Source: Candidatus Onthoplasma sp.
GTDB lineage: Bacteria; Bacillota; Clostridia; Christensenellales; UBA1242
Direction: 5' to 3'
DNA length: 64,000 nt
NCBI GenBank assembly: GCA_045633705.1
Contig: JAZQYV010000010.1
Location: 129,669 to 193,668, forward strand
Below the pieces are notes generated by a model. That model was not told the DNA's origin and searched no databases. It worked only from the letters and a program-made list of their open reading frames with translations. A program made the translations under genes and the position numbers. Below are positions 1 through 64,000 of this stretch, piece by piece. Position 1 is the stretch's first letter; each line of letters begins with the position of its first letter.

Positions 1-1059
1 GAAAGATTATTAAAGTCTATCTTTGGTGAAAAGACTAAAGAAGTTAAAAACACATCATTAAAAGTTAAGCATGGCGAAGCTGGTGTGGTTGTTGGTGTTG
101 AAATCTTGTCACGTAAAAACAAAGATGAGCTAGATGCTGGTGTAAATATGATGGTTAAAGTATACATTGCACAAAAACGTGTACTTCAACCTGGTGATAA
201 ACTTGCTGGTCGTTATGGTAACAAGGGTGTTGTATCAATTGTGTTACCTGAAAGTGATATGCCATTTATGGCAAACGGACAAACTGTTGATATTATCTTA
301 AACCCAATGGGTATCCCATCTCGTATGAACTTGGGACAATTGTTGGAAATGCACCTAGGTCTTGCTGCAAAGCATCTTGACTGGAAGGTTGCAACTCCAA
401 GCTTTGATAGCGCAACAGAAGAACAAATTCAAGAATTACTTCGTCAAAACAACTTGCCAGAAGACGGTAAGATGCAATTATATGATGGACGCACAGGTCT
501 TCCATTTGAAAACAAGACCAACGTTGGTGTGATGTATATGCTAAAACTTAACCACATGGTTGAAGACAAGCTGCATGCTCGTAGTATTGGTACTTATGCA
601 TTGATTACACAACAACCTCTAAGTGGTAAATCACAACTTGGTGGACAACGTTTTGGTGAAATGGAAGTGTGGGCATTGGAAGCATATGGTGCAAGTAGAT
701 TGCTACAAGAAATGCTAACAATTAAGTCGGACGACGTTGAAGGACGTATTAAAACTTACGAAGCTATCGTTAAGGGTGAACCTATTCCAGAACCTGGAAT
801 GCCTGAAGCATTTAAAGTTTTGGTTAAGGAAATGCAAGGTCTTGGTCTAGATGTTAAGATTTTAACAGCTGACCAACACGAATTGTCAATCAATGAAGTG
901 GCTGACCAAGAAGTTGAATTTGATGCAGTTCAACCAGTTAACAAGGTTGGGCTTGAAGATATTACTCTTGAATTTGATAAGATTCAAGAAAGTTATGAAT
1001 CACAAGTGTCTGAACAGACTTTTGATGAATCGGCATTATTTGACGATTTAGATGACTAG
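1..1059 (+). CDS. rpoB: DNA-directed RNA polymerase beta subunit, C-terminal part (gene starts upstream of the window)
   Basis: Frame 1 is open from base 1 ([11 protein letters not shown]...). Hallmark motifs [23 protein letters not shown] and [18 protein letters not shown] are present. rpoC follows directly. Confidence 0.97.
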
Positions 1060-1080
1060 AAAAAAGTATAGGAGAAATAT

Positions 1081-4000
1081 ATGTTTGAATTAAACAATTT
1101 TGACTCAATAAGAATTAGTATTGCTTCCCCTGAAAAGATCCGTGAGTGGTCTAGAGGGGAGGTTACTAAGCCTGAAACAATTAATTATCGTACTCAAAAG
1201 CCTGAAAAAGACGGTTTGTTTTGCGAACGCATTTTTGGACCTAAAAAGGACTGGGAATGTAGTTGTGGTAGATACAAAAGAGTTCGTTACAAAGGCGTAA
1301 TTTGTGATAAGTGTGGTGTTGAAGTTACACGTTCTAAAGTTCGTCGTGAACGTATGGGACATATTGAACTTGCTTGCCCAGTATCACATATTTGGTTCTT
1401 CAAGGGTGTTCCTAGCCGTATTGGCTTGGCCCTTGATATGTCACCAAAGCTTTTAGATGAAGTTTTGTATTATGTAAGCTATGTAGTTCTTGATCCTAAG
1501 GACACGGACTTTGAGTATAAGCAAGTTATTCGTGACCGCGAATATCGTGAAGCTCTTGAAAAATATGGCTATAATGGCTTTAGAGTTGGTATGGGAGCTG
1601 AAGCTGTTAAGGAATTATTACAAAATATTGATCTTGAAAAAGAAAGAAAAGAATTGACAGATATAATGCACAATTCTAAAGGTCAAAAGAAATTAAAAGC
1701 AACCAAAAAGTTGGAGATTATCGAAGACTTTATTAAAAGTGGCAACAAGCCTGAATGGATGATAATGGACGTTGTTCCAGTTATCCCACCAGACATTCGT
1801 CCACTTGTTCAAATTGATGGCGGTAAGTTTGCTGCCAGCGACTTAAATGACTTGTATCGTCGTGTTATCAACCGTAACAATCGTTTGAAAAAGCTTATTG
1901 ATTTGGGCGCGCCTGATATTATCGTTCGTAACGAAAAGCGTATGCTTCAAGAAGCTGTTGACGCATTGTTTGATAATGGTAAACGTGGTCGTCCAGTTCA
2001 AGGAAGTCGTCAACGTGATTTAAAATCACTTACTGCAAGCTTGAAGGGCAAACATGGTCGTTTCCGTCAAAACTTGTTAGGTAAACGTGTTGACTATTCA
2101 GGTCGTTCAGTTATCGTGGTTGGTCCAGAGTTGAAGATTTATCAAATGGGACTACCTAAGATGATGGCTTTAGAATTGTTCCGTCCATTTATTATCAAAC
2201 GCTTACTTGAAATGAATCAAACAAACAACCTAAAGAAAGCTACACGTATGATTGACCAAGAACGTCCAGTAGTTTGGGATATCTTGTCAGAAGTTGTTCA
2301 AGGCCACCCAGTACTACTAAACCGTGCGCCTACACTACACAAGTTGTCGGTGCAAGCATTTGAGCCATTGCTAATCGAGGGTAAGGCAATCCGTCTTCCA
2401 CCTTTGGCCTGCGGCGGCTTTAACGCGGACTTTGACGGTGACCAAATGTCAATTCATATTCCATTAAGCGTGGAAGCAAGAACAGAAGCTAGAAACTTGT
2501 TGCTAGCATCTAACAATATTTTAAAACCAAGTGATGGTAGCCCTGCGATGGTTCCATCTCAAGATATGATTTTGGGTAACTACTATATCACACTTATCCG
2601 TGATGGAGCGAAAGGTGAAGGTATGGTATTTAACAACGAAGATGAAGTAGAACTTGCTTATGCAAATGGAGTGCTTGATCTTCAAGCAAAAATCCAAGTT
2701 CGTCGTCAAATGATGTTTGAAGGTGAATTATGTGAAGGAAGAGCAGAAACATCTTTAGGTAGAATTTACTTCAATAGATGTGTTCCTCAAGACTTGGGCT
2801 ACGTTGATAGAACAGTTAAGGAAAATATCTTCCGTTATGAAATTGAAAAAGAAGTTGGTAAAAAAGAATATGGTAAGTTGATTGATTTGGCTTATCGTAA
2901 ACACGGTACTAATGTTACAGTTACTATGATTGATGACATTAAAAACCTTGGTTTCAAATACTCAACTATAGCAAGTATTTCATTATCACTATTTGATATG
3001 ACTGAAAGTGATAAGAAAGTTCAAATCCTAAAAGAAGCTGATGCGCAAGTAGCTCAAAATAATGACTTGTATTTACAAGGATTTATGAGTGAAAATGATA
3101 AGCGTGAACGTAACATTAAGATTTGGAACGAGGCTACTGGTAAGGTTATGGACGCCGTGGTTGGCGCGTTAGATAAATTTAACCCATTAAAGATGATGGC
3201 TGACTCTAAAGCCCGTGGTAATAACGACCAAATTAAGCAGTTGTCAGGTATGCAAGGTATTACAGCGGTTGCATCTGGTGTTCGTTCAGAAATTCCAGTT
3301 AAATCAAGCTTTAGACGTGGTCTAAGCCCAATCGAATACTTTAGCGCATCTCGTGGTTCTCGTAAACAATTGATGGATACAGCTATGAAGACAGCTGACT
3401 CAGGTTACTTAACACGTAGATTAGTAGACGTATCACAAGATACAGTTATTACTGAAATTGACTGTTTTGAAACACTTGAAGAAAGTGTAAAGGGTATGGA
3501 AGTTACCGAAATTGTAAAAGACGGCACATTGGTTGAAAATCTTGAAAACCGTATAGTTGGTCGTTACAGCGTTGGTGCTATTGTTAACCCTAAAACCAAG
3601 GAAGAAATTTGCCCAGCAAACGAATATATTACAGCTGATATGGCAAGTCAGATTGTTGAGGCTGGTATCACAAAAGTTAACATTCGTACATTGTTAACAT
3701 GTAAAGCTAAACATGGCGTTTGTGCTAAGTGTTATGGCCGCAACATGAGCAAGAACGAACTTGTTGATATTGGTGAAGCAGTTGGTGTTATCGCTGCTCA
3801 ATCAATTGGTGAACCAGGTACACAGTTGACAATGCGTACCTTCCACTCGGGTGGTGCTGCTACTGCCGATATTACTCAAGGTTTGCCTCGTGTTGAAGAA
3901 ATCTTTGAAGCACGTAACCCTAAGGGTGCGGCATTTGTTAGTGAAATCGCTGGTAAGGTTGAAATTAACAATGTTGACAAGCGTTATGAAGTTGTGGTTA

Positions 4001-4653
4001 AGGGTGATACTGAAGAATCATATATGTTGCCATATGGTGTAACATTAAAGGTTAAGCCAGGCGATATGGTTCAACCAGGTACAACTTTAACTGAAGGTCC
4101 AGTTAACCCTCGTGATATCTTAAGAACACGTGGTGTTAAGGCTGTTCAAGAATATTTGTTAAACGAAGTACTAAGCGTTTACAAATCTCAATCAGTTGAT
4201 ATCAACGCTAAACACTTGGAAATTATTATTCGTCAAATGCTACGTAAGGTTAAGATTGAAAATGCAGGCGATACAAAATTGTTGCCAGGAGACAGCATTG
4301 ATATTAGCCTATACGAAGAAGAAAACAATCGCGTACTAAGTGAAGGTGGCGTACCTGCGACAGCTAAACGTGAATTGCAAGGTATTACAAAAGCTTCACT
4401 TACAACCGAAAGCTTCTTGTCGGCGTCTTCATTCCAAGAAACAAGTAGCGTGCTAACCGAAGCTTCATTAAAGGGCAAGGTTGACCACTTGTTAGGATTG
4501 AAGGAAAATGTTATTATTGGTAAACTTATTCCTGCTGGTACAGGTTGTGCGCAATATCGCAACACTCTTCCTAAAGAAGTTGACCAAAACGGAATATATA
4601 ATATTAATGATGACGTTGATATCACATTTGCCGATATTGAGCTTATGGATTAA
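1081..4653 (+). CDS. rpoC: DNA-directed RNA polymerase beta-prime subunit
   Basis: 1190 aa. N-terminal Zn-finger cysteines ([15 protein letters not shown]), catalytic NADFDGDQM motif and GGAG-type SD upstream. Confidence 0.97.
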
Positions 4654-4661
4654 TGTTGATA

Positions 4662-4695
4662 ATAAGAGTAACTTTAATAGTTGCTCTTATTTTTT
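4662..4695 (+). terminator. Rho-independent terminator after rpoC
   Basis: Stem ataagagtaac / gttgctcttat (one G-U pair), 7-nt loop, then a T-run. Confidence 0.7.
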
Positions 4696-4875
4696 ATTAA
4701 AAATCTTGGTTGCTTATAGCAAGAAGGGTAGATTTGATTGTTGTTTTATTAAATTGCCAATTATTTGTAAATCATAAAAATAATTATTAATTAATTGCAG
4801 CAATATACTATAAAATAGTATTTTATCGACATTTTAAATAATTTTTATTTTTTTAAAAAAAGTTGCTGAAAACTA

Positions 4876-4904
4876 TTTACAAATCAAAATATTTGTGCTA
4901 TAGT
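4876..4904 (+). promoter_or_regulatory. sigma-70-like promoter
   Basis: TTTACA, 17-nt spacer, TATAGT, about 28 nt upstream of the 4932 start. Confidence 0.5.
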
Positions 4905-4931
4905 ATCAGTATATTTAAAGGAGGTATGTAT

Positions 4932-5078
4932 ATGGAAAAGACATACAACGTTTGGGTATTAGGGGAAAATGGAAAAGTTACAAAAGGTACACATACAGTA
5001 AATAGCGATGTGTTTGCAAACGTGGCTGCAACTCTTAAGGAAAAGGTGCAAGCTAAAGAAGAAGGTTTGTCTTTATAA
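4932..5078 (+). CDS. small hypothetical protein (48 aa)
   Basis: AAGGAGG SD lies 7 nt upstream of the ATG at 4932. The track ORF start at 4863 lacks an SD. No family recognised. Confidence 0.45.
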   Translation: MEKTYNVWVLGENGKVTKGTHTVNSDVFANVAATLKEKVQAKEEGLSL

Positions 5079-5311
5079 GTTTTATCAACTTACAATATAT
5101 ATTTGCCCTAAAAAATATTTAGGCCTAACCAATTAAACGACTTACAATGTTATGCAATGAAACTTGCATAGGTTTGTTACCCACTAAAATAAAATGACTT
5201 AAGGTCTGACAACTTTTTACACAAATTTTAAAATGTGTATTAATTTGTTGGACTTTTTTGTTTTTGTGTGGTACACTAAAGTTAGTAGATTAGCGAAAAG
5301 AGGTTTTTAGT

Positions 5312-5569
5312 ATGAAAGAATTAGTTTATCCTGCAGTGTTGTATAAAGATAAGGAAACAGATGCTTTTACAATTGCAATCCATGATTTGGGTATTGTTAC
5401 CGAAGGTAAAACGGTCGAAGATGCGTTTGTTAATGCGCGTGACCATTTAACAGCGATGTTTGAATGTGCTGTTAAGCTTGATTGTGAAATTGATGCACCA
5501 TCACCATTTATTAAAATTTGGAAGGAAAACAAGGAAAATATTGTTATATTGGTTGATGCGTTGGCGTAA
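5312..5569 (+). CDS. HicB-like (UPF0150 / HicB_lk_antitox-type) small protein
   Basis: 85 aa. N-terminal pattern YPAVLYKD..D.FTIAIHDLG..TEG.T.EDA matches my recollection of the HicB N-terminal fold. No DNA-binding C-terminal domain. Confidence 0.55.
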   Translation: MKELVYPAVLYKDKETDAFTIAIHDLGIVTEGKTVEDAFVNARDHLTAMFECAVKLDCEIDAPSPFIKIWKENKENIVILVDALA

Positions 5570-5580
5570 AAGGAGGGCTT

Positions 5581-6111
5581 ATGGAAGTTAAGGTTAATGC
5601 TCAAAATTGGGCAGAACTGGATTTTTTGATAAACAACTTCTATGAAATAGTTGAATATAAACGTGGTCGTGGTATTTACGGGGATAGAGTTATTTTAAAG
5701 CGTAGCAAACGTCCTGAATGTATTTTTGGGGATAAAGACAAGTATTATGAGTTTTATTATCTAAATGCAAATGCAGTTAAGGAATTGCCACGTACTATAT
5801 ATGAAAAAATTAAAATTGTTGAACGCATAGTTGTATCGCCTGAAAATATGAACTTGCTATGCGATTTTAATGAAGAAGGGAATCAAACAATTGTTGACTG
5901 GGCAACCCAAACGGCAATTGAATTAAATAATGCCGCAACATTGGATTTCGAGGTTTTAAACAAGATATTGATTAAAAGATATAGTTTGCTTGGTAAAACG
6001 TTTATCGACAAATTAAATGAACATCGTAAACTTCAATATTTTTTGGCAACCAGCCCTACACTTAATTTAATTCCAGAGCAGCATGCAACAGATGAATTGA
6101 ATAAGCTATAA
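5581..6111 (+). CDS. hypothetical protein (176 aa), probably co-transcribed with the HicB-like gene
   Basis: AAGGAGGG SD, 11-nt gap after the previous stop, terminator immediately downstream. No family recognised. Confidence 0.6.
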   Translation: MEVKVNAQNWAELDFLINNFYEIVEYKRGRGIYGDRVILKRSKRPECIFGDKDKYYEFYYLNANAVKELPRTIYEKIKIVERIVVSPENMNLLCDFNEEGNQTIVDWATQTAIELNNAATLDFEVLNKILIKRYSLLGKTFIDKLNEHRKLQYFLATSPTLNLIPEQHATDELNKL

Positions 6112-6113
6112 AG

Positions 6114-6136
6114 CACCCAACCGTTGGGTGTTTTTT
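6114..6136 (+). terminator. Rho-independent terminator
   Basis: cacccaa-ccg-ttgggtg hairpin followed by TTTTTT. Confidence 0.7.
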
Positions 6137-6245
6137 GTATTTGAACATAAAATACAAGTTTGATTAAAATAAAATTTTAAAACATTTGCATATATGGCTA
6201 ATATGTGATAGTATATTAATAATAATTATACAAAGGAGGGATGTT

Positions 6246-6887
6246 ATGTATAAGAAGGGTTATAAAACTATGGCAGGCATTAATTTGTTGCTGGGGCTAT
6301 GTGCAATATTTTTATATATGCCGTATATGTTGCAAGCATTTGATGTTAATGTAACCAAATGGATTGAATTTGGGACTGATTTGTTTAAAAAGAACTATAT
6401 CAATGTGTTGATAGTTTTTGGAATAATTTTATTGATTTGGGTTGTTGGGTTAACAATCGCGTCGTTACTTTGCAGGCCAAATATTCCAAAGTTGATACTT
6501 AAGGTTGCAGTGATGGCAGCATTAGCATTGCCGTTAATGTACGTGTTGGCGCTAAAGTATGAATGGGCGGCAGAATTTTGGATTAAAAATATTGTAAAAA
6601 ACATTAAAACAATAAGCTATGTGCTAATCATTGTATCTTGCGGAAGTTTTATTTTAGGAGTGTTGTTTAATTTTAGCAAAAGACACAAGGCAAATTTACA
6701 CCACATTACACAAGCATTGGTTATGTGCGTATTGTTGGTATTGTTTGTTGCTGTATATGGCATGTGTGGCTGGGAAATAAAACTTGACCTTGCAATGAAA
6801 TTGTATGGTGTTTTGATGGGGTTGTTTGCAATATATTTACCACTGTCAACAATATTTATATTGCAAAGCGCAAACAAGAGATTATAA
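6246..6887 (+). CDS. polytopic membrane protein, unknown function
   Basis: AAAGGAGGG SD upstream of the ATG at 6246. About 6 hydrophobic segments. Confidence 0.6.
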   Translation: MYKKGYKTMAGINLLLGLCAIFLYMPYMLQAFDVNVTKWIEFGTDLFKKNYINVLIVFGIILLIWVVGLTIASLLCRPNIPKLILKVAVMAALALPLMYVLALKYEWAAEFWIKNIVKNIKTISYVLIIVSCGSFILGVLFNFSKRHKANLHHITQALVMCVLLVLFVAVYGMCGWEIKLDLAMKLYGVLMGLFAIYLPLSTIFILQSANKRL

Positions 6888-7085
6888 CTATGATAGAAAA
6901 TTTGTTTGTGTAGATACAATTACGGTTAAATGCATGCTATACACAAATAAAAACACTAAAAGTTGCTTAAAATATAATAAAAATGCAACTTTTTTTAATA
7001 TCTTGACAAAAATTGTCAAAAATTATTTGTGTTTTGATTTAAAAAATGTTAAGATTAAGTATATAACAATTTTTAAGGGGTAAAT

Positions 7086-8435
7086 ATGTTAAGAGTTTTT
7101 ATTGCATTAGGCAAACAATTGCCTAAAAATCAAGCAATTATTGAAGACACTGAAATGGTTGCAAAATTGCTTGCTAAGTACAATTGCACAATGGTGCAAG
7201 GCGGCGCCAAGATTGGGCTTATGGGCGTGGCTGTAAAAGAGTTCCAAAAATATAGCGATGAAGTTGTTATGATTGTGCCTGAAGTGCACAAAAGTGACCT
7301 TGTTGGCGCTAAATGTAAAGAACACTACATCGTAGAAGGTGAAAGTGATAGAATGCGCATCACTATTCATACTTGCGACATGATGATTGTTATGCCTGGC
7401 GGTTCAGGCACGCTTGCAGAGCTTGCATACTATGCAGAAACTTGTAAGAGTGGCGAGCATAAGGCTAAAGTTGTTGTGGTTAATACTAAAGGATACTACA
7501 ATAAGCTATTTAAGTTCCATAGACATCAAATTAAAAATGGCTTTATGAAAGAAGAAGACTGCAAGTACGAGGTTGTTGATAGTGCTAAAGACCTTGAACC
7601 AATTATTCAAGAGTTGATTACTAAAAAACAAGCTGAAATTCAACAAAAAGAAGTTGAAGCGAAGAAAAAAGCAGAAGCTGAAAAGAAAGCCGCTGCTAAA
7701 AAAGCTCCAGCTAAAAAGGTTGTGGCTCAAAAGGTTGAAAAGAAGGTAGAGGCAAAGCCGGTGGCAAAAACTCAAGCTAAGAAGGCTGCACCTGCAAAAA
7801 AAGAAGCTGCTAAGGCTGAAAAACCCGTAGCTAAAACAGCTCCAGAAAAAGTTGAACAAGTAAAGCCAGTGGTTGAAGCTCCAGTAAAAGTAGAAGTAAA
7901 GAAAGCTCCAGCCAAGAAAGTGGTAGCAAAAGCAGAACCTAAAAAGGCTGAAGCTAAACCAGCTGCAAAGGCGCCAGCTAAAAAGACTGAAGCTCCAAAA
8001 GCTGAAAAGAAAGTAGAGGCAAAGCCGGTGGCAAAAACTGAAGCAAAGAAGGTTGTACCTGCAAAGAAAGAAACTACTAAGGCTGAAAAACCCGTAGCTA
8101 AAACAGCTCCAGAAAAAGTTGAACAAGTAAAGCCAGTGGTTGAAGCTCCAGTAAAAGTAGAAGCAAAGAAAGCTCCAGCCAAGAAAGTGGTAGCAAAAGC
8201 AGAACCTAAAAAGGATGAAGCTAAACCAGCTGCAAAGGCGCCAGCTAAAAAGACTGAAGCTCCAAAAGCTGAAAAGAAGGTAGAGGCAAAGCCGGTGGCA
8301 AAAACTCAAGCTAAGAAGGCTGCACCTGCAAAGAAAGAAACTACTAAGGTTGAAAAGCCTGTTGCTAAAAAGCCAGCAGTAAAGACTGCTGCAAAACCAG
8401 CTGCTAAGAAAGCTCCTGCTAAGAAGGCAAAGTAA
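7086..8435 (+). CDS. LOG / TIGR00730-family (lysine-decarboxylase-like) protein fused to a ~270-aa Ala/Lys/Pro-rich histone-H1-like tail
   Basis: N-terminal ~180 aa carries GGAKIGLMG and PGGSGTLAE(L) motifs typical of the LOG family. The C-terminal part is AKKAAPAKK-type low complexity built from tandem repeats. Confidence 0.8.
   Translation: MLRVFIALGKQLPKNQAIIEDTEMVAKLLAKYNCTMVQGGAKIGLMGVAVKEFQKYSDEVVMIVPEVHKSDLVGAKCKEHYIVEGESDRMRITIHTCDMMIVMPGGSGTLAELAYYAETCKSGEHKAKVVVVNTKGYYNKLFKFHRHQIKNGFMKEEDCKYEVVDSAKDLEPIIQELITKKQAEIQQKEVEAKKKAEAEKKAAAKKAPAKKVVAQKVEKKVEAKPVAKTQAKKAAPAKKEAAKAEKPVAKTAPEKVEQVKPVVEAPVKVEVKKAPAKKVVAKAEPKKAEAKPAAKAPAKKTEAPKAEKKVEAKPVAKTEAKKVVPAKKETTKAEKPVAKTAPEKVEQVKPVVEAPVKVEAKKAPAKKVVAKAEPKKDEAKPAAKAPAKKTEAPKAEKKVEAKPVAKTQAKKAAPAKKETTKVEKPVAKKPAVKTAAKPAAKKAPAKKAK
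7734..8360 (+). repeat. in-frame tandem repeat, period 267 bp (89 aa), about 2.35 copies
   Basis: Copies start at 7734, 8001 and 8268 with very few mismatches between copies. Copy 3 matches copy 1 at first, then switches to copy-2 variants. Confidence 0.92.
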
Positions 8436-8454
8436 TAGAAGATAACAATAAAAA

Positions 8455-8478
8455 ATCCACCTAGTGTGGATTTTTTTT
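8455..8478 (+). terminator. Rho-independent terminator after the LOG-fusion gene
   Basis: atccac-ctagt-gtggat followed by T8. Confidence 0.75.
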
Positions 8479-8520
8479 ATAATTTGCCTTAAATATATTA
8501 TTAATATATTTATAATAAAA

Positions 8521-8549
8521 ATCACCAACAACCAGTTGGTGATTTTTTA
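8521..8549. terminator. bidirectional terminator (serves xfp on the minus strand)
   Basis: atcaccaac-aacca-gttggtgat flanked by an A-run and a T-run. Confidence 0.7.
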
Positions 8550-8554
8550 AATAC

Positions 8555-10924
8555 CTATTTCTTTTTTGTTGCATGCCATTTCCAGTTTCTAACCTCTGGA
8601 ATGTCTTGACCGTATTTGCGAACATATTCGTTATGCTTTGCCAATATTTCATTCATCTTCCTGTCAAGGTCAGAATATTTCTTTTCGCCCTTACTTATCT
8701 TGGCAATAATGGATTTAACAATGTGGAAACGGTCGATTTGGTTTTGAACTCTTACATCAAATGGAGTTGTGATGGTGCCTTCTTCACGATATCCAAATAC
8801 ATTTATATCTCGGTTTTTACGAGACCATGTTAGCTCGTGGATTAAGGTTGGATAACCATGATACACAAAGAATATTGGTTTGTTAGTTGTAAACAATTTG
8901 TTATATTCAGTATCAGTTAATCCATGAGAATGGTTTTCGTCTGTTCCAATTTTCATAAGGTCCACAACGTTGATAAATCTAACCTTTAAATCAGGAAGAT
9001 ATTCATTTAAGATTGTGGTGGCAGCCAATGCTTCAAGGGTAGGGGTGTCGCCACAACAAGCAAGCACTATGTCAGGATTCTTGTCACAGTTTGAAGCCCA
9101 ATCCCAAATACTTAAGCCGGCTGTGCAATGCTTGATTGCCTCAGGCATGCTTAACCATTGATGTGATGGGTGTTTGCTGGCAACGATTGTATTAACATAA
9201 TTTTTACTTCTTATGCAGTGGTCATAGCAAGACAATAAACAGTTGGTGTCAGGTGGAAGATACATTCGGATAACATCTGCTTTTTTGTTGGCGATGTGGT
9301 CCAAGAATCCTGGATCTTGGTGGGTGTATCCATTATGGTCTTGTTGCCATACGTTTGATGTTAACAAAATATTTAGTGATGCAATGTCTTGACGCCAAGG
9401 CAATTCGTTACAAACCTTTAACCATTTTGCATGCTGACTAACCATCGAGTCAACAACTCTTATAAACGATTCGTAACTTGCAAATGTGCCGTGTCGACCA
9501 GTAAGAAGATAACCCTCAAGCCAACCTTCACATACATTTTCACTTAAGAAACAATCCATAACTCTGCCATCTGGAGCAATATTATCATCAGTCTTTAAAA
9601 TACTTGCATTAAATGTTTTAGGAGATGCGTCAAAGGCTTTATACAGCCTATTTGATTTAACTTCATCAGGGCAGAACAATCGATAGTTGTTCGGGTTTAG
9701 TGCGATTATATCTCGTATAAATTTGCCAAGCTCTAACATATCTTGTGCTTTAACTTCGCCATGCTTTGGAACATCAACTGCATACTCAGCAAAGTCTGGC
9801 ACGCGTAGTTCTTTAAACAATAAGCCCCCATTCGTATGTGGGTTGGCGCTCATGCGTGCAAATCCTTTAGGGCACAATTCTTTTAGTTCTGGTTTTAATT
9901 GATAACCTTTTGTAAACAATTCATGTGGCTTATAACTCATCAGCCAATCGCGCAACAACAATATATGCTCTGGTTTTGACATATCAATTGGAATTTGGTG
10001 CGCGCGGTGAGAATTTTCAATGGTTTGACCATCGACTTCCTTTGGCCCCGTCCAACCCTTTGGGGTATTGAGAACAATCATTGGCCATAAAGGTCTTGAT
10101 GAGTCATTATTTGTACGTGCGTTTGCTTGAATTTGTTTAATTTCTTTAATAACTTCGTCTACAACAATAGCCATTGTTTTATGCATCGTTGCAGGGTTGC
10201 TGCCAGAAACAAAATATGGTTTCCATCCATAACCTTTTAACAGACTTTCAAGCTCGTTATGTGTTATGCGCGCCAAAACTGTCGGGTTATTTATTTTGTA
10301 GCCATTTAGATGAAGTATTGGTAATACTGCACCGTCAGTAATTGGATTTAGAAATTTGTTGCTATGCCAAGAAGTGGCAAGAGTGCCAGTTTCGGCTTCG
10401 CCATCACCTACAATACACGCTGCAATTAGATTTGGATTGTCAAACACTGCACCAAACGCGTGAGCAAGCGAATATCCAAGCTCACCGCCTTCGTGTATTG
10501 AACCTGGAGTTTCGGGAGCGACGTGGCTAGAAACGCCTCCAGGGAATGAAAACTGTTTGCACAATTTTTTCATACCCTTATAATCTTGACTTACAGTTGG
10601 GTAAACTTCACTATATGTTCCTTCCAAATATGCGTTGCTTACAAATGCATTTCCGCCGTGGCCAGGGCCGACAAGCATTATCATATTAAGGTCAAATTTG
10701 TTTATAGCGCGATTTAGGTGTGCATATATAAAGTTTTGGCCAGGAATTGTGCCCCAATGACCAACTATCTTTTTCTTAATATCGGTAACTTTAAGTGGCT
10801 CATACAATAATGGGTTATCCATCAAATATAGTTGAGCTACGGACAAATAATTGGCTGCACGCCAATAAGCATCAACCTTTTTTAAATATCCTGCTGATAG
10901 GAAATTGTCTTTTTCTTTTTTCAT
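8555..10924 (-). CDS. xfp: xylulose-5-phosphate/fructose-6-phosphate phosphoketolase
   Basis: 789 aa. N-terminus ..[18 protein letters not shown].., plus [15 protein letters not shown] and GDGEAETG motifs. Confidence 0.95.
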
Positions 10925-11104
10925 TTTTTACCCCTTTATATTTATATGATAATATTTTTAATGTTAGTTTGTCAACTTAACTTAAAAAATAATTACAAAA
11001 TTTGTAAATATTTGAATAATATATTAAATATTATGCGAATGGTTAATTTCAATAAATTCAAGGTAATTAAAAGTGTAAATATTAGTCAATTTAGAACATA
11101 AAAA

Positions 11105-11120
11105 GTAGACGATAGTCTAC
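11105..11120 (-). terminator. hairpin overlapping the stop codon of the XRE-TM regulator
   Basis: gtagac-gata-gtctac, followed by a T-run on the minus strand. Confidence 0.5.
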
Positions 11121-11713
11121 TTTTCTTCTTTTTTATTTCTAGTAATTTTGCCTGATAGGGAAGTTGCAAATTGGGCAGGAACGCCAAATAGGAATAACGA
11201 CCATAAATTATATTCCAACATTTGAAGGTAAACGCATAGAATCAATGTCCAAATAAATAAAGACACCGCGCCTATTACCATAGGTTTTTTGCCCCAAATG
11301 CCACTAAACACAATTAGCACAAGGCTTGAAACGGGTAAAGCCCATATCCAAATCATCCAATAATGCTTATTAAGTATTATTTTAAAGTTCACATATAAAA
11401 TTGCGGCTAAAATCCAAACCGATAACCACGCAAGCAACGTAATAATTAACTTGTTATTAAGCTCGGGGCGAGGTATGCGATATTTAGTTTTTTCTTCCTC
11501 AACGTGCTTACAAACAATATAGTCAATACCCACACCATACATGTCGGCAAGCTGTTTAAGGATTGCAATATCCGGCAAGCTTTCTCCACGCTCCCATTTG
11601 GAAATCGCTTTATCTGAGTAGTTTAATTTTTCAGCAAGTTCCAGTTGGGTTAATTTGTTTGCTTTGCGTAAATCTATTAAATTTTCTGCAATTATATTTT
11701 TCAATTCTTCCAT
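11117..11713 (-). CDS. XRE-family HTH regulator with a C-terminal multi-pass membrane domain
   Basis: N-terminus LTQLELAEKLNYSDKAISKWERGESLPD (Cro/C1 HTH), followed by about 4 hydrophobic helices. Confidence 0.85.
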   Translation of the reverse strand: MEELKNIIAENLIDLRKANKLTQLELAEKLNYSDKAISKWERGESLPDIAILKQLADMYGVGIDYIVCKHVEEEKTKYRIPRPELNNKLIITLLAWLSVWILAAILYVNFKIILNKHYWMIWIWALPVSSLVLIVFSGIWGKKPMVIGAVSLFIWTLILCVYLQMLEYNLWSLFLFGVPAQFATSLSGKITRNKKEEK

Positions 11714-11719
11714 ATTAGT

Positions 11720-11748
11720 ATTATACTACATAAAACGGCTAAAATCAA
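11720..11748 (-). promoter_or_regulatory. promoter of the XRE-TM gene (leaderless geometry)
   Basis: Minus strand reads TTGATT, 17-nt spacer, TATAAT, 6 nt, then ATG. No SD. Confidence 0.55.
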
Positions 11749-11926
11749 CCATTTTTTGCAAAAATTCTACTGTCGGTAGAGTAAATTTGTGACTCTACTA
11801 AGCCTTTTGTAGAATTCTACTTTAAGTAATTTAGGTTTAGAGCAAAAAAGTGCAAAAATACTTGGTTTTTTTAATATAAATGTGTATAATGACCTTGTCG
11901 AAAATATGGATTAGGAGTACAAATTG

Positions 11927-12706
11927 ATGGAACAGACAAAAAGGGTAATATATTATAATGACGAACTTAATGATGAATTTTCGGGTTCTGGTGTAAAGCC
12001 AAAGGTTATAAGTTCAAAGTATAAGTATATTAGTAAAAACCCAATATTCCACTTTTTTAGTTTTATTGCTTATCGTATTATTGCAACGCCAATTGCATTT
12101 ATGTACAAATGGATAAAAGGTATTAAAATTGAAAACAAGCAAGTGCTAAAAAAGTGTAAAGGTAAAGGCTTTTTTGTGTATGCTAATCATACTAACAGGG
12201 CAAGTGACGTATTACTTCCACATATTATCAGCTTTCCAACTAAGACTTATACGGTTGTAGCCAGTGAAAATATGAATATTCCTGGTTTGTGGGGAGCTAC
12301 AAAGTTGTTGGGGGCGCTACCGCTGCCAAGCACACTTGATGGTATGAGAAACTTTGTAAATGCTATGGAAAAGCGGGTTGTGCAAGGTCACCCAGTGCTG
12401 ATTTATCCGGAGGCGCATATTTGGCCATATTATACAGGTATTAGACCTTATAAATCAACTTCGTTTAGATATCCAGTAAAATTTCAGGATCCATCATACT
12501 GTTATACTACCACATATCAGCAAAACGGCAAAAAGAAAAAACCAAAAATAGTTATATATGTAGATGGACCATTTTATCCAGACAAGAAACTGGATTTAAA
12601 GGCTCAACAAGAAGATTTGCGTAATCAAATATATAACTGTATGGTCGAGCGAAGTAAAAATAGCAATTTTCAAATGATTAAATATATTAAAAGGGGAGAA
12701 AACTAA
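11927..12706 (+). CDS. PlsC-superfamily acyltransferase-like protein
   Basis: ANHTNRASD (HX5D, non-canonical spacing) and IYPEAHIW motifs. AGGAG SD lies 9 nt upstream of the ATG at 11927. Confidence 0.65.
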   Translation: MEQTKRVIYYNDELNDEFSGSGVKPKVISSKYKYISKNPIFHFFSFIAYRIIATPIAFMYKWIKGIKIENKQVLKKCKGKGFFVYANHTNRASDVLLPHIISFPTKTYTVVASENMNIPGLWGATKLLGALPLPSTLDGMRNFVNAMEKRVVQGHPVLIYPEAHIWPYYTGIRPYKSTSFRYPVKFQDPSYCYTTTYQQNGKKKKPKIVIYVDGPFYPDKKLDLKAQQEDLRNQIYNCMVERSKNSNFQMIKYIKRGEN

Positions 12707-13560
12707 TGATAAATATTTTATTTAGCGGAAATTCGTATGTGTTTGACGGAGTGATGACAACATTATTGTCAATTGAAAAGTATTGTAAGGAGCCTATTAA
12801 GGCATATGTGTTTACGATGGATGTAAGTTATTTAAATCCTAAATTTACACCTATACAAGATGATATGGTTGAATTTATTGACAAAATGCTAAAGGACACA
12901 AATCCTGAAAGTCAATGTATTAAGGTTGATGTTACTGAACTGTATCAAAAAGAAATGGGCGGCTCGCCAAACGAGGGCAGCTACTGTACGCCATTTACAT
13001 TATTGAGATTGTTGGCAGATAAAGTTGATGGTATGCCAGAAGATAAATTGTTATATCTAGACATTGACTTGATGGTAAATGATGATATTCGTAAACTTTA
13101 TGATATTGACATCACGGATTATGAATACGCAGCAGCAAAAGACCATTATGGTAAAAAGTTTTTGCATTCAGATTATATCAATGCGGGTGTATTGCTGTTT
13201 AATATGAAAAAGATTAGAGAAACTGGTCTACTGGAAAAGGCAAGAAAAATGATTAATGAGAAACATATGGTTTTCTCGGACCAAAGCGCGATATATAATT
13301 GCACCACTAAAAAATTATTATTATCACAACGATTTAATGACCAAAAGTGGTTAAAGAAAGATACGATTATTAGACATTTCTGTAAAACATTAAAATTGTT
13401 ACCTTATCCAAGAACTGTAAATATTAAACCTTGGAAGGTTAGCGATATTCATAAGGTGTTTGGATGTTATCATTTTGATGACGTGCTATACGAATATGTG
13501 TATTACAAAAAATTGTATGAAAAACAAAAAACATTAAAAGAGGCAAAAGATGAAAAATAG
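12706..13560 (+). CDS. glycosyltransferase family 8
   Basis: YLDIDLMV (DxD) and NAGVLLFN motifs. Start overlaps the previous stop (TAATG). Confidence 0.8.
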   Translation: MINILFSGNSYVFDGVMTTLLSIEKYCKEPIKAYVFTMDVSYLNPKFTPIQDDMVEFIDKMLKDTNPESQCIKVDVTELYQKEMGGSPNEGSYCTPFTLLRLLADKVDGMPEDKLLYLDIDLMVNDDIRKLYDIDITDYEYAAAKDHYGKKFLHSDYINAGVLLFNMKKIRETGLLEKARKMINEKHMVFSDQSAIYNCTTKKLLLSQRFNDQKWLKKDTIIRHFCKTLKLLPYPRTVNIKPWKVSDIHKVFGCYHFDDVLYEYVYYKKLYEKQKTLKEAKDEK

Positions 13561-13609
13561 AAAAATTATTAAAAAAGGTTATGTTTTTATTAACAATAAA
13601 GGAAGCAAT

Positions 13610-14590
13610 ATGAATAAGAAATTAAAAGAAGTTCCAATATTTACGGCAACAGATGACAACTATATTCCATTTTTGGCAGTAACTTTACAGTCTATGCTAG
13701 ATAATTCATCAAAAAACTATCTTTATTCTGTAAAAGTTTTAAATAGCGGAATAAGCGAAGAAAACGTCGCAAAAATTAAAAAGTTTGAAACAGATAATTT
13801 AAAGGTTGAATTTGTAGATGTTCGCAAACCATTGGAAGAATTGAATTCGCGCTTGCATACTTGCATTTATTATACACAGGCAACATATTATAGATTGTTT
13901 ATTCCTTCAATGTATCCTCAATATAACAAGGCTTTGTATATTGACTGTGATATTGTAATACGCGCAGATATAGCAAAATTATATAATATCAACATTGGCA
14001 ACAAATTAGTTGGTGCAACTACTGATGAATTTGTTATGAATTATCCAAGCATTCAACCATATTTTACTCAATGTTTGGGATTGAACAAGGTTAGCGATTA
14101 TTTTAATGCTGGCGTATTGGTTATGAATTTAAAACAAATGCGTGAACAAAAGTTTGAAGAAACGTTTGTTGACTTACTAACAAAGTATAAGTTTGTGGTT
14201 CAGGACCAAGACTACCTAAACGTGATTTGTAAGAATAAGGTGCACTACATTAGCGGCATGTGGGATAAAATGCCTTGTGTTGAAGACGTTGATGTAAGCA
14301 AGATTAATTTAATACACTACAATTTGATTTGGAAGCCACATAAAGCGGATATTCCTTATGGTGATGAATTTTGGAAATATGCTGATAAGACCGAATATGC
14401 ACAAGAGATTCGTAATATGAGAAAAAATTATACTGCTGAAAAATATCAACACGAAGTAGATAATTTCCATATGTTTATGGGCAAGATTATAGAAGAAATT
14501 GATAATCCTAATAATTACTATAATATGTATGTAAAATCTGAAGAAGATGGAGACGAAGAGTTTGCGCTTGCTGAAGTTGCAATGGCATAA
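13610..14590 (+). CDS. glycosyltransferase family 8 (paralogue of the previous gene)
   Basis: TATDDNYIP, YIDCDIVI (DxD) and NAGVLVMN motifs. GGAAG SD upstream of the ATG at 13610. Confidence 0.8.
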   Translation: MNKKLKEVPIFTATDDNYIPFLAVTLQSMLDNSSKNYLYSVKVLNSGISEENVAKIKKFETDNLKVEFVDVRKPLEELNSRLHTCIYYTQATYYRLFIPSMYPQYNKALYIDCDIVIRADIAKLYNINIGNKLVGATTDEFVMNYPSIQPYFTQCLGLNKVSDYFNAGVLVMNLKQMREQKFEETFVDLLTKYKFVVQDQDYLNVICKNKVHYISGMWDKMPCVEDVDVSKINLIHYNLIWKPHKADIPYGDEFWKYADKTEYAQEIRNMRKNYTAEKYQHEVDNFHMFMGKIIEEIDNPNNYYNMYVKSEEDGDEEFALAEVAMA

Positions 14591-14694
14591 CTAAATAATG
14601 CAGTGAATAGTGGGACTGGTCCAATATTTATTGCACAATCCGAATTTATGGATTAATTGTATAAATGATATATTTTTAAACAAAAGGGAAAATA

Positions 14695-15597
14695 ATGAAA
14701 CAAAATAATAAGGTGGTATTTGATGAAAATGCTGAATGGAAGGAGAGTGTTGGCTGGTCAAAACTTTCACCACAGCAACGAATTGAATTGTTGGAGAGGG
14801 AAGGCAAGTTTGATATAGACGTGTTTGATGATCCTCCAACAATAGAATTGTTACCACATCAGGTAGATTATGAGCAAAAAAAGTTGTTTACACGCATAAA
14901 ATCACGTGTTGCAAACTGGGCTTCGCAAATTGGTATAAATGGGTTTATCAAAAAAGGAATGTTTAAAATAAAAGAGATTAAAGGTCTTGAAAATTGGCAA
15001 AGGGTATCTACTGGAGCAATTTTAACCTGTAATCATTTTAGCCCCAATGATACATTTGTTACCCAAAAAATGTTTAAGGCAAGCCAAAAGAAGAAGTTGT
15101 TTAGGGTTATTAGAGAGGGTAATTATACTAATCCTCCAACATTAAAGTTTTTTATGCGCAACTGCGATGTATTGCCGCTTAGCTCAAATAGGCAAACTAT
15201 GAAAAACTTTTTGCGTGCGGTAGATAACATTTTAAAACGTGGTGACAACATTTTAATATACCCAGAAGAAAGTTTATGGCCAGATTACCGCAAACCAAAA
15301 CCATTAAAAGATGGCGGATTTAGGTTTGCGGCAAAAAATAATGTTCCAGTGGTACCGATATTTATAACGATGGAAGATGGTGAGTTTTTTAACAAAAAAA
15401 CAAAATCTACCCAGCCAATGCCAATATATACGATAAATATATTGGAGCCTATATATCCAAAACAAGAGTTAAGCCTAAAAGAAAATATAGAATATATGAA
15501 AAATATTAATTACGATATGTGGGTTAAGGTGTATGAAGACTTTTATGGTAAAAAGTTGGAGTATACCACAATTTGTAAGGATGATTTAAAAAATTAG
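14695..15597 (+). CDS. PlsC-family (lysophospholipid-type) acyltransferase
   Basis: CNHFSPND (HX4D) and IYPEESLW motifs. Confidence 0.72.
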   Translation: MKQNNKVVFDENAEWKESVGWSKLSPQQRIELLEREGKFDIDVFDDPPTIELLPHQVDYEQKKLFTRIKSRVANWASQIGINGFIKKGMFKIKEIKGLENWQRVSTGAILTCNHFSPNDTFVTQKMFKASQKKKLFRVIREGNYTNPPTLKFFMRNCDVLPLSSNRQTMKNFLRAVDNILKRGDNILIYPEESLWPDYRKPKPLKDGGFRFAAKNNVPVVPIFITMEDGEFFNKKTKSTQPMPIYTINILEPIYPKQELSLKENIEYMKNINYDMWVKVYEDFYGKKLEYTTICKDDLKN

Positions 15598-15611
15598 CAT
15601 AAGGAAATATT

Positions 15612-16538
15612 ATGAATAAAATAAGTTTTGTGGTTCCGGTATATAATGAAGAGAAAGAATTAGAGATGTTTTATCAACGACTATTAGAGACTGTTAAAAC
15701 CGTTGATATGGACTATGAAATTGTTTTTATAGATGATGGAAGTAAGGACAATTCGTCAGATATTTTAAAGCAAATTGCAACTAATAATCAAAAGGTCAAA
15801 GTGGTAACGCTTAGCCGTAATTTTGGGCAGCAATCTGCCATTATTTGTGGGTTTAAACAATCTAATGGAGATTGCGTAATCGAGTTAGATGTTAAGCCAG
15901 ATTTGCCTTTTGACATTATTCCGCAAATGATAGAAAAATGGCGATCGGGAATTGAGGTTGTGCACACTCAAAACAAAAACAAGGGCAATGGTTTTACTAG
16001 GTTTTTTAAGCGTATATACTTGAAATTTTTGAGTTGGGTTGCAAAGATTAATATCCCTCTAGACACTGATGAATTTAAGTTGTATGATAAAAAGGTTATT
16101 AATGAAATTTGTGCGTTGACCGAACAAGATAAATATGTAATGGCCATTACCTCTTGGGTGGGATTTAAACAAACAACAATTACATATTCAAATAAGATAA
16201 AATCAAAAAACAGGAAAAATATATTTAGAAAAGCAATGGGAGTTGCTAGCGCAGGCATTATTGGAAATTCTACTTGGCCGTTATGTTTAGCATTTTGGTT
16301 TGGCACGTTGGTTAGTATTGCGTCCACAATTTGTATGACAATATTTACCACTTGTGCTATGTTTAAAGTTTACTTCCCATTAACTGCTTGGCTGTTTCCA
16401 ACAATTGGAACATTATTTAGTTTTTTGTTTATGATACAATCTTTTTCTAACACATATCTAGGTAGAATATACAATGAGGTTAAGGGTAGACCAGATTATA
16501 TCATTTCCAACACAATAAATATTGATGAAAACAAATAG
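15612..16538 (+). CDS. glycosyltransferase family 2, polyprenyl-phosphate glycosyltransferase (GtrB/DPM1-like) with C-terminal TM helices
   Basis: VVPVYNEE, FIDDGSKDNS, and 2-3 C-terminal hydrophobic helices. Confidence 0.85.
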   Translation: MNKISFVVPVYNEEKELEMFYQRLLETVKTVDMDYEIVFIDDGSKDNSSDILKQIATNNQKVKVVTLSRNFGQQSAIICGFKQSNGDCVIELDVKPDLPFDIIPQMIEKWRSGIEVVHTQNKNKGNGFTRFFKRIYLKFLSWVAKINIPLDTDEFKLYDKKVINEICALTEQDKYVMAITSWVGFKQTTITYSNKIKSKNRKNIFRKAMGVASAGIIGNSTWPLCLAFWFGTLVSIASTICMTIFTTCAMFKVYFPLTAWLFPTIGTLFSFLFMIQSFSNTYLGRIYNEVKGRPDYIISNTINIDENK

Positions 16539-16619
16539 AATAATGCTAAAACAAAAATTGGTAATAATGTGTTATAAAGCAATTTTTGCAACTTAAATAA
16601 AATTTGTTTCGCTGCTTAA

Positions 16620-16645
16620 ATACAAGAATTTATCTTGTATTTTTT
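16620..16645 (+). terminator. Rho-independent terminator after the glycosylation cluster
   Basis: atacaaga-attta-tcttgtat followed by TTTTT. Confidence 0.7.
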
Positions 16646-16677
16646 GTTGTTTTATGCCGTTTGAGGGCTATTTTATT

Positions 16678-16706
16678 TGTCAAAAAGCAATATATTTGAT
16701 ATAATG
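16678..16706 (+). promoter_or_regulatory. sigma-70-like promoter of tex
   Basis: TTGTCA, 17-nt spacer, TATAAT. Confidence 0.6.
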
Positions 16707-16734
16707 TAATCACCAAACTTAAAAGGAAACTATT

Positions 16735-18921
16735 ATGGAAATTAATCAACAACTAAGTTTAGAACTTAATTTAAAACAACATCATGTAGATAATATTATT
16801 TCTTTGTTAGATGAGGGTTGTACAATACCATTTATTGCACGTTATCGTAAGGAACTTACTGGTAGCTGCGATGACCAAACCTTGCGTACATTTGCTGATA
16901 GATTAAACTATTTGCGTAATTTAAACAAGCGCCGTGAAGAAGTGTTTAACCTTATTAGTGAACAAGGTAATATGACCGATGAAATTAAAAAGGCATTAGA
17001 CGATGCAAATACAATTACCGAAATTGATGATATTTATCGTCCGTTCAGACCAAAGCGTAAAACACGTGCCAGCGTGGCTATTGCACGAGGCTTGCAACCA
17101 CTAGCTGACTTTATATTAGCTCAAGGTGGCGGAATGATTGAGATTGAGGCCGAAAAGTATTTAACGGAAGAAGTTGTTTCGATTGCTGATGCAATACAAG
17201 GTGCTAGCGACATTGTGGCTGAAATGATAAGCGACGATGCTGAAATACGTAAAAGTTTGCGTAACTATCTTGTACATCGTGGCGATGTGGAATGTGAACT
17301 TCAAGAAGGTGAAGAGGCATACGTTTATCAAATGTATGATAACTATAAGTCGCCTATTAAAAATCTTCCAAGCCACCGCGTACTTGCAATTAATCGTGGC
17401 GAAAAGGAAAAGTATTTAAAAGTATCATTAGTGCTTAAAACTCAAATAGCGCTTGATGTTATTGCTAAAAAGTATGTTAAAGAGAACAGTCCTTACGAAG
17501 AATTGTTAACGACTATTGCTGAAGACAGTTATGACCGTTTGATTTTCCCATCGCTTGAACGTGAAGTGCGCAACGAACTTACTGATACCGCAAGTGAGCA
17601 AGCTATTAAGATGTTTGAAGTAAACTTAAAGCCACTACTTATGCAACCACCTCTTAAAAATCGTGTAATTTTAGGATTGGACCCAGCGTATAGAACTGGT
17701 TGTAAAATTGCGGTTATCGACCAATATGGCAGTGTGTTAGATACAACAGTTGTATATCCAACACCACCACAAAGCAAAATTGAAGAGGCTGAAGCAAAAC
17801 TTGGTGCATTAATAGAAAAGCATAATGTAGATGTTATTAGTATTGGTAATGGTACTGCCACTAAGGAAAGTGAAATATTTGTAGCCAATATGATTAAGAA
17901 GTTGCCACGCAAGGTTGAATATGCTGTTGTTAACGAGGCGGGTGCCAGCGTGTATAGTGCAAGTAAGTTGGGGGCTGAAGAATTCCCAGATTATGACGTT
18001 GCGCTTAGAAGCGCAGTTTCTATTGCGAGAAGATTGCAAGACCCACTAGCCGAACTAATTAAGATTGATGTAAAAAGTATTGGCGTAGGCCAATATCAAC
18101 ACGATATGCCACAAAACAGGCTTACCGAAGTGCTTGAAGGCGTGGTGGAAGACTGTGTTAACAGCGTAGGCGTTGATGTGAATACCGCAAGCCCAAGCCT
18201 GCTAAGTTATGTTGCAGGTTTAAACAAAACTGTTGCAAAAAATATCGAAAAGTATCGTCAAGAAAATGGCAAGATTGAAAAGATTGAACAAATCAAAAAA
18301 GTTCCAAAACTTGGAGATAAAGCTTTTGAGCAATGCGCAGGTTTCTTACGTATTACTGATGGAACAAATATTTTGGATAATACCGGTGTTCACCCAGAAA
18401 GTTATGACGTGTGTAAGCGTTTGTTACAATATTTTGGTTTGACATTAAATGATGTTAATACTGAAAAAATGCAAAATTTTGCTAACGTTGTTGCAAGTGA
18501 AGGCATAACAAAAATTGCAAAAACAATTAATTGTGGCGAGCCTACACTGGAAGATATTGTTAAAGAATTGTCAAAGCCTGGTCGTGATATTCGTGAAGAC
18601 TTGCCTAAGCCAATACTTAAGAGCGAACTTTTAGATGTTAAAGACCTAAAGTGTGGAATGGTGCTTGATGGCGTTGTGCGTAATGTTATTGACTTTGGTG
18701 TATTTGTGGATATCTCAGTTCACCAAGATGGCCTTGTGCATATTAGCGAAATTAGTAAGGATTATATTAAGCATCCAAGCGAAGTGTTAAAGGTTGGCGA
18801 TAAAGTGATTGTTAAAATTATCGGTGTAGAACCTGAGAAAAAACGTATATCTTTAACCATTAAAGGTGTAACCGAAGAAGACATGGCAAAATACAACGAA
18901 AAGGTTTTAGGTAAGGTATAA
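16735..18921 (+). CDS. tex: Tex-like transcription accessory protein (YqgF/HhH/S1 domains)
   Basis: 728 aa. N-terminus IPFIARYRKE.TG, C-terminal S1 domain GMVLDGVVRNVIDFGVFVDI..DGLVHISE. Confidence 0.93.
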   Translation: MEINQQLSLELNLKQHHVDNIISLLDEGCTIPFIARYRKELTGSCDDQTLRTFADRLNYLRNLNKRREEVFNLISEQGNMTDEIKKALDDANTITEIDDIYRPFRPKRKTRASVAIARGLQPLADFILAQGGGMIEIEAEKYLTEEVVSIADAIQGASDIVAEMISDDAEIRKSLRNYLVHRGDVECELQEGEEAYVYQMYDNYKSPIKNLPSHRVLAINRGEKEKYLKVSLVLKTQIALDVIAKKYVKENSPYEELLTTIAEDSYDRLIFPSLEREVRNELTDTASEQAIKMFEVNLKPLLMQPPLKNRVILGLDPAYRTGCKIAVIDQYGSVLDTTVVYPTPPQSKIEEAEAKLGALIEKHNVDVISIGNGTATKESEIFVANMIKKLPRKVEYAVVNEAGASVYSASKLGAEEFPDYDVALRSAVSIARRLQDPLAELIKIDVKSIGVGQYQHDMPQNRLTEVLEGVVEDCVNSVGVDVNTASPSLLSYVAGLNKTVAKNIEKYRQENGKIEKIEQIKKVPKLGDKAFEQCAGFLRITDGTNILDNTGVHPESYDVCKRLLQYFGLTLNDVNTEKMQNFANVVASEGITKIAKTINCGEPTLEDIVKELSKPGRDIREDLPKPILKSELLDVKDLKCGMVLDGVVRNVIDFGVFVDISVHQDGLVHISEISKDYIKHPSEVLKVGDKVIVKIIGVEPEKKRISLTIKGVTEEDMAKYNEKVLGKV

Positions 18922-19095
18922 CAAAGCACAATAAATGTATTGTGTGGAGATTGGTATGAAGATTGAAGAAAGAAAAAAATGTATGTATGTAATTGAACGC
19001 TTAAATTCGGAGTTTGTTGCCAATGGCGTGAGTAACACATACATAAAAATTTAGAACAGTATTTTCAACTTTATGGTCATGATGGCGATGCGTTA

Positions 19096-19494
19096 ATGTT
19101 GTTAGTAAAAAACATCAAATGCAGCGAAGAGCAAAAACAACATATAGTGTCAAGGGTTCAAGACAAAATTATCGATAATGTAAAATTTAATCAAGACGAT
19201 GTTGAGCGCAAAGATGTTGTACAATATGTATACCAAATAGCAAGATTTGGTGCTTGTGTTGATTATGCAAGGCTAACTTCACAAATGCTAGCAGTTGCCA
19301 CGGAGAGCGAATTAATAAAATTGGCTCAAATTAAAGGCGTTGATGTTATGGCGATTTGCAATAAATTTACTGATGATGAAAAACTTAAATTTTTACAAGA
19401 GTTGCATAAGGTTGCCCCTTTAAAGTTTAAAAAGATGATAGCTGAAGATATAAAGTATTTAAAGGAAGAAGGCGTTATAATAAGTACATATTAA
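19096..19494 (+). CDS. hypothetical protein. Probably the 3' part of a frameshifted gene that starts at 18956.
   Basis: The ORF is open from 19036 and the ATG at 19096 has no SD. An SD-preceded 32-codon ORF (18956-19054) would join it if the A5 run at 19045-19049 were A6. Confidence 0.5.
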   Translation: MLLVKNIKCSEEQKQHIVSRVQDKIIDNVKFNQDDVERKDVVQYVYQIARFGACVDYARLTSQMLAVATESELIKLAQIKGVDVMAICNKFTDDEKLKFLQELHKVAPLKFKKMIAEDIKYLKEEGVIISTY

Positions 19495-19526
19495 AATAAA
19501 AAAAATGACACGTGGTGTGTCGTTTT

Positions 19527-19730
19527 TTAATTTTCCAAACCTAACAAATAATCAGTAGATACTTTAAAATAATTCGCCAATAATTTTAATTGACTGGCTT
19601 TAATATCTACTTGGGCGTTTTCCCAACGAAAAATGGAAGCAGAACTAACTTTTAGTTCCCTTGCTAATGCCTGAATAGATAAATTTTTATCTTCTCTTAA
19701 TTCTTTAAGTCTTTCAGCTAATATTTCCAT
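19527..19730 (-). CDS. XRE-family HTH protein (67 aa)
   Basis: LSIQALARELKVSSASIFRWEN...YFKVSTDYLLGLEN. Minus-strand TATAAT lies 6 nt upstream of the ATG. No SD. Confidence 0.85.
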   Translation of the reverse strand: MEILAERLKELREDKNLSIQALARELKVSSASIFRWENAQVDIKASQLKLLANYFKVSTDYLLGLEN

Positions 19731-19764
19731 AATAGTATTATATACAAAAATTTTTATAAAACCA

Positions 19765-19793
19765 TTGACATTTCATGCGTGAAACGCTATTAT
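19765..19793 (+). promoter_or_regulatory. promoter of the 19830 XRE gene, with an inverted repeat inside the spacer
   Basis: TTGACA, 17-nt spacer, TATTAT. The spacer contains TTTCA-tgcg-TGAAA (19771-19784). Confidence 0.6.
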
Positions 19794-19829
19794 ATTTCGT
19801 GTAAGGAATGAAAAATAAGAGGATATTAA

Positions 19830-20027
19830 ATGAAAAATTTTGGTATAAGATTAAAAAGGTTAAGAGAAGAAAAGGGGTTATCGGTTGAAGAATTGGCTGA
19901 AAAATTTGGATTAAAAGGTACACCGTTAATATTGTGGGAGCAGGGAAAAATAGCAATAACCATTAAAACTATCATTAAATTGGCAAAATATTTTAATGTT
20001 AGTGTTGATTATTTGTTGGGGCTGTGA
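19830..20027 (+). CDS. XRE-family HTH protein (65 aa)
   Basis: LSVEELAEKFGLKGTPLILWEQGK...YFNVSVDYLLGL. AGAGGA SD upstream. Confidence 0.85.
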   Translation: MKNFGIRLKRLREEKGLSVEELAEKFGLKGTPLILWEQGKIAITIKTIIKLAKYFNVSVDYLLGL

Positions 20028-20034
20028 TTTGCTA

Positions 20035-20691
20035 TTATTTTAACATAAAGTGGTTTTTGGTAAAGTCTAGGATTCCTTTATCACGCAGTTTGCAAAGTTC
20101 GTAACTTAGGGCGCTGCGGTCAACCGATAGATAGTCCGCAAGTTCTTGGCGATTGAATGGAATATCAAAGTATTTAGAATTTTGCTTTTTGCTAACATAT
20201 TGAAGATATGCTAAAACTTTGTCCTTTGTGGAAGGCTTGGTGATGTGGTTAAACTTTTGCATAAGTTCGATATTTTTTTGTGAAATTATTTTAACCAGAT
20301 TATTTTGTAGTTGAGTGTGTCGTGGGCACATATTTTCGCATGGCTGGACCACACGATATTTGTTCATCAGCAAAACTTGAGTGTCTTCAATGGCGGTTAG
20401 GGTGTATTTTGCATTGGTTTCGCCACTGTAAGCTTCTTCAATGCCAACAGCGTCCCCAGTAAAGTAATCGGCAAGGATGGAACTGCCTCCATAGATGTCG
20501 GAAATGACGGTTCTAAGGTGGCCGTCAAGCACTAAAACGATACTTTCAAAAGGTTGGTCCTCATCGATTAAAATATCGCCTTTTTTGACCTCTAAAACCC
20601 TAGTTTTAAAGCAAAAATGAAGCGCTTTTATGTCAGAATTGCTGATATTTTCAAAAATTTTTGATTTTTTCATTTTTTGTAAAATTTCCAT
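20035..20691 (-). CDS. Crp/Fnr-family transcriptional regulator
   Basis: N-terminal cNMP-binding-like beta-roll and C-terminal HTH (NRQELADYLSVDRSALSYELCKLRDKGIL). Confidence 0.85.
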   Translation of the reverse strand: MEILQKMKKSKIFENISNSDIKALHFCFKTRVLEVKKGDILIDEDQPFESIVLVLDGHLRTVISDIYGGSSILADYFTGDAVGIEEAYSGETNAKYTLTAIEDTQVLLMNKYRVVQPCENMCPRHTQLQNNLVKIISQKNIELMQKFNHITKPSTKDKVLAYLQYVSKKQNSKYFDIPFNRQELADYLSVDRSALSYELCKLRDKGILDFTKNHFMLK

Positions 20692-20804
20692 AAAAAGACC
20701 TCATTTTGTTGGAAAAACAACGTAATTTATACAAATAATGTACTATAATGGCGGTGTAAAGTCAAGATTTTGAATGACTTTAAACAAAAAAGGAGAAAAA
20801 TTTT

Positions 20805-22982
20805 ATGAGGATTATTAAGCGTAGTGGGCAAGAAGTGCAATTTGATGAAGAAAAAATCAAAAATGCAATTAGCAAGGCTAATTTATCGGTTGATGAGGTT
20901 AGCAAGCGTTTAACTGAGGAGCAAATTGACGCAATTGTAAAAGGGGTTGTGTCAGAGTGTGAAAATGTTGGACGTGCGGTTCATGTTGAAGAGGTTCAAG
21001 ACCTTGTTGAGCATGAAATTATGAAGACCGGTAGCTTTGATGTGGCTAAAAACTACATTACTTATAGATATAAGCGTGCATTGGTGCGTAAGGCTAATAG
21101 TACCGATAAGCAAATTTTATCGTTGATTGAAACAAACAACGAGGAAGTTAAGCAAGAAAACTCTAACAAAAATCCAGCCGTAAATAGCGTTCAACGTGAC
21201 TATATGGCAGGCGAAGTTAGTAAAGACATTACAAAAAGATTTTTACTTCCAGCCGACATTGTTGATGCGCACGAGCAAGGTATAATACATTTCCACGATA
21301 TGGATTATTTTGCACAACATATGCACAACTGTTGCTTGGTAAACCTTGAAGATATGTTACAAAACGGAACCGTTATTAGCGGAACCAAAATTGACAAGCC
21401 AAATTCATTTAGTACGGCTTGTAATATTGCTACTCAAATTGTAGCGCAAGTAGCAAGTTCACAGTATGGTGGACAAAGTATCAGTATTGCTCACCTAGCA
21501 CCATTTGTTGATGTTAGTAGACAAAAAATCAAAGCGCAAGTAAGTGAAGAACTTATGGAAGCGTGTGGACACGTTGATGAAAAACTATTAAACAAGATTG
21601 TTGAAAAGCGCCTTGATAAGGAAATTCAAAACGGTGTGCAAACAATACAATATCAAGTGGTAACGCTTATGACCACAAATGGGCAAGCCCCATTTATAAC
21701 CGAATTCTTGTATTTAGGTGAAGCAAAGTCAGAGCAAGAAAAGGCTGATATTGCAAAACTTATTGAAGAAACTTTAAGACAACGTCATAAGGGTATTAAA
21801 AACGAAGATGGTGTGTATGTGACACCTGCTTTCCCAAAACTTATTTATGTATTGGAAGAGGATAATATAAACAAAGATAGCAAGTATTGGTATTTAACCG
21901 AACTTGCTGCAAAGTGTACAGCTAAGCGCATGGTTCCGGACTATATTTCGGAAAAGAAGATGTTGGAACTTAAGATTGATGCAAATGGCGAAGGGCATTG
22001 TTATACCTGTATGGGTTGCAGAAGCTTCTTAACACCTTATGTTGACGAACAAGGCAAGCCAAAGTATTATGGCAGATTTAACCAAGGTGTGGTAACGGTC
22101 AACCTAATTGATATTGCGCTTTCTGCTGAAAAAGATATAAACAAGTTCTGGGAAATATTTGACGAACGTATGGAGCTTTGCCATCGCGCGCTTCAATGCC
22201 GTCACGACCGCTTGACTGGCACAGTAACCGATGTTGCGCCAATATTGTGGCAACATGGCGCATTGGCAAGATTAAAGTCTGGCGATGTGATTGATAGCTT
22301 GCTTCATGGTGGATATTCTACAATCTCGCTAGGCTATGCGGGACTTTGGGAAACTGTGTATGCGTTGATTGGTAAAAAGCTGACTGAGCAAGAGGGTAAA
22401 GAACTTGGCATTAAGATACTTGAAAAGTTAAATTACTATACCAAGAAATGGAAGATGGCTGAAAATATTGATTATTCGTTATACGGCACGCCACTTGAAA
22501 GTACAACCTACAAATTTGCAAAAAGTTTACAAAAACGTTTTGGTATTATCGAAGGTGTTACTGACAAAAATTATATTACCAACTCTTATCACGTACACGT
22601 AACTGAACCAATTGATGCGTTTAGCAAGCTTGCGCTTGAAAGCGAATTCCAAGCGCTTAGCCCAGGTGGGGCAATTAGTTATGTTGAAGTGCCTAATATG
22701 CAAAACAATATTGAAGCAGTACTTCAAGTTATGCGATTTATATACGACAACATTATGTATGCCGAGCTTAACACAAAAAGCGATTATTGCCACGTATGTA
22801 GTTATGATGGCGAAATTCAGGTTGTTGAAGATGATGGCAAACTTGTGTGGGAGTGCCCACATTGTAAAAATCGCGACCAAACCAAGATGAATGTGGCGCG
22901 CCGTACCTGTGGATACATAGGCTCGCAGTATTGGAATCAAGGAAGAACACAAGAAATTAAGGATAGGGTATTACATTTATAA
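20805..22982 (+). CDS. nrdD: anaerobic ribonucleoside-triphosphate reductase
   Basis: N-terminal ATP-cone (MRIIKRSGQEVQFDEEKI), C-terminal Cys4 site and glycyl-radical motif RRTCGYIG. Confidence 0.95.
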   Translation: MRIIKRSGQEVQFDEEKIKNAISKANLSVDEVSKRLTEEQIDAIVKGVVSECENVGRAVHVEEVQDLVEHEIMKTGSFDVAKNYITYRYKRALVRKANSTDKQILSLIETNNEEVKQENSNKNPAVNSVQRDYMAGEVSKDITKRFLLPADIVDAHEQGIIHFHDMDYFAQHMHNCCLVNLEDMLQNGTVISGTKIDKPNSFSTACNIATQIVAQVASSQYGGQSISIAHLAPFVDVSRQKIKAQVSEELMEACGHVDEKLLNKIVEKRLDKEIQNGVQTIQYQVVTLMTTNGQAPFITEFLYLGEAKSEQEKADIAKLIEETLRQRHKGIKNEDGVYVTPAFPKLIYVLEEDNINKDSKYWYLTELAAKCTAKRMVPDYISEKKMLELKIDANGEGHCYTCMGCRSFLTPYVDEQGKPKYYGRFNQGVVTVNLIDIALSAEKDINKFWEIFDERMELCHRALQCRHDRLTGTVTDVAPILWQHGALARLKSGDVIDSLLHGGYSTISLGYAGLWETVYALIGKKLTEQEGKELGIKILEKLNYYTKKWKMAENIDYSLYGTPLESTTYKFAKSLQKRFGIIEGVTDKNYITNSYHVHVTEPIDAFSKLALESEFQALSPGGAISYVEVPNMQNNIEAVLQVMRFIYDNIMYAELNTKSDYCHVCSYDGEIQVVEDDGKLVWECPHCKNRDQTKMNVARRTCGYIGSQYWNQGRTQEIKDRVLHL

Positions 22983-23512
22983 TGCATTACGGAAATATTA
23001 AACTTAATGATATTGCAAATGGCGAGGGTATAAGAGTTAGCCTGTTTGTTTCAGGGTGCACAAATCATTGTAAGGAATGCTTTAATCCTGAAACATGGAA
23101 TTTTGAATATGGCAAGCCTTTTACTAGTGAAACCGAACAATTTATTTTAGATAATTTAAAATCGGATTTTGTTAATGGCTTGACATTGCTTGGGGGAGAA
23201 CCTTTTGAACCGAGAAATCAAGAAGTTTTACTTAATCTTGTAAAAAGGGTGCGACAAATTTATCCAAACAAAACAATATGGGCATATTCGGGCTTTAGAT
23301 TTGATGATGAATTGTTAAAGGCTGGAGCGTACCCAAACTGTAAGTTTACGCTGGAACTTTTGCAAAACATTGATATTTTAGTGGATGGTAGGTTTGATAG
23401 AGATTTGCGTGATATACGTTTAAACTTTAGAGGTTCTAGCAATCAACGTATTATCGATGTAAAAAAATCGTTAAAAGAAAATAAAATTATATTATCGGCA
23501 TTAAATAATTAA
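22982..23512 (+). CDS. nrdG: anaerobic RNR activating protein (radical SAM)
   Basis: CTNHCKEC (CX3CX2C) motif. Start overlaps the nrdD stop (TAATG). Confidence 0.9.
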   Translation: MHYGNIKLNDIANGEGIRVSLFVSGCTNHCKECFNPETWNFEYGKPFTSETEQFILDNLKSDFVNGLTLLGGEPFEPRNQEVLLNLVKRVRQIYPNKTIWAYSGFRFDDELLKAGAYPNCKFTLELLQNIDILVDGRFDRDLRDIRLNFRGSSNQRIIDVKKSLKENKIILSALNN

Positions 23513-23577
23513 AAAAATAATATAAAAACATAAAATATTTACAAAAAACGTTAAAATAATCAATAGAATGTTTAAAA

Positions 23578-23611
23578 ATAGGAAAAGGATTAATATTTTT
23601 CCTATTTTTTA
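23578..23611 (+). terminator. Rho-independent terminator after nrdG
   Basis: ataggaaaa / ttttcctat stem, 10-nt loop, then TTTTTT. Confidence 0.7.
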
Positions 23612-23737
23612 TTTTTAAATAATGTAATAAATACAAATAAAAAATAATTATAGGAATGTTTAAATATTTATATTTAAATTATTTTCTAAAAGTTGATGTT
23701 TTTATGTGAAAGTGATATACTTAAAGTAAGGTGGAGT

Positions 23738-24412
23738 ATGGAAGTAACAAAGGACAAAAGTTGTATTAAATATTTTATTGTTGCAGGCATAATTTTGTTA
23801 TGTCTTTATTCTAATGTTATTGCTAAATTGTTTGAATCGATTTTTGATAATATCTATTATGGAAATTTGGTGGATATGTTTAGCGCAATTATTAGTGCAC
23901 TTGTTTGGGGTGTTGAAATAGTTGCCTTGATTTTTGTGTGTAGAAAAATAGGGGTTAAATTATTTACAATTAGACAAAACAGGGGCAAAGAATTAAAGCT
24001 GTGGAAAGTGATAGTGCTGTTTGTTTTAACAGTATTGCCTATGATTGTGATTAGTGCATGTCTTAGCTGGAAAGTGAAAATTGTGTATGCATTGGGAGAA
24101 AGGGTTACAACGGTTGGGCTTGTGTGCAATGTGTGCGAAATTTTGGCGTATGCGGTTCGTATGCTTTTGATGATTATGTTTATAGCCTGTGTTCAAAAAG
24201 GCTTTGAAATGTTGTTTAAAACAAAATGCGTTATTCCTTATGGCGCAATTTTTGCACTACTTACATTTGGATTAATTGACTTTTTTGTTCTTGCTATGGA
24301 CCTGAGGGTATTTTATTTAATTGTTAGCTTTTTGTATGGTGTTATATATTTGGTTGCGGACAAAAAATTTGCCGTGAGCTGGATATTGTGTTATTTAATA
24401 TATTTATTGTAG
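23738..24412 (+). CDS. polytopic membrane protein, unknown function
   Basis: AAGGTGGAG SD upstream of the ATG at 23738. About 6 hydrophobic helices. Ends 8 nt before the LtaS-family gene. Confidence 0.6.
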   Translation: MEVTKDKSCIKYFIVAGIILLCLYSNVIAKLFESIFDNIYYGNLVDMFSAIISALVWGVEIVALIFVCRKIGVKLFTIRQNRGKELKLWKVIVLFVLTVLPMIVISACLSWKVKIVYALGERVTTVGLVCNVCEILAYAVRMLLMIMFIACVQKGFEMLFKTKCVIPYGAIFALLTFGLIDFFVLAMDLRVFYLIVSFLYGVIYLVADKKFAVSWILCYLIYLL

Positions 24413-24419
24413 GTGAAGT

Positions 24420-26651
24420 ATGAAAAAATTCTTAAAATCAAATTGTTTAATATGGATTTATTTTGGGTTGGTGACATTAATAGAGTTGTTGGCCGTGTTT
24501 GTAACTAGCGACAAATTTTATATTCGTTCACCTTTAATATTTTTGCTTGTGCAACTATTTATTATGCTATTGCTTTTAGCTGTTCCAAACAATAAGGCAA
24601 GGCACAGAATATCATACTTACTATTAATATTCTTTATGGTTGTAAACCTTGTGTTTATAGTTATATTTGAAATGACTGAAACGATATTTGATTATGGTAT
24701 GTTTAACTTGCGTAATGATGGAATGGCGATACTTGAATCGGTGCCAATTAATTTTACATTTTTTGCAATATCGATGCTTGCAATTGCCTTGTATATTGTA
24801 TTTGGTGGCAGATACGCTAGACATGCTGAAAAACCTGTTAGTATTAAGTGGTGGGCGATACCAAGCGTTATTATTACAATAACCAGTTTGGGGGTTACGT
24901 TGTGGGCGAACAACCGAAATTTTGAAAGCGATGTAACAGACAAATTGTATCGTACTAGTGAGGCTAGTTATGCTGAATATGGTGTGGTTGGAAACTTTTT
25001 AAATGAGTTTGTAAAAGGAAGTTTCTTTAGCAAGGTCAAATTGGGTGATGAACAACAGATAGAGGACTTTATATACGATGCCGACAGCGTTTATAAAACC
25101 AATTTTGAAACAACAGAAGAATATAATGTGATTACAATATTGTCCGAGTCGCTTGAATGGCACGGATTTATGCAGGATTTTAAATTGTTTGTAAATGGTT
25201 ATAATATAAACTATTCTCAATATAATGATGAATACGGCAATCCTTATACCAGCGCAGAGCAAATTTTAAGAGAATTGTATCCAAATCTTTATAATTTTTA
25301 TGATACAAGCATTGTTATGACCAACTTTTATTCACGAGAAAAAACAGATATTTCTGAAAATATAAGCTTTTTGGGAGCGTATCCAACAAATGTATATATA
25401 AATTATGATTTTCCTAGCAATACAATGAGCACGACTTTGCCAAATGTGTTAAAGGCTTTGGATGAAGATATAACCTGCAATTCGTTCCATAATGGTAGCT
25501 ATACATATTATAATAGAAATAAAGAACTGATATCTGCTGGTTTTGATAGCTATACTGCTACAGAACAAATGAAAAAAATGGGTATGACTGATTATAGTGC
25601 CAAGGGTGAACGCAATTTGGATGCTGAAATGATTGAAGTTTGTGCAGATAAAATGTTTCCTGCGGACCAACGCTTTTATACTTATATAACCAGTATTACA
25701 ATGCATGGTCAATATACATATCGTAAAAATTTGGCCGAAAGGGGCTATTATGACAAGCTTGCGAAGTTTGGAATAAAGGCAAGAGCTGGTAAAAGTTTTG
25801 ATGCGTTTAATCATAACAATTTTTATTATTACACAGCATGTGTTATGGAGTTTGATAGGGCTTTGGGCGTTATTATGGACGAGCTTGAAACTCGCGGATT
25901 AAAAGAAAACACTGTTATATGCTTGTTTGGCGACCATAATACTTACTATTCAAGCCTTTCAAATTATGTAAAAGATATTAAAGATGTTAAAGATGACAAC
26001 TACACTAATTTATTTAGAGTGCCTTGTATGATAAATGTGCCAAGTGTTTTGAGTGGTAAAATTGAAACGTATTTAAGCTCAACAATTGTTGATAGGCTGG
26101 CAAATCAATTGATTGAACAAAATAATTCGTTGAATAATGCGCAGGCGCGTGAAGTTGCACAACAACAAATCAACAATAGGTATATTGTAAATAAAAACAA
26201 TGCTGGCACACAAATTATTGTTAAAAAATTTATGTGTACGGCGGATATGTTACCAACATTATTCGACTTATGTGGCATAAATGTTTATGGTAATTTATAT
26301 TTTGGGCATTCGGCATTTGATTTGACCAGTAGTGTATTGTATTCTCGAGCGTATGATATGTTTATAACCGACAATATGTATTTTGTAAGTTTAAACAATA
26401 TCAAGTATATTCGTAAAGATAATCCGGATGCTAATAATGACCCGGCACGTGCTTATGCTGATTTATCAAACTATGACAGCGAAGAGCATATTGCTGAAGT
26501 TGAAATAGAGGCTAAAAAACTTTTGCAAAAATTAAGTGTGTGTAATCGTATCTTTTATAACGATTATTTTGGGAGAAAAAATATTAACAATAATTTAAAA
26601 ACGAATAATGAAATATTTAAAGAAAAATTATTAGAAATTAATTATAAATAA
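24420..26651 (+). CDS. LtaS-family (sulfatase-fold) phosphoglycerol/lipoteichoic-acid-synthase-like enzyme
   Basis: Five N-terminal TM helices and an extracytoplasmic sulfatase-like domain (ILSESLE.., VICLFGDHN). Confidence 0.82.
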   Translation: MKKFLKSNCLIWIYFGLVTLIELLAVFVTSDKFYIRSPLIFLLVQLFIMLLLLAVPNNKARHRISYLLLIFFMVVNLVFIVIFEMTETIFDYGMFNLRNDGMAILESVPINFTFFAISMLAIALYIVFGGRYARHAEKPVSIKWWAIPSVIITITSLGVTLWANNRNFESDVTDKLYRTSEASYAEYGVVGNFLNEFVKGSFFSKVKLGDEQQIEDFIYDADSVYKTNFETTEEYNVITILSESLEWHGFMQDFKLFVNGYNINYSQYNDEYGNPYTSAEQILRELYPNLYNFYDTSIVMTNFYSREKTDISENISFLGAYPTNVYINYDFPSNTMSTTLPNVLKALDEDITCNSFHNGSYTYYNRNKELISAGFDSYTATEQMKKMGMTDYSAKGERNLDAEMIEVCADKMFPADQRFYTYITSITMHGQYTYRKNLAERGYYDKLAKFGIKARAGKSFDAFNHNNFYYYTACVMEFDRALGVIMDELETRGLKENTVICLFGDHNTYYSSLSNYVKDIKDVKDDNYTNLFRVPCMINVPSVLSGKIETYLSSTIVDRLANQLIEQNNSLNNAQAREVAQQQINNRYIVNKNNAGTQIIVKKFMCTADMLPTLFDLCGINVYGNLYFGHSAFDLTSSVLYSRAYDMFITDNMYFVSLNNIKYIRKDNPDANNDPARAYADLSNYDSEEHIAEVEIEAKKLLQKLSVCNRIFYNDYFGRKNINNNLKTNNEIFKEKLLEINYK

Positions 26652-26760
26652 TTTTTAATCAATTAAATTATTTATAAATACCTAATTTAGGCGTATTTAG
26701 TTAAATTAAAATAAACTGTTATAATATTAATTTTATTAAAATGTAAGGAGAAAAAATAAT

Positions 26761-27051
26761 ATGTGGTTTGTGTTTGTAATACCATTTGTGATATTTTTTA
26801 TAATATTTTTATTAGTTGCAAAAAGTATATTTAAATCACACAAAAAATTAGATGATTTGGCATCTAAAGCTATTGGAGAGGAGAGAGCCGAATCTTCGCC
26901 AGAAATCCTTGAGGTGTTTATACCAGTGCAGCCGACTGAGCCTGCAAAGCCAAAGGAAGTGTATGTTGAATGCGAGTATTGTGGAGAGAGTGTACAGCTA
27001 GGACAAAGAGAATGCCCATCGTGTGGCGCGCGATTAAAAGTTAAAAAGTAA
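26761..27051 (+). CDS. small membrane-anchored protein with a C-terminal zinc ribbon
   Basis: N-terminal TM helix and CEYCGESV..CPSCGARL. Confidence 0.65.
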   Translation: MWFVFVIPFVIFFIIFLLVAKSIFKSHKKLDDLASKAIGEERAESSPEILEVFIPVQPTEPAKPKEVYVECEYCGESVQLGQRECPSCGARLKVKK

Positions 27052-27062
27052 ATAGCAAAAAG

Positions 27063-27105
27063 CAAAACCTTGTCAGTGTTGGGCTGGTAGTAAGGTTTTG
27101 TTTTT
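27063..27105. terminator. bidirectional terminator between convergent genes
   Basis: caaaacctt / aaggttttg stem with a T-run on both strands. Confidence 0.6.
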
Positions 27106-27161
27106 GCAAAGGTAAGGTTATTTTATTAATCGTATAAAAAAGATTGAATGTCATATGTGCG

Positions 27162-27476
27162 TTATTTTTCTTGGAAGCTATTGCATGGTGCGTTGAGTTT
27201 TGCAGAGCCAACAAAAATGCCATTAGACATACATTCTTGATTTTTGTTAAACAAACAATTTATAGCGCTACATTTTATATCAATGCATTTACAATGCCTA
27301 AATGGTGCAATCTCGGGTTCGTGGTCAAACATATCTTTTGAAACATCTTCAACAGGCTTCGATTTGTCAATTGCAATATCTGCACAACTTGCCTTTTTAG
27401 TAACTTCTAAATGTTTTCGATCACATTTCATATTGTTATTATATGTGCAACTATATTTTCTACATACTATATCCAT
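27162..27476 (-). CDS. Cys-rich DUF1540-like protein (two repeats)
   Basis: Two copies of the C..C.YN....C....L.V / C.A..C.FN....C pattern. AGAGG SD upstream. Confidence 0.65.
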   Translation of the reverse strand: MDIVCRKYSCTYNNNMKCDRKHLEVTKKASCADIAIDKSKPVEDVSKDMFDHEPEIAPFRHCKCIDIKCSAINCLFNKNQECMSNGIFVGSAKLNAPCNSFQEK

Positions 27477-27596
27477 AATTTACCTCTAGATGTAGTATTG
27501 TCAATATGGGGACTATTTATTAATATAATTTCACAATTGTTTGATATTATAAAATTTACAAGAGAATAAATTATCAAAGGGACAACAAATAAAAAA

Positions 27597-27626
27597 AGTC
27601 GAAACATTTGTTTCGACTTGCTTTTT
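27597..27626 (-). terminator. Rho-independent terminator after tRNA-Glu
   Basis: agtcgaaac / gtttcgact 9-bp stem. A T-run follows on the minus strand. Confidence 0.75.
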
Positions 27627-27701
27627 TGGTAGCCCCTACGGGAATCGAACCCGTGATACCGCCGTGAAAGGGCGGTGTCTTAACCGCTTGACCAAGGGAC
27701 C
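27627..27701 (-). tRNA. tRNA-Glu (anticodon UUC)
   Basis: Reverse complement GGTCCCTTGGTCAAGCGGTTAAGACACCGCCCTTTCACGGCGGTATCACGGGTTCGATTCCCGTAGGGGCTACCA folds as a cloverleaf. Anticodon loop is CTTTCAC and CCA is encoded. Confidence 0.9.
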
Positions 27702-27709
27702 ATATATAG

Positions 27710-27785
27710 TGGTAGCGGTAGAAAGATTTGAACTTTCGACCTATCGGGTATGAACCGATCGCTCTAACCCCTGAGCCATACCGCC
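27710..27785 (-). tRNA. tRNA with CAU anticodon (elongator Met, or Ile2 if lysidine-modified)
   Basis: Reverse complement GGCGGTATGGCTCAGGGGTTAGAGCGATCGGTTCATACCCGATAGGTCGAAAGTTCAAATCTTTCTACCGCTACCA forms a cloverleaf with encoded CCA. Confidence 0.85.
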
Positions 27786-27817
27786 ACAATATCTTTCGCA
27801 CGCGTCAAGATATTTGT

Positions 27818-27846
27818 AGTATACAACAAAAAAAAGTGTATGTCAA
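27818..27846 (-). promoter_or_regulatory. promoter of the tRNA-Met/tRNA-Glu operon
   Basis: Minus strand reads TTGACA, 17-nt spacer, TATACT, about 30 nt upstream of the first tRNA. Confidence 0.65.
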
Positions 27847-28075
27847 GCCAATTTTCAAAAAAAATTGCAAAATTTTAAAAATTTTTTAAAAATTTGCCGC
27901 TTTGTGTTGTGTTTTGTTCAAGATTAAGTGATGAAAACAAAAAAATATAGTAAAGGCTGATACGTTTTAGATGGATTTAATTATTTGGATTATTATCTGT
28001 TGGGCCAATAGTAGTATTGTTGGACTGTTTTAAAATTAAAAATCAATATTTGCGCACAATATTTTAAAACAGGCC

Positions 28076-28104
28076 TTGACTTAAATAAGAAAAAGTGTTA
28101 TTAT
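28076..28104 (+). promoter_or_regulatory. promoter of the 1369-aa ORF
   Basis: TTGACT, 17-nt spacer, TATTAT, about 100 nt upstream of the start codon. Confidence 0.6.
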
Positions 28105-28206
28105 ATAAATAATATGGGAAGTTTTTGTTAGATTGATGTTGTTTGCAGAAGACGCTTTCTTAAAATTATGGTAACGATTGTTGCCAATAAAGATTAGGAG
28201 ATAAGT

Positions 28207-31200
28207 ATGGAAGAAGTAAAAAGTAAAATTGTGGTTGGCGGAGAAACTACTAAAAAGGGGATTAAAAGTAGTGCATATCAACAAATAAAAGCTGATAATG
28301 CCACACATATTAAGGCAGTTACTAAAACTGTAGTTGATAAAGAAACCGGCAAGCCTAAATCTATTGTAACAAATGAATTTATTGAAATAAAAGATACTAT
28401 GCGATTTATTAGAGTAAGGATAAACTCAGAAACAGGCTCTCCTGTTGGTAAGGGCGAACTTATTCATTATACAGAAATTAAGCCAGATAAAAACTACAAA
28501 TATCAATGCGTTGATGGTGAAATTTTGTATATGATTGAATCTTTGATGTTTAGCAAAGTGTCTTTTATGCGCAATGATCCAAGCCCCAAATCAACACATT
28601 ATAAGTGTGCTGATGGTGTGTATGTTAGAAAAGACGAAGTCCAAGTTCCAGCATACAAGATTGTGGATATGCCTATTGGGCACAACCTAATCCAAGACAC
28701 AATTCATAATAATAAGCATTACGTAGAAATGGCTAAAATAGAAGTTGATGGTAAGGTGATGGAGGTTGCAAGCGATTTTGTCAAATCCCAAGGCGACAAG
28801 CATTATTGGTATCACAAGGACAAGCATGGTAAGGAAGTAAGGCAGGAATGCGACCGCATTGGTGTAGAGAAGAAGTATGTAAACTATGTTATGGTTGATG
28901 GTAAAACTGTTGTTAAATTAGATAAGTTAACTGCTGATTCAAATGGTGAATATGTTGTTGATTTAGGTGAAAAGGGCAAGGTTTCGGTTGCAAAAACTGA
29001 AATTGATGTTAAGGGCTTGTTTGTTGAGGGAGCTGCAGTTGGTGCAACTAGAGAAATAAAGGCAAATCCTACTAATAAAGATGTCGCAACGGATATAAAC
29101 AACGCTACATTTGTTTTTGATAAAAAGAAAGGCATAACAAGGATAATTGCCAACAAAAATGATGGCTATGCGGTTGTTGTTACTGGTTTAGGTAAGGATT
29201 CGCATTATGAGATTATACTTAAGCACAACACAATTAGGTTGGAAGATGTTTTAGCAAGGTTAGAAGCTTGGTCAAAATCCAACAAAGACTATCAATTTAA
29301 TCGTCACACTAAAGACAGCTTTAATGTTAGAAGAGTTGAAAAGTTTGAAATAATTGATGCCGCGGAAGAAGGTATAAAGATTGTTTATCCTGAAATGGGT
29401 GAAAAGGCATTGGCTGAAGATGTTAAAGTTAAAGATGGTCAAGTTATTGCTTGTACTTTAAGTGGCAAACAGTTAACAGATATTAAGTGGTCTGATGACC
29501 TAGACTTCCCACGCATAGAGGAATATACGATAGATGGGGTGACCATATCTAATATTGAGTGGACAGGAGAAAAGATTGGCAGTTGTGTGGTTTCATTTAA
29601 AGATGAAAATGGAGAATCGAGAATTGTTAATCTTAAGGGAACTGAACTTGAAAAGTCAGCCTACAATGCATATGCTATTAGAAATAGTAAAAACGTACAG
29701 GTTAGAGATTTAAAAATTGATTCTACCGAAACTGAGCAAACCACACTTTCATTTAAAATTGGTGATTACACAATTACCAAAGCTGAATATGATATTACCA
29801 ATAAAAATATAGGCAAATGCGTGGTTCAACATAAGAATGGGCCTGAGCAGGTTATTGATTTAAGTGTAGACCCAAGATTCAAGCATTTGCAAATGGCTAT
29901 TCAAGTTTCGCTTGATGCTGACAGAGTTAAACCATTGTTGGAATCAAGATTGGTTGAAAAGAAAGATGGCAAGTATGAAAAGGTGGCAGACGTTGTTCAA
30001 ACCGGTCCAATAGAAAGTAATGGCACTGCTAGTGCAGAAAAATTGGATAGTCTTGAACAGGCTGTTAAAGCGCAAGAGGAATTTACGGAGAAGCCTTACC
30101 CAACCTGGACTATAGATTCCAAAGGCAAAATTCATCAAGTTGATGATGTTAAAAATTCTTATAGTGGCGAATCTGAGTTTGAGTGTGAAGTTGATTATTT
30201 TAAAAACCTAATCGGTAAGGACAAGATAGAAGTTAAAAAGGGTAAAATAGTAATTGACCCTAAAGCTGGAAATGAGCGTAGGAACAATCAATTATTTGTG
30301 GGTCTTGCATTATGTTCAAACTTTTTAACAATGCCAATAGGATTATGTATTTTAGGTGCTGGCATTGTAACAGCAATAGCTGAACCCATCAGAAGGGCAA
30401 TAAAAGAAAGAAGGCTTAACAATTTGACTGTTGAAAAAGTTATGGCAAAAACTAGAGAAAAAGTTAAAGCTCAATGCCAAAAGAATATTAAGAAGCTAGA
30501 AAAAGAATTTCGAAGAAAGGTGGCTTGGGGCAAAAAGAATATGAGCTCGGAAGCCTTCAGGGAATACCAAGAAAGGGCAAGCGCGGAATTTATGACCAAA
30601 ATGTCGGCAGAGGCTACTAAGATGAGTATTTATGGCGAAGGGGCTTTGGCATGCAATTTTGATTTAGGAAAGAAAACTAAGTTAACCTCTGAAAATATGC
30701 TTGGTTGGATTGCTGGCAATAATAAAAAGAGAGAGCTTGTTGAAGGTAAAAAGCCTAGTTCAAAATTTAAGTCTGCATGGAAAACTAGAGTCATTTCTGC
30801 AGAAACTGGAAAACATACTGAAAAAATAACTGCTGAGAATGTGCAAGAAGCGGTTGCTGTGTTAGAGTCGCTTGGAGGTAGAAAAGAACATATTAAGGCA
30901 TATAAGTTGCGAATGAAACATGCTGATGTTTTTAGAATGAGTGACAAGAACTTTACAGATGCAAACCGCCCAGATTTGGAAGCTTATAAAATGGAGATGA
31001 GGGCTGATTATTATAGAAGTGTGGCAGAAGACGGATGGGCAAGCATTGATGACAAGGTTGATGCATTTAAGAGAAGTGAGGAATTTACACAATATACAAC
31101 AGCTAAGGAACGCAAGGAAGCCATAGAAGGCAAAAGGTCAGAATTGACCAAGAAAGCAAATTCTACCAAAGTTACTGGAGCTGAATTTGGGGAGGTTGAA

Positions 31201-32316
31201 GACAAAAATGGTAATTTGATGTCTGATGTATATGGCCAAAAAATTATGAATAAAGCAGCTCAAACTGTTAGCAAAGTTCTTAATACAGAATTAAATGCAG
31301 AAGAAGAGGTTTATGGCACCACATTGGCAGAACAAGTTTGTCATGTGGCTGGTGGCTCAAATGTGCGTAGATTGCGTCATGATGCAATGATTGCGCAATC
31401 TGAATTTGAACAAGTTAAAGACCAACAGCAAAATATTGACAATGAAATTATGTCAATAAAGGATAGATCGGCGATTGCTATAAAGCAAGGAAATTATGAA
31501 TTGGCATATATGTTACAAACAGAAATTAAGTCTAAAGAGCAACAATATAAAGATGAGCTTGCTAGAAGCAAAAAGAATATTGAGGGAAGACTTTATGGAG
31601 AATTGACTTCAGGGCAGGGCGGAGATTTGTCAAAACGTTTGGATAAGTTAATGGTCGTTAGCAGGACAATTGACAAGAGATTGCAGACTGCAAAAGAAGT
31701 GGCGCAAAGAGAGCATGAAAGAAGAGTTAAATTGTGGGCGAGTGAGGAATTTGTGTCAAAACACTCAAAAGAATTTAACGATTATGTAGACGATTTGCGC
31801 AAAAAGGCTCCAAATTTAAATTTTGATAATGAAAATGTTGTTCGTGGGGTGGTGGCATCATTTACTTCAAATATGTTAAGTAAAGAAATTAATGCAAATG
31901 ACGACCAAAGAGAAATTTATCAAGAACAAATGGATATGCTCATGGTTAAGCATAACATTGAGGAAAATGTAGCAGCGCAAGCCTACTGTGAAGATGCTGA
32001 TGTTAAGGCTAAATATGAAGAATATTGTGCAAAAAACCCAAGCTTAAAGCCTGAAGAGGCTAGATTGTGGTTCTATGCAAAGCGCAAGCGTGAAGATGCC
32101 GTGGCTGTTGATAAATTTAAAAAGGCCAATAAGGACAAGCTTGAAGAATGTGCTGTTAAGCGCCTTGAAGAAGGTAAGCTTAAAGAGCATCAAAAGAAAG
32201 ATAGAAAACTTAAATTGATTAAGGGGAAAAGCAAAGAAACAAATGCAACGGCTAAAGTGTCAGCAACTGCTGCTCCCGTCGCAGCTCCTGCACATGAAAT
32301 TGGTCACACTGCATAA
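28207..32316 (+). CDS. giant orphan protein (1369 aa) with a central hydrophobic hairpin
   Basis: Uninterrupted 4.1-kb ORF with AGGAG SD, its own promoter and terminator. No signal peptide. Hydrophobic segment at about aa 696-727. K/E-rich helical C-terminal half. No domain recognised. Confidence 0.85.
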   Translation: MEEVKSKIVVGGETTKKGIKSSAYQQIKADNATHIKAVTKTVVDKETGKPKSIVTNEFIEIKDTMRFIRVRINSETGSPVGKGELIHYTEIKPDKNYKYQCVDGEILYMIESLMFSKVSFMRNDPSPKSTHYKCADGVYVRKDEVQVPAYKIVDMPIGHNLIQDTIHNNKHYVEMAKIEVDGKVMEVASDFVKSQGDKHYWYHKDKHGKEVRQECDRIGVEKKYVNYVMVDGKTVVKLDKLTADSNGEYVVDLGEKGKVSVAKTEIDVKGLFVEGAAVGATREIKANPTNKDVATDINNATFVFDKKKGITRIIANKNDGYAVVVTGLGKDSHYEIILKHNTIRLEDVLARLEAWSKSNKDYQFNRHTKDSFNVRRVEKFEIIDAAEEGIKIVYPEMGEKALAEDVKVKDGQVIACTLSGKQLTDIKWSDDLDFPRIEEYTIDGVTISNIEWTGEKIGSCVVSFKDENGESRIVNLKGTELEKSAYNAYAIRNSKNVQVRDLKIDSTETEQTTLSFKIGDYTITKAEYDITNKNIGKCVVQHKNGPEQVIDLSVDPRFKHLQMAIQVSLDADRVKPLLESRLVEKKDGKYEKVADVVQTGPIESNGTASAEKLDSLEQAVKAQEEFTEKPYPTWTIDSKGKIHQVDDVKNSYSGESEFECEVDYFKNLIGKDKIEVKKGKIVIDPKAGNERRNNQLFVGLALCSNFLTMPIGLCILGAGIVTAIAEPIRRAIKERRLNNLTVEKVMAKTREKVKAQCQKNIKKLEKEFRRKVAWGKKNMSSEAFREYQERASAEFMTKMSAEATKMSIYGEGALACNFDLGKKTKLTSENMLGWIAGNNKKRELVEGKKPSSKFKSAWKTRVISAETGKHTEKITAENVQEAVAVLESLGGRKEHIKAYKLRMKHADVFRMSDKNFTDANRPDLEAYKMEMRADYYRSVAEDGWASIDDKVDAFKRSEEFTQYTTAKERKEAIEGKRSELTKKANSTKVTGAEFGEVEDKNGNLMSDVYGQKIMNKAAQTVSKVLNTELNAEEEVYGTTLAEQVCHVAGGSNVRRLRHDAMIAQSEFEQVKDQQQNIDNEIMSIKDRSAIAIKQGNYELAYMLQTEIKSKEQQYKDELARSKKNIEGRLYGELTSGQGGDLSKRLDKLMVVSRTIDKRLQTAKEVAQREHERRVKLWASEEFVSKHSKEFNDYVDDLRKKAPNLNFDNENVVRGVVASFTSNMLSKEINANDDQREIYQEQMDMLMVKHNIEENVAAQAYCEDADVKAKYEEYCAKNPSLKPEEARLWFYAKRKREDAVAVDKFKKANKDKLEECAVKRLEEGKLKEHQKKDRKLKLIKGKSKETNATAKVSATAAPVAAPAHEIGHTA

Positions 32317-32328
32317 CTGAATAAATAA

Positions 32329-32367
32329 AAGGGTTTGATTACAAAATAATAATCAAATCCTTTATTT
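32329..32367 (+). terminator. Rho-independent terminator after the giant ORF
   Basis: aagggtttgatta / taatcaaatcctt stem (one G-U pair) followed by a T-rich tail. Confidence 0.75.
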
Positions 32368-32431
32368 TTATTTAAAATACTTGACTTTTAAGCTTTTAGG
32401 ATTGTAATATAATTAAGTAAGGAGATAATTT

Positions 32432-32986
32432 ATGAAAAATATTTTTCGTAAACTTTTAGTTTTGGGGTTGGTAACTGTATCAGTTGTTGGTTTGAATGCA
32501 TGTGGAGCAAATAAAGATGATGAAAATAAGTTTTATATAGACGGACTTGAAACCGCATATGAACTGGCTGAAGAGTTTGTTGTAGTTGGTAAAACTTTGA
32601 ATATTACACTCAAAGATGGGACAACCAAAGAAGTTGTGGTAACCGAAGAAATGGTTAAACAAACCATCGATATGTTAAGTATTGGCGAACAAACGCTTAT
32701 TATTGAATATGAAGGTGTTGAATATAGATTTGTGGTTGAAATTGTAGATACTGTTGTTAGCTATAGTTTTGATGGTCAGATGGAGTATTTTGTTGACGAT
32801 AAATTTGATATCAGTATGATTTATATGAATGTTGAATGGAAAGGCGGCTTAAGTGAGATAATACAACTTAAAGAGAGTATGTTAGTTGTTGCTCCTGACA
32901 TGAGATATGCTGGAAACAAGACAATAACAATTGAATTTAAAGGAAAAGAATATCAGTTTTCGATAAGGGTTAATTCAAATAATTAA
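32432..32986 (+). CDS. lipoprotein with two beta-rich (Ig-like-looking) repeats
   Basis: Signal peptide ending in the lipobox-like LNAC. Repeated ..TLIIEYEGVEYRFVVEIV / ..KTITIEFKGKEYQFSIRV. Confidence 0.75.
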   Translation: MKNIFRKLLVLGLVTVSVVGLNACGANKDDENKFYIDGLETAYELAEEFVVVGKTLNITLKDGTTKEVVVTEEMVKQTIDMLSIGEQTLIIEYEGVEYRFVVEIVDTVVSYSFDGQMEYFVDDKFDISMIYMNVEWKGGLSEIIQLKESMLVVAPDMRYAGNKTITIEFKGKEYQFSIRVNSNN

Positions 32987-33133
32987 TTTGTAGAATAGGT
33001 CTTAAGTTTTATGGCTTAAGCCTTTTTTATATTAAATATTTTAAATTTTAATAGTAGTTTCATCTATAAAATTTGAAACAGTATTGACAATAACGGATTA
33101 GTGTGATAAACTCCCTCTAGATAGGAGAGAGAT

Positions 33134-33667
33134 ATGAAGACCAAGCTTGCAAAGCAATTTAAATCCCCAACAACAGATTTTGGAAAATGTCAAAGATTGA
33201 TAGATAAAATGTTAAGAGAATACAATATTGATATACAAACCTATAAATTGGGAGATTTGTATTGTGGAGAGTTATGTTGGGTTTTGGACAAACAGATAAA
33301 TGCATATGTAGAAGGCGGAACTAGTGATATCACTTTTTGTTTAAAGCCATTAGCAATAGGGATATTTGAATATCAACCAGCACACTTTTATAAATATATG
33401 TTTGTTGGCGGGGATTATTATTTAAACGTTGCAAGGGGACATAGATTTGTTTCAGATAAGTATAGCGATAATATTAAAATAATGAGAAGGGATATTATTG
33501 TTAACAGTAGCACTTGTAAAAAGCTAATGGATAAATTTGGGAAAGATATTATAGAGTTTGGATATAATGAAAACAGTACGTTAACAAAAGAAGAAATTAG
33601 AAAACTTGAAAATATGTTAACCGGCAAATACGCAGATTACATGCATGGCACAAGGCTTGTAAGATAG
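33134..33667 (+). CDS. hypothetical protein (177 aa)
   Basis: AGGAGAG SD upstream. No family recognised. Confidence 0.6.
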   Translation: MKTKLAKQFKSPTTDFGKCQRLIDKMLREYNIDIQTYKLGDLYCGELCWVLDKQINAYVEGGTSDITFCLKPLAIGIFEYQPAHFYKYMFVGGDYYLNVARGHRFVSDKYSDNIKIMRRDIIVNSSTCKKLMDKFGKDIIEFGYNENSTLTKEEIRKLENMLTGKYADYMHGTRLVR

Positions 33668-33746
33668 AGGAGTATAATATTTAAAGTTTAGTTTGATTGG
33701 GTAAATTAAAGTTTTAAACTAAGTTGTAAAAAGATATATAAAAATT

Positions 33747-33775
33747 TTGATTTTTAAATAAATATATGATATACT
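33747..33775 (+). promoter_or_regulatory. promoter of rplI
   Basis: TTGATT, 17-nt spacer, TATACT. Confidence 0.55.
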
Positions 33776-33796
33776 GAAGACAAGCGGAGGAAGATT

Positions 33797-34243
33797 ATGA
33801 AAGTTATTTTAATTAAAGACCTTAAAGGTAAAGGCAAAAAGGGTGATGTGATTGAAGTTAATCCTACCTATGCACTTAATGTGTTAATTAAGCAAGGCAT
33901 TGCAAAAGAAGCAACTGCTAACAATTTAAATGAAAATAGAGGACAAAAAAATGCACAAGCATTTCATCATGGCGAAGAAGTAAAAAAATATCAAGCCATT
34001 GCTGATAGTTTGAAAGACAAGGTACTAACAATCGGTTTGAAATTTGGCGCAAATGGCAAAGCTTTTGGTTCAATTACAAAACAAGAAGTATTTAATAAAC
34101 TTGTTGAACTTAAAGTTCCGGCAGAAAAAAAGATGATATTGGATTTTGAGCCTATTAAAACTGTGGGCGAGTATAAAGTTACAATCCAATTTATGAAAGA
34201 AGTTAAATGTGAAATTGCTGTTAAGGTTGAAGCAATTAAATAA
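33797..34243 (+). CDS. rplI: 50S ribosomal protein L9
   Basis: [21 protein letters not shown]... Confidence 0.93.
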
Positions 34244-34251
34244 AATAAAAA

Positions 34252-34285
34252 AACTTAACCAAATTTAAATGGTTAAGTTTTTTTT
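34252..34285. terminator. terminator after rplI (symmetric A-run/T-run)
   Basis: aacttaacca / tggttaagtt stem followed by T8. Confidence 0.75.
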
Positions 34286-34301
34286 AATATTAAAAATGAA
34301 A

Positions 34302-34329
34302 TAAAAAAATAGACCGCTTATGCGATCTA
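34302..34329 (-). terminator. terminator after tRNA-Asn
   Basis: tagatcgc-ataa-gcggtcta on the minus strand, followed by T7. Confidence 0.65.
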
Positions 34330-34331
34330 TA

Positions 34332-34406
34332 TGGCGCCTCAAGTAGGGCTCGAACCTACAACCTATCGGTTAACAGCCGAGTGCTCCACCATTGAGCTAT
34401 TGAGGC
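34332..34406 (-). tRNA. tRNA-Asn (anticodon GUU)
   Basis: Reverse complement GCCTCAATAGCTCAATGGTGGAGCACTCGGCTGTTAACCGATAGGTTGTAGGTTCGAGCCCTACTTGAGGCGCCA. Perfect 7-bp acceptor stem, anticodon loop CTGTTAA. Confidence 0.9.
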
Positions 34407-34429
34407 ATGTAATCAATGATTACTTTGAT

Positions 34430-34458
34430 ATTTTAGCACGCAAAAGATAATATGTCAA
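34430..34458 (-). promoter_or_regulatory. promoter of tRNA-Asn
   Basis: Minus strand reads TTGACA, 17-nt spacer, TAAAAT. Confidence 0.6.
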
Positions 34459-34659
34459 CAGTTTTTGTAAAGTTTTTTAAAATTTTTGAATTATTTTTTG
34501 TGGTTTTGTGGTTTTAACTGCGAATTATAAGCTTTACAGTATTTTAATTTTAAACAAATAGTAGGGGTTTTATAAAACGGCCAGATGTTTGGTTTGTTAT
34601 AAGATTAACCATAAATACAAAATTTTCATACAACATAACGTATAATAAAGGAGAGGTTG

Positions 34660-35151
34660 ATGGATAATAACCCTATTGATTTTAAAGATTTATTTAATCG
34701 AATGCCGCAAGCCAGAGCAAGGCTAAACGGGAGTATTTTATATCCGGATATACAAGGAGATATATGGTTTTACCAAGCCAATGAAGGTGTATTTGTGGTG
34801 GCAGACATTAAAGGCTTACCAAACAATAAAGGCAAGTGTGTAGAGTCTATTTTTGGATTTCATATACACGAAGGAGATAGTTGTAGTGGAAATGCAACCG
34901 ACCCATTTGCTAACACTGGAGAGCATTATAATCCAAGCAGGTGTATGCACCCTCAACACGCTGGTGATTTGCCTCCGTTGTTTGGTGTAAATGGATATGC
35001 GTTTTTAGCCGCACTAACTAATAGATTTAAAATTGAGGAGATTGTTGGGAAAATGGTGGTTGTGCATTCAAAAGCTGATGATTTTACTTCGCAACCAGCG
35101 GGGAATGCAGGCATTAAGTTAGCCTGTGGTGAAATTAAGTGGTATAAATAA
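34660..35151 (+). CDS. sodC: Cu/Zn superoxide dismutase family protein, no signal peptide
   Basis: FHIHEGDSC, GEHYNP, HAGDLPPL, VVVHSKADD and GNAGIKLACGEI motifs. Confidence 0.85.
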   Translation: MDNNPIDFKDLFNRMPQARARLNGSILYPDIQGDIWFYQANEGVFVVADIKGLPNNKGKCVESIFGFHIHEGDSCSGNATDPFANTGEHYNPSRCMHPQHAGDLPPLFGVNGYAFLAALTNRFKIEEIVGKMVVVHSKADDFTSQPAGNAGIKLACGEIKWYK

Positions 35152-35262
35152 AGTTGAGGATAAAAATAAAATACGTGATAAAAAGCACACAATTATTGCA
35201 GGATATTATATTTGCTTTGTGAATTACGTGTTTTTAATTCGTGCGAAATTTGTCGAAAATAG

Positions 35263-35291
35263 TTTACTTTTAAGTATACGTTGTGTATAAT
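35263..35291 (+). promoter_or_regulatory. promoter of the Rho-like gene (leaderless geometry)
   Basis: TTTACT, 17-nt spacer, TATAAT, 6 nt, then the ATG at 35298. No SD. Confidence 0.5.
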
Positions 35292-35297
35292 ATGGTT

Positions 35298-36566
35298 ATG
35301 AAGAAGAGTAATAACCGCAACTTGAAAAGTTTAAAAAATATTAATAAGGTTAGGCAGATTGATGGATTTAGTCTATATCCTTTTTCGGTTGGAGATGTTT
35401 CAGATAAACGTAAATTTACTGATAAAGATTTAGAGGGTATACAACTTTTAACAGACCAAGAGGTTATTAATGCTAGTTTATTTGATTATTCGCTAGAAGA
35501 AAGTTTGGGCAATGAATATGCTTTGATGGATAGTGGAGTGTTAAGAAATGTTCTTACTGGAGAAGATTTAGGTATTTATAATTATGGTGCTATAACTTCA
35601 CAAGTTGACAAGGATGATATATTTGATACTAAATATGAGGGCGAGATTGATGAGTGCTGCATGTTGGCAGAAGACGACCCATTGATGGGGACGGAGACGG
35701 AAATTATTCATACTATTAGAGGATATTTGGAAGTTTGTTTACCCAGCAGTGAATTTAGTATTATTCGCAAAAATGTATTTGATAGCAAAGATGAAAATTG
35801 CGTTGTTTTTATTCCTCAAGGGTATGTAAAAAAATACCAGTTACGTAACGGTGATGAGATTGTTTGCAGTTATATAAAAGATAATGACAAATTTTTATTG
35901 GATTCATTGTTTACAATCAATGGAGTATATTATAAAGAATGGGAGTGTAATCGTCCATTTATTTACGAATTAAGTGCAGAGCATAAACCAGATTTGATTC
36001 CTGCGGAAGGGCGTTATTTGGGGGTTGTTGCTAAAAAATATGGTTTATACCAAGGCGATGGTGTATTTGTGTATATCAATAAAAATACATTAAAAGCAAC
36101 AGTTGCCAATAATTTAATACAAGAGCTTGCTCAACTGTGTGACAAGGTGGTATATATAAATCCTCAAGCAAGACCTTCTGATTGTATTGATGAAGGATAT
36201 AATATTGCAAAGTTTTGTATTTCGGCAAGTGAGAGCTCAAGAAATCAGAGACTTATTGCCTTGCTTGGCGCAAATTATGCTAAAAGAATGGTGGAGTTAG
36301 GACACAGCGTGATGTTGATTGTTGATGACATTAACAACATCTTGGCTCTTGATGAAAAGTTTGATGGAGAAATACCAACTTGCAAGACAATATTATCTAC
36401 AGCTTTGGCAACTAACCATGGTTCGGCAACATCGTTTGCATTGTCTCCTTTGCGTTTTGATACAATTAAGGAAAATCCATTGCAAAACATATTAGGTTGC
36501 TTTGAAGATTTGGGGATAGTTATTGATAATGGTGAAGTTGATTTATACAATAGTTACCGAGCATAA
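35298..36566 (+). CDS. divergent Rho-like protein with a degenerate Walker A motif. Start uncertain (35283, 35292 or 35298).
   Basis: By-eye colinearity with E. coli Rho from the OB/CSD region (IPQGYVKKYQLRNGDEIV vs [18 protein letters not shown]) through the RecA-like core (AKRMVELGHSVMLIVDD vs [17 protein letters not shown]). The P-loop is INKNTLKAT where Rho has PPKAGKT. Confidence 0.6.
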   Translation: MKKSNNRNLKSLKNINKVRQIDGFSLYPFSVGDVSDKRKFTDKDLEGIQLLTDQEVINASLFDYSLEESLGNEYALMDSGVLRNVLTGEDLGIYNYGAITSQVDKDDIFDTKYEGEIDECCMLAEDDPLMGTETEIIHTIRGYLEVCLPSSEFSIIRKNVFDSKDENCVVFIPQGYVKKYQLRNGDEIVCSYIKDNDKFLLDSLFTINGVYYKEWECNRPFIYELSAEHKPDLIPAEGRYLGVVAKKYGLYQGDGVFVYINKNTLKATVANNLIQELAQLCDKVVYINPQARPSDCIDEGYNIAKFCISASESSRNQRLIALLGANYAKRMVELGHSVMLIVDDINNILALDEKFDGEIPTCKTILSTALATNHGSATSFALSPLRFDTIKENPLQNILGCFEDLGIVIDNGEVDLYNSYRA

Positions 36567-36759
36567 AATTAAATAAAAGATGTAAAAGATTAAGGTGGCG
36601 ACATCTTAATTTTTTGTCAAATTATATGTTTTTATAATTTTAATGACTACTTAGATATGCTAAAGTGAGAGAATTGTGGGATTTGTTTGAGTTTAGTTAT
36701 TAAAATTTCTTTACTAAAATTTAATTTAGTGGTATACTATACTGGTAGAGAGGTATATT

Positions 36760-38127
36760 ATGAAATTAACAATGGACAAAATTGTAAATTTATGTAAAAC
36801 TAGGGGTTTTGTTTTCCCTGGTAGTGACGTTTATGGCGGATTTGCCAACACTTGGGATTTTGGCCCTATTGGTGTAGAACTTAAGAACAATATTAAGCGC
36901 GCTTGGTGGAAGCGTTTTGTGCAAGAAGCGGACAATAGCTTTGGTGTTGATGCCGCAATACTTATGAATCCGCGTGTATGGGATGCAAGCGGGCACACGG
37001 CTAGTTTTAGCGACCCTAAAATGGATTGTAAAAATTGTAAAACTCGTCATCGTGCCGATAATATTATTGAAAATTATAAGGGTTGTGATGTTGTGCCAGA
37101 CCAAATGACAAACGAAGAAATGGAACAATACATTGCAAAGCATGAAATTAAGTGTCCAAATTGTGGTAAGTGTGATTGGACGCCAATTAGAACATTTAAT
37201 TTAATGTTTGAAACAAGTAGAGGAACGGTGGCTGGCGAAAAAGATGTGGTTTATCTTCGTCCTGAAACTGCGCAAGGTGAGTATGTAAACTTCCTTAATG
37301 TTCAACGTACAGCTAGAGCAAAGGTGCCATTTGGTATTGCTCAAATTGGTAAAAGCTTTAGAAATGAGATTACTCCAGGCAACTTCTTGTTTAGAACTGT
37401 AGAATTTGAACAAATGGAACATCAACTTTTCTGTAAAGCTGAAAATGCTTTTGAACATTATGATGAATATAAAAAATTTGCATGGGATTTTGTAGTAGAG
37501 CTAGGATTAAACCCAGAACACTTACGTTTCCATGACCATGATAAGCTTGCACACTATGCAAAGGCAGCGTGTGACATTCAATACTTATTTCCAATCGGTT
37601 GGCAAGAGCTTAATGGCATTCATCATCGTTCTGACTGGGATTTATCTCGCCATGAAGAGTTTAGTGGTAAGAGTATGCAATATCTTGACCCTGTTACCAA
37701 TGAAAAGTACACCCCGAATGTTGTAGAATATTCAATTGGTGCAGACCGACTAACTTTGGCTTTGATGTGTGAAGCTTATGATGAAGAAGAATTAGAAGGC
37801 GGCGACACACGTGTTGTAATGCACTTGCATCCTGCAATTGCGCCATACAAGGTGGCGGTGTTACCACTTCAAAAGAATTTAAATGAAAAAGCTAAGGAAG
37901 TATTAAAGAAGTTGAACAAATATTTTATGTGTAGTTATGATGAGGCTGGTAGTATTGGTAAACGCTATCGTCGTCAAGATGAAATTGGTACACCTTTCTG
38001 TGTAACAATTGACTTTGATACTTTGGAAGACAACACTGTTACAATTCGTGATAGGGATAGTATGGAGCAGATTAGACTTCCAATTGATAAACTTGTTGAA
38101 TATGTGTCTGAAAAGGTAATGTTTTAA
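36760..38127 (+). CDS. glyQS: glycine--tRNA ligase (single-chain class II)
   Basis: 455 aa. N-terminus ..LCKTRGFVFPGSDVYGG.ANTWDFGP.G, plus FRNEITPGNF.FRT.EFEQME. Confidence 0.95.
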   Translation: MKLTMDKIVNLCKTRGFVFPGSDVYGGFANTWDFGPIGVELKNNIKRAWWKRFVQEADNSFGVDAAILMNPRVWDASGHTASFSDPKMDCKNCKTRHRADNIIENYKGCDVVPDQMTNEEMEQYIAKHEIKCPNCGKCDWTPIRTFNLMFETSRGTVAGEKDVVYLRPETAQGEYVNFLNVQRTARAKVPFGIAQIGKSFRNEITPGNFLFRTVEFEQMEHQLFCKAENAFEHYDEYKKFAWDFVVELGLNPEHLRFHDHDKLAHYAKAACDIQYLFPIGWQELNGIHHRSDWDLSRHEEFSGKSMQYLDPVTNEKYTPNVVEYSIGADRLTLALMCEAYDEEELEGGDTRVVMHLHPAIAPYKVAVLPLQKNLNEKAKEVLKKLNKYFMCSYDEAGSIGKRYRRQDEIGTPFCVTIDFDTLEDNTVTIRDRDSMEQIRLPIDKLVEYVSEKVMF

Positions 38128-38222
38128 TGAATGATACTAAAAAGATACTTGTTTTCCAGTTTGGCAAATGCTTTAGAAGAGATGAATTAAAAATATACTC
38201 AAAAAAATAAAGGAGGTAATTT

Positions 38223-39341
38223 ATGGGTTTATTTGGATTTGTAAAAAAACAAATGTTGGAGGTTTTGGAATGGAAAGATGATTCTAAAGACATTTTAGTT
38301 TATCGTCACCCAATGCAAAATCGTGAAGAGATTATGAACAGTTCTACACTTGTAGTACGAGAATCTCAAGTTGCATTATTTGTGCATAAGGGGCAAATTG
38401 CAGATGTGTTTGGACCTGGCACATATAAGCTAAACACTGAAAATATTCCGTTCTTGACAAAATTATTGTCATTGCCTACGGGATTTAATAGTAGAATTAA
38501 AGCCGAAGTATATTTTATTAACACTAAACAATTTATGGGACAAAAGTGGGGAACTCAAAATCCTATTATGATGAGAGATGCGGATTTTGGTTCTATCCGT
38601 CTTCGTGGGTTTGGTACGTTTAGTTATAAGGTTAATGATGCCAAGATATTTATGAAGGAAGTTTTTGGAACAAACCCTGTTTATAGAGTAGAAGATTTGA
38701 CAATTCAATGTAGGGCCATTTTACTATCTAATATAAGTGATGCAATTGCAGAAGCCAAGCTTCCAGCTTTGGATTTGGCGGCAAACTATAAGGAAATCGG
38801 CCAACAAATTGTTAGTGTATCGCAAGATGAATTTAATAAGATTGGTTTAAAGTTATGCAAAGTTACGGTTGAAAACTTATCTCTTCCTGAAGAAGTTGAA
38901 AAGGCTCTTGATGAACGTAGTAAACTTGGAATTCTTGGTGATAAAATGGGAACATATGCTCAATATCAGGCGGCAACAGCAATGCGTGATGCGGCCAACA
39001 ATCCAAATGGAGGGAATATGGCTGGCATTGGTGTTGGTCTTGGTGCTGGTGCGACCATGGGCAATTTGTTTTCAAATAGCATTGCAAATGTTAAAGATGA
39101 GGCGCCAAAACGCACATGTATAAAATGCGGCGCTGGAATTTCCCCAAGAGTTAAGTTCTGTCCTGAATGTGGTTCTAGCCAAACCGAAACATGTCCTAAG
39201 TGTGGAGAAGCTGTGCACAAAGGAAGCAAGTTCTGTACTAATTGTGGTGAAAAGTTAGTAAAGGAAAAGACATGTCCTAAATGTGAAAAAGTTCTTAAAG
39301 CTTCATCAAAGTTCTGCCCTGATTGTGGAGAAAAAGTTTAA
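38223..39341 (+). CDS. SPFH-domain protein with C-terminal zinc ribbons (COG4260 / B. subtilis YdjI-like)
   Basis: N-terminus MGLFGFVKKQ..EVLEW.D......VYRHP, an SPFH-like core, a Gly-rich linker, then four CxxC pairs (CIKCG..CPECG..CPKCG..CTNCG..CPKCE..CPDCG). Confidence 0.78.
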   Translation: MGLFGFVKKQMLEVLEWKDDSKDILVYRHPMQNREEIMNSSTLVVRESQVALFVHKGQIADVFGPGTYKLNTENIPFLTKLLSLPTGFNSRIKAEVYFINTKQFMGQKWGTQNPIMMRDADFGSIRLRGFGTFSYKVNDAKIFMKEVFGTNPVYRVEDLTIQCRAILLSNISDAIAEAKLPALDLAANYKEIGQQIVSVSQDEFNKIGLKLCKVTVENLSLPEEVEKALDERSKLGILGDKMGTYAQYQAATAMRDAANNPNGGNMAGIGVGLGAGATMGNLFSNSIANVKDEAPKRTCIKCGAGISPRVKFCPECGSSQTETCPKCGEAVHKGSKFCTNCGEKLVKEKTCPKCEKVLKASSKFCPDCGEKV

Positions 39342-39403
39342 TAAAATAGATGATTATTATATAGTTACAATCATCTATTGGAAGATATGTAAAGGAGAAA
39401 GTT

Positions 39404-39874
39404 ATGAAAAAAATTGATAAAAATGCTTATCAAGAAAAAAGATATGATAAAGGACATTTGATGATTGTTGGGCTAGTTGTTGCGGTGTTGGCATTAGCCT
39501 TGATAATTGGTGGAGTTGTTTTATTTATTAAAGGAATTAAGGTTGATGGTGTTTGGTCAACAATTTGGCGCATTATGCTAAGTGCCGTTATGTTATTGTT
39601 AGGTTTACCATTTGCATATGTTGCCTTTATGATGATGGTAACTGCAAATTCTATGATTAGTGTTAAAGATGGTAATGTGAGTGACGTTGGCAATAGCGCT
39701 GTTGGAACAGTTAATATCAACAAATGTCCTAAATGTGGTGAAAAGCTTGAAGATGCGGCGGAGTTTTGCCACAAGTGCGGAGCAGAAGTTGAAAGTGTAA
39801 TTAAATGCTCTTGTGGATATAAAAACAAGGCTGATGCAGAGCACTGCATAAAATGTGGCAAAAATTTGAAATAA
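39404..39874 (+). CDS. membrane protein (2 TM) with two C-terminal zinc ribbons
   Basis: Two hydrophobic helices, then CPKCG..CHKCG and CSCG..CIKCG. Confidence 0.7.
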   Translation: MKKIDKNAYQEKRYDKGHLMIVGLVVAVLALALIIGGVVLFIKGIKVDGVWSTIWRIMLSAVMLLLGLPFAYVAFMMMVTANSMISVKDGNVSDVGNSAVGTVNINKCPKCGEKLEDAAEFCHKCGAEVESVIKCSCGYKNKADAEHCIKCGKNLK

Positions 39875-39962
39875 TACTTAAGTATAGTAATTAAAAAATA
39901 TATTAGAGCAATTTTCTAATATATTTTTTTATAAATTATTACAAGTGTTTGTGGTGGGTTAT

Positions 39963-40718
39963 TTAAAAACCAAAACTATCTTCATTATCAATCATGTCTA
40001 AATCCTCGTCATAATCTTCAAAATCTTCTTCATCATAATCCACATCTTCAAAATCGTATAGACCTTGAAGTTCTTCAATTTGTTCGATTTCATCTTCTTC
40101 AAGTTGTTTTGTTTGGTCTATGAACGATGCGGGATTATTATTTGACAATAGATACTGGAAATGATGTGGCAATTTATTAAAAATTGATACAGAATTTATT
40201 TCGAAGTTGTTTTTGATTGATGGTTTTATATTGTTTATTTGTGTTTCCAAAAAGTATTCATTCTTTTTATTTTTGCGCAAAAAATAGCCATTGCAATATG
40301 TTTGGTTTGAATGCACTTGATTGTAATCAATTGGGTCTCGCTTTAAATCAAATCCTGTGACAATCATACACAGTTGACTGCAACAAATATCATCACTTAT
40401 AGTGGTTGGATGGTCAACTTCCATCATTGCAAGGTCTTCAAGTATATGTGACACAAATTCTATTTCAATTTTCTTCTTACAAGATTTGATAGAGCCTTTA
40501 CCTTCATAAAAATATTCTAATTTAACACAATCCAAATCCTCATCTTTGTACACACTGATAAAACGAGTATCATCAATTCTGTTGGTGATTCGTGTATCGC
40601 TTAATTTAGAGCTATCAACAAAATATTGAGTAGGCACGTCAGTAAATAAAGGCACAAGGTCTTTAGTGGTTGTTTTGTCGGTATCGCATACCATTGATAA
40701 AATGTTTACATATTCCAT
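39963..40718 (-). CDS. hypothetical protein with a strongly acidic C-terminal tail
   Basis: 251 aa. Tail reads ..DFEDVDYDEEDFEDYDEDLDMIDNEDSFGF. Own promoter. No SD. Confidence 0.65.
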   Translation of the reverse strand: MEYVNILSMVCDTDKTTTKDLVPLFTDVPTQYFVDSSKLSDTRITNRIDDTRFISVYKDEDLDCVKLEYFYEGKGSIKSCKKKIEIEFVSHILEDLAMMEVDHPTTISDDICCSQLCMIVTGFDLKRDPIDYNQVHSNQTYCNGYFLRKNKKNEYFLETQINNIKPSIKNNFEINSVSIFNKLPHHFQYLLSNNNPASFIDQTKQLEEDEIEQIEELQGLYDFEDVDYDEEDFEDYDEDLDMIDNEDSFGF

Positions 40719-40724
40719 ATTTGG

Positions 40725-40752
40725 ATTGTAGCATAAATTTTTGATTTGTCAA
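40725..40752 (-). promoter_or_regulatory. promoter of the acidic-tail gene (leaderless geometry)
   Basis: Minus strand reads TTGACA, 16-nt spacer, TACAAT, 6 nt, then ATG. Confidence 0.6.
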
Positions 40753-40827
40753 TAGATGTTTAAAAAATTGTCTAATTTTGACGATTGGATTGTTTGGATA
40801 TGGATTCAGTTGTTTTTGAATTGAAAT

Positions 40828-41883
40828 TTATATTAGAGGTCTTCCGCCACCTATTGTATCTAATATTCGCCAAGTGGCTGGGCCGACAATGCCATCGACA
40901 GTTAAACCATTTTCACTTTGAAAATCTCGTACAGCTTGGAGTGTTGCTGGGCCGAATGAGCCATCAATTTCACCAATAGGATAAAGTTTGCTAAGTAGCA
41001 TTTGCTGTAAGTACCATGTTGCTCCACTACGGTCACCTTGGCGTATTGTCTTGCCTTGAGGATTAAGAAGTGCATTCCAAGTGTTACGCCCAACAACACC
41101 ATCAACGCTTAATCCATTTTTACGCTGAAAATCAAGCACTGCATTATAACTACGCGTACCAAAAATCCCATCAGGTGTTAAGTTATAGCCATATTTATTT
41201 AATAGGTATTGTAGCAATATCACTTTGTTTCCTTGATTGCCACGTCGCAAAGTTGGGTATGCGCTAAAATCTTCACGCGGAATATATTGAACATCTAAAT
41301 ATTGGCATACTCCTTGACATACCCCTTCGGCAACTTGGGTTATGTAAATAGGATTGAGCATAAGTTTTGCTTCTTCAAAGTTAGTCATAAAGCCTGCCTC
41401 GATTAATGATGCGGGGCAATTTACTGAAATTAACATACTTACGTTTAATGCTCCAAGTCCGCGACCATTGTTAGATACATTGTTGATAAGTTGTTGATAA
41501 ATATCTTCGCTTAATTCCTGACTTTGGCTTGCGAATTGATTAAGGCGAGAGTAATATACTTCAAAACCATTTGCGTTGTTAAAAGTTGTTCCGTCACCAG
41601 AGGCATTGTAGGCAAAAGTTACAACAATAGTAGGACGTGCGTTATTTGTACGCCTTACACGTGTTGTAATTGATATATCTTGAATTTCGGGCTTTATATC
41701 AATAATATTAAATCCGCACCTCAAACACGCCTCAATAAAAGCATTTTTACATCGCCTATTAAACTCATTTTCATAAAAACTACGATTGATGTAAGGCATT
41801 ATCGGTGTGCGTTTACCCGCGGTTGGTGGGTTAAGTCCATGCTCATCATTTGCGGCTATTAAAAAACTACTAGCAAGTGCCAT
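40828..41883 (-). CDS. N-acetylmuramoyl-L-alanine amidase (Amidase_3-like) with two PG_binding_1 repeats, no signal peptide
   Basis: Amidase_3-like core (..LIEAGFMTNFEEAKLM..). Two repeats of the ..LQ..L...GY....DG.FG..T..AV..FQ..NGL.VDG.VG..TW type. Confidence 0.82.
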   Translation of the reverse strand: MALASSFLIAANDEHGLNPPTAGKRTPIMPYINRSFYENEFNRRCKNAFIEACLRCGFNIIDIKPEIQDISITTRVRRTNNARPTIVVTFAYNASGDGTTFNNANGFEVYYSRLNQFASQSQELSEDIYQQLINNVSNNGRGLGALNVSMLISVNCPASLIEAGFMTNFEEAKLMLNPIYITQVAEGVCQGVCQYLDVQYIPREDFSAYPTLRRGNQGNKVILLQYLLNKYGYNLTPDGIFGTRSYNAVLDFQRKNGLSVDGVVGRNTWNALLNPQGKTIRQGDRSGATWYLQQMLLSKLYPIGEIDGSFGPATLQAVRDFQSENGLTVDGIVGPATWRILDTIGGGRPLI

Positions 41884-41999
41884 AATTATCTCCTTTAAAC
41901 TAATACATTATTTGTTTATATGTAAAAACACTTGAATTTGATAATTTATGCTAGACAAAATATAAAATGTGTGGTATTATGCAACTAGGAGAAAATGTT

Positions 42000-42485
42000 A
42001 TGAGGTTATTTGATAAATTGCTAAAAAGAAATCAACAAGAAGAACAACAAACTGAACAAACACAAGAGAAAGAAAGACCTCTTGGGCAGGGGTTGCCAAT
42101 AAATATTAGAACAAAAACGGTTAAAGAACGTTATCCAGATGGTTTGCCATTAGAGGTGTTAAAACAAATAGATTATTCAAAGTATGGTACAATATTAAAG
42201 CAACAACAACTTTTGCCACCATCTTATGATAGAAATCCAGTGGGTGTTGAAATAAGACCTAGTGAACATGGAGACCATAATATTGGATTAATTTTTAAAT
42301 CCAAGACATCTGAATCATATAGAATTATAAGTATTTGCAGATATAATGTTACGATGGCTGTAAATGATTCGTTTTTATATGATTATTTGCCTATTATGAG
42401 TAGAGAGTGGGAAAACTTTTGCGAAAGAATAATGTGGCTTTATGAAAAAGGATATAAACTTTCTCTTGTTAATCATGTAAAATAA
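42000..42485 (+). CDS. hypothetical protein (161 aa)
   Basis: AGGAG SD upstream of the ATG at 42000. No family recognised. Confidence 0.55.
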   Translation: MRLFDKLLKRNQQEEQQTEQTQEKERPLGQGLPINIRTKTVKERYPDGLPLEVLKQIDYSKYGTILKQQQLLPPSYDRNPVGVEIRPSEHGDHNIGLIFKSKTSESYRIISICRYNVTMAVNDSFLYDYLPIMSREWENFCERIMWLYEKGYKLSLVNHVK

Positions 42486-42498
42486 AAGATGAAGAATT

Positions 42499-42521
42499 AG
42501 ACTTGTAAAAGTCTTTTTTTC
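42499..42521 (+). terminator. Rho-independent terminator
   Basis: agactt-gtaa-aagtct followed by T7. Confidence 0.7.
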
Positions 42522-42537
42522 TTTACTTTATAGACAT

Positions 42538-42566
42538 TTGCAAATATTTAAATTATATAGTATAAT
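42538..42566 (+). promoter_or_regulatory. promoter, copy A of a duplicated promoter/leader cassette
   Basis: TTGCAA, 17-nt spacer, TATAAT. Same layout as 43838-43866. Confidence 0.6.
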
Positions 42567-42584
42567 AAACTTATAGGAGAAAAT

Positions 42585-43808
42585 ATGATAGATAAAAATT
42601 CACAATTTTATATTAAAGCAAAAAAGATGTTGGATGATTATGTTGCAAGTGGTGGCAAAGTAGAGGATTTGGGCGTTAATGATGATATTTATAAGTTTAT
42701 TAAAAACGGAAAAGTAGCAGATGAAACTGGTAAATATTTAAATTTAGAAGCAAAGTTTGACAAATTAGGACATCCACGAAACGCAAAATATAAAGAGAGT
42801 AAGCAAGCCCTTATTGATGAAGTCAATGCATACAAGCAAGCGGGTAAAAGTTTTCATATTACAAGAAAAAAGTTGCCATTTTATCCTCAACTATACACTT
42901 ATGCATCAAAACTGCAAAGGCAAGGATTAGATATGACTTATGAACAAATTATGAAAGGGCTAGGCTATAAGGATTACTCTGATACATATTTTAGATGTAT
43001 GGGGATTTTTGAACTTGAAAAGTATCGTGATAGCGAGGGCTTTGTGGATGCTTATCGTAAAAGTGCTAAACTAAAGGGATACATTTCAGGGCTTGCAAAA
43101 AGTTTGGATTTGCCGTATTATTTGGTGGTTACTTTGCTTGCGGATGAACAACTTGAAAAGTGTTATATTGACACTGAATATATACAGTATGTAAAAACAC
43201 AACTTCAACAATATGCAGCAGAAAATGGTTCACTGAAAGGACTAAAGACTAGAAATAAAGGTTTGTATCATAAATTCAGGACTTTAATGAAATATTATGG
43301 TGATGGCGGAGAGGTTGAGTTGAGTGCTGAAGATTGGCTAGAAATTTTTGACTTGGGAGATGTGGAAAATAATTTTAGACAAGTATCAAATAATGAAATA
43401 GATATAGAGTCAATTATGAACAACCTTAAGCAAAAGTTTGGCAATAGTATTATAAGGTTAAGCGACATTAGTGATAAAGCTTATCGTCTAATTTTAAAGA
43501 AGGCGATTAAGCTTGGGATACCTCTAAAAGAATTGTTTAGAAATTATGGCTTGAATTATGATGGTAATACGGTTAACCGATTGTCTTCAATGCAAGTAAA
43601 TGAAATACCTTATTTAAAGCAAATGCGTGCTTTACGCGACAATTTATTAGAGGTGCAGGGCATTATGGCAGAAAATGGTTATTGCAAAGAAGAGATTTTT
43701 GAGGCAAGAGTTAAGGCGTGTCAATATGCATACAACAAATTTAAAGATAAAATGTTTAACTTTGCGATAGATGAAACAAATAATTTGGAAGATGTGACTA
43801 ACTTTTAG
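42585..43808 (+). CDS. hypothetical protein (407 aa)
   Basis: AGGAG SD upstream. Recurrent short ..E(Q/E)I(M/F)..LG(Y/L).. helix-like units. No family recognised. Confidence 0.65.
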   Translation: MIDKNSQFYIKAKKMLDDYVASGGKVEDLGVNDDIYKFIKNGKVADETGKYLNLEAKFDKLGHPRNAKYKESKQALIDEVNAYKQAGKSFHITRKKLPFYPQLYTYASKLQRQGLDMTYEQIMKGLGYKDYSDTYFRCMGIFELEKYRDSEGFVDAYRKSAKLKGYISGLAKSLDLPYYLVVTLLADEQLEKCYIDTEYIQYVKTQLQQYAAENGSLKGLKTRNKGLYHKFRTLMKYYGDGGEVELSAEDWLEIFDLGDVENNFRQVSNNEIDIESIMNNLKQKFGNSIIRLSDISDKAYRLILKKAIKLGIPLKELFRNYGLNYDGNTVNRLSSMQVNEIPYLKQMRALRDNLLEVQGIMAENGYCKEEIFEARVKACQYAYNKFKDKMFNFAIDETNNLEDVTNF

Positions 43809-43821
43809 TCATATCTTTTTT
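43795..43821 (+). terminator. terminator overlapping the stop codon
   Basis: tgactaa-ctt-ttagtca followed by a T-run. Confidence 0.55.
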
Positions 43822-43837
43822 CTTTACTTTATTAAAG

Positions 43838-43866
43838 TTGCAAATGTAAAAATTATATGATATAAT
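43838..43866 (+). promoter_or_regulatory. promoter, copy B of the duplicated promoter/leader cassette
   Basis: TTGCAA, 17-nt spacer, TATAAT. SD and ATG sit at the same offsets as copy A. Confidence 0.6.
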
Positions 43867-43884
43867 CAAAACATAGGAGATGTT

Positions 43885-44289
43885 ATGAAAGATTTGATGA
43901 AAAGCAATATTTATGACTGCGGTGAAGAGATTATTATTGTTGGCAGTTGCCTAAAAGCGATGCAACCAAAAGCATTTAAACAATTGGAAAAGTTTGATTT
44001 GCCTATTTTTGATTTGTGTTTGGAACACACTCATATTAATATGGCGATAACAAAAATTCTTGGTATGATTAGGGCAAAAAAAATTAAAAAGATTGTTTTT
44101 GCTAGTGTGGATAAATCGCCACACTGTGTTCAAATACATTACATACAAGATGAAATTAGTAAGTTGGGATTTAAGGTTGAGTTTGTAAACTATGTTGCTG
44201 TGGATAATGCTCTTGTTCAAATATCAAAAGATACGATTTCGCTATCAAAGAATTTATCTAAATTACAACAAGTTATAGGGAATAAATAG
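43885..44289 (+). CDS. hypothetical protein (134 aa), upstream of truA in an apparent operon
   Basis: AGGAG SD upstream. 8-nt gap to truA. No family recognised. Confidence 0.6.
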   Translation: MKDLMKSNIYDCGEEIIIVGSCLKAMQPKAFKQLEKFDLPIFDLCLEHTHINMAITKILGMIRAKKIKKIVFASVDKSPHCVQIHYIQDEISKLGFKVEFVNYVAVDNALVQISKDTISLSKNLSKLQQVIGNK

Positions 44290-44296
44290 GATTATT

Positions 44297-45016
44297 ATGA
44301 AATATTTATTAGTAGTAAGTTACAATGGTACAAATTTTGCGGGATTTCAGCGTCAAAAAAAAGGTGAACGCACCATTCAAGAGGAACTTGAAAAGGCGTT
44401 AAAAATCTTGCTAAAGCAAGATATTAATGTGGTTGCAAGTGGGCGTACTGATAGTGGTGTGCATGCCTATAATCAAGTATGCCATATTGAATGTGACGAA
44501 ATAAAAGATTTTTATAAGTTTGTGCGTAGCATGAACGGGATTTTGCCTGCGGATGTTAAGGTAAAAAGTATTAAGGAAACCAAACTTCATGCTCGCTTTT
44601 CGGCAAAGCGTAAAACATATTTATACAAAATGTATGTAAGCGATATAGATTTACCATTATACGATAATTTTTTGCGTATTCCAACCAACATTAACTTTGA
44701 ATATATGAAAGAAGCTGGCGAATTGCTTGTTGGCGAACATGATTTTGCCAACTTTTGTGCAAGTGGAAGTGAAGTGCAATCAACTATTCGTACAATTTAT
44801 GATATCAAATGGAAAAAAGTTGGCGAAGAATTACATTTTTATATAACCGGTAATGGATTTTTGTACAAAATGGTACGAAACATTGTAGGATTATTGGTTG
44901 AGCTGGGTAAAGGAAAAATCAACTATCAACAATTTAAAGATTATGCATTTGGTTCTCTAAACAAGAAGTTTACCGCACCAGCGAAGGCACTATATTTGTA
45001 TAATGTAAAGTATTAA
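44297..45016 (+). CDS. truA: tRNA pseudouridine(38-40) synthase
   Basis: YNGTNFAGFQRQ, GRTDSGVHA, FLYKMVRNIVG. Confidence 0.92.
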   Translation: MKYLLVVSYNGTNFAGFQRQKKGERTIQEELEKALKILLKQDINVVASGRTDSGVHAYNQVCHIECDEIKDFYKFVRSMNGILPADVKVKSIKETKLHARFSAKRKTYLYKMYVSDIDLPLYDNFLRIPTNINFEYMKEAGELLVGEHDFANFCASGSEVQSTIRTIYDIKWKKVGEELHFYITGNGFLYKMVRNIVGLLVELGKGKINYQQFKDYAFGSLNKKFTAPAKALYLYNVKY

Positions 45017-45138
45017 GTTAGATAAAAAATCAGCATACAAAAAATGTTGATTTTTTTCAAAATAATATTAAAAATTACCTTGACAAAGTGCAAGTTTGTG
45101 ATATACTAATGGCATCTATAAGTTTTGAGGAGAGAGTT

Positions 45139-45543
45139 ATGTTTGTTGAAGAATTGTATGAAAAAAATCCAGAATCTATAAAAAGGGAATTGAGCATAAT
45201 TTTGCGCAATCGACCTCAACATGCAGATTGTTTTGAAGTTGCTCAAACCAATGCAGATGGAATAGTGTTTAAAAGTATACGTACTTGCGATTATGATTAC
45301 ATACTTGTTGGCGATTTTCAAATTTCGAATATTACAGGAACAGATGTTTCAAATCCAAGTGTTCAAAATAAAGAATGGCGTAGATTTATGGTCAAGATGT
45401 GTGGTCAAGAATACTTTGATGCGCTTATGCGAGAAAGAGCAAGACAAAAGAAAAGCTTTAATGAAAAGCATGATAAAGAAACAAAAGAGATGTTGTATGA
45501 TTTAAGCAGGTATTCCAATTGTGATATTGGCCATAACAGATAG
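45139..45543 (+). CDS. hypothetical protein, first of a tandem paralogue pair
   Basis: GAGGAG SD upstream of the ATG at 45139. N-terminus MFVEELYEKNPES is shared with the next gene. Confidence 0.6.
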   Translation: MFVEELYEKNPESIKRELSIILRNRPQHADCFEVAQTNADGIVFKSIRTCDYDYILVGDFQISNITGTDVSNPSVQNKEWRRFMVKMCGQEYFDALMRERARQKKSFNEKHDKETKEMLYDLSRYSNCDIGHNR

Positions 45544-45551
45544 GAGAAAAT

Positions 45552-45944
45552 ATGTTTATTGAAAAGTTGTGGGAAGAAAATCCCGAATTAGTTATAAAAG
45601 CGGTTAAAAAGATTTTTGATGTGAGGGAAGAAAAGGGTGATAGGCTTGAATTTGTAGAGGCCGGGAATGGTGCGTTAAGATTTAAAAAATACGGACATTG
45701 TTCATTTGGTATAGTATTAACGGATTTTGAAGTGTATGGTCAAAATATTAACAGTGGATACAATGTTAAATGGATGAAATTTATATATAATGAATTTGGT
45801 GACGTATATATTTATCAATACATTGCTTATCGAAACAGCAAATTGGACAAGTTTATGGCTGAATATGAGAATAAGTTTAATGATGAAACCGTTAAGACAA
45901 TAAATCAACTTGGTTTTGAAATGAATAATGGGAAAACAAAATAG
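45552..45944 (+). CDS. hypothetical protein, second of a tandem paralogue pair
   Basis: AGGAG SD upstream. N-terminus MFIEKLWEENPEL. Shared ..EF......G...FK...........DF.. pattern. Confidence 0.6.
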   Translation: MFIEKLWEENPELVIKAVKKIFDVREEKGDRLEFVEAGNGALRFKKYGHCSFGIVLTDFEVYGQNINSGYNVKWMKFIYNEFGDVYIYQYIAYRNSKLDKFMAEYENKFNDETVKTINQLGFEMNNGKTK

Positions 45945-46014
45945 GGCGCAATGCCTTATTTTTTATCAACCAAAGCATAAATTATTATTTATGATAAAAA
46001 TTTTTAAAAAACTA

Positions 46015-46043
46015 TTGACAATCTCAGTGTAATTATGTATAAT
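46015..46043 (+). promoter_or_regulatory. consensus sigma-70 promoter of rplM-rpsI
   Basis: TTGACA, 17-nt spacer, TATAAT (perfect consensus). Confidence 0.8.
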
Positions 46044-46049
46044 TAATCA

Positions 46050-46126
46050 GTACTAGAAGATTGCACCGCTAATCCACACTAGCCCTAGGTGCAAGGGATA
46101 GTAGAATATTTTGGAGGAAAATTATA
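46050..46126 (+). ncRNA. structured 5' leader of rplM, a candidate L13-type ribosomal-protein leader
   Basis: About 77-nt leader with the 7-bp hairpin ttgcacc(46061-67)/ggtgcaa(46088-94) just upstream of the SD. Confidence 0.4.
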
Positions 46127-46564
46127 ATGAACACATATATGGCTAAGCCTGCCACTGTAGAAAAGAAGTGGTATGTTATAGATGCGTCTGGTCTTGCTTT
46201 AGGTAGATGTGCAGCTGAAGTTGCTAAAATCCTTCGTGGCAAGCACAAGACAACATTTACTCCACATGTTGATTGTGGTGATTATGTTATTGTTATCAAT
46301 AGCGATAAGTTGGTTTTAACTGGTAAGAAGTTGGAACAAAAGTATTTTAAAAGATATTCTGGTTATACAAGCGGTTTGAAGGAAACTCAATATAGCAAGA
46401 TGATGGAAGAAAAGTCTGACGTTGCTTTAATGCGCGCAGTTAAGGGTATGTTGCCTAAAAACAGCTTAGGCCGTACAATGCTTACACATTGCCACATCTT
46501 CAAGGGTGACCACAATATGCAAGCTCAACAACCAGTTGAATACAAAGTAGGAGGTAATAACTAA
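46127..46564 (+). CDS. rplM: 50S ribosomal protein L13
   Basis: ..[33 protein letters not shown].. Confidence 0.95.
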
Positions 46565-47151
46565 TGGCTGAAGAAGTTAAGGAAGTTGTAGAAGTAGTTG
46601 AAGCAGTTGAAGTTGCTGAAAAGCCAAAGCGCACACGTGCTAAAAAGGCTGAAGTTGCTGAAGGTGAAGCTACTGAAAAGAAAACTACAAAGAGAACAAC
46701 AAAGAAAGCAGAAGATGCTGAAGTTAAAGCTCCTGCTAAAAAGGCTACAAAGAAAGCTAGTGCCGTTCAAGAATTTTTAGGTACTGGTAAGCGTAAAACA
46801 TCAGTTGCTCGTATCAGACTAAGTGTTGGTACTGGTAATATCACAGTTAACGGCAAAGATGTTAAAGAATATTTTGTTCTTGAATCATTAATTGGTATTG
46901 CTAAACAAGCTTTGGTTTTAACTGAACTTGAAAACACTGTTGACATCCGCGCTAATATCTATGGTGGTGGAATTGCTGGTCAAGCTGGCGCTATGCGTCA
47001 TGGCGTTGCTAAAGCTTTGGTTGAATTTAAACCAGAACTTCGTACAGAGCTTAAGAAAGCTGGCTTAATTACTCGTGATGCTCGTAAGAAAGAACGTAAG
47101 AAGTACGGATTGAAGAAAGCTCGTAAAGCTCCACAATTCAGTAAGAGATAA
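46564..47151 (+). CDS. rpsI: 30S ribosomal protein S9 with a ~65-aa Glu/Lys/Ala-rich N-terminal extension
   Basis: The S9 core starts at ..[14 protein letters not shown].. and includes [19 protein letters not shown] and ..[18 protein letters not shown]. Start overlaps the rplM stop. Confidence 0.93.
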
Positions 47152-47163
47152 TATGTACAAAAA

Positions 47164-47189
47164 ATGGCACAATTTATGTGTCATTTTTT
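47164..47189 (+). terminator. Rho-independent terminator after rpsI
   Basis: atggcaca-attta-tgtgtcat (one G-U pair) followed by TTTTT. Confidence 0.7.
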
Positions 47190-47359
47190 GTAAATTAAGA
47201 ATGAAAAGTGAAAAGTTAAAAATTGTAGAAACTTTCAGTTCTTATTAAGCATATAACACATAAATTTTGTACTTTTTTCAAAAAATATTATAAAAGCTTT
47301 GACATTTTTTGTAATTAAATGGTAAAATTAGTATGAATAATTGTATAAAGGGGAGTATT

Positions 47360-48781
47360 ATGCGTAAAAGTAAAAAAGTTGTGTTTTATAGCATGTTGGT
47401 TTGCTTTGCGTTTTTGATTGCCGTTGTTGTAGCACTGGCTAATGCTAAACCTAAAGTGGAAGAGGAACCTGTATATTATACTGTGGCTGTGGAGGGTCCT
47501 GGCCGTATACAGTTTGAATATGTGCCAGATGTTAACGCTGGTGCTAGCTTATATAAGGTGTATGAATATGGCTTTGGTAACGAAATGGAGCAGCCTTTGC
47601 GAGTAATGCTAGCTAAAGATACCAATGTGGTTGCTGAAAATGTTACCATTGGTTACCACATTGCTGGTCAAAAGACTATTATTAATGACGGTTTTAAATT
47701 TTCGCCAACTTTGTCTGCGGTTGATATCGTTGCAGGTGGTCAAAAATGGGTGTATATCAAAATTACTGCAGAAAATAAAGATGAACTAGCAACATTCACT
47801 AAAGATATAACTTGGGTTGCCGGTAAGCCAGTTGATAGCTATATTAAGGTTAATGGTACCAGCACCACACTTCCATCAATTAACGCGGGCGCAAGTGTCA
47901 ATGCAACAATTGATTATAGTCAAGTACTTGCAACTCCAACACTTAACGAGGGTGAAGTGTTTGGTGGGTGGTATAGTGATATATTTTGCTCTCAGCCAAT
48001 TAATATGGAAGATGTAAGCTCTGGTGCTGAAATATATGCTAATATTTATGTGCCAAGCACGGTAACTGAAGATGATTGGAATGCTCCAGAGGTGTGTAAA
48101 CTTCCTAGTTGGGAGACTGGGGGGTATCATCAAGTGTTAAAAATCAATGGCACAACTGCTATAATGAGTGATGGGGGGACTTATGGTTGCTTTTATGATG
48201 AAGAGACTGATCAATTTACGGAAAGCAAGCTATATATACCAGCATATTACAAAGGCTTACCTGTTACAACTGTAAATTTATTAGGGATGAGTTATTATGA
48301 CTATGTGTACATTCCTGAAACTTGTTCAGCTTTGTATTTAGCTTCAACAGCTGGAATAGACTGTGAAATTGAGATTGATCCAAACAATCCTTATTATGTG
48401 GTTATTGATAAAATATATATTATTGAACGTGCAACTAAAAAATTAATAAATATGACAAAATATACTTTAAGTTCCGAATTTTATATCCCAGTGGGGGTAG
48501 AGATTATTGGGGATGATTTAAATCAGGGTGATTCTTATTATGGTAAAACGATTATCATTCCATCAACGGTGCACCAAATATATCCTGATGCTTTTGATAG
48601 AATGGATATTAAAAATGGTAATATAATAATTAAAGACACCTCTACATGGTATATAACACAAGATTATGAGGAATTTAATAATCATATAGGAGGAGTTAAA
48701 ATTAGTGTGACTGATAGCTCAACAAATGCAATAAATTTGGGGGATACTTATGTTAACTATTATTGGTATAAGGTAAATTAA
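47360..48781 (+). CDS. membrane-anchored surface protein with a Listeria-Bacteroides-type repeat and a BspA-like leucine-rich C-terminal region
   Basis: N-terminal signal/anchor (VVFYSMLVCFAFLIAVVVALANA), ..GEVFGGWYSD.. motif, and a C-terminal ..IP..v..I...aF.. LRR_5-like pattern. Confidence 0.7.
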   Translation: MRKSKKVVFYSMLVCFAFLIAVVVALANAKPKVEEEPVYYTVAVEGPGRIQFEYVPDVNAGASLYKVYEYGFGNEMEQPLRVMLAKDTNVVAENVTIGYHIAGQKTIINDGFKFSPTLSAVDIVAGGQKWVYIKITAENKDELATFTKDITWVAGKPVDSYIKVNGTSTTLPSINAGASVNATIDYSQVLATPTLNEGEVFGGWYSDIFCSQPINMEDVSSGAEIYANIYVPSTVTEDDWNAPEVCKLPSWETGGYHQVLKINGTTAIMSDGGTYGCFYDEETDQFTESKLYIPAYYKGLPVTTVNLLGMSYYDYVYIPETCSALYLASTAGIDCEIEIDPNNPYYVVIDKIYIIERATKKLINMTKYTLSSEFYIPVGVEIIGDDLNQGDSYYGKTIIIPSTVHQIYPDAFDRMDIKNGNIIIKDTSTWYITQDYEEFNNHIGGVKISVTDSSTNAINLGDTYVNYYWYKVN

Positions 48782-48831
48782 CATATTAACTTTATTTAAA
48801 TAATATTTTTATAATTAATATTAACACAAAG

Positions 48832-48863
48832 TACATATCAGCTGAGGCTGGTATGTATTTTTT
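48832..48863 (+). terminator. Rho-independent terminator
   Basis: tacatatcagc-tgag-gctggtatgta (one G-U pair) followed by T6. Confidence 0.7.
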
Positions 48864-49170
48864 GTATAAAAATGCGTTAAATATGGAAGGAATGAAAATA
48901 TAATAAAAGCTAACGTGGTTATAAATACTGAAAAGTTGGTGCAAAATTGCGCTAAATTATCAGTGGGGATGAAAAGCATACGAGAGGAATGTTTGTATGC
49001 TTTTTCTTGTATCACGATTGATAATAATATTAGTTATGTAAAAATTTTGACTTATGTTTATGATATGGGGATATGTAAAGGCGGGGAAATTAGTATTAAA
49101 TTTAAAATAAATTTGCAATTAGTTGCATTTTGGGTTGTATAATGTTAAAATGTATGTAAGGAGATAGGAT

Positions 49171-49653
49171 ATGATTGAAAGTAATTTTGAATACACACAA
49201 AATTTATTAAAAAAAATTAATACGAATGCAACTGCTAAAAGTAATTTGATTAATGAAATTGCGATGGTAGTGATTGCTGTTGGAGAGTTGGTTGCATTTA
49301 TTATGGACAATATATTTGTTGCAATTACATTGATGCTTATATTTTTTGCGTTGGGAATTGCATCATTTTTTACCGCTAAGTCAATAGAGGCTTCTAATAG
49401 CAAGTTGCAAGGGCAAAGTGTTAAGGTTTTGTTTGATAAGGAAAGTATGCACGTTACTGGGCTAGATGGAAAAAAGGAAATTTATAATGCTGTGTTTGAA
49501 TATAAGGCTATTAAGAAAACTGAAATAAAAAAAGACTTGATATACATATATTTTAGTAGTACATCTGTGGTGATTGTGCCAAAGAGTAGTTTTAAAACAG
49601 CTGAAGATTGTCAAAAAGCTATTGAACTTGTTAGTAATAATTATGTTGTATAA
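49171..49653 (+). CDS. membrane protein with a YcxB-like C-terminal domain
   Basis: Two TM helices, then a ..AVFEYKAIKKTEIKKDLIYIYFSSTSVVIVPKSSF.. pattern. Confidence 0.6.
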   Translation: MIESNFEYTQNLLKKINTNATAKSNLINEIAMVVIAVGELVAFIMDNIFVAITLMLIFFALGIASFFTAKSIEASNSKLQGQSVKVLFDKESMHVTGLDGKKEIYNAVFEYKAIKKTEIKKDLIYIYFSSTSVVIVPKSSFKTAEDCQKAIELVSNNYVV

Positions 49654-49661
49654 GGGGTTGT

Positions 49662-50399
49662 ATGGAGATATTGTTTGTAATAGACAGCATTGATGAGTTG
49701 GACCATAAAATTGCATTGTTGGAGCCATTAAGTTCGGATATTAAATTTTTTGTACATACTGATATTGTGCCTAAACTGATTAGAAAAAAGAAGATTGTAA
49801 AACAGATTGTTGCAATGTATAGCAAAAATGTAAACATATCGATTGACAAATATTTGAGGCAAGAAAAATATAATCCTACCGAAACTTTGGTATATTATGC
49901 TAGCGCAAAACTTACAGCCGAAATGGTTAATGCTATTAGAGAACGTTTGGAATTTAAGCCAGATATAATCAGTGTTAAGAAAAAATTAAATTGGTGGGGA
50001 CGTACAAAACTTTGGTTTTATAACACATTGGTTAAAATATTGTTCGGGGCTGAAGATAGTTATGCAAGCTTAAAGTTACAATATTTTAGCGCTGATATGA
50101 TGGAAATGTTTAAGGAAACCAGTTTTAAAAACCACATTTTCAAGTGGCCAAATGAAATTGTAATTGAGTTGGAACGTGGCAAAGAAGAATCGTATTACAC
50201 AAAACCAAAATTTAACAAAAACTATTTGTTTAACCCGATGGCATTTTGTTTTGTGTTAATCTGTTATGTATTGGTTGAAAAATTCTTTAACTTGCCATTT
50301 TGGACGTATTTATTATTTGTGCTATTGCTGATAACTATAATTATTAATACATTTGTAATGATTATAAAAGATGTGTTAGACACAAGGTACAAAAAATAA
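49662..50399 (+). CDS. hypothetical protein with two C-terminal TM helices
   Basis: AAGGGG SD upstream. 8-nt gap after the previous gene. No family recognised. Confidence 0.6.
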   Translation: MEILFVIDSIDELDHKIALLEPLSSDIKFFVHTDIVPKLIRKKKIVKQIVAMYSKNVNISIDKYLRQEKYNPTETLVYYASAKLTAEMVNAIRERLEFKPDIISVKKKLNWWGRTKLWFYNTLVKILFGAEDSYASLKLQYFSADMMEMFKETSFKNHIFKWPNEIVIELERGKEESYYTKPKFNKNYLFNPMAFCFVLICYVLVEKFFNLPFWTYLLFVLLLITIIINTFVMIIKDVLDTRYKK

Positions 50400-50430
50400 T
50401 AGGCGATTTGTAAATCGCCTATTATTTTTT
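50398..50430. terminator. bidirectional terminator between convergent genes
   Basis: ataggcgatt / aatcgcctat stem flanked by an A-run and a T-run. Confidence 0.75.
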
Positions 50431-50436
50431 ACTTAA

Positions 50437-51690
50437 TTATTTAGACTTTTTAGCTGCAGTCTTTTTACTTACTGCACTTTTGGTTGTTGATTTTTTAGCC
50501 GTGGTTTTAGTTGCAGGTTTTTCTGTTTTAACTAGTTTTTTTTCAGATTTTGTTTTAGCTGCTTTTGATTTAGTAACAGCCTTTTCTTTAGCTGGCTTTA
50601 CTTTTTTTGCAATTGATTTAACGGCTGATGCAATTTTTGATTCCTTTTTAATTTTTGCATTTTCTGCTTTAATTTGTTTTGCATGGTCTTTAGCATACAT
50701 TGCACCAATTAGGTCTAACAATTTAGAGCTGTAACCATATTCGTTATCATACCAAGCAACAAGTTTTACAAACTTAGGGCTAAGCATAATGCCGGCTTTT
50801 TCATCAAATATACAAGTATGAGGGTTACCCACAAAATCGCTGCTAACCAATGGTTGGTCACACACATCAACAACGCCTTTTAAGTCGGTGTTGGCACGAC
50901 GGCGGACTTCGGCACAAATTTCCTCATAAGTTGCTTTTTTCTTTAACTTAACAGTAAAGTCAACCACACTTACGTTGATTGTTGGCACGCGGAAACTCAT
51001 ACCTGTAAGCTTGCCTTTTAGGCTAGGGATAACTTCGCCAACAGCCTTTGCAGCACCAGTAGAACTTGGTATAATATTGTCACTTGCAGCACGACCGCCA
51101 CGCCAGTCTTTCTTAGACACACCATCAACAGTAAGCTGAGTTGCGGTGGTAGAGTGGATTGTGCTCATCAAACCTTCTTCAACTCCAAACGCATCATCGA
51201 TAATTTTAACTAGTGGAGCAAAGCAGTTGGTTGTACAACTTGCATCGCTAACCACGTCCATACTTGGTTGATATTCGGTATGGTTTACACCATATACAAA
51301 TGTAGGCATTTCTTTGCCGGGCGCACTAACAACAACTTTTTTAGCACCAGCGGTTAAGTGGCGCTTTGCATCTGCGCATTTGGTAAACTTACCAGTAGCT
51401 TCTACAATATATTCAGCACCACATTTGCTCCAACCAATATTTTCAGGCTCATATTCAGCATGGAACATAATATGCATACCACCAACATCAACATGGTTGC
51501 CATTTGCGGTCATTGTGTGTTTTGCTCTGCCATGAACGGTATCAAAGTTGTACAAATAGCAAGCGTACTCAGGTGTGATAAATGGGTCGTTAATGCCCAC
51601 CACTTCAATATCATCGCGCTCCAACGCGGCACGCAAAATGACACGGCCAATACGGCCAAAGCCGTTAATACCAATTTTTATTTTATTCAT
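50437..51690 (-). CDS. gap: glyceraldehyde-3-phosphate dehydrogenase with a ~80-aa Lys-rich C-terminal tail
   Basis: [27 protein letters not shown]. The tail after ..GAMYAKD is [14 protein letters not shown]...KKTAAKKSK. Confidence 0.95.
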
Positions 51691-51785
51691 AATTTCCCCT
51701 TTTAAAACTTTTAGATACTAAAAGTATATTAAATATACCATTATTTTGTCAATTAAATTTAAAATTATGTAAAATAAAATTTAAA

Positions 51786-52004
51786 TTATTCAAATTTATA
51801 ATCCTTATTAAACATATCTTTTAGTTCAACCTTTAAAGCTCTTGCAACACTATAAATAAACCCCATATCAACATCTAAGTCATCGATTAATATTTTTTCA
51901 AACTCATCTCGATTAAGTTTGAAAATTTTACAAAATAACTTTACACTTAGTCCAGTGTGTTTAAAGTAACTTATTATCATTTCTAAATTAAAAACTGTAT
52001 TCAT
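51786..52004 (-). CDS. small HTH-like protein (72 aa), divergent from an XRE gene
   Basis: GGAGG SD 5 nt upstream of the ATG at 52004. The pattern ..LSVKLFCKIFKLNRDEFEKIL......D..FIYSVARALKVELKDMF resembles an XRE-type fold. Confidence 0.55.
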   Translation of the reverse strand: MNTVFNLEMIISYFKHTGLSVKLFCKIFKLNRDEFEKILIDDLDVDMGFIYSVARALKVELKDMFNKDYKFE

Positions 52005-52016
52005 ATTTCCTCCTAT

Positions 52017-52086
52017 CCACATGTGTGGTTGGAAAGATTATAATTCCACATATGTGGAAAGTCAAGCATTTTAACCACAATTGTGG
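52017..52086. promoter_or_regulatory. three operator-like inverted repeats CCACA-N2-TGTGG with 29-bp centre-to-centre spacing
   Basis: ccacaTGtgtgg at 52017-52028, ccacaTAtgtgg at 52046-52057, ccacaATtgtgg at 52075-52086. Confidence 0.6.
52037..52065 (-). promoter_or_regulatory. promoter of the 51786-52004 gene
   Basis: Minus strand reads TTGACT, 17-nt spacer, TATAAT. The spacer is filled by the middle operator. Confidence 0.6.
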
Positions 52087-52112
52087 TATTTTAATATTGA
52101 GAGGAAAAAGGT

Positions 52113-52322
52113 ATGTCAAAGTTTGCTGAAAAATTAAAAGAATTAAGAATTGAAAATGATCTAACATTAAAACAACTTTCCAAAGAATTGGGTGGAAAAA
52201 TTAGTTCTTCAGCGCTTCAATATTGGGAAACAAATCAAAGAATTCCTAATTTTGATATGGTTATAATAATTGCTCAATATTTTGGCGTGAGTACAGACTA
52301 TTTAGCGGGGTTGGAAGATTAG
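52113..52322 (+). CDS. XRE-family HTH protein (69 aa)
   Basis: LTLKQLSKELGGKISSSALQYWETNQRIP...YFGVSTDYLAGLED. Confidence 0.85.
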   Translation: MSKFAEKLKELRIENDLTLKQLSKELGGKISSSALQYWETNQRIPNFDMVIIIAQYFGVSTDYLAGLED

Positions 52323-52389
52323 AAAGGTTATAAACAACTTTTCTTTTTTATTAACTTTGTTAAAAACTATTTTCAAATTTGTTGATATA

Positions 52390-52398
52390 TGGTATAAT
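52390..52398 (+). promoter_or_regulatory. extended -10 element of rarA (leaderless geometry)
   Basis: TGgTATAAT, then 6 nt, then the ATG at 52405. No SD. Confidence 0.5.
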
Positions 52399-52404
52399 AT
52401 GGGT

Positions 52405-53685
52405 ATGAATATATTTGATATTAATAAGAACAATGCTCCACTTGCGGAACGAATGAGACCTACAACCCTTGATGAATTTGTTGGGCAAAAACATATTGTA
52501 GGCGAGGACACATTATTAAGACGTGCTATTAAGATTAACAGGCTGGGTAGTTGTATTTTTTATGGGCCTCCAGGAGTGGGGAAGACTACGCTAGCGTTTA
52601 TTATTGCCAATGCAATGCATGAGGATTTTAGAAAGCTTAATGCTGTGTCATCCGGTGTGGCTGATGCAAAGAAGATTATTGATGAGGCTAAAACAAATTT
52701 TGAGTTGTATGGCAAGTCTACGATATTAATACTGGACGAATGTCATCGATGGAGCAAAGCGCAAAGTGATTGTGTGCTTGAGGCGGTGGAAAAGGGATAT
52801 ATTACATTTATTGGTTCTACCACCGAAAATCCACACGTGAGTATGACACCAGCTATTGTTAGCCGATGTCGAGTGTTTAAATTTTTGCCACTAGAACTTG
52901 CCGATATTAAAGATGCACTGCTTAATGCAATCAATGATAAGGAACGTGGTTTTGGGCGTATTAAAATCGAAATTGAACCCAAAGCATTGAACCATATTGC
53001 GTATGCAAGCAGTGGTGATTTGCGTAATGCTATGAATGCTTTAGAACTTGCAGTGCTTACAACTGGGATTAATGGCGACAGAATTGTTATTGATGAAAAA
53101 GTAGCTGAACAATGCATACAACAAAAAGCAATTAGTGTTGATGAAAATATGTATTATGATCTACTTAGTTGTTTTTGCAAAAGTATTAGAGGAAGTGATA
53201 CTGAAGCGGCACTTTATTATAGTCAACGTTTGATTAATGCGGGTTGTGACCCCTTGCTAATTGCTCGAAGATTGATTGCGCATGCCAGCGAAGATATAGG
53301 TATGGCAGATAGCAATGCATTGCTGCTTGCGGTATCAGCACATTACACACTTAAAAACTTAGGCATACCTGAAGGTAATCTTGCGCTAAGCCATGCGATT
53401 ATTTATGCTTGTGAGGCTGAAAAATCTAATAGTGTGTATGTTGCAATGGGCAAGGCAAATACAGATGCGACAATGTTTGCAGATGATAAAATACCAGAAT
53501 ATCTTAAAAATCATCATTATGATACTGAAAATCCAACACCATACAAGTATCCTCACGATTATGGCGGTTATGTTGAACAACAATATATGCCCAATAGCTT
53601 AAAAGATAGAGTGTATTATACTCCTAGCCAAAATGGACGAGAGAAAAACTTAGCGCGTAAAAAGGATAAGTTTAAAAAGAAATAA
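52405..53685 (+). CDS. rarA: replication-associated recombination protein A (AAA+ ATPase)
   Basis: ..PLAERMRPTTLDEFVGQ.H..G.., Walker A GPPGVGKTT, DECHRW. Confidence 0.9.
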   Translation: MNIFDINKNNAPLAERMRPTTLDEFVGQKHIVGEDTLLRRAIKINRLGSCIFYGPPGVGKTTLAFIIANAMHEDFRKLNAVSSGVADAKKIIDEAKTNFELYGKSTILILDECHRWSKAQSDCVLEAVEKGYITFIGSTTENPHVSMTPAIVSRCRVFKFLPLELADIKDALLNAINDKERGFGRIKIEIEPKALNHIAYASSGDLRNAMNALELAVLTTGINGDRIVIDEKVAEQCIQQKAISVDENMYYDLLSCFCKSIRGSDTEAALYYSQRLINAGCDPLLIARRLIAHASEDIGMADSNALLLAVSAHYTLKNLGIPEGNLALSHAIIYACEAEKSNSVYVAMGKANTDATMFADDKIPEYLKNHHYDTENPTPYKYPHDYGGYVEQQYMPNSLKDRVYYTPSQNGREKNLARKKDKFKKK

Positions 53686-53853
53686 CATAACTAAAAAATT
53701 ATTATTATAAATATTGATTAAATACTTAAAACAAGCATTTTAACAGATTTATAAAAAAAATTAAAATATTTTTAAAAAAGGCGTTAAAATTATTTGCCTT
53801 TTTTTTAATTTTACATTATTATGTAAGTATCAACTAGCGGGAGGAAAAAGTTT

Positions 53854-54393
53854 ATGGAACTTAAAGGAACACAAACTGAACAAAATTTAAAAATTGCTTT
53901 TGCTGGCGAAAGTGAAGCTCGTAACAAATACACATTCTTTGCTTCTCAAGCTAAGAAGGACGGATTTGTTCAAATTGCTAACATTTTTGAAGAAACGGCT
54001 AACAATGAAAAAGAACACGCTAAGATGTGGTTCAAGTTGTTGAACGGCGGTAGTGTAAGTGATACGCTTACCAATCTTTTAGAGGCTGCTAAAGGTGAAG
54101 CTTATGAATGGACAGAAATGTACAAGAGTTTTGCTAAAACTGCTAAAAAAGAAGGTTTTGCAGATATTGCTAAAATGTTTGAAGGTGTGGCAGCAATTGA
54201 AAAAGAGCATGAAGAACGTTATAAGGCTTTGGCGGAAAACGTTAAGAAGAAGAAAGCTTTTGCAAAACAAACTGCTGTTGTTTGGGTATGTTTAAATTGC
54301 GGACATAAACACGTTGGAAAAACTGCACCTAAGATATGTCCTGTATGTGCTCATCCACAAGCATACTTCCAAGTTGATGGAAAAAATTATTAG
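53854..54393 (+). CDS. rbr: rubrerythrin
   Basis: [23 protein letters not shown], a second EXXH helix pair, and a C-terminal rubredoxin-like CLNCG..CPVC. Confidence 0.92.
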
Positions 54394-54539
54394 GATTTAG
54401 GTGAGCAGTTTGACTGTTATAGAAAAAGGGGCCAGATAAGCTCCTTTTTCGTTAAATAAATAAAAAAGTTGCTAAAAGAATATATAAAATTTAATTTAGA
54501 TGTTATAATACATTTATCAAAACAAAAGAGGAGAAACAT

Positions 54540-55529
54540 ATGCAAAAAGTTAAAGATTTCTTTTTAGACCTAGTGCTTAACAAGAGTGTGCAATTATTAT
54601 GGGGTTTATTTTTAATTTTAGTTTGCTACATTGCGACAAAAATTATACTAAAGGTTGTAAAACGAGTGTTGATTAAATCTAGAATGGAAAAAATAACGGT
54701 TTCGTTCTTGATGTCAATTGTTAAATTTGTGGTATATATGACACTGCTAATAATCATTGCACAAGTATTTGGCATTCCAATGACTGGGCTTGTAGCGCTA
54801 CTTAGTACTGCAGGACTTGCAGTTAGCCTTGCCTTACAAGATAGTTTAAGCAACCTTGCCAATGGTATTGTGATTATTACAACAAAACCTTTCCATGAGG
54901 GAGATTTTGTAAAGATTGGAGGAGTTGAAGGTAGAGTTAAAAATATTAGGATGTTGACAACCGCTTTGATTACAAGTGATGGTAAGCTGGCAATTCTTCC
55001 TAATAGCCAAATTGTTACTAGTGAAATTATCAACTATAGTGTTTTAGGCCGTCGTCGTGTAGATTTTATATTTGGTGTGGCGTATGAGACTGATATCAAA
55101 CAAGTTCGTGATATAGTTATGAATGTAATTATAAGCAATGGAAAAGTATTAATGGAACCAGCACCGCTTGTGAGTTTAAAAACGTTAAACTCAAGCTCCA
55201 TTGATTTCTTTGCAAGTTGCTGGGTAGATGCCGAAGATTATTGGAGTGTGTATTATTATGTAATAGAACACGTATTTAACGAATTTAAAAAGAACAATAT
55301 CACTATTCCTTACAATCAAGTGGAAGTTCGTTTGCGCGATGATGAAGTGGTTATGCCTGTAAACAATGAATCACTTCCTATACGAGAGGAAAAAGTGCGC
55401 ATTCAAAAGTTTAAAGGCGATATCTTAGAGCAAATCATTCATGAAAAGAAAGAAAAAATTCTTTCTAAAAAAGAAGAAAAAGCAAAACGCAAAGCTGAAA
55501 AGCAAGAAAACGAAAATAACCAAGATTAA
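54540..55529 (+). CDS. mscS: MscS-family mechanosensitive channel with a Lys/Glu-rich C-terminal tail
   Basis: Three TM helices and ..ITTKPFHEGDFVKIGGVEGRVKNI.. Tail reads KKEKILSKKEEKAKRKAEKQENENNQD. Confidence 0.85.
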   Translation: MQKVKDFFLDLVLNKSVQLLWGLFLILVCYIATKIILKVVKRVLIKSRMEKITVSFLMSIVKFVVYMTLLIIIAQVFGIPMTGLVALLSTAGLAVSLALQDSLSNLANGIVIITTKPFHEGDFVKIGGVEGRVKNIRMLTTALITSDGKLAILPNSQIVTSEIINYSVLGRRRVDFIFGVAYETDIKQVRDIVMNVIISNGKVLMEPAPLVSLKTLNSSSIDFFASCWVDAEDYWSVYYYVIEHVFNEFKKNNITIPYNQVEVRLRDDEVVMPVNNESLPIREEKVRIQKFKGDILEQIIHEKKEKILSKKEEKAKRKAEKQENENNQD

Positions 55530-55618
55530 TTTGATAAAAAGTCGGGCGTAATTGCTTGGCTTTTTGTGTTTTTAGTGGTAAGATATGTATAGGAAACAAA
55601 AGATTATAGGAGAAACAA

Positions 55619-56248
55619 ATGAAAAAGTTCTTTGGAGAATTTAAAAAGTTTATTACACGTGGCAATGTGTTTGACCTTGCCGTGGGTATGATTATTGCTA
55701 CGGCATTTAATAAAATTGTATCAAGCTTAGTTAATGATATTATTATGCCACTAATTACTTATGCGTTGGGCGCTTCAAGTGTAAAAGATTTAAGTATTCC
55801 ACTTAGACATGAGTGGGTTGATGGTGTTAAAAAAGTAAGTTTAAGCTGGAATTATGGTACCTTTTTACAATATGTAATTGATTTCTTTATTATTGCGCTA
55901 TCGGTATTTATTATGGTTAAGGTGGTAACAGCATCTAGAAAACGACTTGAAGAATTTGGAGAAATGATTGAAAAACAAACCAAAAAAGAATTGAGAGTTG
56001 CTCGCAAAGAAGTTAAAAAGCTTGCAAAAGAACAAAATCGAAAATTTAAAGACGTTTGGGCTGAGCAGGAGGCTGAAAAGAAACGTTTGGCTGAGGAGAA
56101 GGCAAAGTTAGAGGCGGAGGAAAAAGCGAAAAAGGAAGCGGAAGAACGTTTAAACAATCCAACACAAGAAGATTTGCTTAAGGATATTAGAGATTTGTTG
56201 AAGCAACAAACATCAAAAACTAAAGCTGTAGACAAAAAGAAAAATTAA
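55619..56248 (+). CDS. mscL: MscL large-conductance mechanosensitive channel with a ~80-aa Lys/Glu-rich C-terminal extension
   Basis: MKKFFGEFKKFITRGNVFDLAVGMIIATAFNKIVSSLVNDIIMP. 209 aa here; I recall MscL being much shorter, around 130-140 aa. Confidence 0.9.
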   Translation: MKKFFGEFKKFITRGNVFDLAVGMIIATAFNKIVSSLVNDIIMPLITYALGASSVKDLSIPLRHEWVDGVKKVSLSWNYGTFLQYVIDFFIIALSVFIMVKVVTASRKRLEEFGEMIEKQTKKELRVARKEVKKLAKEQNRKFKDVWAEQEAEKKRLAEEKAKLEAEEKAKKEAEERLNNPTQEDLLKDIRDLLKQQTSKTKAVDKKKN

Positions 56249-56329
56249 CACAAATAGGGCATATAAAGCCCTTTTTTGTTATACAAAATAAAATGATAAA
56301 AATTTGTTTAGCATAAAAAGCAAAAATTG

Positions 56330-56358
56330 TTGCAATTTTTAAAGGTTTGATATATAAT
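56330..56358 (+). promoter_or_regulatory. promoter of aspS
   Basis: TTGCAA, 17-nt spacer, TATAAT. Confidence 0.6.
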
Positions 56359-56390
56359 AAGTTAGAAAAATCAAAAAAGGATGATATATT

Positions 56391-58136
56391 ATGTTTATTA
56401 CTAAAAATTACAGAGATGTTGATTGTGGTTCGCTTAGAATAAGTGATGTTGGCAAGATTGTTAAAATTGCTGGCTGGGTTGATACTATTCGTAAACTTGG
56501 CGGTATTACATTTATTACGCTTCGTGACCAGTATGGTATTACTCAACTTGTAGCAGATGAAAGTAAAGTTTTAAATTTGAACAAAGAAGATGTAATCATG
56601 GTTAACGGCAAGGTGCTGGAGCGCTCAAGCAAAAACCCTAATATGCCAACAGGGGATATTGAGATTGACGTGGAAAGTTTTGAAGTTTTGGGTAAGTGTA
56701 ATAAAGAACTTCCTTTTGAAATTAAAACTAGCAGCACTGTTAATGAGGATTTGCGTTTGAAGTATAGATATTTAGATTTGCGTAGCGACTATAATCAAAA
56801 GATGTTAAAACTACGTAGTGATTTAATGTTTTTTGTTCGCACATTCTTTAATAACTATGATTTTACTGAAGTTCAAACACCAATCCTTACAGCATCAAGT
56901 CCAGAGGGAGCAAGAGATTTCTTGGTTCCAAGCAGATTAAATCCTGGAAAGTTTTATGCTCTTCCTCAAGCTCCACAACAATTTAAGCAATTACTTATGA
57001 CAAGCGGGCTAGATAAATATTTCCAAATTGCACCATGTTTTAGAGACGAAGATGCACGTGCAGACCGCAGCCCTACAGAATTCTATCAAATAGATATGGA
57101 AATGGCATTTGCAACACAAGAAGATGTTTTTAAAATAATGGAAGAATTAATGAAAGGTATATTTGAAAAATTTGCAGGTGTTAAAGTAATTACTCCATTT
57201 AAACGTATTAAGTATGAAGATGCAATACGTGATTATTGTAGTGATAAACCAGATTTGCGTAACCCTTTAATGGTTGTTGATGTGACAGAAATATTTAAAG
57301 AAACTGAATTTAATGCATTCAAGGGTACAACGATTAAGGCTATTAAGGCAAATTGTGGTGAAAAGGGACGTAAGTTTTATGATGGGTTAACCGACTTCTT
57401 AAAATCTCGTGAAGCAAAAGGTCTTGCGTATATTCATGTAACACAGGAAGGAGAGTTTGAAACTGGAATTACCAAGTTTATTACCGAACAAAACAAGACG
57501 GACTTAATGAGAGCTTTGAATTTTGAGCCTAATGACACAATTTTCTTTATCGCAGATGAAACCCCTAAAGCAATTAAGTTTGCAAATGTGTTGCGCAATG
57601 AATTGGGTAAGCGTTTAGATTTGATTGATGAAAATGCTTTCGCTTTCTGTTGGGTGGTAGATTTCCCATTCTACGAACTTGACGATGAAGGTAAAATTGA
57701 ATTTAGCCATAATCCATTTAGCATGCCTCAAGCAGATATTGAAGAAATTGCGAAAAATCCATTAGCTGTTAAAGCCTACCAATACGACCTTGTGATTAAT
57801 GGTTATGAAAGCTTGTCGGGAGCAGTACGCAACCATGAACCTGAAATGATGGTAGAACTATTTAAGCTTGCGGGCTATGATAAATCCGTAGTTGAAAATA
57901 AATTCCCTGCATTATATAATGCATTTAGTTATGGTGCTCCACCTCATGCTGGTTGTGGTGTTGGGTTTGACCGTATTATGATGTTGTTAACTAAAAACGA
58001 ATTTATACGTGATGTTATTGCATTCCCTATGAATAAAAATGCGTGTGACCCATTAACAAATGCTCCAACAGTGGTAGATGAAAAAGCACTTAGAGATGTA
58101 CATATTATGATACGTCCTGAAGTTGAAAATAACTAA
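56391..58136 (+). CDS. aspS: aspartate--tRNA ligase (bacterial type)
   Basis: 581 aa. ..FRDEDARADRSPEFYQIDMEM.., GAPPHAG.G.GFDR. Confidence 0.95.
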   Translation: MFITKNYRDVDCGSLRISDVGKIVKIAGWVDTIRKLGGITFITLRDQYGITQLVADESKVLNLNKEDVIMVNGKVLERSSKNPNMPTGDIEIDVESFEVLGKCNKELPFEIKTSSTVNEDLRLKYRYLDLRSDYNQKMLKLRSDLMFFVRTFFNNYDFTEVQTPILTASSPEGARDFLVPSRLNPGKFYALPQAPQQFKQLLMTSGLDKYFQIAPCFRDEDARADRSPTEFYQIDMEMAFATQEDVFKIMEELMKGIFEKFAGVKVITPFKRIKYEDAIRDYCSDKPDLRNPLMVVDVTEIFKETEFNAFKGTTIKAIKANCGEKGRKFYDGLTDFLKSREAKGLAYIHVTQEGEFETGITKFITEQNKTDLMRALNFEPNDTIFFIADETPKAIKFANVLRNELGKRLDLIDENAFAFCWVVDFPFYELDDEGKIEFSHNPFSMPQADIEEIAKNPLAVKAYQYDLVINGYESLSGAVRNHEPEMMVELFKLAGYDKSVVENKFPALYNAFSYGAPPHAGCGVGFDRIMMLLTKNEFIRDVIAFPMNKNACDPLTNAPTVVDEKALRDVHIMIRPEVENN

Positions 58137-58393
58137 TTAATTAAATCCAAATTTAATAACTGACACAAACACTTGCTTTAAGGCAGGTGTTTTTGTTATA
58201 ATTTAGGAAGATTACACAAGCGACAATATTTATATTGGCATTTAGTGTAATCTGACGTAATTCAAAACTTGAGAAGTGCGAAATTAATGAGCAAATTGTA
58301 TAACAATTTAAAATTTTAAACTTGTTTTAAAATTTACTTCTCATAGTTTATAATTTGTATCATTTTTAAATATAAGTTAATAGTAGGGGAAAT

Positions 58394-58657
58394 ATGAAAT
58401 TTAGAAAGTTTGTTAATTTTATTGCCTTTTTAGGTATAATTGTTTTGGTTATAGGTCTTGGGCTGAGTTTAATACCTAACAAGTTTGGTGATTGGTGCAG
58501 TATAATCGTAAAAATTGCTATGTGGATTGAGGTGGCGGTTGGAATGGTTTATGCATTCTACTTTGTGCGCAGTAGGGAAGAATCGTGGTTTATGTTTTTA
58601 TATGGAGTGGCAATAATTGGTTTGCTAGTTATAGCCATAATTAAGTTTACAAGATAA
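58394..58657 (+). CDS. small membrane protein (3 TM)
   Basis: TAGGGG SD upstream. Hydrophobic throughout. Confidence 0.55.
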   Translation: MKFRKFVNFIAFLGIIVLVIGLGLSLIPNKFGDWCSIIVKIAMWIEVAVGMVYAFYFVRSREESWFMFLYGVAIIGLLVIAIIKFTR

Positions 58658-58668
58658 AGGATTGAAAT

Positions 58669-59046
58669 ATGAAAAAAATAGCAGGAAATTTAAAACTGGC
58701 ATCTATAATTATATTGCTTGTCTTAGGCGCTTGTGCAATTGTATTTGGCAATAATATCAAAATTCAATTTGGACTTGGTGGTTTGCTTTGGGGCGCGGCG
58801 ATGGCAATTGTTTCGCTTATTGCAAAGCAGAAAAGTGAACAAGAACTGATGGATTTTGATGAGGGTGCCAGATTAATACTTAAAGATGTGGCAGAAAATC
58901 AAGAAGAAAGTGAATATTTTGGATACAATATTGATATGCTTAACACGGCTAGAAAAAAGATTGAAAAAAAACAACTTAAACAAAATATTGCGTTTTGGGT
59001 AATAACTGCCGTATTATTTGTGGTCGCAATAATGTCATTTGTTTAG
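58669..59046 (+). CDS. small membrane protein
   Basis: AAGGA SD upstream. 11-nt gap after the previous gene. Two N-terminal TM helices and one C-terminal TM helix. Confidence 0.55.
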   Translation: MKKIAGNLKLASIIILLVLGACAIVFGNNIKIQFGLGGLLWGAAMAIVSLIAKQKSEQELMDFDEGARLILKDVAENQEESEYFGYNIDMLNTARKKIEKKQLKQNIAFWVITAVLFVVAIMSFV

Positions 59047-59074
59047 AAAATGATAAAAATAATTGGATTAAACC

Positions 59075-59103
59075 TTGCAATTATATAAAATATGTGTTAT
59101 AAT
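59075..59103 (+). promoter_or_regulatory. promoter of tig
   Basis: TTGCAA, 17-nt spacer, TATAAT. Confidence 0.6.
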
Positions 59104-59140
59104 AGTTTCGCTAAAAAAAATATATTAAGGAGAACTTTTA

Positions 59141-60424
59141 ATGAAGTACGATTTACTAAAAAAAGAAAACGGAATAGTAGAGGCAACTATTCAAATGGAT
59201 GCTCAAGAATGGAGCGATAGCATTGAAAAAGCTTATCAAAAAAATAAGGCTAAATTTTCAGTTCAAGGATTTAGAAAAGGTCATGCACCTCGCAACGTAA
59301 TCGAAAAAGCTTACGGTCAAGGTGTGTTTGTTCAAGATGCTTTGGACGATGTATTTTATATGGCGTATAGCCAAATTTTAAGAGAGCATGAAGATGTTCA
59401 ACCATACGAAGCTCCAAAGATGGATATTAAAAAGTTAGATGAAAATGGAATTGAAATTATTCTTGAAATACCTAGCATTCCTGAATTTACTTTGGGCGAA
59501 TATAAGGGCATGGAATTTAAAAAGACTATAAACGAAGTAACTGACGAACAAGTTAATCAAGCAATCGAACGTGAATTGTTGAGAGGTTCAAGACTTGTGG
59601 AAACAAACAAACCAGTTAAAAACGACGACACAGTAACATTAGACTTTGAAGGTTTTATTGATGGTAAGGCTTTTGATGGTGGTAAGGCTGAAAAGTATCA
59701 ATTAAAAATTGGTTCACATTCATTTATTGATACATTTGAAGACCAACTTGTTGGCTTAAATGTTGGCGACGAAAAAGATGTTAATGTAACATTCCCAACT
59801 GAATATCATCAACCAGAATTAGCTGGTAAGCCAGCAGTGTTTAAGGTTAAAATCCACAACATTCGTGAACGCATTATGCCAGAACTTAATGAAGAGTTTG
59901 TTCAAAACAGTTCAGAATTTGACACAGTTGATGCATATAAGGCAAGCATTCGTGAACGTTTGGTTAAGCAAGCTGAAGAGCAAGCTGAAATTGAACTTGA
60001 CAACCGCATTTTAGATACAATTGTGGATAACACAAATCTTATATTACCAGAAGGCATGGTTAATGCAGAAGCTGACCGTATGATTAGAGGTATGGAGCAA
60101 CAACTTGCATACTATGGTGCAACTATTGAAACATATGCCGAGCAAATTGGTAAAACTGCAGACCAATTAAAGGCAGAACAACGCATGGCAGCTGAACGTC
60201 AAGTTAAGGGCCGTTTGGTACTAGAAAAATTGATTAGAAGTGAAAAGCTTGACATTGTGGAAGCTGATGTTGACGCTAAATTAGCAGAATTAGCAGAAGC
60301 TCAAGGCGTAAAAGTTGAAGAATATAAAAAGAATGTTGGCAACGATGGTGTAAATCGTATTGCTAATGAATTGTTAATGAAAAAGTTATTAGACTTTATA
60401 AGACAAAATAACACAATTAAATAA
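59141..60424 (+). CDS. tig: trigger factor
   Basis: ..GFRKGHAPRNVIE.. ribosome-binding motif and a central FKBP-type domain. Confidence 0.93.
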   Translation: MKYDLLKKENGIVEATIQMDAQEWSDSIEKAYQKNKAKFSVQGFRKGHAPRNVIEKAYGQGVFVQDALDDVFYMAYSQILREHEDVQPYEAPKMDIKKLDENGIEIILEIPSIPEFTLGEYKGMEFKKTINEVTDEQVNQAIERELLRGSRLVETNKPVKNDDTVTLDFEGFIDGKAFDGGKAEKYQLKIGSHSFIDTFEDQLVGLNVGDEKDVNVTFPTEYHQPELAGKPAVFKVKIHNIRERIMPELNEEFVQNSSEFDTVDAYKASIRERLVKQAEEQAEIELDNRILDTIVDNTNLILPEGMVNAEADRMIRGMEQQLAYYGATIETYAEQIGKTADQLKAEQRMAAERQVKGRLVLEKLIRSEKLDIVEADVDAKLAELAEAQGVKVEEYKKNVGNDGVNRIANELLMKKLLDFIRQNNTIK

Positions 60425-60481
60425 TTTGATTGTTGAAAGAAAAATATTTTAATGGCATAAAATTAATAGGAGGGTAAAATT

Positions 60482-61063
60482 ATGATGATTCCTATGGTGG
60501 TTGACCAAGTGGGCAACAACGAACGTAGTTATGACATTTATAGCAGATTGCTTGAAGATAGAATTATATTTTTAAGTGGCGAAATTAATGACCAAGTAGC
60601 AAACTCGGTGGTCGCACAACTTATATATTTGGAAGGTAAAAATCCTGATAAAGATATATTTATGTATATCAACAGTCCTGGTGGAAGTGTTAGCGCCGGA
60701 CTTGCTATTTATGATACAATGAATTATATCAAATGCGATGTATCAACAATTTGTATCGGTATGGCTGCAAGTATGGCTGCGGTATTGCTTTCAAGTGGAG
60801 CTAAAGGCAAACGTATATGCTTGCCACACAGCGAGGTTATGATACATCAACCTTTGGGCGGAGCACAAGGCCAACAAAGCGATATTGAAATACAAGCAAA
60901 GCATATATTAAAAACTCGTGAATTGTTAAATAAGATTTTGGCAGAAAATACAGGTAAAGATGTTAAAACCTTGCAAAAGGATACTGACCGAGATAATTAT
61001 ATGGATGCTAAAACTGCTGTTAAATATGGCTTGGTTGATAAAATATTTGAAAAAAGAAATTAA
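60482..61063 (+). CDS. clpP: ATP-dependent Clp protease proteolytic subunit
   Basis: [17 protein letters not shown], catalytic GMAASMAA and MIHQP. Confidence 0.95.
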
Positions 61064-61172
61064 TTTCAGATTATATAATTAACAAACTAAAGATAGAGAT
61101 TAGATAAAGATTTACAGCTAAACAACGGTTTGTAAATCTTTATTTAATATTATAAGATTAAAGGAGATAATT

Positions 61173-62432
61173 GTGAAAGAATTAAATGCTAGTTGTTCGT
61201 TTTGCGGAAGATTAATAACTAACTTAAAAGAAATTATTGCAAATCCAGATGGCCAATGCTTTATTTGTAAAGATTGTGTTGATTTATGCCATGAAATTAT
61301 GACCGAAAACAATAAAGTTAAAGGTTCTAATCAGACTGAAATATTGGATTTGCCAAAGCCTCAAGAAATTAAAGCAAGATTAGATGAGTTTATTGTTGGT
61401 CAAGATGAGGCTAAAAAGATTTTGGCAATATCAGTATACAATCACTACAAACGAATTAATTATAATATGCATGCTAAAAGCAAGGCCGGTGTTGATGAAG
61501 TGGAGCTTGAAAAAAGCAACGTATTGTTGGTTGGTCCAACAGGCAGTGGAAAAACATTGCTTGCAAAAACTTTGGCAAAAATGTTAAAGGTTCCATTTGC
61601 ATCAAGCGATGCAACTGCACTTACTGAAGCAGGATATGTTGGTGATGATGTTGAAAATATATTGTTAAAGTTAATTCAAAATGCTGATTATGATATTGAA
61701 AAAGCTCAGCGCGGAATTATATATATTGACGAAATTGATAAGATTGCGCGTAAAAGCCAAAATGTATCTATAACTCGTGATGTTTCAGGTGAAGGTGTGC
61801 AACAAGCGTTATTAAAAATACTTGAAGGCACAATTGCAAGTGTTCCACCTCAAGGTGGACGCAAGCACCCTCAACAAGAAAATATTAAAATTGATACCAC
61901 AAACATATTGTTTATTTGCGGTGGAGCGTTTGTTGGTTTGGATAAAATTATTAGCGAACGCAACGGAAACGCTGGGCTTGGCTTTGGTGCAGATGTTATG
62001 ACACGTAGCGTAAAAAACACACAAAACGAAGTTAAGGGTATTCAGCCACACGACTTAATCAAGTATGGTATGATTCCTGAATTTGTTGGCCGTATACCTG
62101 TTGTGGTTGGGCTTGAGGCTTTAGATGAAAAATCACTTGAAAAGATTTTGACCAAACCCAAAAATGCAATAACAAAGCAATATATTCAGCTATTTAAAAT
62201 GGACGGAATTGAGCTTGAGTTTGAACCAAAAGCAATTAAGGCGGTTGCCCGCAAAGCAATTGAACTTAAAACAGGCGCAAGAGGTTTAAGAACAATACTG
62301 GAAGAACGTATGCTTGATGTGATGTACACCAGCCATTTTGATGATAATATCGAAAAGATTATTATTGATGAAAATTATATTTTAGGTTCGGATAAGCCTA
62401 TTATAATTAAGGCTAACAAACAAGTTTCATAA
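61173..62432 (+). CDS. clpX: ATP-dependent Clp protease ATP-binding subunit ClpX (GTG start)
   Basis: Zn finger CSFCGR..CFICKDC, Walker [25 protein letters not shown] upstream of the GTG. Confidence 0.95.
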
Positions 62433-62513
62433 TCAATATTTAATAAAAGTTTGTCGTAAGGCAGACTTTTATTTTTTAATCAACTTTAAAGTTGGGTACG
62501 CATATATTAGACT

Positions 62514-63005
62514 ATGAGTTTTAGTGAAGAAATAAAGATTTTGCGCAAAAGATATTTTGATGCGGTAAAGAAGTATTATAACGATAATCGAATTGTTGTG
62601 AAAATGATATTGCAACGAAGAAAATATAATGATTTGTATGAGTCCGATTTGGCGTTTAGAACGTGTTTGGTGTCGGGGTTTGGCGACAAGAATATAAACC
62701 GATTGTTTGATGTGGATATAGCCGATGCGGTGGAAAGATTAAGGGCGAGAGCAAGAGGTTGTGCATACACAGCATCTACAATGCAAGGTTTGTTGGAAAA
62801 TCAAATTAGTTTAAACCAGCAATCCGCTTGTGATGAAATAAGAGCAATTAGACAAGAACTGTTAAATATGGCTAGTGTAGACGTGGAATTATCCGATAAA
62901 TTGGCAAAAGGTATTAATCTTAAAACTTTTGACAAGCATGAATTTGATGAGGTGTATAAAGAGCCGCGTTCAAAATATCTGGGCGAAGATTGGTTTTGTA
63001 AATAA
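62514..63005 (+). CDS. hypothetical protein (163 aa)
   Basis: Long ORF with no SD. A TATATT box lies 5 nt upstream of the ATG. No family recognised. Confidence 0.5.
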   Translation: MSFSEEIKILRKRYFDAVKKYYNDNRIVVKMILQRRKYNDLYESDLAFRTCLVSGFGDKNINRLFDVDIADAVERLRARARGCAYTASTMQGLLENQISLNQQSACDEIRAIRQELLNMASVDVELSDKLAKGINLKTFDKHEFDEVYKEPRSKYLGEDWFCK

Positions 63006-63039
63006 AAATAGGTTTTGACCTATTTTTTGTTTTATTAGT

Positions 63040-63069
63040 TTGACTAATTTGTTGAGTTGGTGTTATCAT
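63040..63069 (+). promoter_or_regulatory. promoter of the Smr-domain gene (leaderless geometry)
   Basis: TTGACT, 18-nt spacer, TGtTATCAT extended -10, 6 nt, then the ATG at 63076. Confidence 0.5.
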
Positions 63070-63075
63070 AATGGT

Positions 63076-63417
63076 ATGAGAATATTATATATAGACGTAA
63101 AAAGTGACATGCAAACCTGCCTTATGGCAGTTGCACAACTGGAGATTGAAATTGAAGCATGTAAGTTAGGTGGATTTAACGCGCTGAAGGTTATTCATGG
63201 ATATGGCAGTCATGGGGTTGGGGGCGAAATAAAAAAGGAAATACATAAGCGTTTAAAACAAATGAAAGCGCAAAAACTTATATTTGATTATTTACCTTGC
63301 GAAAAGTGGACGCCAAATAATCCTATACGCAAATTAGCTGTTGAAAGATGTGATGAGTTATTGGCAGATAGCGACTTAAGAATTCTTAATAGCGGAGTAA
63401 CGATTGTATTAATTTAA
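63076..63417 (+). CDS. Smr (small MutS-related) domain protein
   Basis: ..ALKVIHGYGSHGVGGEIKKEIHKRL.. The start at 63076 is preferred because the track start at 63040 falls on the -35 box. Confidence 0.72.
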   Translation: MRILYIDVKSDMQTCLMAVAQLEIEIEACKLGGFNALKVIHGYGSHGVGGEIKKEIHKRLKQMKAQKLIFDYLPCEKWTPNNPIRKLAVERCDELLADSDLRILNSGVTIVLI

Positions 63418-63505
63418 ATTTAATAAAATCTTAAAATTTAAAAAATTTTAAAATTTGATTGGTTTTTAAGATTGAAATAGTTATAATATTAATAAGGGGA
63501 CGAAT

Positions 63506-64000
63506 ATGAAAAGAGAAAGAATTAGAACACGCAAAAGCGCTGGTATGGGCAAATTTATATTGGGCTGGTTTGTTGGATTTGTTTCTACTATACTTATGCT
63601 TGTTGGTGTGGGATATTGGGCATATACTTCAATATCTGTAGGAAGAATCGAAAAATGGACAAAATCAAATATTGCTGGAGATAATGAAGGGTTAAGGAAA
63701 TTAACTCTTGAAGACGCTGTTGGTATTGCTACTGGGATTGCAAAAGGTTCGGACGATTATACGTTGGCGAAATTTGAAGAAGATTTTGGTGTAAAGTTAT
63801 TTGGTGATGAGTTATATGGCATCAATCTTGACAAACTAAAGAATTCCCCAATCAAGAATATGAAAACAGCATTTGAGGATACTCTTAATGCGGCAACATT
63901 TAACAATATATTAAGTTTGATGGAAGTTGAGTCTGAAGAGTTGGGTTTGTTAAATACAGTGTTAAGTGGTGAAACTACATATTATATAAACAATGGTAAA
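63506..64000 (+). CDS. membrane-anchored protein, N-terminal part (runs off the window)
   Basis: AAGGGGA SD upstream. ATG at 63506, followed by 165 codons with no stop up to the window edge. One N-terminal TM helix (FILGWFVGFVSTILMLVGVGYWAY). Confidence 0.6.
   Translation, partial: MKRERIRTRKSAGMGKFILGWFVGFVSTILMLVGVGYWAYTSISVGRIEKWTKSNIAGDNEGLRKLTLEDAVGIATGIAKGSDDYTLAKFEEDFGVKLFGDELYGINLDKLKNSPIKNMKTAFEDTLNAATFNNILSLMEVESEELGLLNTVLSGETTYYINNGK

Follow-up and report, generated by a model that had tools for sequence, protein, structure and literature searches.

What is the largest gene of this stretch of Candidatus Onthoplasma DNA, and does it belong to an envelope-associated system, as a sequence-only reading had suggested? 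In the window, meaning the whole 64-kb stretch analysed, the longest ORF encodes 1369 aa and the second longest is rpoC (1190 aa), which bears out its rank as the largest gene. The ORF is framed by the following features.

28076-28104, plus strand: predicted sigma-70-type promoter, with -35 TTGACT (28076-28081), a 17-nt spacer and -10 TATTAT (28099-28104)
28105-28206, plus strand: 5' leader of about 96 nt, ending in an AGGAG SD (28196-28200), read from the sequence
28207-32316, plus strand: giant ORF (1369 aa), from ORF calling and from purifying selection (omega 0.03-0.25)
32328-32373, plus strand: terminator-like hairpin (32328-32363, 14-bp AT-rich stem) and T-run, between the giant gene and a lipoprotein gene

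A consensus scan of the promoter gave 10/12 matches, with a TG in addition at -15/-14 upstream of the -10. The TTGAxT -35 and the extended -10 are kept in all nine aligned family loci, and this conservation is much stronger support for the predicted promoter than the consensus match. The AGGAG sits 6 nt ahead of the ATG. About 85 nt of the leader is peculiar to the window clade, the promoter, SD and ATG of other members lying within ~30 nt; the leader has no significant structure (z -1.14) and no Rfam match. The promoter, SD and ATG keep a conserved spacing that could not accommodate an upstream extension, which pins down the start codon. With promoter, leader, SD and terminator all located, the earlier description of a self-contained unit stands. 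Across the family, the dN/dS of the giant gene is 0.03-0.25 (0.14 in a 92%-identical pair), and the protein is therefore functional, yet fast-evolving. The gene is real, and its product is probably well-expressed.

The protein had been called an orphan, which proved incorrect. A word-indexed search recovered only 2 relatives, and an exhaustive profile search was needed for the rest; this HMM search returned 32 matches, 28 of them at E<=1e-30. The resulting set of about 30 relatives (cluster representatives) spans 1255-1548 aa and shares the same three-part layout. All relatives with genomic context come from Onthoplasma-like MAGs (GTDB UBA1242) with reduced genomes. The label "undescribed" holds: the family is new to description and confined to tiny-genome gut Clostridia of one narrow clade (Onthoplasma/UBA1242). 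Between relatives, the giant protein is only 24-50% identical where GlyRS is 92-96% and SPFH 80-91% identical, and it diverges fastest among its syntenic neighbours (73-96%).

Neither a catalytic nor a named domain had been recognised in the sequence, and none emerged from any library searched. Pfam, NCBIfam, PHROGs, PADLOC and PDB sequences gave no match, and this held when a 25-member profile was used or the members were scanned one by one. Among the 25 members, Walker A, HExxH, CxxC and LPXTG motifs are not conserved, and the only invariant residues of the family are hydrophobic or Gly. Foldseek on the half-models found no fold match either, which is weak evidence given the low model confidence (pLDDT 46 and 61).

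Individual candidates were also rejected. For a dynamin-like, mitofusin or atlastin GTPase, [AG]xxxxGK[ST] occurs in 2/25 members at unaligned positions, and there is no Pfam or NCBIfam GTPase match. An SMC-like protein does not fit a beta-rich N-half without Walker A and without an SMC_N or hinge match in Pfam. A Sec-exported or sortase-anchored adhesin is contradicted by the lack of a signal peptide, lipobox and LPxTG in 25/25 members and of any Pfam repeat domain. The giant protein has no Band_7 match, which excludes it from the SPFH/stomatin/flotillin family; the SPFH protein of the window is a separate gene (38223-39341). EzrA gave no Pfam match at E<=0.01 in 25 members, and the anchor here is mid-chain. 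Rhs/YD-repeat and tail-fibre proteins yielded no Pfam or PHROGs match and a Foldseek TM <= 0.10. A known anti-phage defence system was set aside on 0/25 PADLOC matches and a fixed core-genome position.

The genomic neighborhood bears on two further readings. The gene had been placed in a tRNA-bounded segment, and the tRNAs are indeed present, all on the minus strand (tRNA-Glu and tRNA-Met at 27627-27785, tRNA-Asn at 34332-34406). Such flanks, together with an integrase/WYL/PDDEXK block lying upstream of the same tRNAs in one relative (L006), speak for the gene being cargo of a mobile element or a phage remnant. The significance given to the segment does not hold, however. The giant gene occupies one core-chromosome slot, with the tRNAs and the GlyRS/SPFH cluster, in all loci with context. 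No integrase was found in the segment, and there are no att-like direct repeats (no repeat exceeds 24 nt, and none matches the tRNAs). The GC content of 0.33-0.37 is like that of the surroundings, the skew is unremarkable, and phage, plasmid, IMG/VR and PHROGs collections hold no relatives. The flanking tRNAs belong to ordinary synteny and do not mark the edges of an island. Mobile cargo, to which we assign a negligible probability, is refuted for practical purposes, and the giant gene is vertically inherited.

The second reading unites the giant protein, a downstream Big_3 lipoprotein (32432-32986) and the 33134 ORF in a three-gene envelope system. The giant and lipoprotein genes do adjoin in the window and in the two closest relatives (L001 and L002), the lipoprotein being 62-68% identical. 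This adjacency is seen nowhere else: in six other family loci (L005-L011) the lipoprotein gene is missing, and the giant gene leads straight into GlyRS or the SPFH cluster. The 33134 ORF goes with rplI instead, its homologue in L008 lying just upstream of that gene and away from the giant gene, and within the window the terminator and a promoter-like site separate the giant gene from the lipoprotein gene. The interval downstream is moreover a variable spot, because SodC and a Rho-like gene are also inserted there in the window clade. The lipoprotein and the 33134 ORF form no conserved system with the giant gene, and a joint system, now very improbable, is largely refuted by the conservation pattern.

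To describe the protein itself, the following features were mapped along its chain.

28207-30291, plus strand: N-terminal half (aa 1-695), beta-rich and without signal peptide, from the AF2 model and family alignment
29407-30756, plus strand: core with the highest conservation and constraint (aa ~401-850), from the per-50-aa conservation profile and sliding-window dN/dS
29467-29892, plus strand: tandem ~70-aa beta modules (aa 421-490 and 497-562), from HHalign of family sub-profiles
30292-30387, plus strand: aa 696-727 of the single hydrophobic segment (about aa 693-728), from hydropathy and family comparison
30388-32178, plus strand: C-terminal helical region (aa 728-1324), K/E-rich and net positive, from composition and the AF2 model
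32179-32313, plus strand: low-complexity K/E/Q/P/A-rich tail with a short small/hydrophobic terminal peptide, from family termini

The sequence-only reading fared well on architecture. The N-half is beta-rich, as it had said, in an AF2 model of low confidence (pLDDT 46). Conserved elements include an N-terminal ATH motif and a DGxYVxKDExQ(I/V)PAYK motif at aa 136-151. The two proposed copies of a ~70-aa module are confirmed at profile level (HHalign probability 98.3%, E 1.7e-14, 64 columns) and are invisible to plain self-BLAST; in both, a Trp/Ile and a Cys are conserved at matching places (IGSC / IGKC). Comparison of family sub-profiles found no third copy, and BLAST found no match between the module and the neighbouring Big_3 lipoprotein. 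Composition (K 13.3%, E 11.1%, net charge +21) and an all-helical AF2 model (pLDDT 61), with many helices of 14-51 residues, agree with a K/E-rich helical C-half. The recurring (E/K)E(F/Y)xxY units reported there are weakly supported, by one profile-level similarity between aa 1175-1225 and 1253-1295 (probability 73%). Over the last ~40 residues AF2 pLDDT falls below 50, and the chain ends in ...EIGHTA in the window protein and in GLTA, FGL, LAL, LAM or LSA in relatives.

Between these two unlike halves lies the only hydrophobic segment of the whole chain, as had been noted. Exactly one is present in 25/25 members, with 23-41 uncharged residues and, in most, a central Pro/Gly; in the window protein its centre is a turn-prone C-S-N-x-x-T-x-P-I-G motif. 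Both AF2 half-models break the helix at about aa 703-708, and the segment is a predicted helix-break-helix (hairpin), its hydrophobic arms of about 10-17 and 16-21 residues being compatible with both a hairpin and a kinked single helix. The segment belongs to the conserved core, which comprises the tandem modules, a pre-hairpin alpha/beta region (KKDGKYExVADVVQT...), the hairpin and basic post-hairpin helices, and which has the lowest sliding-window dN/dS (0.03-0.10).

Our preferred reading, tentatively held at a probability of roughly 45%, is that of a scaffold without enzymatic activity on the cytoplasmic side of the membrane, held by a re-entrant hairpin and ending in a disordered tail with a short terminal peptide. 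The 30-40-residue segment would bend at its central Asn/Pro/Gly turn and enter the membrane as a re-entrant or tight helical hairpin, so that both halves, the beta-rich N-terminal one and the helical, net-basic C-terminal one, would remain in the cytoplasm. The conserved functional core would consist of the membrane-proximal regions on either side, the distal N- and C-regions would act as fast-diverging spacers or interaction surfaces, and the tail may dock a partner through its terminal peptide. We infer the hairpin topology, the cytoplasmic location of both halves and the scaffold or recruitment role alike, "scaffold" being the default reading for a large non-enzymatic protein.

None of the 25 members has an N-terminal hydrophobic segment or signal peptide, in agreement with the earlier reading of the window protein. 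This, together with a start codon that cannot lie further upstream, makes the cytoplasm the likelier site of both halves, and envelope association in the sense of surface exposure is unproven. Constraint and conservation peak around the hairpin, at aa 401-850, which supports the scaffold reading. So do the conserved Cys residues of the N-half modules; in Firmicutes, conserved cysteines are typically a trait of cytoplasmic proteins and not of secreted ones.

Surface display is the main alternative, although we consider it unlikely. Here the segment would be a single N-out/C-in span, with the N-half exported unconventionally to contact a partner, host or phage and the C-half cytoplasmic. Across members the C-flank of the segment has charges of about +5.4/-1.3, against a roughly neutral N-flank; this follows the positive-inside rule, fits such a span equally well and to that extent counts against the scaffold. 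The same applies to the beta-rich tandem-module N-half, the very fast divergence and the partner dependence, all expected of a surface protein, the UBA1242 lineage being thought to depend on partners and to have many uncharacterised membrane proteins (PMC12306168). The adjoining Big_3 lipoprotein gene of the window clade and weak, non-significant fibre-like matches of the N-half point the same way. Against display stand the fixed start codon and the 0/25 members with a signal peptide or N-terminal anchor, and we know of no bacterial precedent for moving a highly charged N-tail of ~690 residues across the membrane without a signal. Divergence is not limited to the N-half but runs at a similar rate in both, slightly faster in the C-half; the N-half cysteines are conserved; and the hydrophobic stretch, at 30-41 residues with a central Pro/Gly, is long for one span.

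A protein lacking a signal peptide yet carrying a conserved bilobed hydrophobic hairpin could also be a secreted effector or toxin, with the hairpin buried in the soluble form and inserting into another cell's membrane. Analogues invoked for such behaviour are colicin pore domains, T3SS translocators and chlamydial Inc proteins. The conserved extreme N- and C-termini could serve as recognition signals, and the partner-dependent lineage would suit this role. We nevertheless regard it as highly improbable: no conserved secretion-system, chaperone or immunity gene adjoins the giant gene in nine loci, PADLOC and toxin-domain searches gave no match, the gene is fixed in the core genome and not part of a variable accessory set, and the basic juxtamembrane helix and hairpin-centred constraint fit a resident membrane protein. 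More broadly, a partner- or host-interaction device, with either the N-half at the surface or the hairpin in another cell's membrane by a novel route, seems doubtful. If it were true, the giant protein would mediate the intercellular contact that the UBA1242 bacteria, with their crippled biosynthesis, are thought to need, and co-evolution with partners or phages would account for how fast it diverges.

The cytoplasmic-face scaffold can be compared with several known systems. Stomatin/flotillin SPFH proteins and caveolin are non-enzymatic oligomerising scaffolds. Like the giant protein, they have a hydrophobic segment of ~30-40 residues in which a central Pro breaks the helix, and their re-entrant hairpin leaves both flanks cytoplasmic; the comparison is an analogy, drawn in part from PMC5456319. 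The giant protein differs in its size (1255-1548 aa), in having no SPFH or caveolin domain, and in placing the hairpin mid-chain between two ~650-residue halves, theirs being near the N-terminus; its monotopic topology is a prediction. Mitofusin/Fzo, atlastin/Sey1 and bacterial dynamin-like proteins have the overall design predicted for the giant protein, a large N-domain, a mid-chain hairpin or paddle and a helical C-region, all on the cytoplasmic side; the giant protein differs in its beta-rich N-half and in having no GTPase domain. In Firmicutes, EzrA-type proteins have a membrane anchor followed by ~600 residues of cytoplasmic helical bundles, a layout like that of the C-half; unlike them, the giant protein has a 690-residue N-half ahead of the anchor and, with one weak internal similarity, no detectable spectrin-like repeats.

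Tail fibres and Rhs shells are the top Foldseek matches of the N-half, at TM 0.04-0.10 and rmsd >25 A on the pLDDT-46 model. The weak HMM match to a tail-fibre-like repeat protein sums a short motif over nine repeats, and unlike phage tail fibres or Rhs proteins the giant protein has no PHROGs, phage-genome or IMG/VR match. None of these resemblances amounts to a fold assignment. HMW-type proteins are lineage-specific giant cytoskeletal proteins of reduced-genome Mollicutes. HMW1 and HMW2 of Mycoplasma pneumoniae have no sequence relationship to the giant protein and no mid-chain hydrophobic hairpin, and to our knowledge UBA1242 has no attachment organelle. The likeness lies in their character: both are very large, non-enzymatic, fast-evolving and lineage-restricted proteins with charged low-complexity regions, encoded in tiny genomes.

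The 1369-aa protein of the window, which a sequence-only reading had taken for an orphan, belongs to a family of about 30 proteins recovered by exhaustive HMM search. Among 5.8 billion proteins, word-indexed searching brought up just two relatives (48% and 39% identity), and word-indexed searches with the full protein, a 3-member profile and a profile of the C-terminal half returned no others. The exhaustive search, run with a profile of the N-terminal half, gave 32 matches, 28 of them at E<=1e-30, most being 1255-1548 aa long and aligned through the hydrophobic segment. The word-indexed searches probably missed the family because K/E-rich words swamp the candidate list. In an alignment of 25 members, which share 20-50% identity with the window protein, the three-part layout (N-terminal half, hydrophobic segment, C-terminal half) is present throughout. 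The only public name of these relatives is 'hypothetical protein [Clostridia bacterium]'. An apparent singleton in word-indexed searches can thus be a 30-member family, its orphan look a product of rapid divergence in a narrow clade. A GTDB scan with a 3-member alignment gave no match, a 9-member alignment found two MAG loci there, one annotated as Candidatus Onthoplasma sp., and scans of JGI metagenomes and IMG/VR gave no match. Two weak repeat matches from the family HMM search, P0032 and P0033, were rejected as uninformative: one is a tail-fibre-like protein, the other an unrelated repeat protein of high GC, and each score comes from a short motif summed over nine repeats.

Comparison with syntenic loci shows that the giant protein is functional and constrained, most tightly around the predicted hydrophobic hairpin, and diverges far faster than the proteins encoded around it.

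Identity at the amino-acid level, window against syntenic loci
GlyRS: 92-96%
SPFH protein: 80-91%
L9: 77-83%
LtaS-like protein: 73-76%
Giant protein: 24-48% (N-terminal half 24-53%, C-terminal half 22-43%)

Between the window and L001, the locus of one of its two closest relatives, dN is 0.40 for the giant gene against 0.025 for glyS, with dS saturated for this pair. In a closer pair of family loci (L008 and L010, 92% identical), omega is 0.14 overall, falling to 0.03-0.06 at aa ~226-525 and ~676-900 and reaching 0.19-0.26 over the last ~400 residues. Pervasive positive selection was rejected, dN/dS being below 0.26 in all sliding windows. The fast divergence probably accounts both for the orphan look and for the lack of detectable homologues outside the clade. 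In the same pair (L008 6897-11171, L010 363-4643), the dS of the giant gene (0.28) is lower than that of all flanking genes (0.45-1.3), which suggests recent homologous exchange between more diverged genomes.

The giant gene is the longest ORF in the window, as had been claimed from the sequence, and the promoter, Shine-Dalgarno sequence (SD) and terminator read at that stage are each present. The features referred to here are the following.

27627-27785, minus strand: tRNA-Glu/Met pair
28076-28104: promoter of the giant gene, read from the sequence (TTGACT 28076-28081, 17-nt spacer with TG at -15/-14, TATTAT 28099-28104)
28105-28206: region between promoter and start codon, with extra leader
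28196-28200: SD (AGGAG), with the ATG 6 nt further on
28207-32316, plus strand: giant ORF, 1369 aa
32328-32373: terminator-like element (14-bp hairpin and T-run)
32432-32986, plus strand: Big_3 lipoprotein gene
33134-33667, plus strand: 177-aa ORF near the L9 gene
34332-34406, minus strand: tRNA-Asn
34657-35151, plus strand: SodC gene
35283-36566, plus strand: Rho-like gene, 427 aa
38223-39874: SPFH cluster, with the SPFH gene at 38223-39341

The -35 and extended -10 elements are conserved in 9/9 loci, which implies that expression of the giant gene matters. The sub-clade formed by the window and its two closest relatives (L001, L002) carries ~85 nt of extra leader between promoter and SD, and its N-terminus reads MEEVKSK... 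where other members have MIFEGK.... In the minimum free energy fold of this leader, which is not significant (z-score -1.14), the SD is paired with an upstream UUUCUUAA. A regulatory leader RNA was rejected on that z-score and on the lack of any Rfam match.

The sequence-only description of the protein's architecture was largely confirmed. AlphaFold2 (AF2) models predict a beta-rich N-terminal half (K 12%, V 10%, net charge -5) and an all-helical, K/E-rich C-terminal half (K 13%, E 11%, A 10.5%, net charge +21), and hydropathy places a single hydrophobic segment at aa ~693-728 and shows no N-terminal signal peptide. The two ~70-aa modules reported in the N-terminal half do form a true tandem duplication: when family sub-alignments were compared profile against profile, aa 421-490 aligned with 497-562 at an HHalign probability of 98.3% (E 1.7e-14, 64 columns). 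Self-BLAST found no repeats, and the profile comparison found no further copies of these modules anywhere in the protein. The recurring (E/K)E(F/Y)xxY units described in the C-terminal half were borne out only as one weak similarity, between aa 1175-1225 and 1253-1295 (probability 73%).

Exactly one hydrophobic segment, of 23-41 uncharged residues, is found in 25/25 members. At the centre of most of these segments is a motif prone to turns, (S/N)-N-P-x-T and/or P-(I/L/V)-G, and both AF2 models of the window protein break the helix at aa ~703-708. The segment's length and the Pro/Gly at its centre speak for a re-entrant or tight hairpin, and both halves would then lie on the same side of the membrane. 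That side should be the cytoplasm, since a signal peptide is lacking in 25/25 members and the promoter-SD-ATG spacing, conserved in most relatives, leaves no room for a longer N-terminus. This topology is inferred from sequence features; the flanks are strongly basic on the C-side (mean ~+5.4/-1.3 in 15 residues) and nearly neutral on the N-side, an asymmetry that an N-out single span would also fit. Such a span would suit an unconventionally exported surface or partner-interaction protein, a reading that we consider unlikely given the missing signal peptide and the hairpin-like length and centre of the segment. A secreted effector that inserts into membranes is a highly improbable alternative.

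The preferred reading, a hairpin-anchored protein on the cytoplasmic face, is in keeping with the apparent lack of catalytic features. As first noted, no named domain is recognizable: the single protein gave nothing above noise against Pfam, NCBIfam and PDB sequences, the 25-member profile found nothing among PDB sequences, and scans of each of the 25 members against Pfam, PHROGs and PADLOC were likewise empty. Conserved Walker A, HExxH, CxxC, GxSxG and LPXTG motifs are absent from the 25 members; only hydrophobic residues or Gly are invariant, a pattern that speaks against enzymatic function. The AF2 models, built from 3-sequence alignments, are weak (pLDDT 46 for the N-terminal half and 61 for the C-terminal half), and Foldseek searches of these low-confidence models against PDB and BFVD gave only matches with TM <= 0.1. 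The tail-fibre flavour of the top Foldseek matches, together with a weak HMM match to a tail-fibre-like repeat protein, is a lead that the N-terminal half may be an elongated beta structure, short of a fold assignment. At the sequence extremities, the family conserves an N-terminal M-I/E-F-x-G-K ... A-T-H and ends in a low-complexity charged tail followed by a short small/hydrophobic peptide (GLTA, FGL, LAL, LAM, LSA). This ending may be analogous to a linker followed by a docking peptide, as in the C-terminal peptide of FtsZ.

Taken together, the giant protein is tentatively read, with a probability of roughly 0.45, as a non-enzymatic scaffold, specific to its lineage, that is tethered to the cytoplasmic face of the membrane through its central hairpin. 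The membrane-proximal regions would form its functional core, the distal regions diverge fast, and a C-terminal docking peptide would recruit a partner.

The surroundings are those of a core chromosome (rpoB/C, phosphoketolase, Tex, NrdDG, LtaS-like sulfatase, DUF1540, L9, SodC, GlyRS, SPFH/zinc-ribbon protein). Wherever a family locus has context (L001, L005-L011), tRNA genes stand just upstream of the giant gene, which itself lies upstream of GlyRS, SPFH/zinc-ribbon, a 344-aa ORF, a 156-aa zinc-ribbon ORF and an opposite-strand amidase; the upstream genes in L007 and L008 also match those of the window. The tRNA genes flanking the giant gene had been correctly located from the sequence, and an island reading of the segment was not upheld. 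Island cargo, with next to no probability, was rejected, as there are no att-like repeats, GC and skew are ordinary, and no relatives turned up in phage, plasmid or IMG/VR collections. The tRNA-Met/Glu pair switches strand between loci: minus in the window, L001, L005 and L006, plus in L007 and L008. tRNA-Asn is upstream of the giant gene in L006, L007, L008 and L011 and downstream in the window. The tRNA neighbourhood has thus been rearranged repeatedly while the giant gene stays adjacent. In L006 (132-9344), an integrase, ABC transporter, FtsH-like, WYL, PDDEXK, HTH and LRR protein lie between tRNA-Asn and tRNA-Glu/Met. This block, just upstream of the giant gene and not including it, marks the tRNA cluster as an integration hot spot in that genome.

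The neighbouring genes also bear on the earlier proposal of a three-gene envelope system, in which the giant protein would act with the lipoprotein and the 177-aa protein. The three are not conserved together, and the proposal is now very unlikely: a lipoprotein gene after the giant gene is confined to the window and the two nearest relatives (62-68% identity) and is absent at other loci, a terminator and a separate promoter-like site lie between the two, and the homologue of the 177-aa ORF in L008 (3879-4304, 34% identity, E 6e-19) sits immediately upstream of rplI, as in the window, and not next to the giant gene. For the 177-aa ORF, the conserved partner appears to be the L9 gene rather than the giant gene. 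The lipoprotein is fast-evolving for a small protein (68% identity where GlyRS has 96%), and in L001 the region downstream of the Rho-like gene has a weak second Big_3-like fragment (9274-9468; 32% over 65 aa).

The window sub-clade also acquired SodC and the Rho-like gene between the giant gene and GlyRS, which makes this interval a variable spot. SodC, a Cu/Zn superoxide dismutase homologue, is 66% identical in L001 and has no obvious N-terminal signal peptide; within this interval it is confined to the window sub-clade. The genome that carries it is of anaerobic type and encodes NrdDG as well. The Rho-like protein, 61% identical in the closest relative (L001 7949-9220), shows only a weak match, below threshold, to the RNA-binding domain of Rho (E 1.7e-5 in Pfam; 19-27 bits for NCBIfam Rho models whose cut-offs are 315 and 509), with no match detected outside that region and none to the Rho ATPase part. 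In this reduced genome, the gene may represent a decayed or repurposed Rho paralogue.

The SPFH cluster (L001 12516-15189) is clade-wide and consists of a Band_7_1 plus double zinc-ribbon protein, the 344-aa ORF and the 156-aa zinc-ribbon ORF, a layout that we take to recall B. subtilis YdjG/H/I. The 344-aa gene is missing from the window and lies between the SPFH and 156-aa ORFs at every other locus; the SPFH and 344-aa pair is widespread in metagenomes (80 loci, 44-70% identity). A synteny search of those 80 loci for positional orthologues of the giant gene found neither a family-HMM match nor any giant ORF consistently placed upstream, so that in these more distant loci the pair stands alone. 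The search thus lends no support to a functional link with the SPFH/YdjI-like cluster, and the persistent proximity is clade-level synteny.

GTDB places Onthoplasma in family UBA1242 (Christensenellales), whose members are uncultured, live in animal guts and have genomes of 0.67-1.6 Mb; UBA1242/Onthoplasma have no ATP synthase and do not make their own amino acids, nucleotides or lipids, and dependence on a partner has been proposed (PMC12306168). Every clade member examined keeps this gene, 4-4.6 kb long and belonging to no known family, under a strong and conserved promoter. By arithmetic it takes up ~0.5% of a ~0.85-Mb genome, and it evolves several-fold faster than its neighbours under purifying selection. 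Comparable genes in reduced-genome organisms have proved to be lineage-specific machinery for shape, attachment or partner contact. The giant protein is thus a candidate for membrane organization or partner interaction in uncultured gut bacteria, though it may be no more than a structural protein of the membrane, of interest only locally; functions outside all of the readings considered take the remaining probability. Conserved, costly and fast-evolving in a tiny-genome, possibly partner-dependent lineage, this still hypothetical protein is a good experimental target.

Judged by sequence and by structure models that are themselves weak, these proteins fall outside all known families, a distance that may partly reflect rapid divergence and poor models. 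Their likenesses to known systems are architectural analogies only: the membrane segment recalls stomatin/caveolin-type hairpins, the overall layout resembles that of mitofusin/atlastin but without a GTPase, the C-terminal half is EzrA-like, and the whole is reminiscent of the HMW-type giant proteins of Mycoplasma.

Follow-up and report, generated by a model that had tools for sequence, protein, structure and literature searches.

Rho is a textbook example of an RNA translocase that forms a ring. The window, that is, the whole 64-kb stretch of DNA analyzed here, encodes a protein in which a preliminary description had read a Rho-type fold whose P-loop is destroyed, and two options were left for it: an extremely divergent housekeeping Rho, or a new RNA-binding regulator derived from Rho. 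The question raised by this locus is which of the two such a protein could be. It was named RhoL here, for the Rho-like protein encoded at 35298..36566 (Table 1).

Gene and Coordinates

The longest ORF started at a GTG codon at 35283 and ended at 36566 on the + strand (427 aa), and the database entry for the window protein (P0001) started at ATG 35292 (424 aa). We place the true start at ATG 35298 (MKKSNN..., 422 aa), because the codons just upstream of it (Y-N, TAT AAT) form a conserved -10 box and not protein. The start at 35263 given previously did not fall on a codon; the -35 hexamer begins at this position. All residue numbers below follow the 427-aa numbering from GTG 35283.

Table 1. 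Features of the rhoL locus in window coordinates.
Feature	Position	Strand	Remarks
Conserved upstream element TGTCGAAAA	35251..35259	+	Spacing to the -35 box constant across 8 genomes
-35 hexamer TTTACT	35263..35268	+	Promoter scan; TTTACT/TTTACA in 8/8 tier-1 loci
-10 hexamer TATAAT	35286..35291	+	6 nt 5' of ATG
RhoL coding sequence (start as placed here)	35298..36566	+	422 aa plus stop; purifying selection in relatives
Basic N-terminal tail	35298..35390	+	Family median charge ~+7, pI ~11; low pLDDT
Family-specific acidic region	35391..35702	+	Median charge ~-18, pI 4.1; in place of the Rho N-terminal helical bundle
OB-fold domain, homologue of the Rho primary RNA-binding domain	35703..35957	+	PF07497 at aa 146-215; alignments
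Connector, OB domain to RecA-type core	35958..36056	+	Colinear with Rho residues ~127-170
RecA/F1-type core, Rho ATPase domain homologue	36057..36563	+	No motor motifs; ends at the Arg-finger position
Degenerate Walker A	36075..36098	+	INKNTLKA vs. Rho APPKAGKT
YINPQA vs. Rho LIDERP	36153..36170	+	D210->N, catalytic E211->P, Arg valve R212->Q
Walker B-like strand LIVDD	36315..36329	+	D348 = Rho D265
C-terminal end N-S-Y-R-A plus stop	36549..36566	+	R426 0-2 alignment positions from Rho R366
Terminator-like hairpin, then U-run	36581..36618	+	3' of stop; RNA fold -14.9 kcal/mol

Homology to Rho

Sequence profiles and an AlphaFold model both identified RhoL aa ~140-427 as homologous to Rho. The Pfam Rho_RNA_bind model (PF07497) matched the window protein at aa 146-215 with E = 1.7e-5 and 25 bits, where the gathering cut-off is 27, and the same assignment was precomputed in databases for most RhoL relatives. 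The NCBIfam Rho model gave E = 2e-6, and a phmmer search against PDB returned Thermus Rho (E = 3.9e-5, RhoL aa 137-354). The signal became stronger with family profiles: a profile built from 19 relatives matched the Rho structure 3l0o in PDB with E = 6e-9, and hhalign of the RhoL family against canonical Rho gave 98.8%, E = 9e-17 over 229 columns.

In the AlphaFold2 monomer model, aa 140-427 mostly had pLDDT values of 85-95. Among the PDB matches that Foldseek listed for this model, the best 50 were Rho without exception (E = 1e-15 to 5e-12), spanning ~300-330 aligned columns, and the identity in the structural alignments was 14-18%. The Pfam search found no sequence match to PF00006 in the window protein; the RecA/F1-type core fold was nevertheless present, with aa 259-427 mostly at pLDDT 85-95 and matched by Foldseek to Rho chains at E = 1e-15. 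The colinearity with Rho that had been read by eye from about aa 150 to the C-terminus was borne out by the alignments. The scores against curated Rho models were far below their cut-offs: 18.6 vs. 509 bits for TIGR00767, 26.8 vs. 315 bits for NF006886, and 17 vs. 628 bits for the Rho2 short-form model NF041509.

Domain Organization

The domain order of OB-fold, connector and RecA/F1-type core was the same as in Rho. The OB-fold domain carried the motifs GYLEV..FSIIR, VFIP, YQLRNGDEI, and TING. Family-wide residues were counted in 38 unique RhoL relatives, with the E. coli Rho sequence used for numbering being identical to PDB 1pv4. The equivalents of the RNA-contact residues F62, R66, and Y80 were mostly retained in this family: R162 (Rho R66) was kept in 34 of the 38, and 33 had Tyr or Phe where Rho has Y80. 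Neither the cytosine-reading D78 nor the E108/Y110 pocket was conserved.

The N-terminal part was of a different kind. Residues 1-138 were modeled with low pLDDT, except for aa ~78-100, which were modeled confidently. The acidic region contained the conserved motifs GD.S..F[TS]..DL, GNIY.LMDEGVL....TGADLGIYNY, and C.LAE. In a Pfam search with E values up to 10, no family matched the N-terminal 140 aa, Rho_N (PF07498) included, and the RhoL N-terminus did not align with Rho_N as it occurs in the sister groups described below. This agreed with the view in the preliminary description that the first ~145 aa are unrelated to the Rho helical bundle. A profile search with the N-terminal region returned only two RhoL family members or fragments and no other proteins, and in an exhaustive search for relatives the region was never seen joined to other domains.

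Loss of the Motor Motifs

The alignments agreed with the pairing of APPKAGKT in Rho with INKNTLKA in RhoL proposed earlier, in which the G-K-T triad reads L-K-A. The loop between strand and helix retained the length of a P-loop. At the G183 position a bulky residue was found instead of Gly, which occurred in none of the 38 unique relatives; Lys was kept at the K184 position (RhoL K271) in 34/38, and Ser or Thr occurred at the T185 position in just 8/38. A motif scan for GxxxxGK[ST] found no intact Walker A elsewhere in the window protein.

The earlier pairing also held for the catalytic Glu segment, where LIDERPEE of Rho lines up with YINPQA. Asn replaced D210 in 36/38 relatives and Pro replaced E211 in 33/38, with an acidic residue in none, and Arg was never found at the R212 position. 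The YINPQ segment was shifted by hhalign, at odds with HMMER and MAFFT; the placement by the latter two was adopted because it fits the strand at 288-296 (KVVYINPQA) in the model. LLDS of Rho paired with IVDD, whose D348 was Asp in all 38 relatives. The Q-loop region corresponded to a gap of 16-25 residues in the RhoL family, and the R-loop TGSKMD had no conserved counterpart.

RhoL stopped one residue after R426, and the Rho C-terminal helical subdomain was absent. The truncation described before was therefore present, with the end at NSYRA 0-2 residues from R366, but it removed ~53 residues and not ~60. S424 and R426 were invariant (38/38). R426 could be the equivalent of the Arg finger R366, an assignment that is uncertain by 1-2 alignment positions.

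As judged from the alignments, the loss of the motor elements is fixed family-wide, and only the Lys, the Walker B Asp and the C-terminal Arg remain. Since the motifs were missing in the orthologues as well, a local sequencing error does not account for their loss. The profiles, the structure model and family conservation supported the core of the preliminary description, namely that the P-loop of a Rho-type fold has been destroyed here and that the protein probably does not hydrolyze ATP.

Family, Sister Groups and Locus

The hosts of the RhoL family were gut Clostridia of low GC content, all of them uncultured, among them Candidatus Onthoplasma and related MAGs titled "Clostridia bacterium", and RhoL was shown to be confined to this one clade. 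A scan of JGI metagenomes with the family patterns yielded nothing that was confirmed by tblastn. Clustered at 50% identity, intact ORFs of similar length from independent assemblies fell into more than 35 clusters, and 44 columns were invariant among 19 RhoL sequences.

Two sister groups were found, tier 2 (~390 aa, e.g., P0040, P0043-P0046) and tier 3 (~350 aa, e.g., P0054, P0072), both matched by the RhoL family profile in hhalign (E = 1e-45). In the Clostridia MAGs that encode them, their annotation is "hypothetical protein". Like RhoL, they had an OB domain and a degenerate RecA core without Walker A. Unlike RhoL, they retained a well-conserved Rho_N domain, followed by K-Q-G-R-P-P-K, and had lost the Walker Lys as well. 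Tier 2 ended in SYR[RK], as RhoL ends in SYR, and tier 3 stopped before the SYR motif.

These sister groups, ATPase-dead too, occupied the same chromosomal position as RhoL, near glyQS, rplI, and the rubrerythrin gene. The window and the tier-3 loci L010 and L018 had the gene next to glyQS, with rplI close by; in the tier-1 loci L004 and L011, the tier-2 locus L007 and the tier-3 locus L016, genes for rubrerythrin and a cation ATPase were located near it. Tier-3 genes also adjoined a PemK/MazF toxin gene. RhoL was thereby shown to be vertically inherited at one locus. A conserved operon was considered and rejected: the immediate neighbors varied among genomes, and the synteny was of a looser kind (glyQS, rplI, rubrerythrin, cation ATPase).

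Selection and Evolutionary Rate

The dN/dS ratio was 0.13 at a dS of 0.54 between L019 and L020, and 0.056 between L010 and L018. The RhoL gene is real and under purifying selection, and a pseudogene or sequencing error was ruled out by these ratios together with the family-wide conservation.

Between the window and L003, RhoL was 38% identical; five of the syntenic neighbors (GAPDH, RarA, rubrerythrin, MscL, trigger factor, ClpP) showed 81-98% identity, and three small neighbors just 42-53%. Between L004 and L011, RhoL was 47% identical whereas its neighbors reached 82-94%. The window and the tier-3 locus L010 shared 78% identity in GlyRS, with no RhoL match above the BLAST filter. By these sequence comparisons, RhoL is evolving several-fold faster than the neighboring housekeeping genes and at a rate far above that of canonical Rho.

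Promoter and Terminator

The promoter scan found TTTACT and TATAAT separated by 17 nt, with 10 of 12 matches. The arrangement TATAAT-N6/7-ATG was shared by the window, L001, L002, L003, L004, L006, L011, and the tier-2 locus L007. This layout, from which the transcription start was inferred, predicts a leaderless RhoL mRNA, and the TATAAT upstream of the ATG gives rise to the "YN" pseudo-residues in over-extended database gene models.

In relatives, TGTCGAAAA was the last of two or three TTGTC(A/G)AAAA copies with a spacing of 10-11 bp. The RhoL proteins of the eight genomes that share its placement were just 36-49% identical. The 9-mer was not enriched within the 64-kb window, so its weight lies in positional conservation across genomes only; it could be a UP-like or operator-like element. 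Downstream of the gene, the hairpin had z = -4.3 and none of 200 shuffles was equally stable, and it was not flagged by a simple terminator scan. RhoL is a stand-alone unit, with its own conserved promoter, a predicted leaderless mRNA, and its own terminator hairpin.

Possible Function of RhoL

The best explanation, which we hold with slightly better than even confidence, is that RhoL descends from Rho and binds RNA without being a motor. With regard to the two options posed at the outset, a non-motor derivative is favored: as the catalytic Glu, Arg valve, Q-loop, and R-loop have all been lost, the evidence speaks against a motor that still works. Judged by sequence and model, RhoL would have neither translocase nor helicase activity. 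Most likely, it binds RNA (or single-stranded nucleic acid) independently of ATP hydrolysis, and the binding is predicted to go through the partly conserved primary cleft with the equivalents of F62, R66, and Y80. RhoL is probably still oligomeric; in the model, K271, D348, and R426 appear at the former inter-subunit nucleotide pocket, where they could make subunit contacts or hold a phosphate-bearing ligand. RhoL would influence transcription or the fate of RNA by occupancy (e.g., blocking, protecting, or tethering RNA) and not by motor action. Several observations stand against this explanation: the primary RNA-binding cleft was retained in part only (D78 and E108/Y110 were lost), the high evolutionary rate is also compatible with a conflict-related role, and the purine bias of the window, described below, may point to a canonical Rho through which RhoL acts.

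Tentatively, the housekeeping rho itself may have become motor-less across the clade, with no canonical Rho left and with RhoL and its sister groups doing an ATP-independent transcription or RNA job, as a case of recurrent motor loss. Such proteins might, for example, bind nascent RNA and RNA polymerase and promote or block termination without translocation.

It is rather unlikely that RhoL is a paralogue beside a canonical Rho encoded elsewhere and acts through Rho as a built-in antagonist or regulator, in mixed rings or by competition for rut-like RNA or RNA polymerase, damping or redirecting Rho-dependent termination. Duplication is the usual origin of pseudoenzymes, most Clostridia are thought to carry rho, and the interface-facing K271, D348, and R426 were invariant or nearly so, all of which would suit a paralogue. 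In addition, the window had a strong purine bias on the sense strand (57.0% for genes on the + strand, 53.6% for those on the - strand). Such a bias has been linked to active Rho (PMC13323073), which suggested that a canonical Rho may exist elsewhere in the genome, with RhoL acting through it. Moreira et al. (PMC11347177) report that 30% of Bacillota are without functional Rho and name Streptococci as the example. Against the paralogue, tblastn with E. coli Rho found no canonical rho in the 64-kb window, and in six GTDB-genome loci (~105 kb, a small genome sample) tblastn matched RhoL alone. A precise fit into a Rho ring is also doubtful with the Q-loop, R-loop, and C-terminal subdomain lost and an identity of 14-18%. 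Finally, the well-conserved Rho_N of the sister groups at the same locus makes the gene look like the original rho degenerating in place.

A role in conflict would account for the rapid divergence of RhoL relative to most flanking housekeeping genes; RhoL might, for example, be a decoy for, or a sensor of, phage proteins directed against Rho or RNA polymerase, and the PemK/MazF toxin gene beside the tier-3 genes points the same way. We consider it improbable: dN/dS was well below 1, the gene was single-copy at a conserved housekeeping locus outside any defense island, RhoL matched none of the PADLOC and PHROGs models, and IMG/VR contained no relative that was found. With these searches empty, a phage, mobile or defense origin was rejected.

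Still less probable is that RhoL is the working termination factor of the organism, an extremely divergent Rho that hydrolyzes NTP through an unorthodox P-loop. The P-loop length, the Lys and the Walker B Asp were retained, a C-terminal Arg lies near the Arg-finger position, and RhoL would be the sole Rho homologue if the genome lacks a canonical rho. However, the catalytic Glu was replaced by Pro and the Arg valve was lost, a bulky residue took the place of the P-loop Gly and the Mg-binding Thr was unconserved, and the RNA-gripping pore loops (Q-loop and R-loop) were gone. The scores, 17-27 bits where the curated Rho models require 315-628 bits, and a rate of evolution far above that of canonical Rho also speak against it.

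A functionless, decaying rho remnant or an assembly or sequencing artefact, which the lost catalytic motifs and fast divergence might suggest, is effectively refuted by the intact ORFs in more than 35 clusters from independent assemblies, the 44 columns invariant in 19 sequences, the dN/dS of 0.06-0.13, and the conserved promoter.

Comparison with Known Systems

With E. coli Rho (PDB 1PV4/3ICE), RhoL shares the OB domain, the connector, and the RecA/F1-type core, and it retains equivalents of F62, R66, Y80, the Walker A Lys, and the Walker B Asp. It differs in having the basic tail and acidic region where Rho has the N-terminal helical bundle, and in being without the P-loop Gly and Thr, catalytic Glu, Arg valve, Q-loop, R-loop, and the last ~53 residues. 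The alpha subunit of F1-ATPase is non-catalytic, has an intact P-loop, binds nucleotide, and partners the catalytic beta subunit. The idea shared with RhoL is a RecA/F1-type fold and interface without catalysis, but RhoL lacks a canonical P-loop and is not known to have a partner.

The short "Group B" Rho retains the catalytic residues and the bicyclomycin pocket, according to Moreira et al. (2024, PMC11347177). The "Group B" Rho/Rho2 short form (NF041509; Actinomycetota, PVC group) and RhoL are both without the canonical N-terminal domain; however, RhoL keeps none of the catalytic set, belongs to a different host phylum, and scores 17 bits where 628 are required. In recent surveys, the Rho ATPase domain is described as highly conserved in those Rho factors that are classed as functional, and others are set aside as "Rho-like sequences", with one Rho domain, or with N-terminal and RNA-binding domains, and the ATPase domain undetected (PMC11347177). 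RhoL and its sister groups fit this bin as worded there, Rho_RNA_bind and/or Rho_N being matched and the ATPase model unmatched; in the window protein, Rho_RNA_bind alone was detected, with Pfam models and not the HMMs of Moreira et al. The bin rests by definition on a failed HMM match, whereas the ATPase fold of RhoL is present, catalytically stripped, conserved, syntenic, and under selection. In the literature search, no paper joined Rho with a pseudo-ATPase or pseudoenzyme, and the nearest was the "Rho-like" category of PMC11347177. RhoL belongs to a large group of motor-dead Rho proteins that had no description in the literature searched.

As the example of RhoL illustrates, proteins binned as "Rho-like" can be neither fragments nor pseudogenes. 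In RhoL, the full Rho scaffold is under purifying selection at a conserved locus, with the catalytic and RNA-threading elements removed and a new N-terminal module added. The respective shares of allosteric and mechanical action of Rho on RNA polymerase have been debated for a long time. If RhoL-type proteins are the sole Rho homologues in their genomes, they would point to a motor-independent function of the Rho scaffold and would bear on this debate; if a canonical Rho coexists, they are candidate endogenous termination regulators. They also alter the scoring of Rho as present or absent in comparative genomics of Bacillota, and experiments can draw on them as naturally occurring Rho variants with a dead motor. 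Similar degenerate Rho motors, apparently independent, were also seen in other Clostridia MAG lineages.

Homology of RhoL to Rho

The protein RhoL was Rho-like well beyond chance. Matches of the single sequence were borderline, namely Pfam Rho_RNA_bind (E 1.7e-5, aa 146–215), the NCBIfam Rho model (E 2e-6) and Thermus Rho in the PDB (E 3.9e-5, aa 137–354). The profile built from 19 relatives (alignment A1) matched Rho structures at E 6e-9 and aligned over 229 columns with a canonical Rho profile (probability 98.8%, E 9e-17). The AlphaFold2 model built on A1 was confident for aa 140–427, and the best 50 PDB matches listed by Foldseek were all Rho chains (E 1e-15 to 5e-12, ~300–330 aligned columns, 13–18% identity). 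The Rho homology claimed in the preliminary description was thus borne out by both profile–profile and structural comparison. RhoL consists of a Rho-derived OB domain and a RecA-type scaffold.

State of the Motor and RNA-Binding Residues

Motor residues were scored on a MAFFT alignment with canonical Clostridia Rho and E. coli Rho (identical to PDB 1pv4 and used for numbering), together with HMMER alignments, and the counts cover 38 unique RhoL family members. All hydrolysis and RNA-threading elements were absent from RhoL. Walker A, APPKAGKT in E. coli Rho, reads INKNTLKA in the window; its Gly position was never Gly among the relatives (Q in 24/38), its Mg-binding Thr position was S/T in only 8/38, and its Lys was kept in 34/38. 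The catalytic strand LIDERP reads YINPQA, where the D210 position was N in 36/38, the catalytic E211 position was P in 33/38 and never acidic, and the R212 (Arg valve) position was never Arg. The Q-loop of E. coli Rho fell in a gap of 16–25 residues, found in all five MAFFT-aligned sequences of tier 1 (the RhoL family proper). The R-loop (TGSKMD) had no counterpart in RhoL of the window and was not conserved across the relatives. The Walker B Asp (D265 in E. coli, D348 in RhoL) was present in all 38. Rho runs ~53 residues past its Arg finger R366, and this last part was missing from RhoL, which ends in N-S-Y-R-A; S424 and R426 were invariant (38/38), and R426 lay 0–2 alignment positions from R366. 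A Lys/Asp/C-terminal Arg set was conserved at the former nucleotide pocket. No GxxxxGK[ST] was found anywhere else in RhoL of the window. The residue-level observations first made by eye were right in every point checked, and the reading drawn from them, a Rho-like protein with a destroyed P-loop and probably no ATP hydrolysis, was supported; the finding is real.

The OB cleft was partly conserved. The equivalents of F62, R66 and Y80 were F/Y in 32/38, R in 34/38 and Y/F in 33/38 relatives, respectively; that of F64 was usually aliphatic, and those of D78, E108 and Y110 were not conserved.

Residues 1–140 gave no match in Pfam and did not align with Rho_N from the closest relatives, and most of this region except aa ~78–100 was modeled with low confidence. 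Throughout the family it comprised a basic tail (median charge ~+7) and then a strongly acidic stretch of ~100 residues (median charge ~−18, pI 4.1) with the conserved motifs GNIY.LMDEGVL....TGADLGIYNY and C.LAE. Neither the exhaustive HMMER search nor an N-terminal profile search found this module joined to other domains.

Relatives, Locus, and Rate of Evolution

The exhaustive HMMER search, run on 1.84 billion representatives, gave 79 matches, including ~36 close relatives of 415–460 aa (tier 1). The sister groups, tier 2 (~390 aa; e.g., P0040, P0043–P0046) and tier 3 (~350 aa; e.g., P0054, P0072), had a well-conserved Rho_N, then K-Q-G-R-P-P-K, the OB domain and a core as degenerate as that of tier 1, with the Walker Lys also lost; tier 2 ended in SYR[RK]. 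Tier 1 aligned with tiers 2 and 3 at E 1e-45, and canonical Rho was reached only at E ~1e-4 in the single-sequence search. The motif K-[TS]-K-Q-G-R-P-P-K, nearly invariant right after Rho_N in tiers 2 and 3 (alignment A4; ~52–60 of P0054), resembled an AT-hook, and a looser R-G-A-P-x-K stood at the same place in some canonical or near-canonical Clostridia homologues of the set.

Every named member was annotated as "hypothetical protein" in a "Clostridia bacterium" MAG. Among GTDB species representatives, tier 1 was found in six genomes: three of Candidatus Onthoplasma sp., which NCBI classes in Christensenellales, and three "Clostridia bacterium" MAGs, of which two came from roe-deer rectum. 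In the window and at tier-3 loci L010 and L018 the gene preceded glyQS, and rplI was close by; it lay near rubrerythrin and a cation ATPase in tier-1 L004 and L011 and tier-2 L007, and near rubrerythrin alone in tier-3 L016. Their shared chromosomal neighborhood makes the three tiers positional orthologues in related organisms. Two genes, one of 63 aa and one for a PemK/MazF-type toxin, stood directly before the RhoL gene in tier-3 genomes; this putative toxin–antitoxin pair was absent from the window.

Housekeeping neighbors diverged far more slowly than RhoL. Between the window and L003, RhoL was 38% identical, compared with 81–98% for GAPDH, RarA, rubrerythrin, MscL, trigger factor and ClpP and 42–53% for three small neighbors. 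The corresponding values were 47% against 82–94% for L004 and L011, and 40% against 63–93% for L005 and L011; GlyRS was 78% identical between the window and tier-3 L010. The RhoL gene is under purifying selection: dN/dS was 0.13 at dS 0.54 in a close tier-1 pair and 0.056 in a tier-3 pair with dS near saturation, where dN was ~3.7 times that of GlyRS. RhoL is therefore a constrained yet fast-evolving gene. This selection and the family-wide conservation ruled out a pseudogene or a sequencing error.

Motor Loss in Other Clostridia Rho Homologues

In the same MAFFT alignment, other Clostridia MAG homologues had motors destroyed in differing ways. P0171 and P0167 had lost Walker A and kept IDERPE and the Arg finger; P0088 was full-length in scaffold but had A in place of both K184 and E211; P0075, P0085, and P0089 were degenerate in further ways; and P0169, P0172, P0175, P0181, P0189, P0194, P0210, P0214, and P0223 were C-terminally truncated. 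Canonical Clostridia MAG Rho (P0180, P0186, P0197, and others) had all motifs intact. Thus, as far as the alignment indicates, the motor seems to have been lost repeatedly in uncultured Clostridia with the scaffold kept. Point replacement of Lys, Glu and Arg was seen in some of these homologues.

RhoL matters less as a single gene than for revealing a radiation of motor-dead Rho in gut Clostridia, which is sizeable, conserved and fast-evolving and occupies an ancestral-looking locus.

Proposed Function and Known Systems

RhoL is very probably a non-catalytic Rho derivative; a specific non-motor RNA-binding mechanism is proposed only tentatively. Such a protein would be unable to translocate on RNA. 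Its partly conserved OB cleft, helped by the basic tail, would most likely bind RNA or single-stranded nucleic acid; the protein would probably still oligomerize through the old inter-subunit interface and would act by occupancy rather than motor work. We speculated that the acidic region might bring in a partner or cover the binding cleft. No phage, mobile or defense signature of RhoL was found.

Rho itself is the closest known family, and RhoL lacks most of its defining features. According to one survey, the short Group B/Rho2 paralogues, like RhoL, lack the N-terminal domain but, unlike RhoL, keep the catalytic residues (PMC11347177); RhoL scored 17 bits against their model (cut-off 628). 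RhoL would belong to the "Rho-like sequences," which have no detectable ATPase domain and were set aside with a supplement-only description (Moreira et al., 2024, PMC11347177). Our literature search found no paper on a Rho-derived pseudo-ATPase.

Two explanations were considered for the relation to canonical rho, which was found neither in the 64-kb window nor in the six GTDB-genome loci (~105 kb), a small sample of these genomes. The first is that a canonical Rho may be encoded elsewhere; pseudoenzymes usually arise after duplication, and purine bias on the sense strand was strong in the window genes (57.0% on the + strand, 47 kb; 53.6% on the − strand, 6.7 kb). Such bias has been attributed to avoidance of Rho and is much weaker in rho-less Bacilli (PMC13323073); the window values exceeded those of B. 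subtilis (54%/53%; PMC13323073). The other is that rho itself may have degenerated in place, giving RhoL; Rho_N is still canonical in the sister tiers, whose genes occupy this locus, and many Bacillota lineages are without a functional Rho (30% in PMC11347177). The finding would be weightier if no Rho homologues other than RhoL-type proteins occurred in these genomes.

Gene Structure and Other Features of the Window

The RhoL gene was flanked by sodC and glyQS; rplI and tRNA-Asn lay a short way upstream. Comparison of the 5′ regions of eight related genomes showed a strikingly conserved promoter in the order TGTCGAAAA, 4 nt, TTTACT, 17 nt, TATAAT, 6–7 nt, ATG. The "Y-N" residues, which several over-extended models place two codons before Met, result from in-frame reading of the TATAAT box, and the start was therefore placed at the ATG after this box. 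The database protein P0001, identical to the window protein, begins at ATG 35292, and the start at 35263 proposed in the preliminary description coincides with base 1 of the −35 hexamer. A spacing of only six bases between the −10 box and the ATG predicts a leaderless mRNA. A stable hairpin and U-run follow the stop, so the gene looks like a stand-alone transcription unit.

Directly upstream of the −35 box, the eight genomes carried two or three copies of TTGTC(A/G)AAAA at 10–11 bp spacing. This non-coding stretch was still recognizably conserved though the RhoL proteins were only 36–49% identical, and it could serve as a regulator site, as a UP-like element or as extra −35-like boxes. A pair resembling these copies preceded ORF 7086. 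The TATAAT–6 nt–ATG layout recurred at other window genes, suggesting that this organism may make leaderless mRNAs fairly often.

Coordinates of features in the window and in tier-3 loci
Feature	Position	Strand	Remarks
RhoL ORF, longest form	35283 (GTG) to stop 36564–36566	+	427 aa; origin of residue numbers
RhoL start as placed	35298 (ATG)	+	MKKSNN..., 422 aa
TTGTC(A/G)AAAA copies	35240–35259		also in L001–L006, L011
Pair upstream of ORF 7086	7000–7022		
Hairpin, then U-run	36581–36618		15 nt after RhoL stop; −14.9 kcal/mol, z = −4.3
TATAAT–6 nt–ATG, rarA/mgsA	52393–52407	+	ATG 52405
TATAAT–6 nt–ATG, HTH regulator	11725–11711	−	ATG 11713
TATAAT–6 nt–ATG, two short ORFs	19742; 27443	−; −	
glyQS	36760–38127		
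Gap upstream of glyQS	36567–36759		193 nt
Promoter-like site in gap	36710–36738		
1369-aa ORF	28207–32316	+	
Big_3 domain protein	32432–32986	+	
SPFH/Band-7–zinc-ribbon protein	38223–39874	+	
63-aa gene and PemK/MazF-type gene	L010 200–738; L016 7365–7903; L017 2848–3386; L018 8361–8899		tier 3

In many Firmicutes glyQS is under T-box control; in the short gap upstream of glyQS, no T-box riboswitch matched Rfam at the gathering threshold. The 1369-aa ORF had no Pfam match and was followed by a small bacterial Ig-like (Big_3) protein, and this locus may encode a lineage-specific surface protein. Very large LRR/Flg_new repeat proteins adjoined RhoL in related loci L011 and L019. Directly downstream of glyQS, an SPFH/Band-7 protein was fused to multiple zinc ribbons, and a second, small zinc-ribbon protein followed it.
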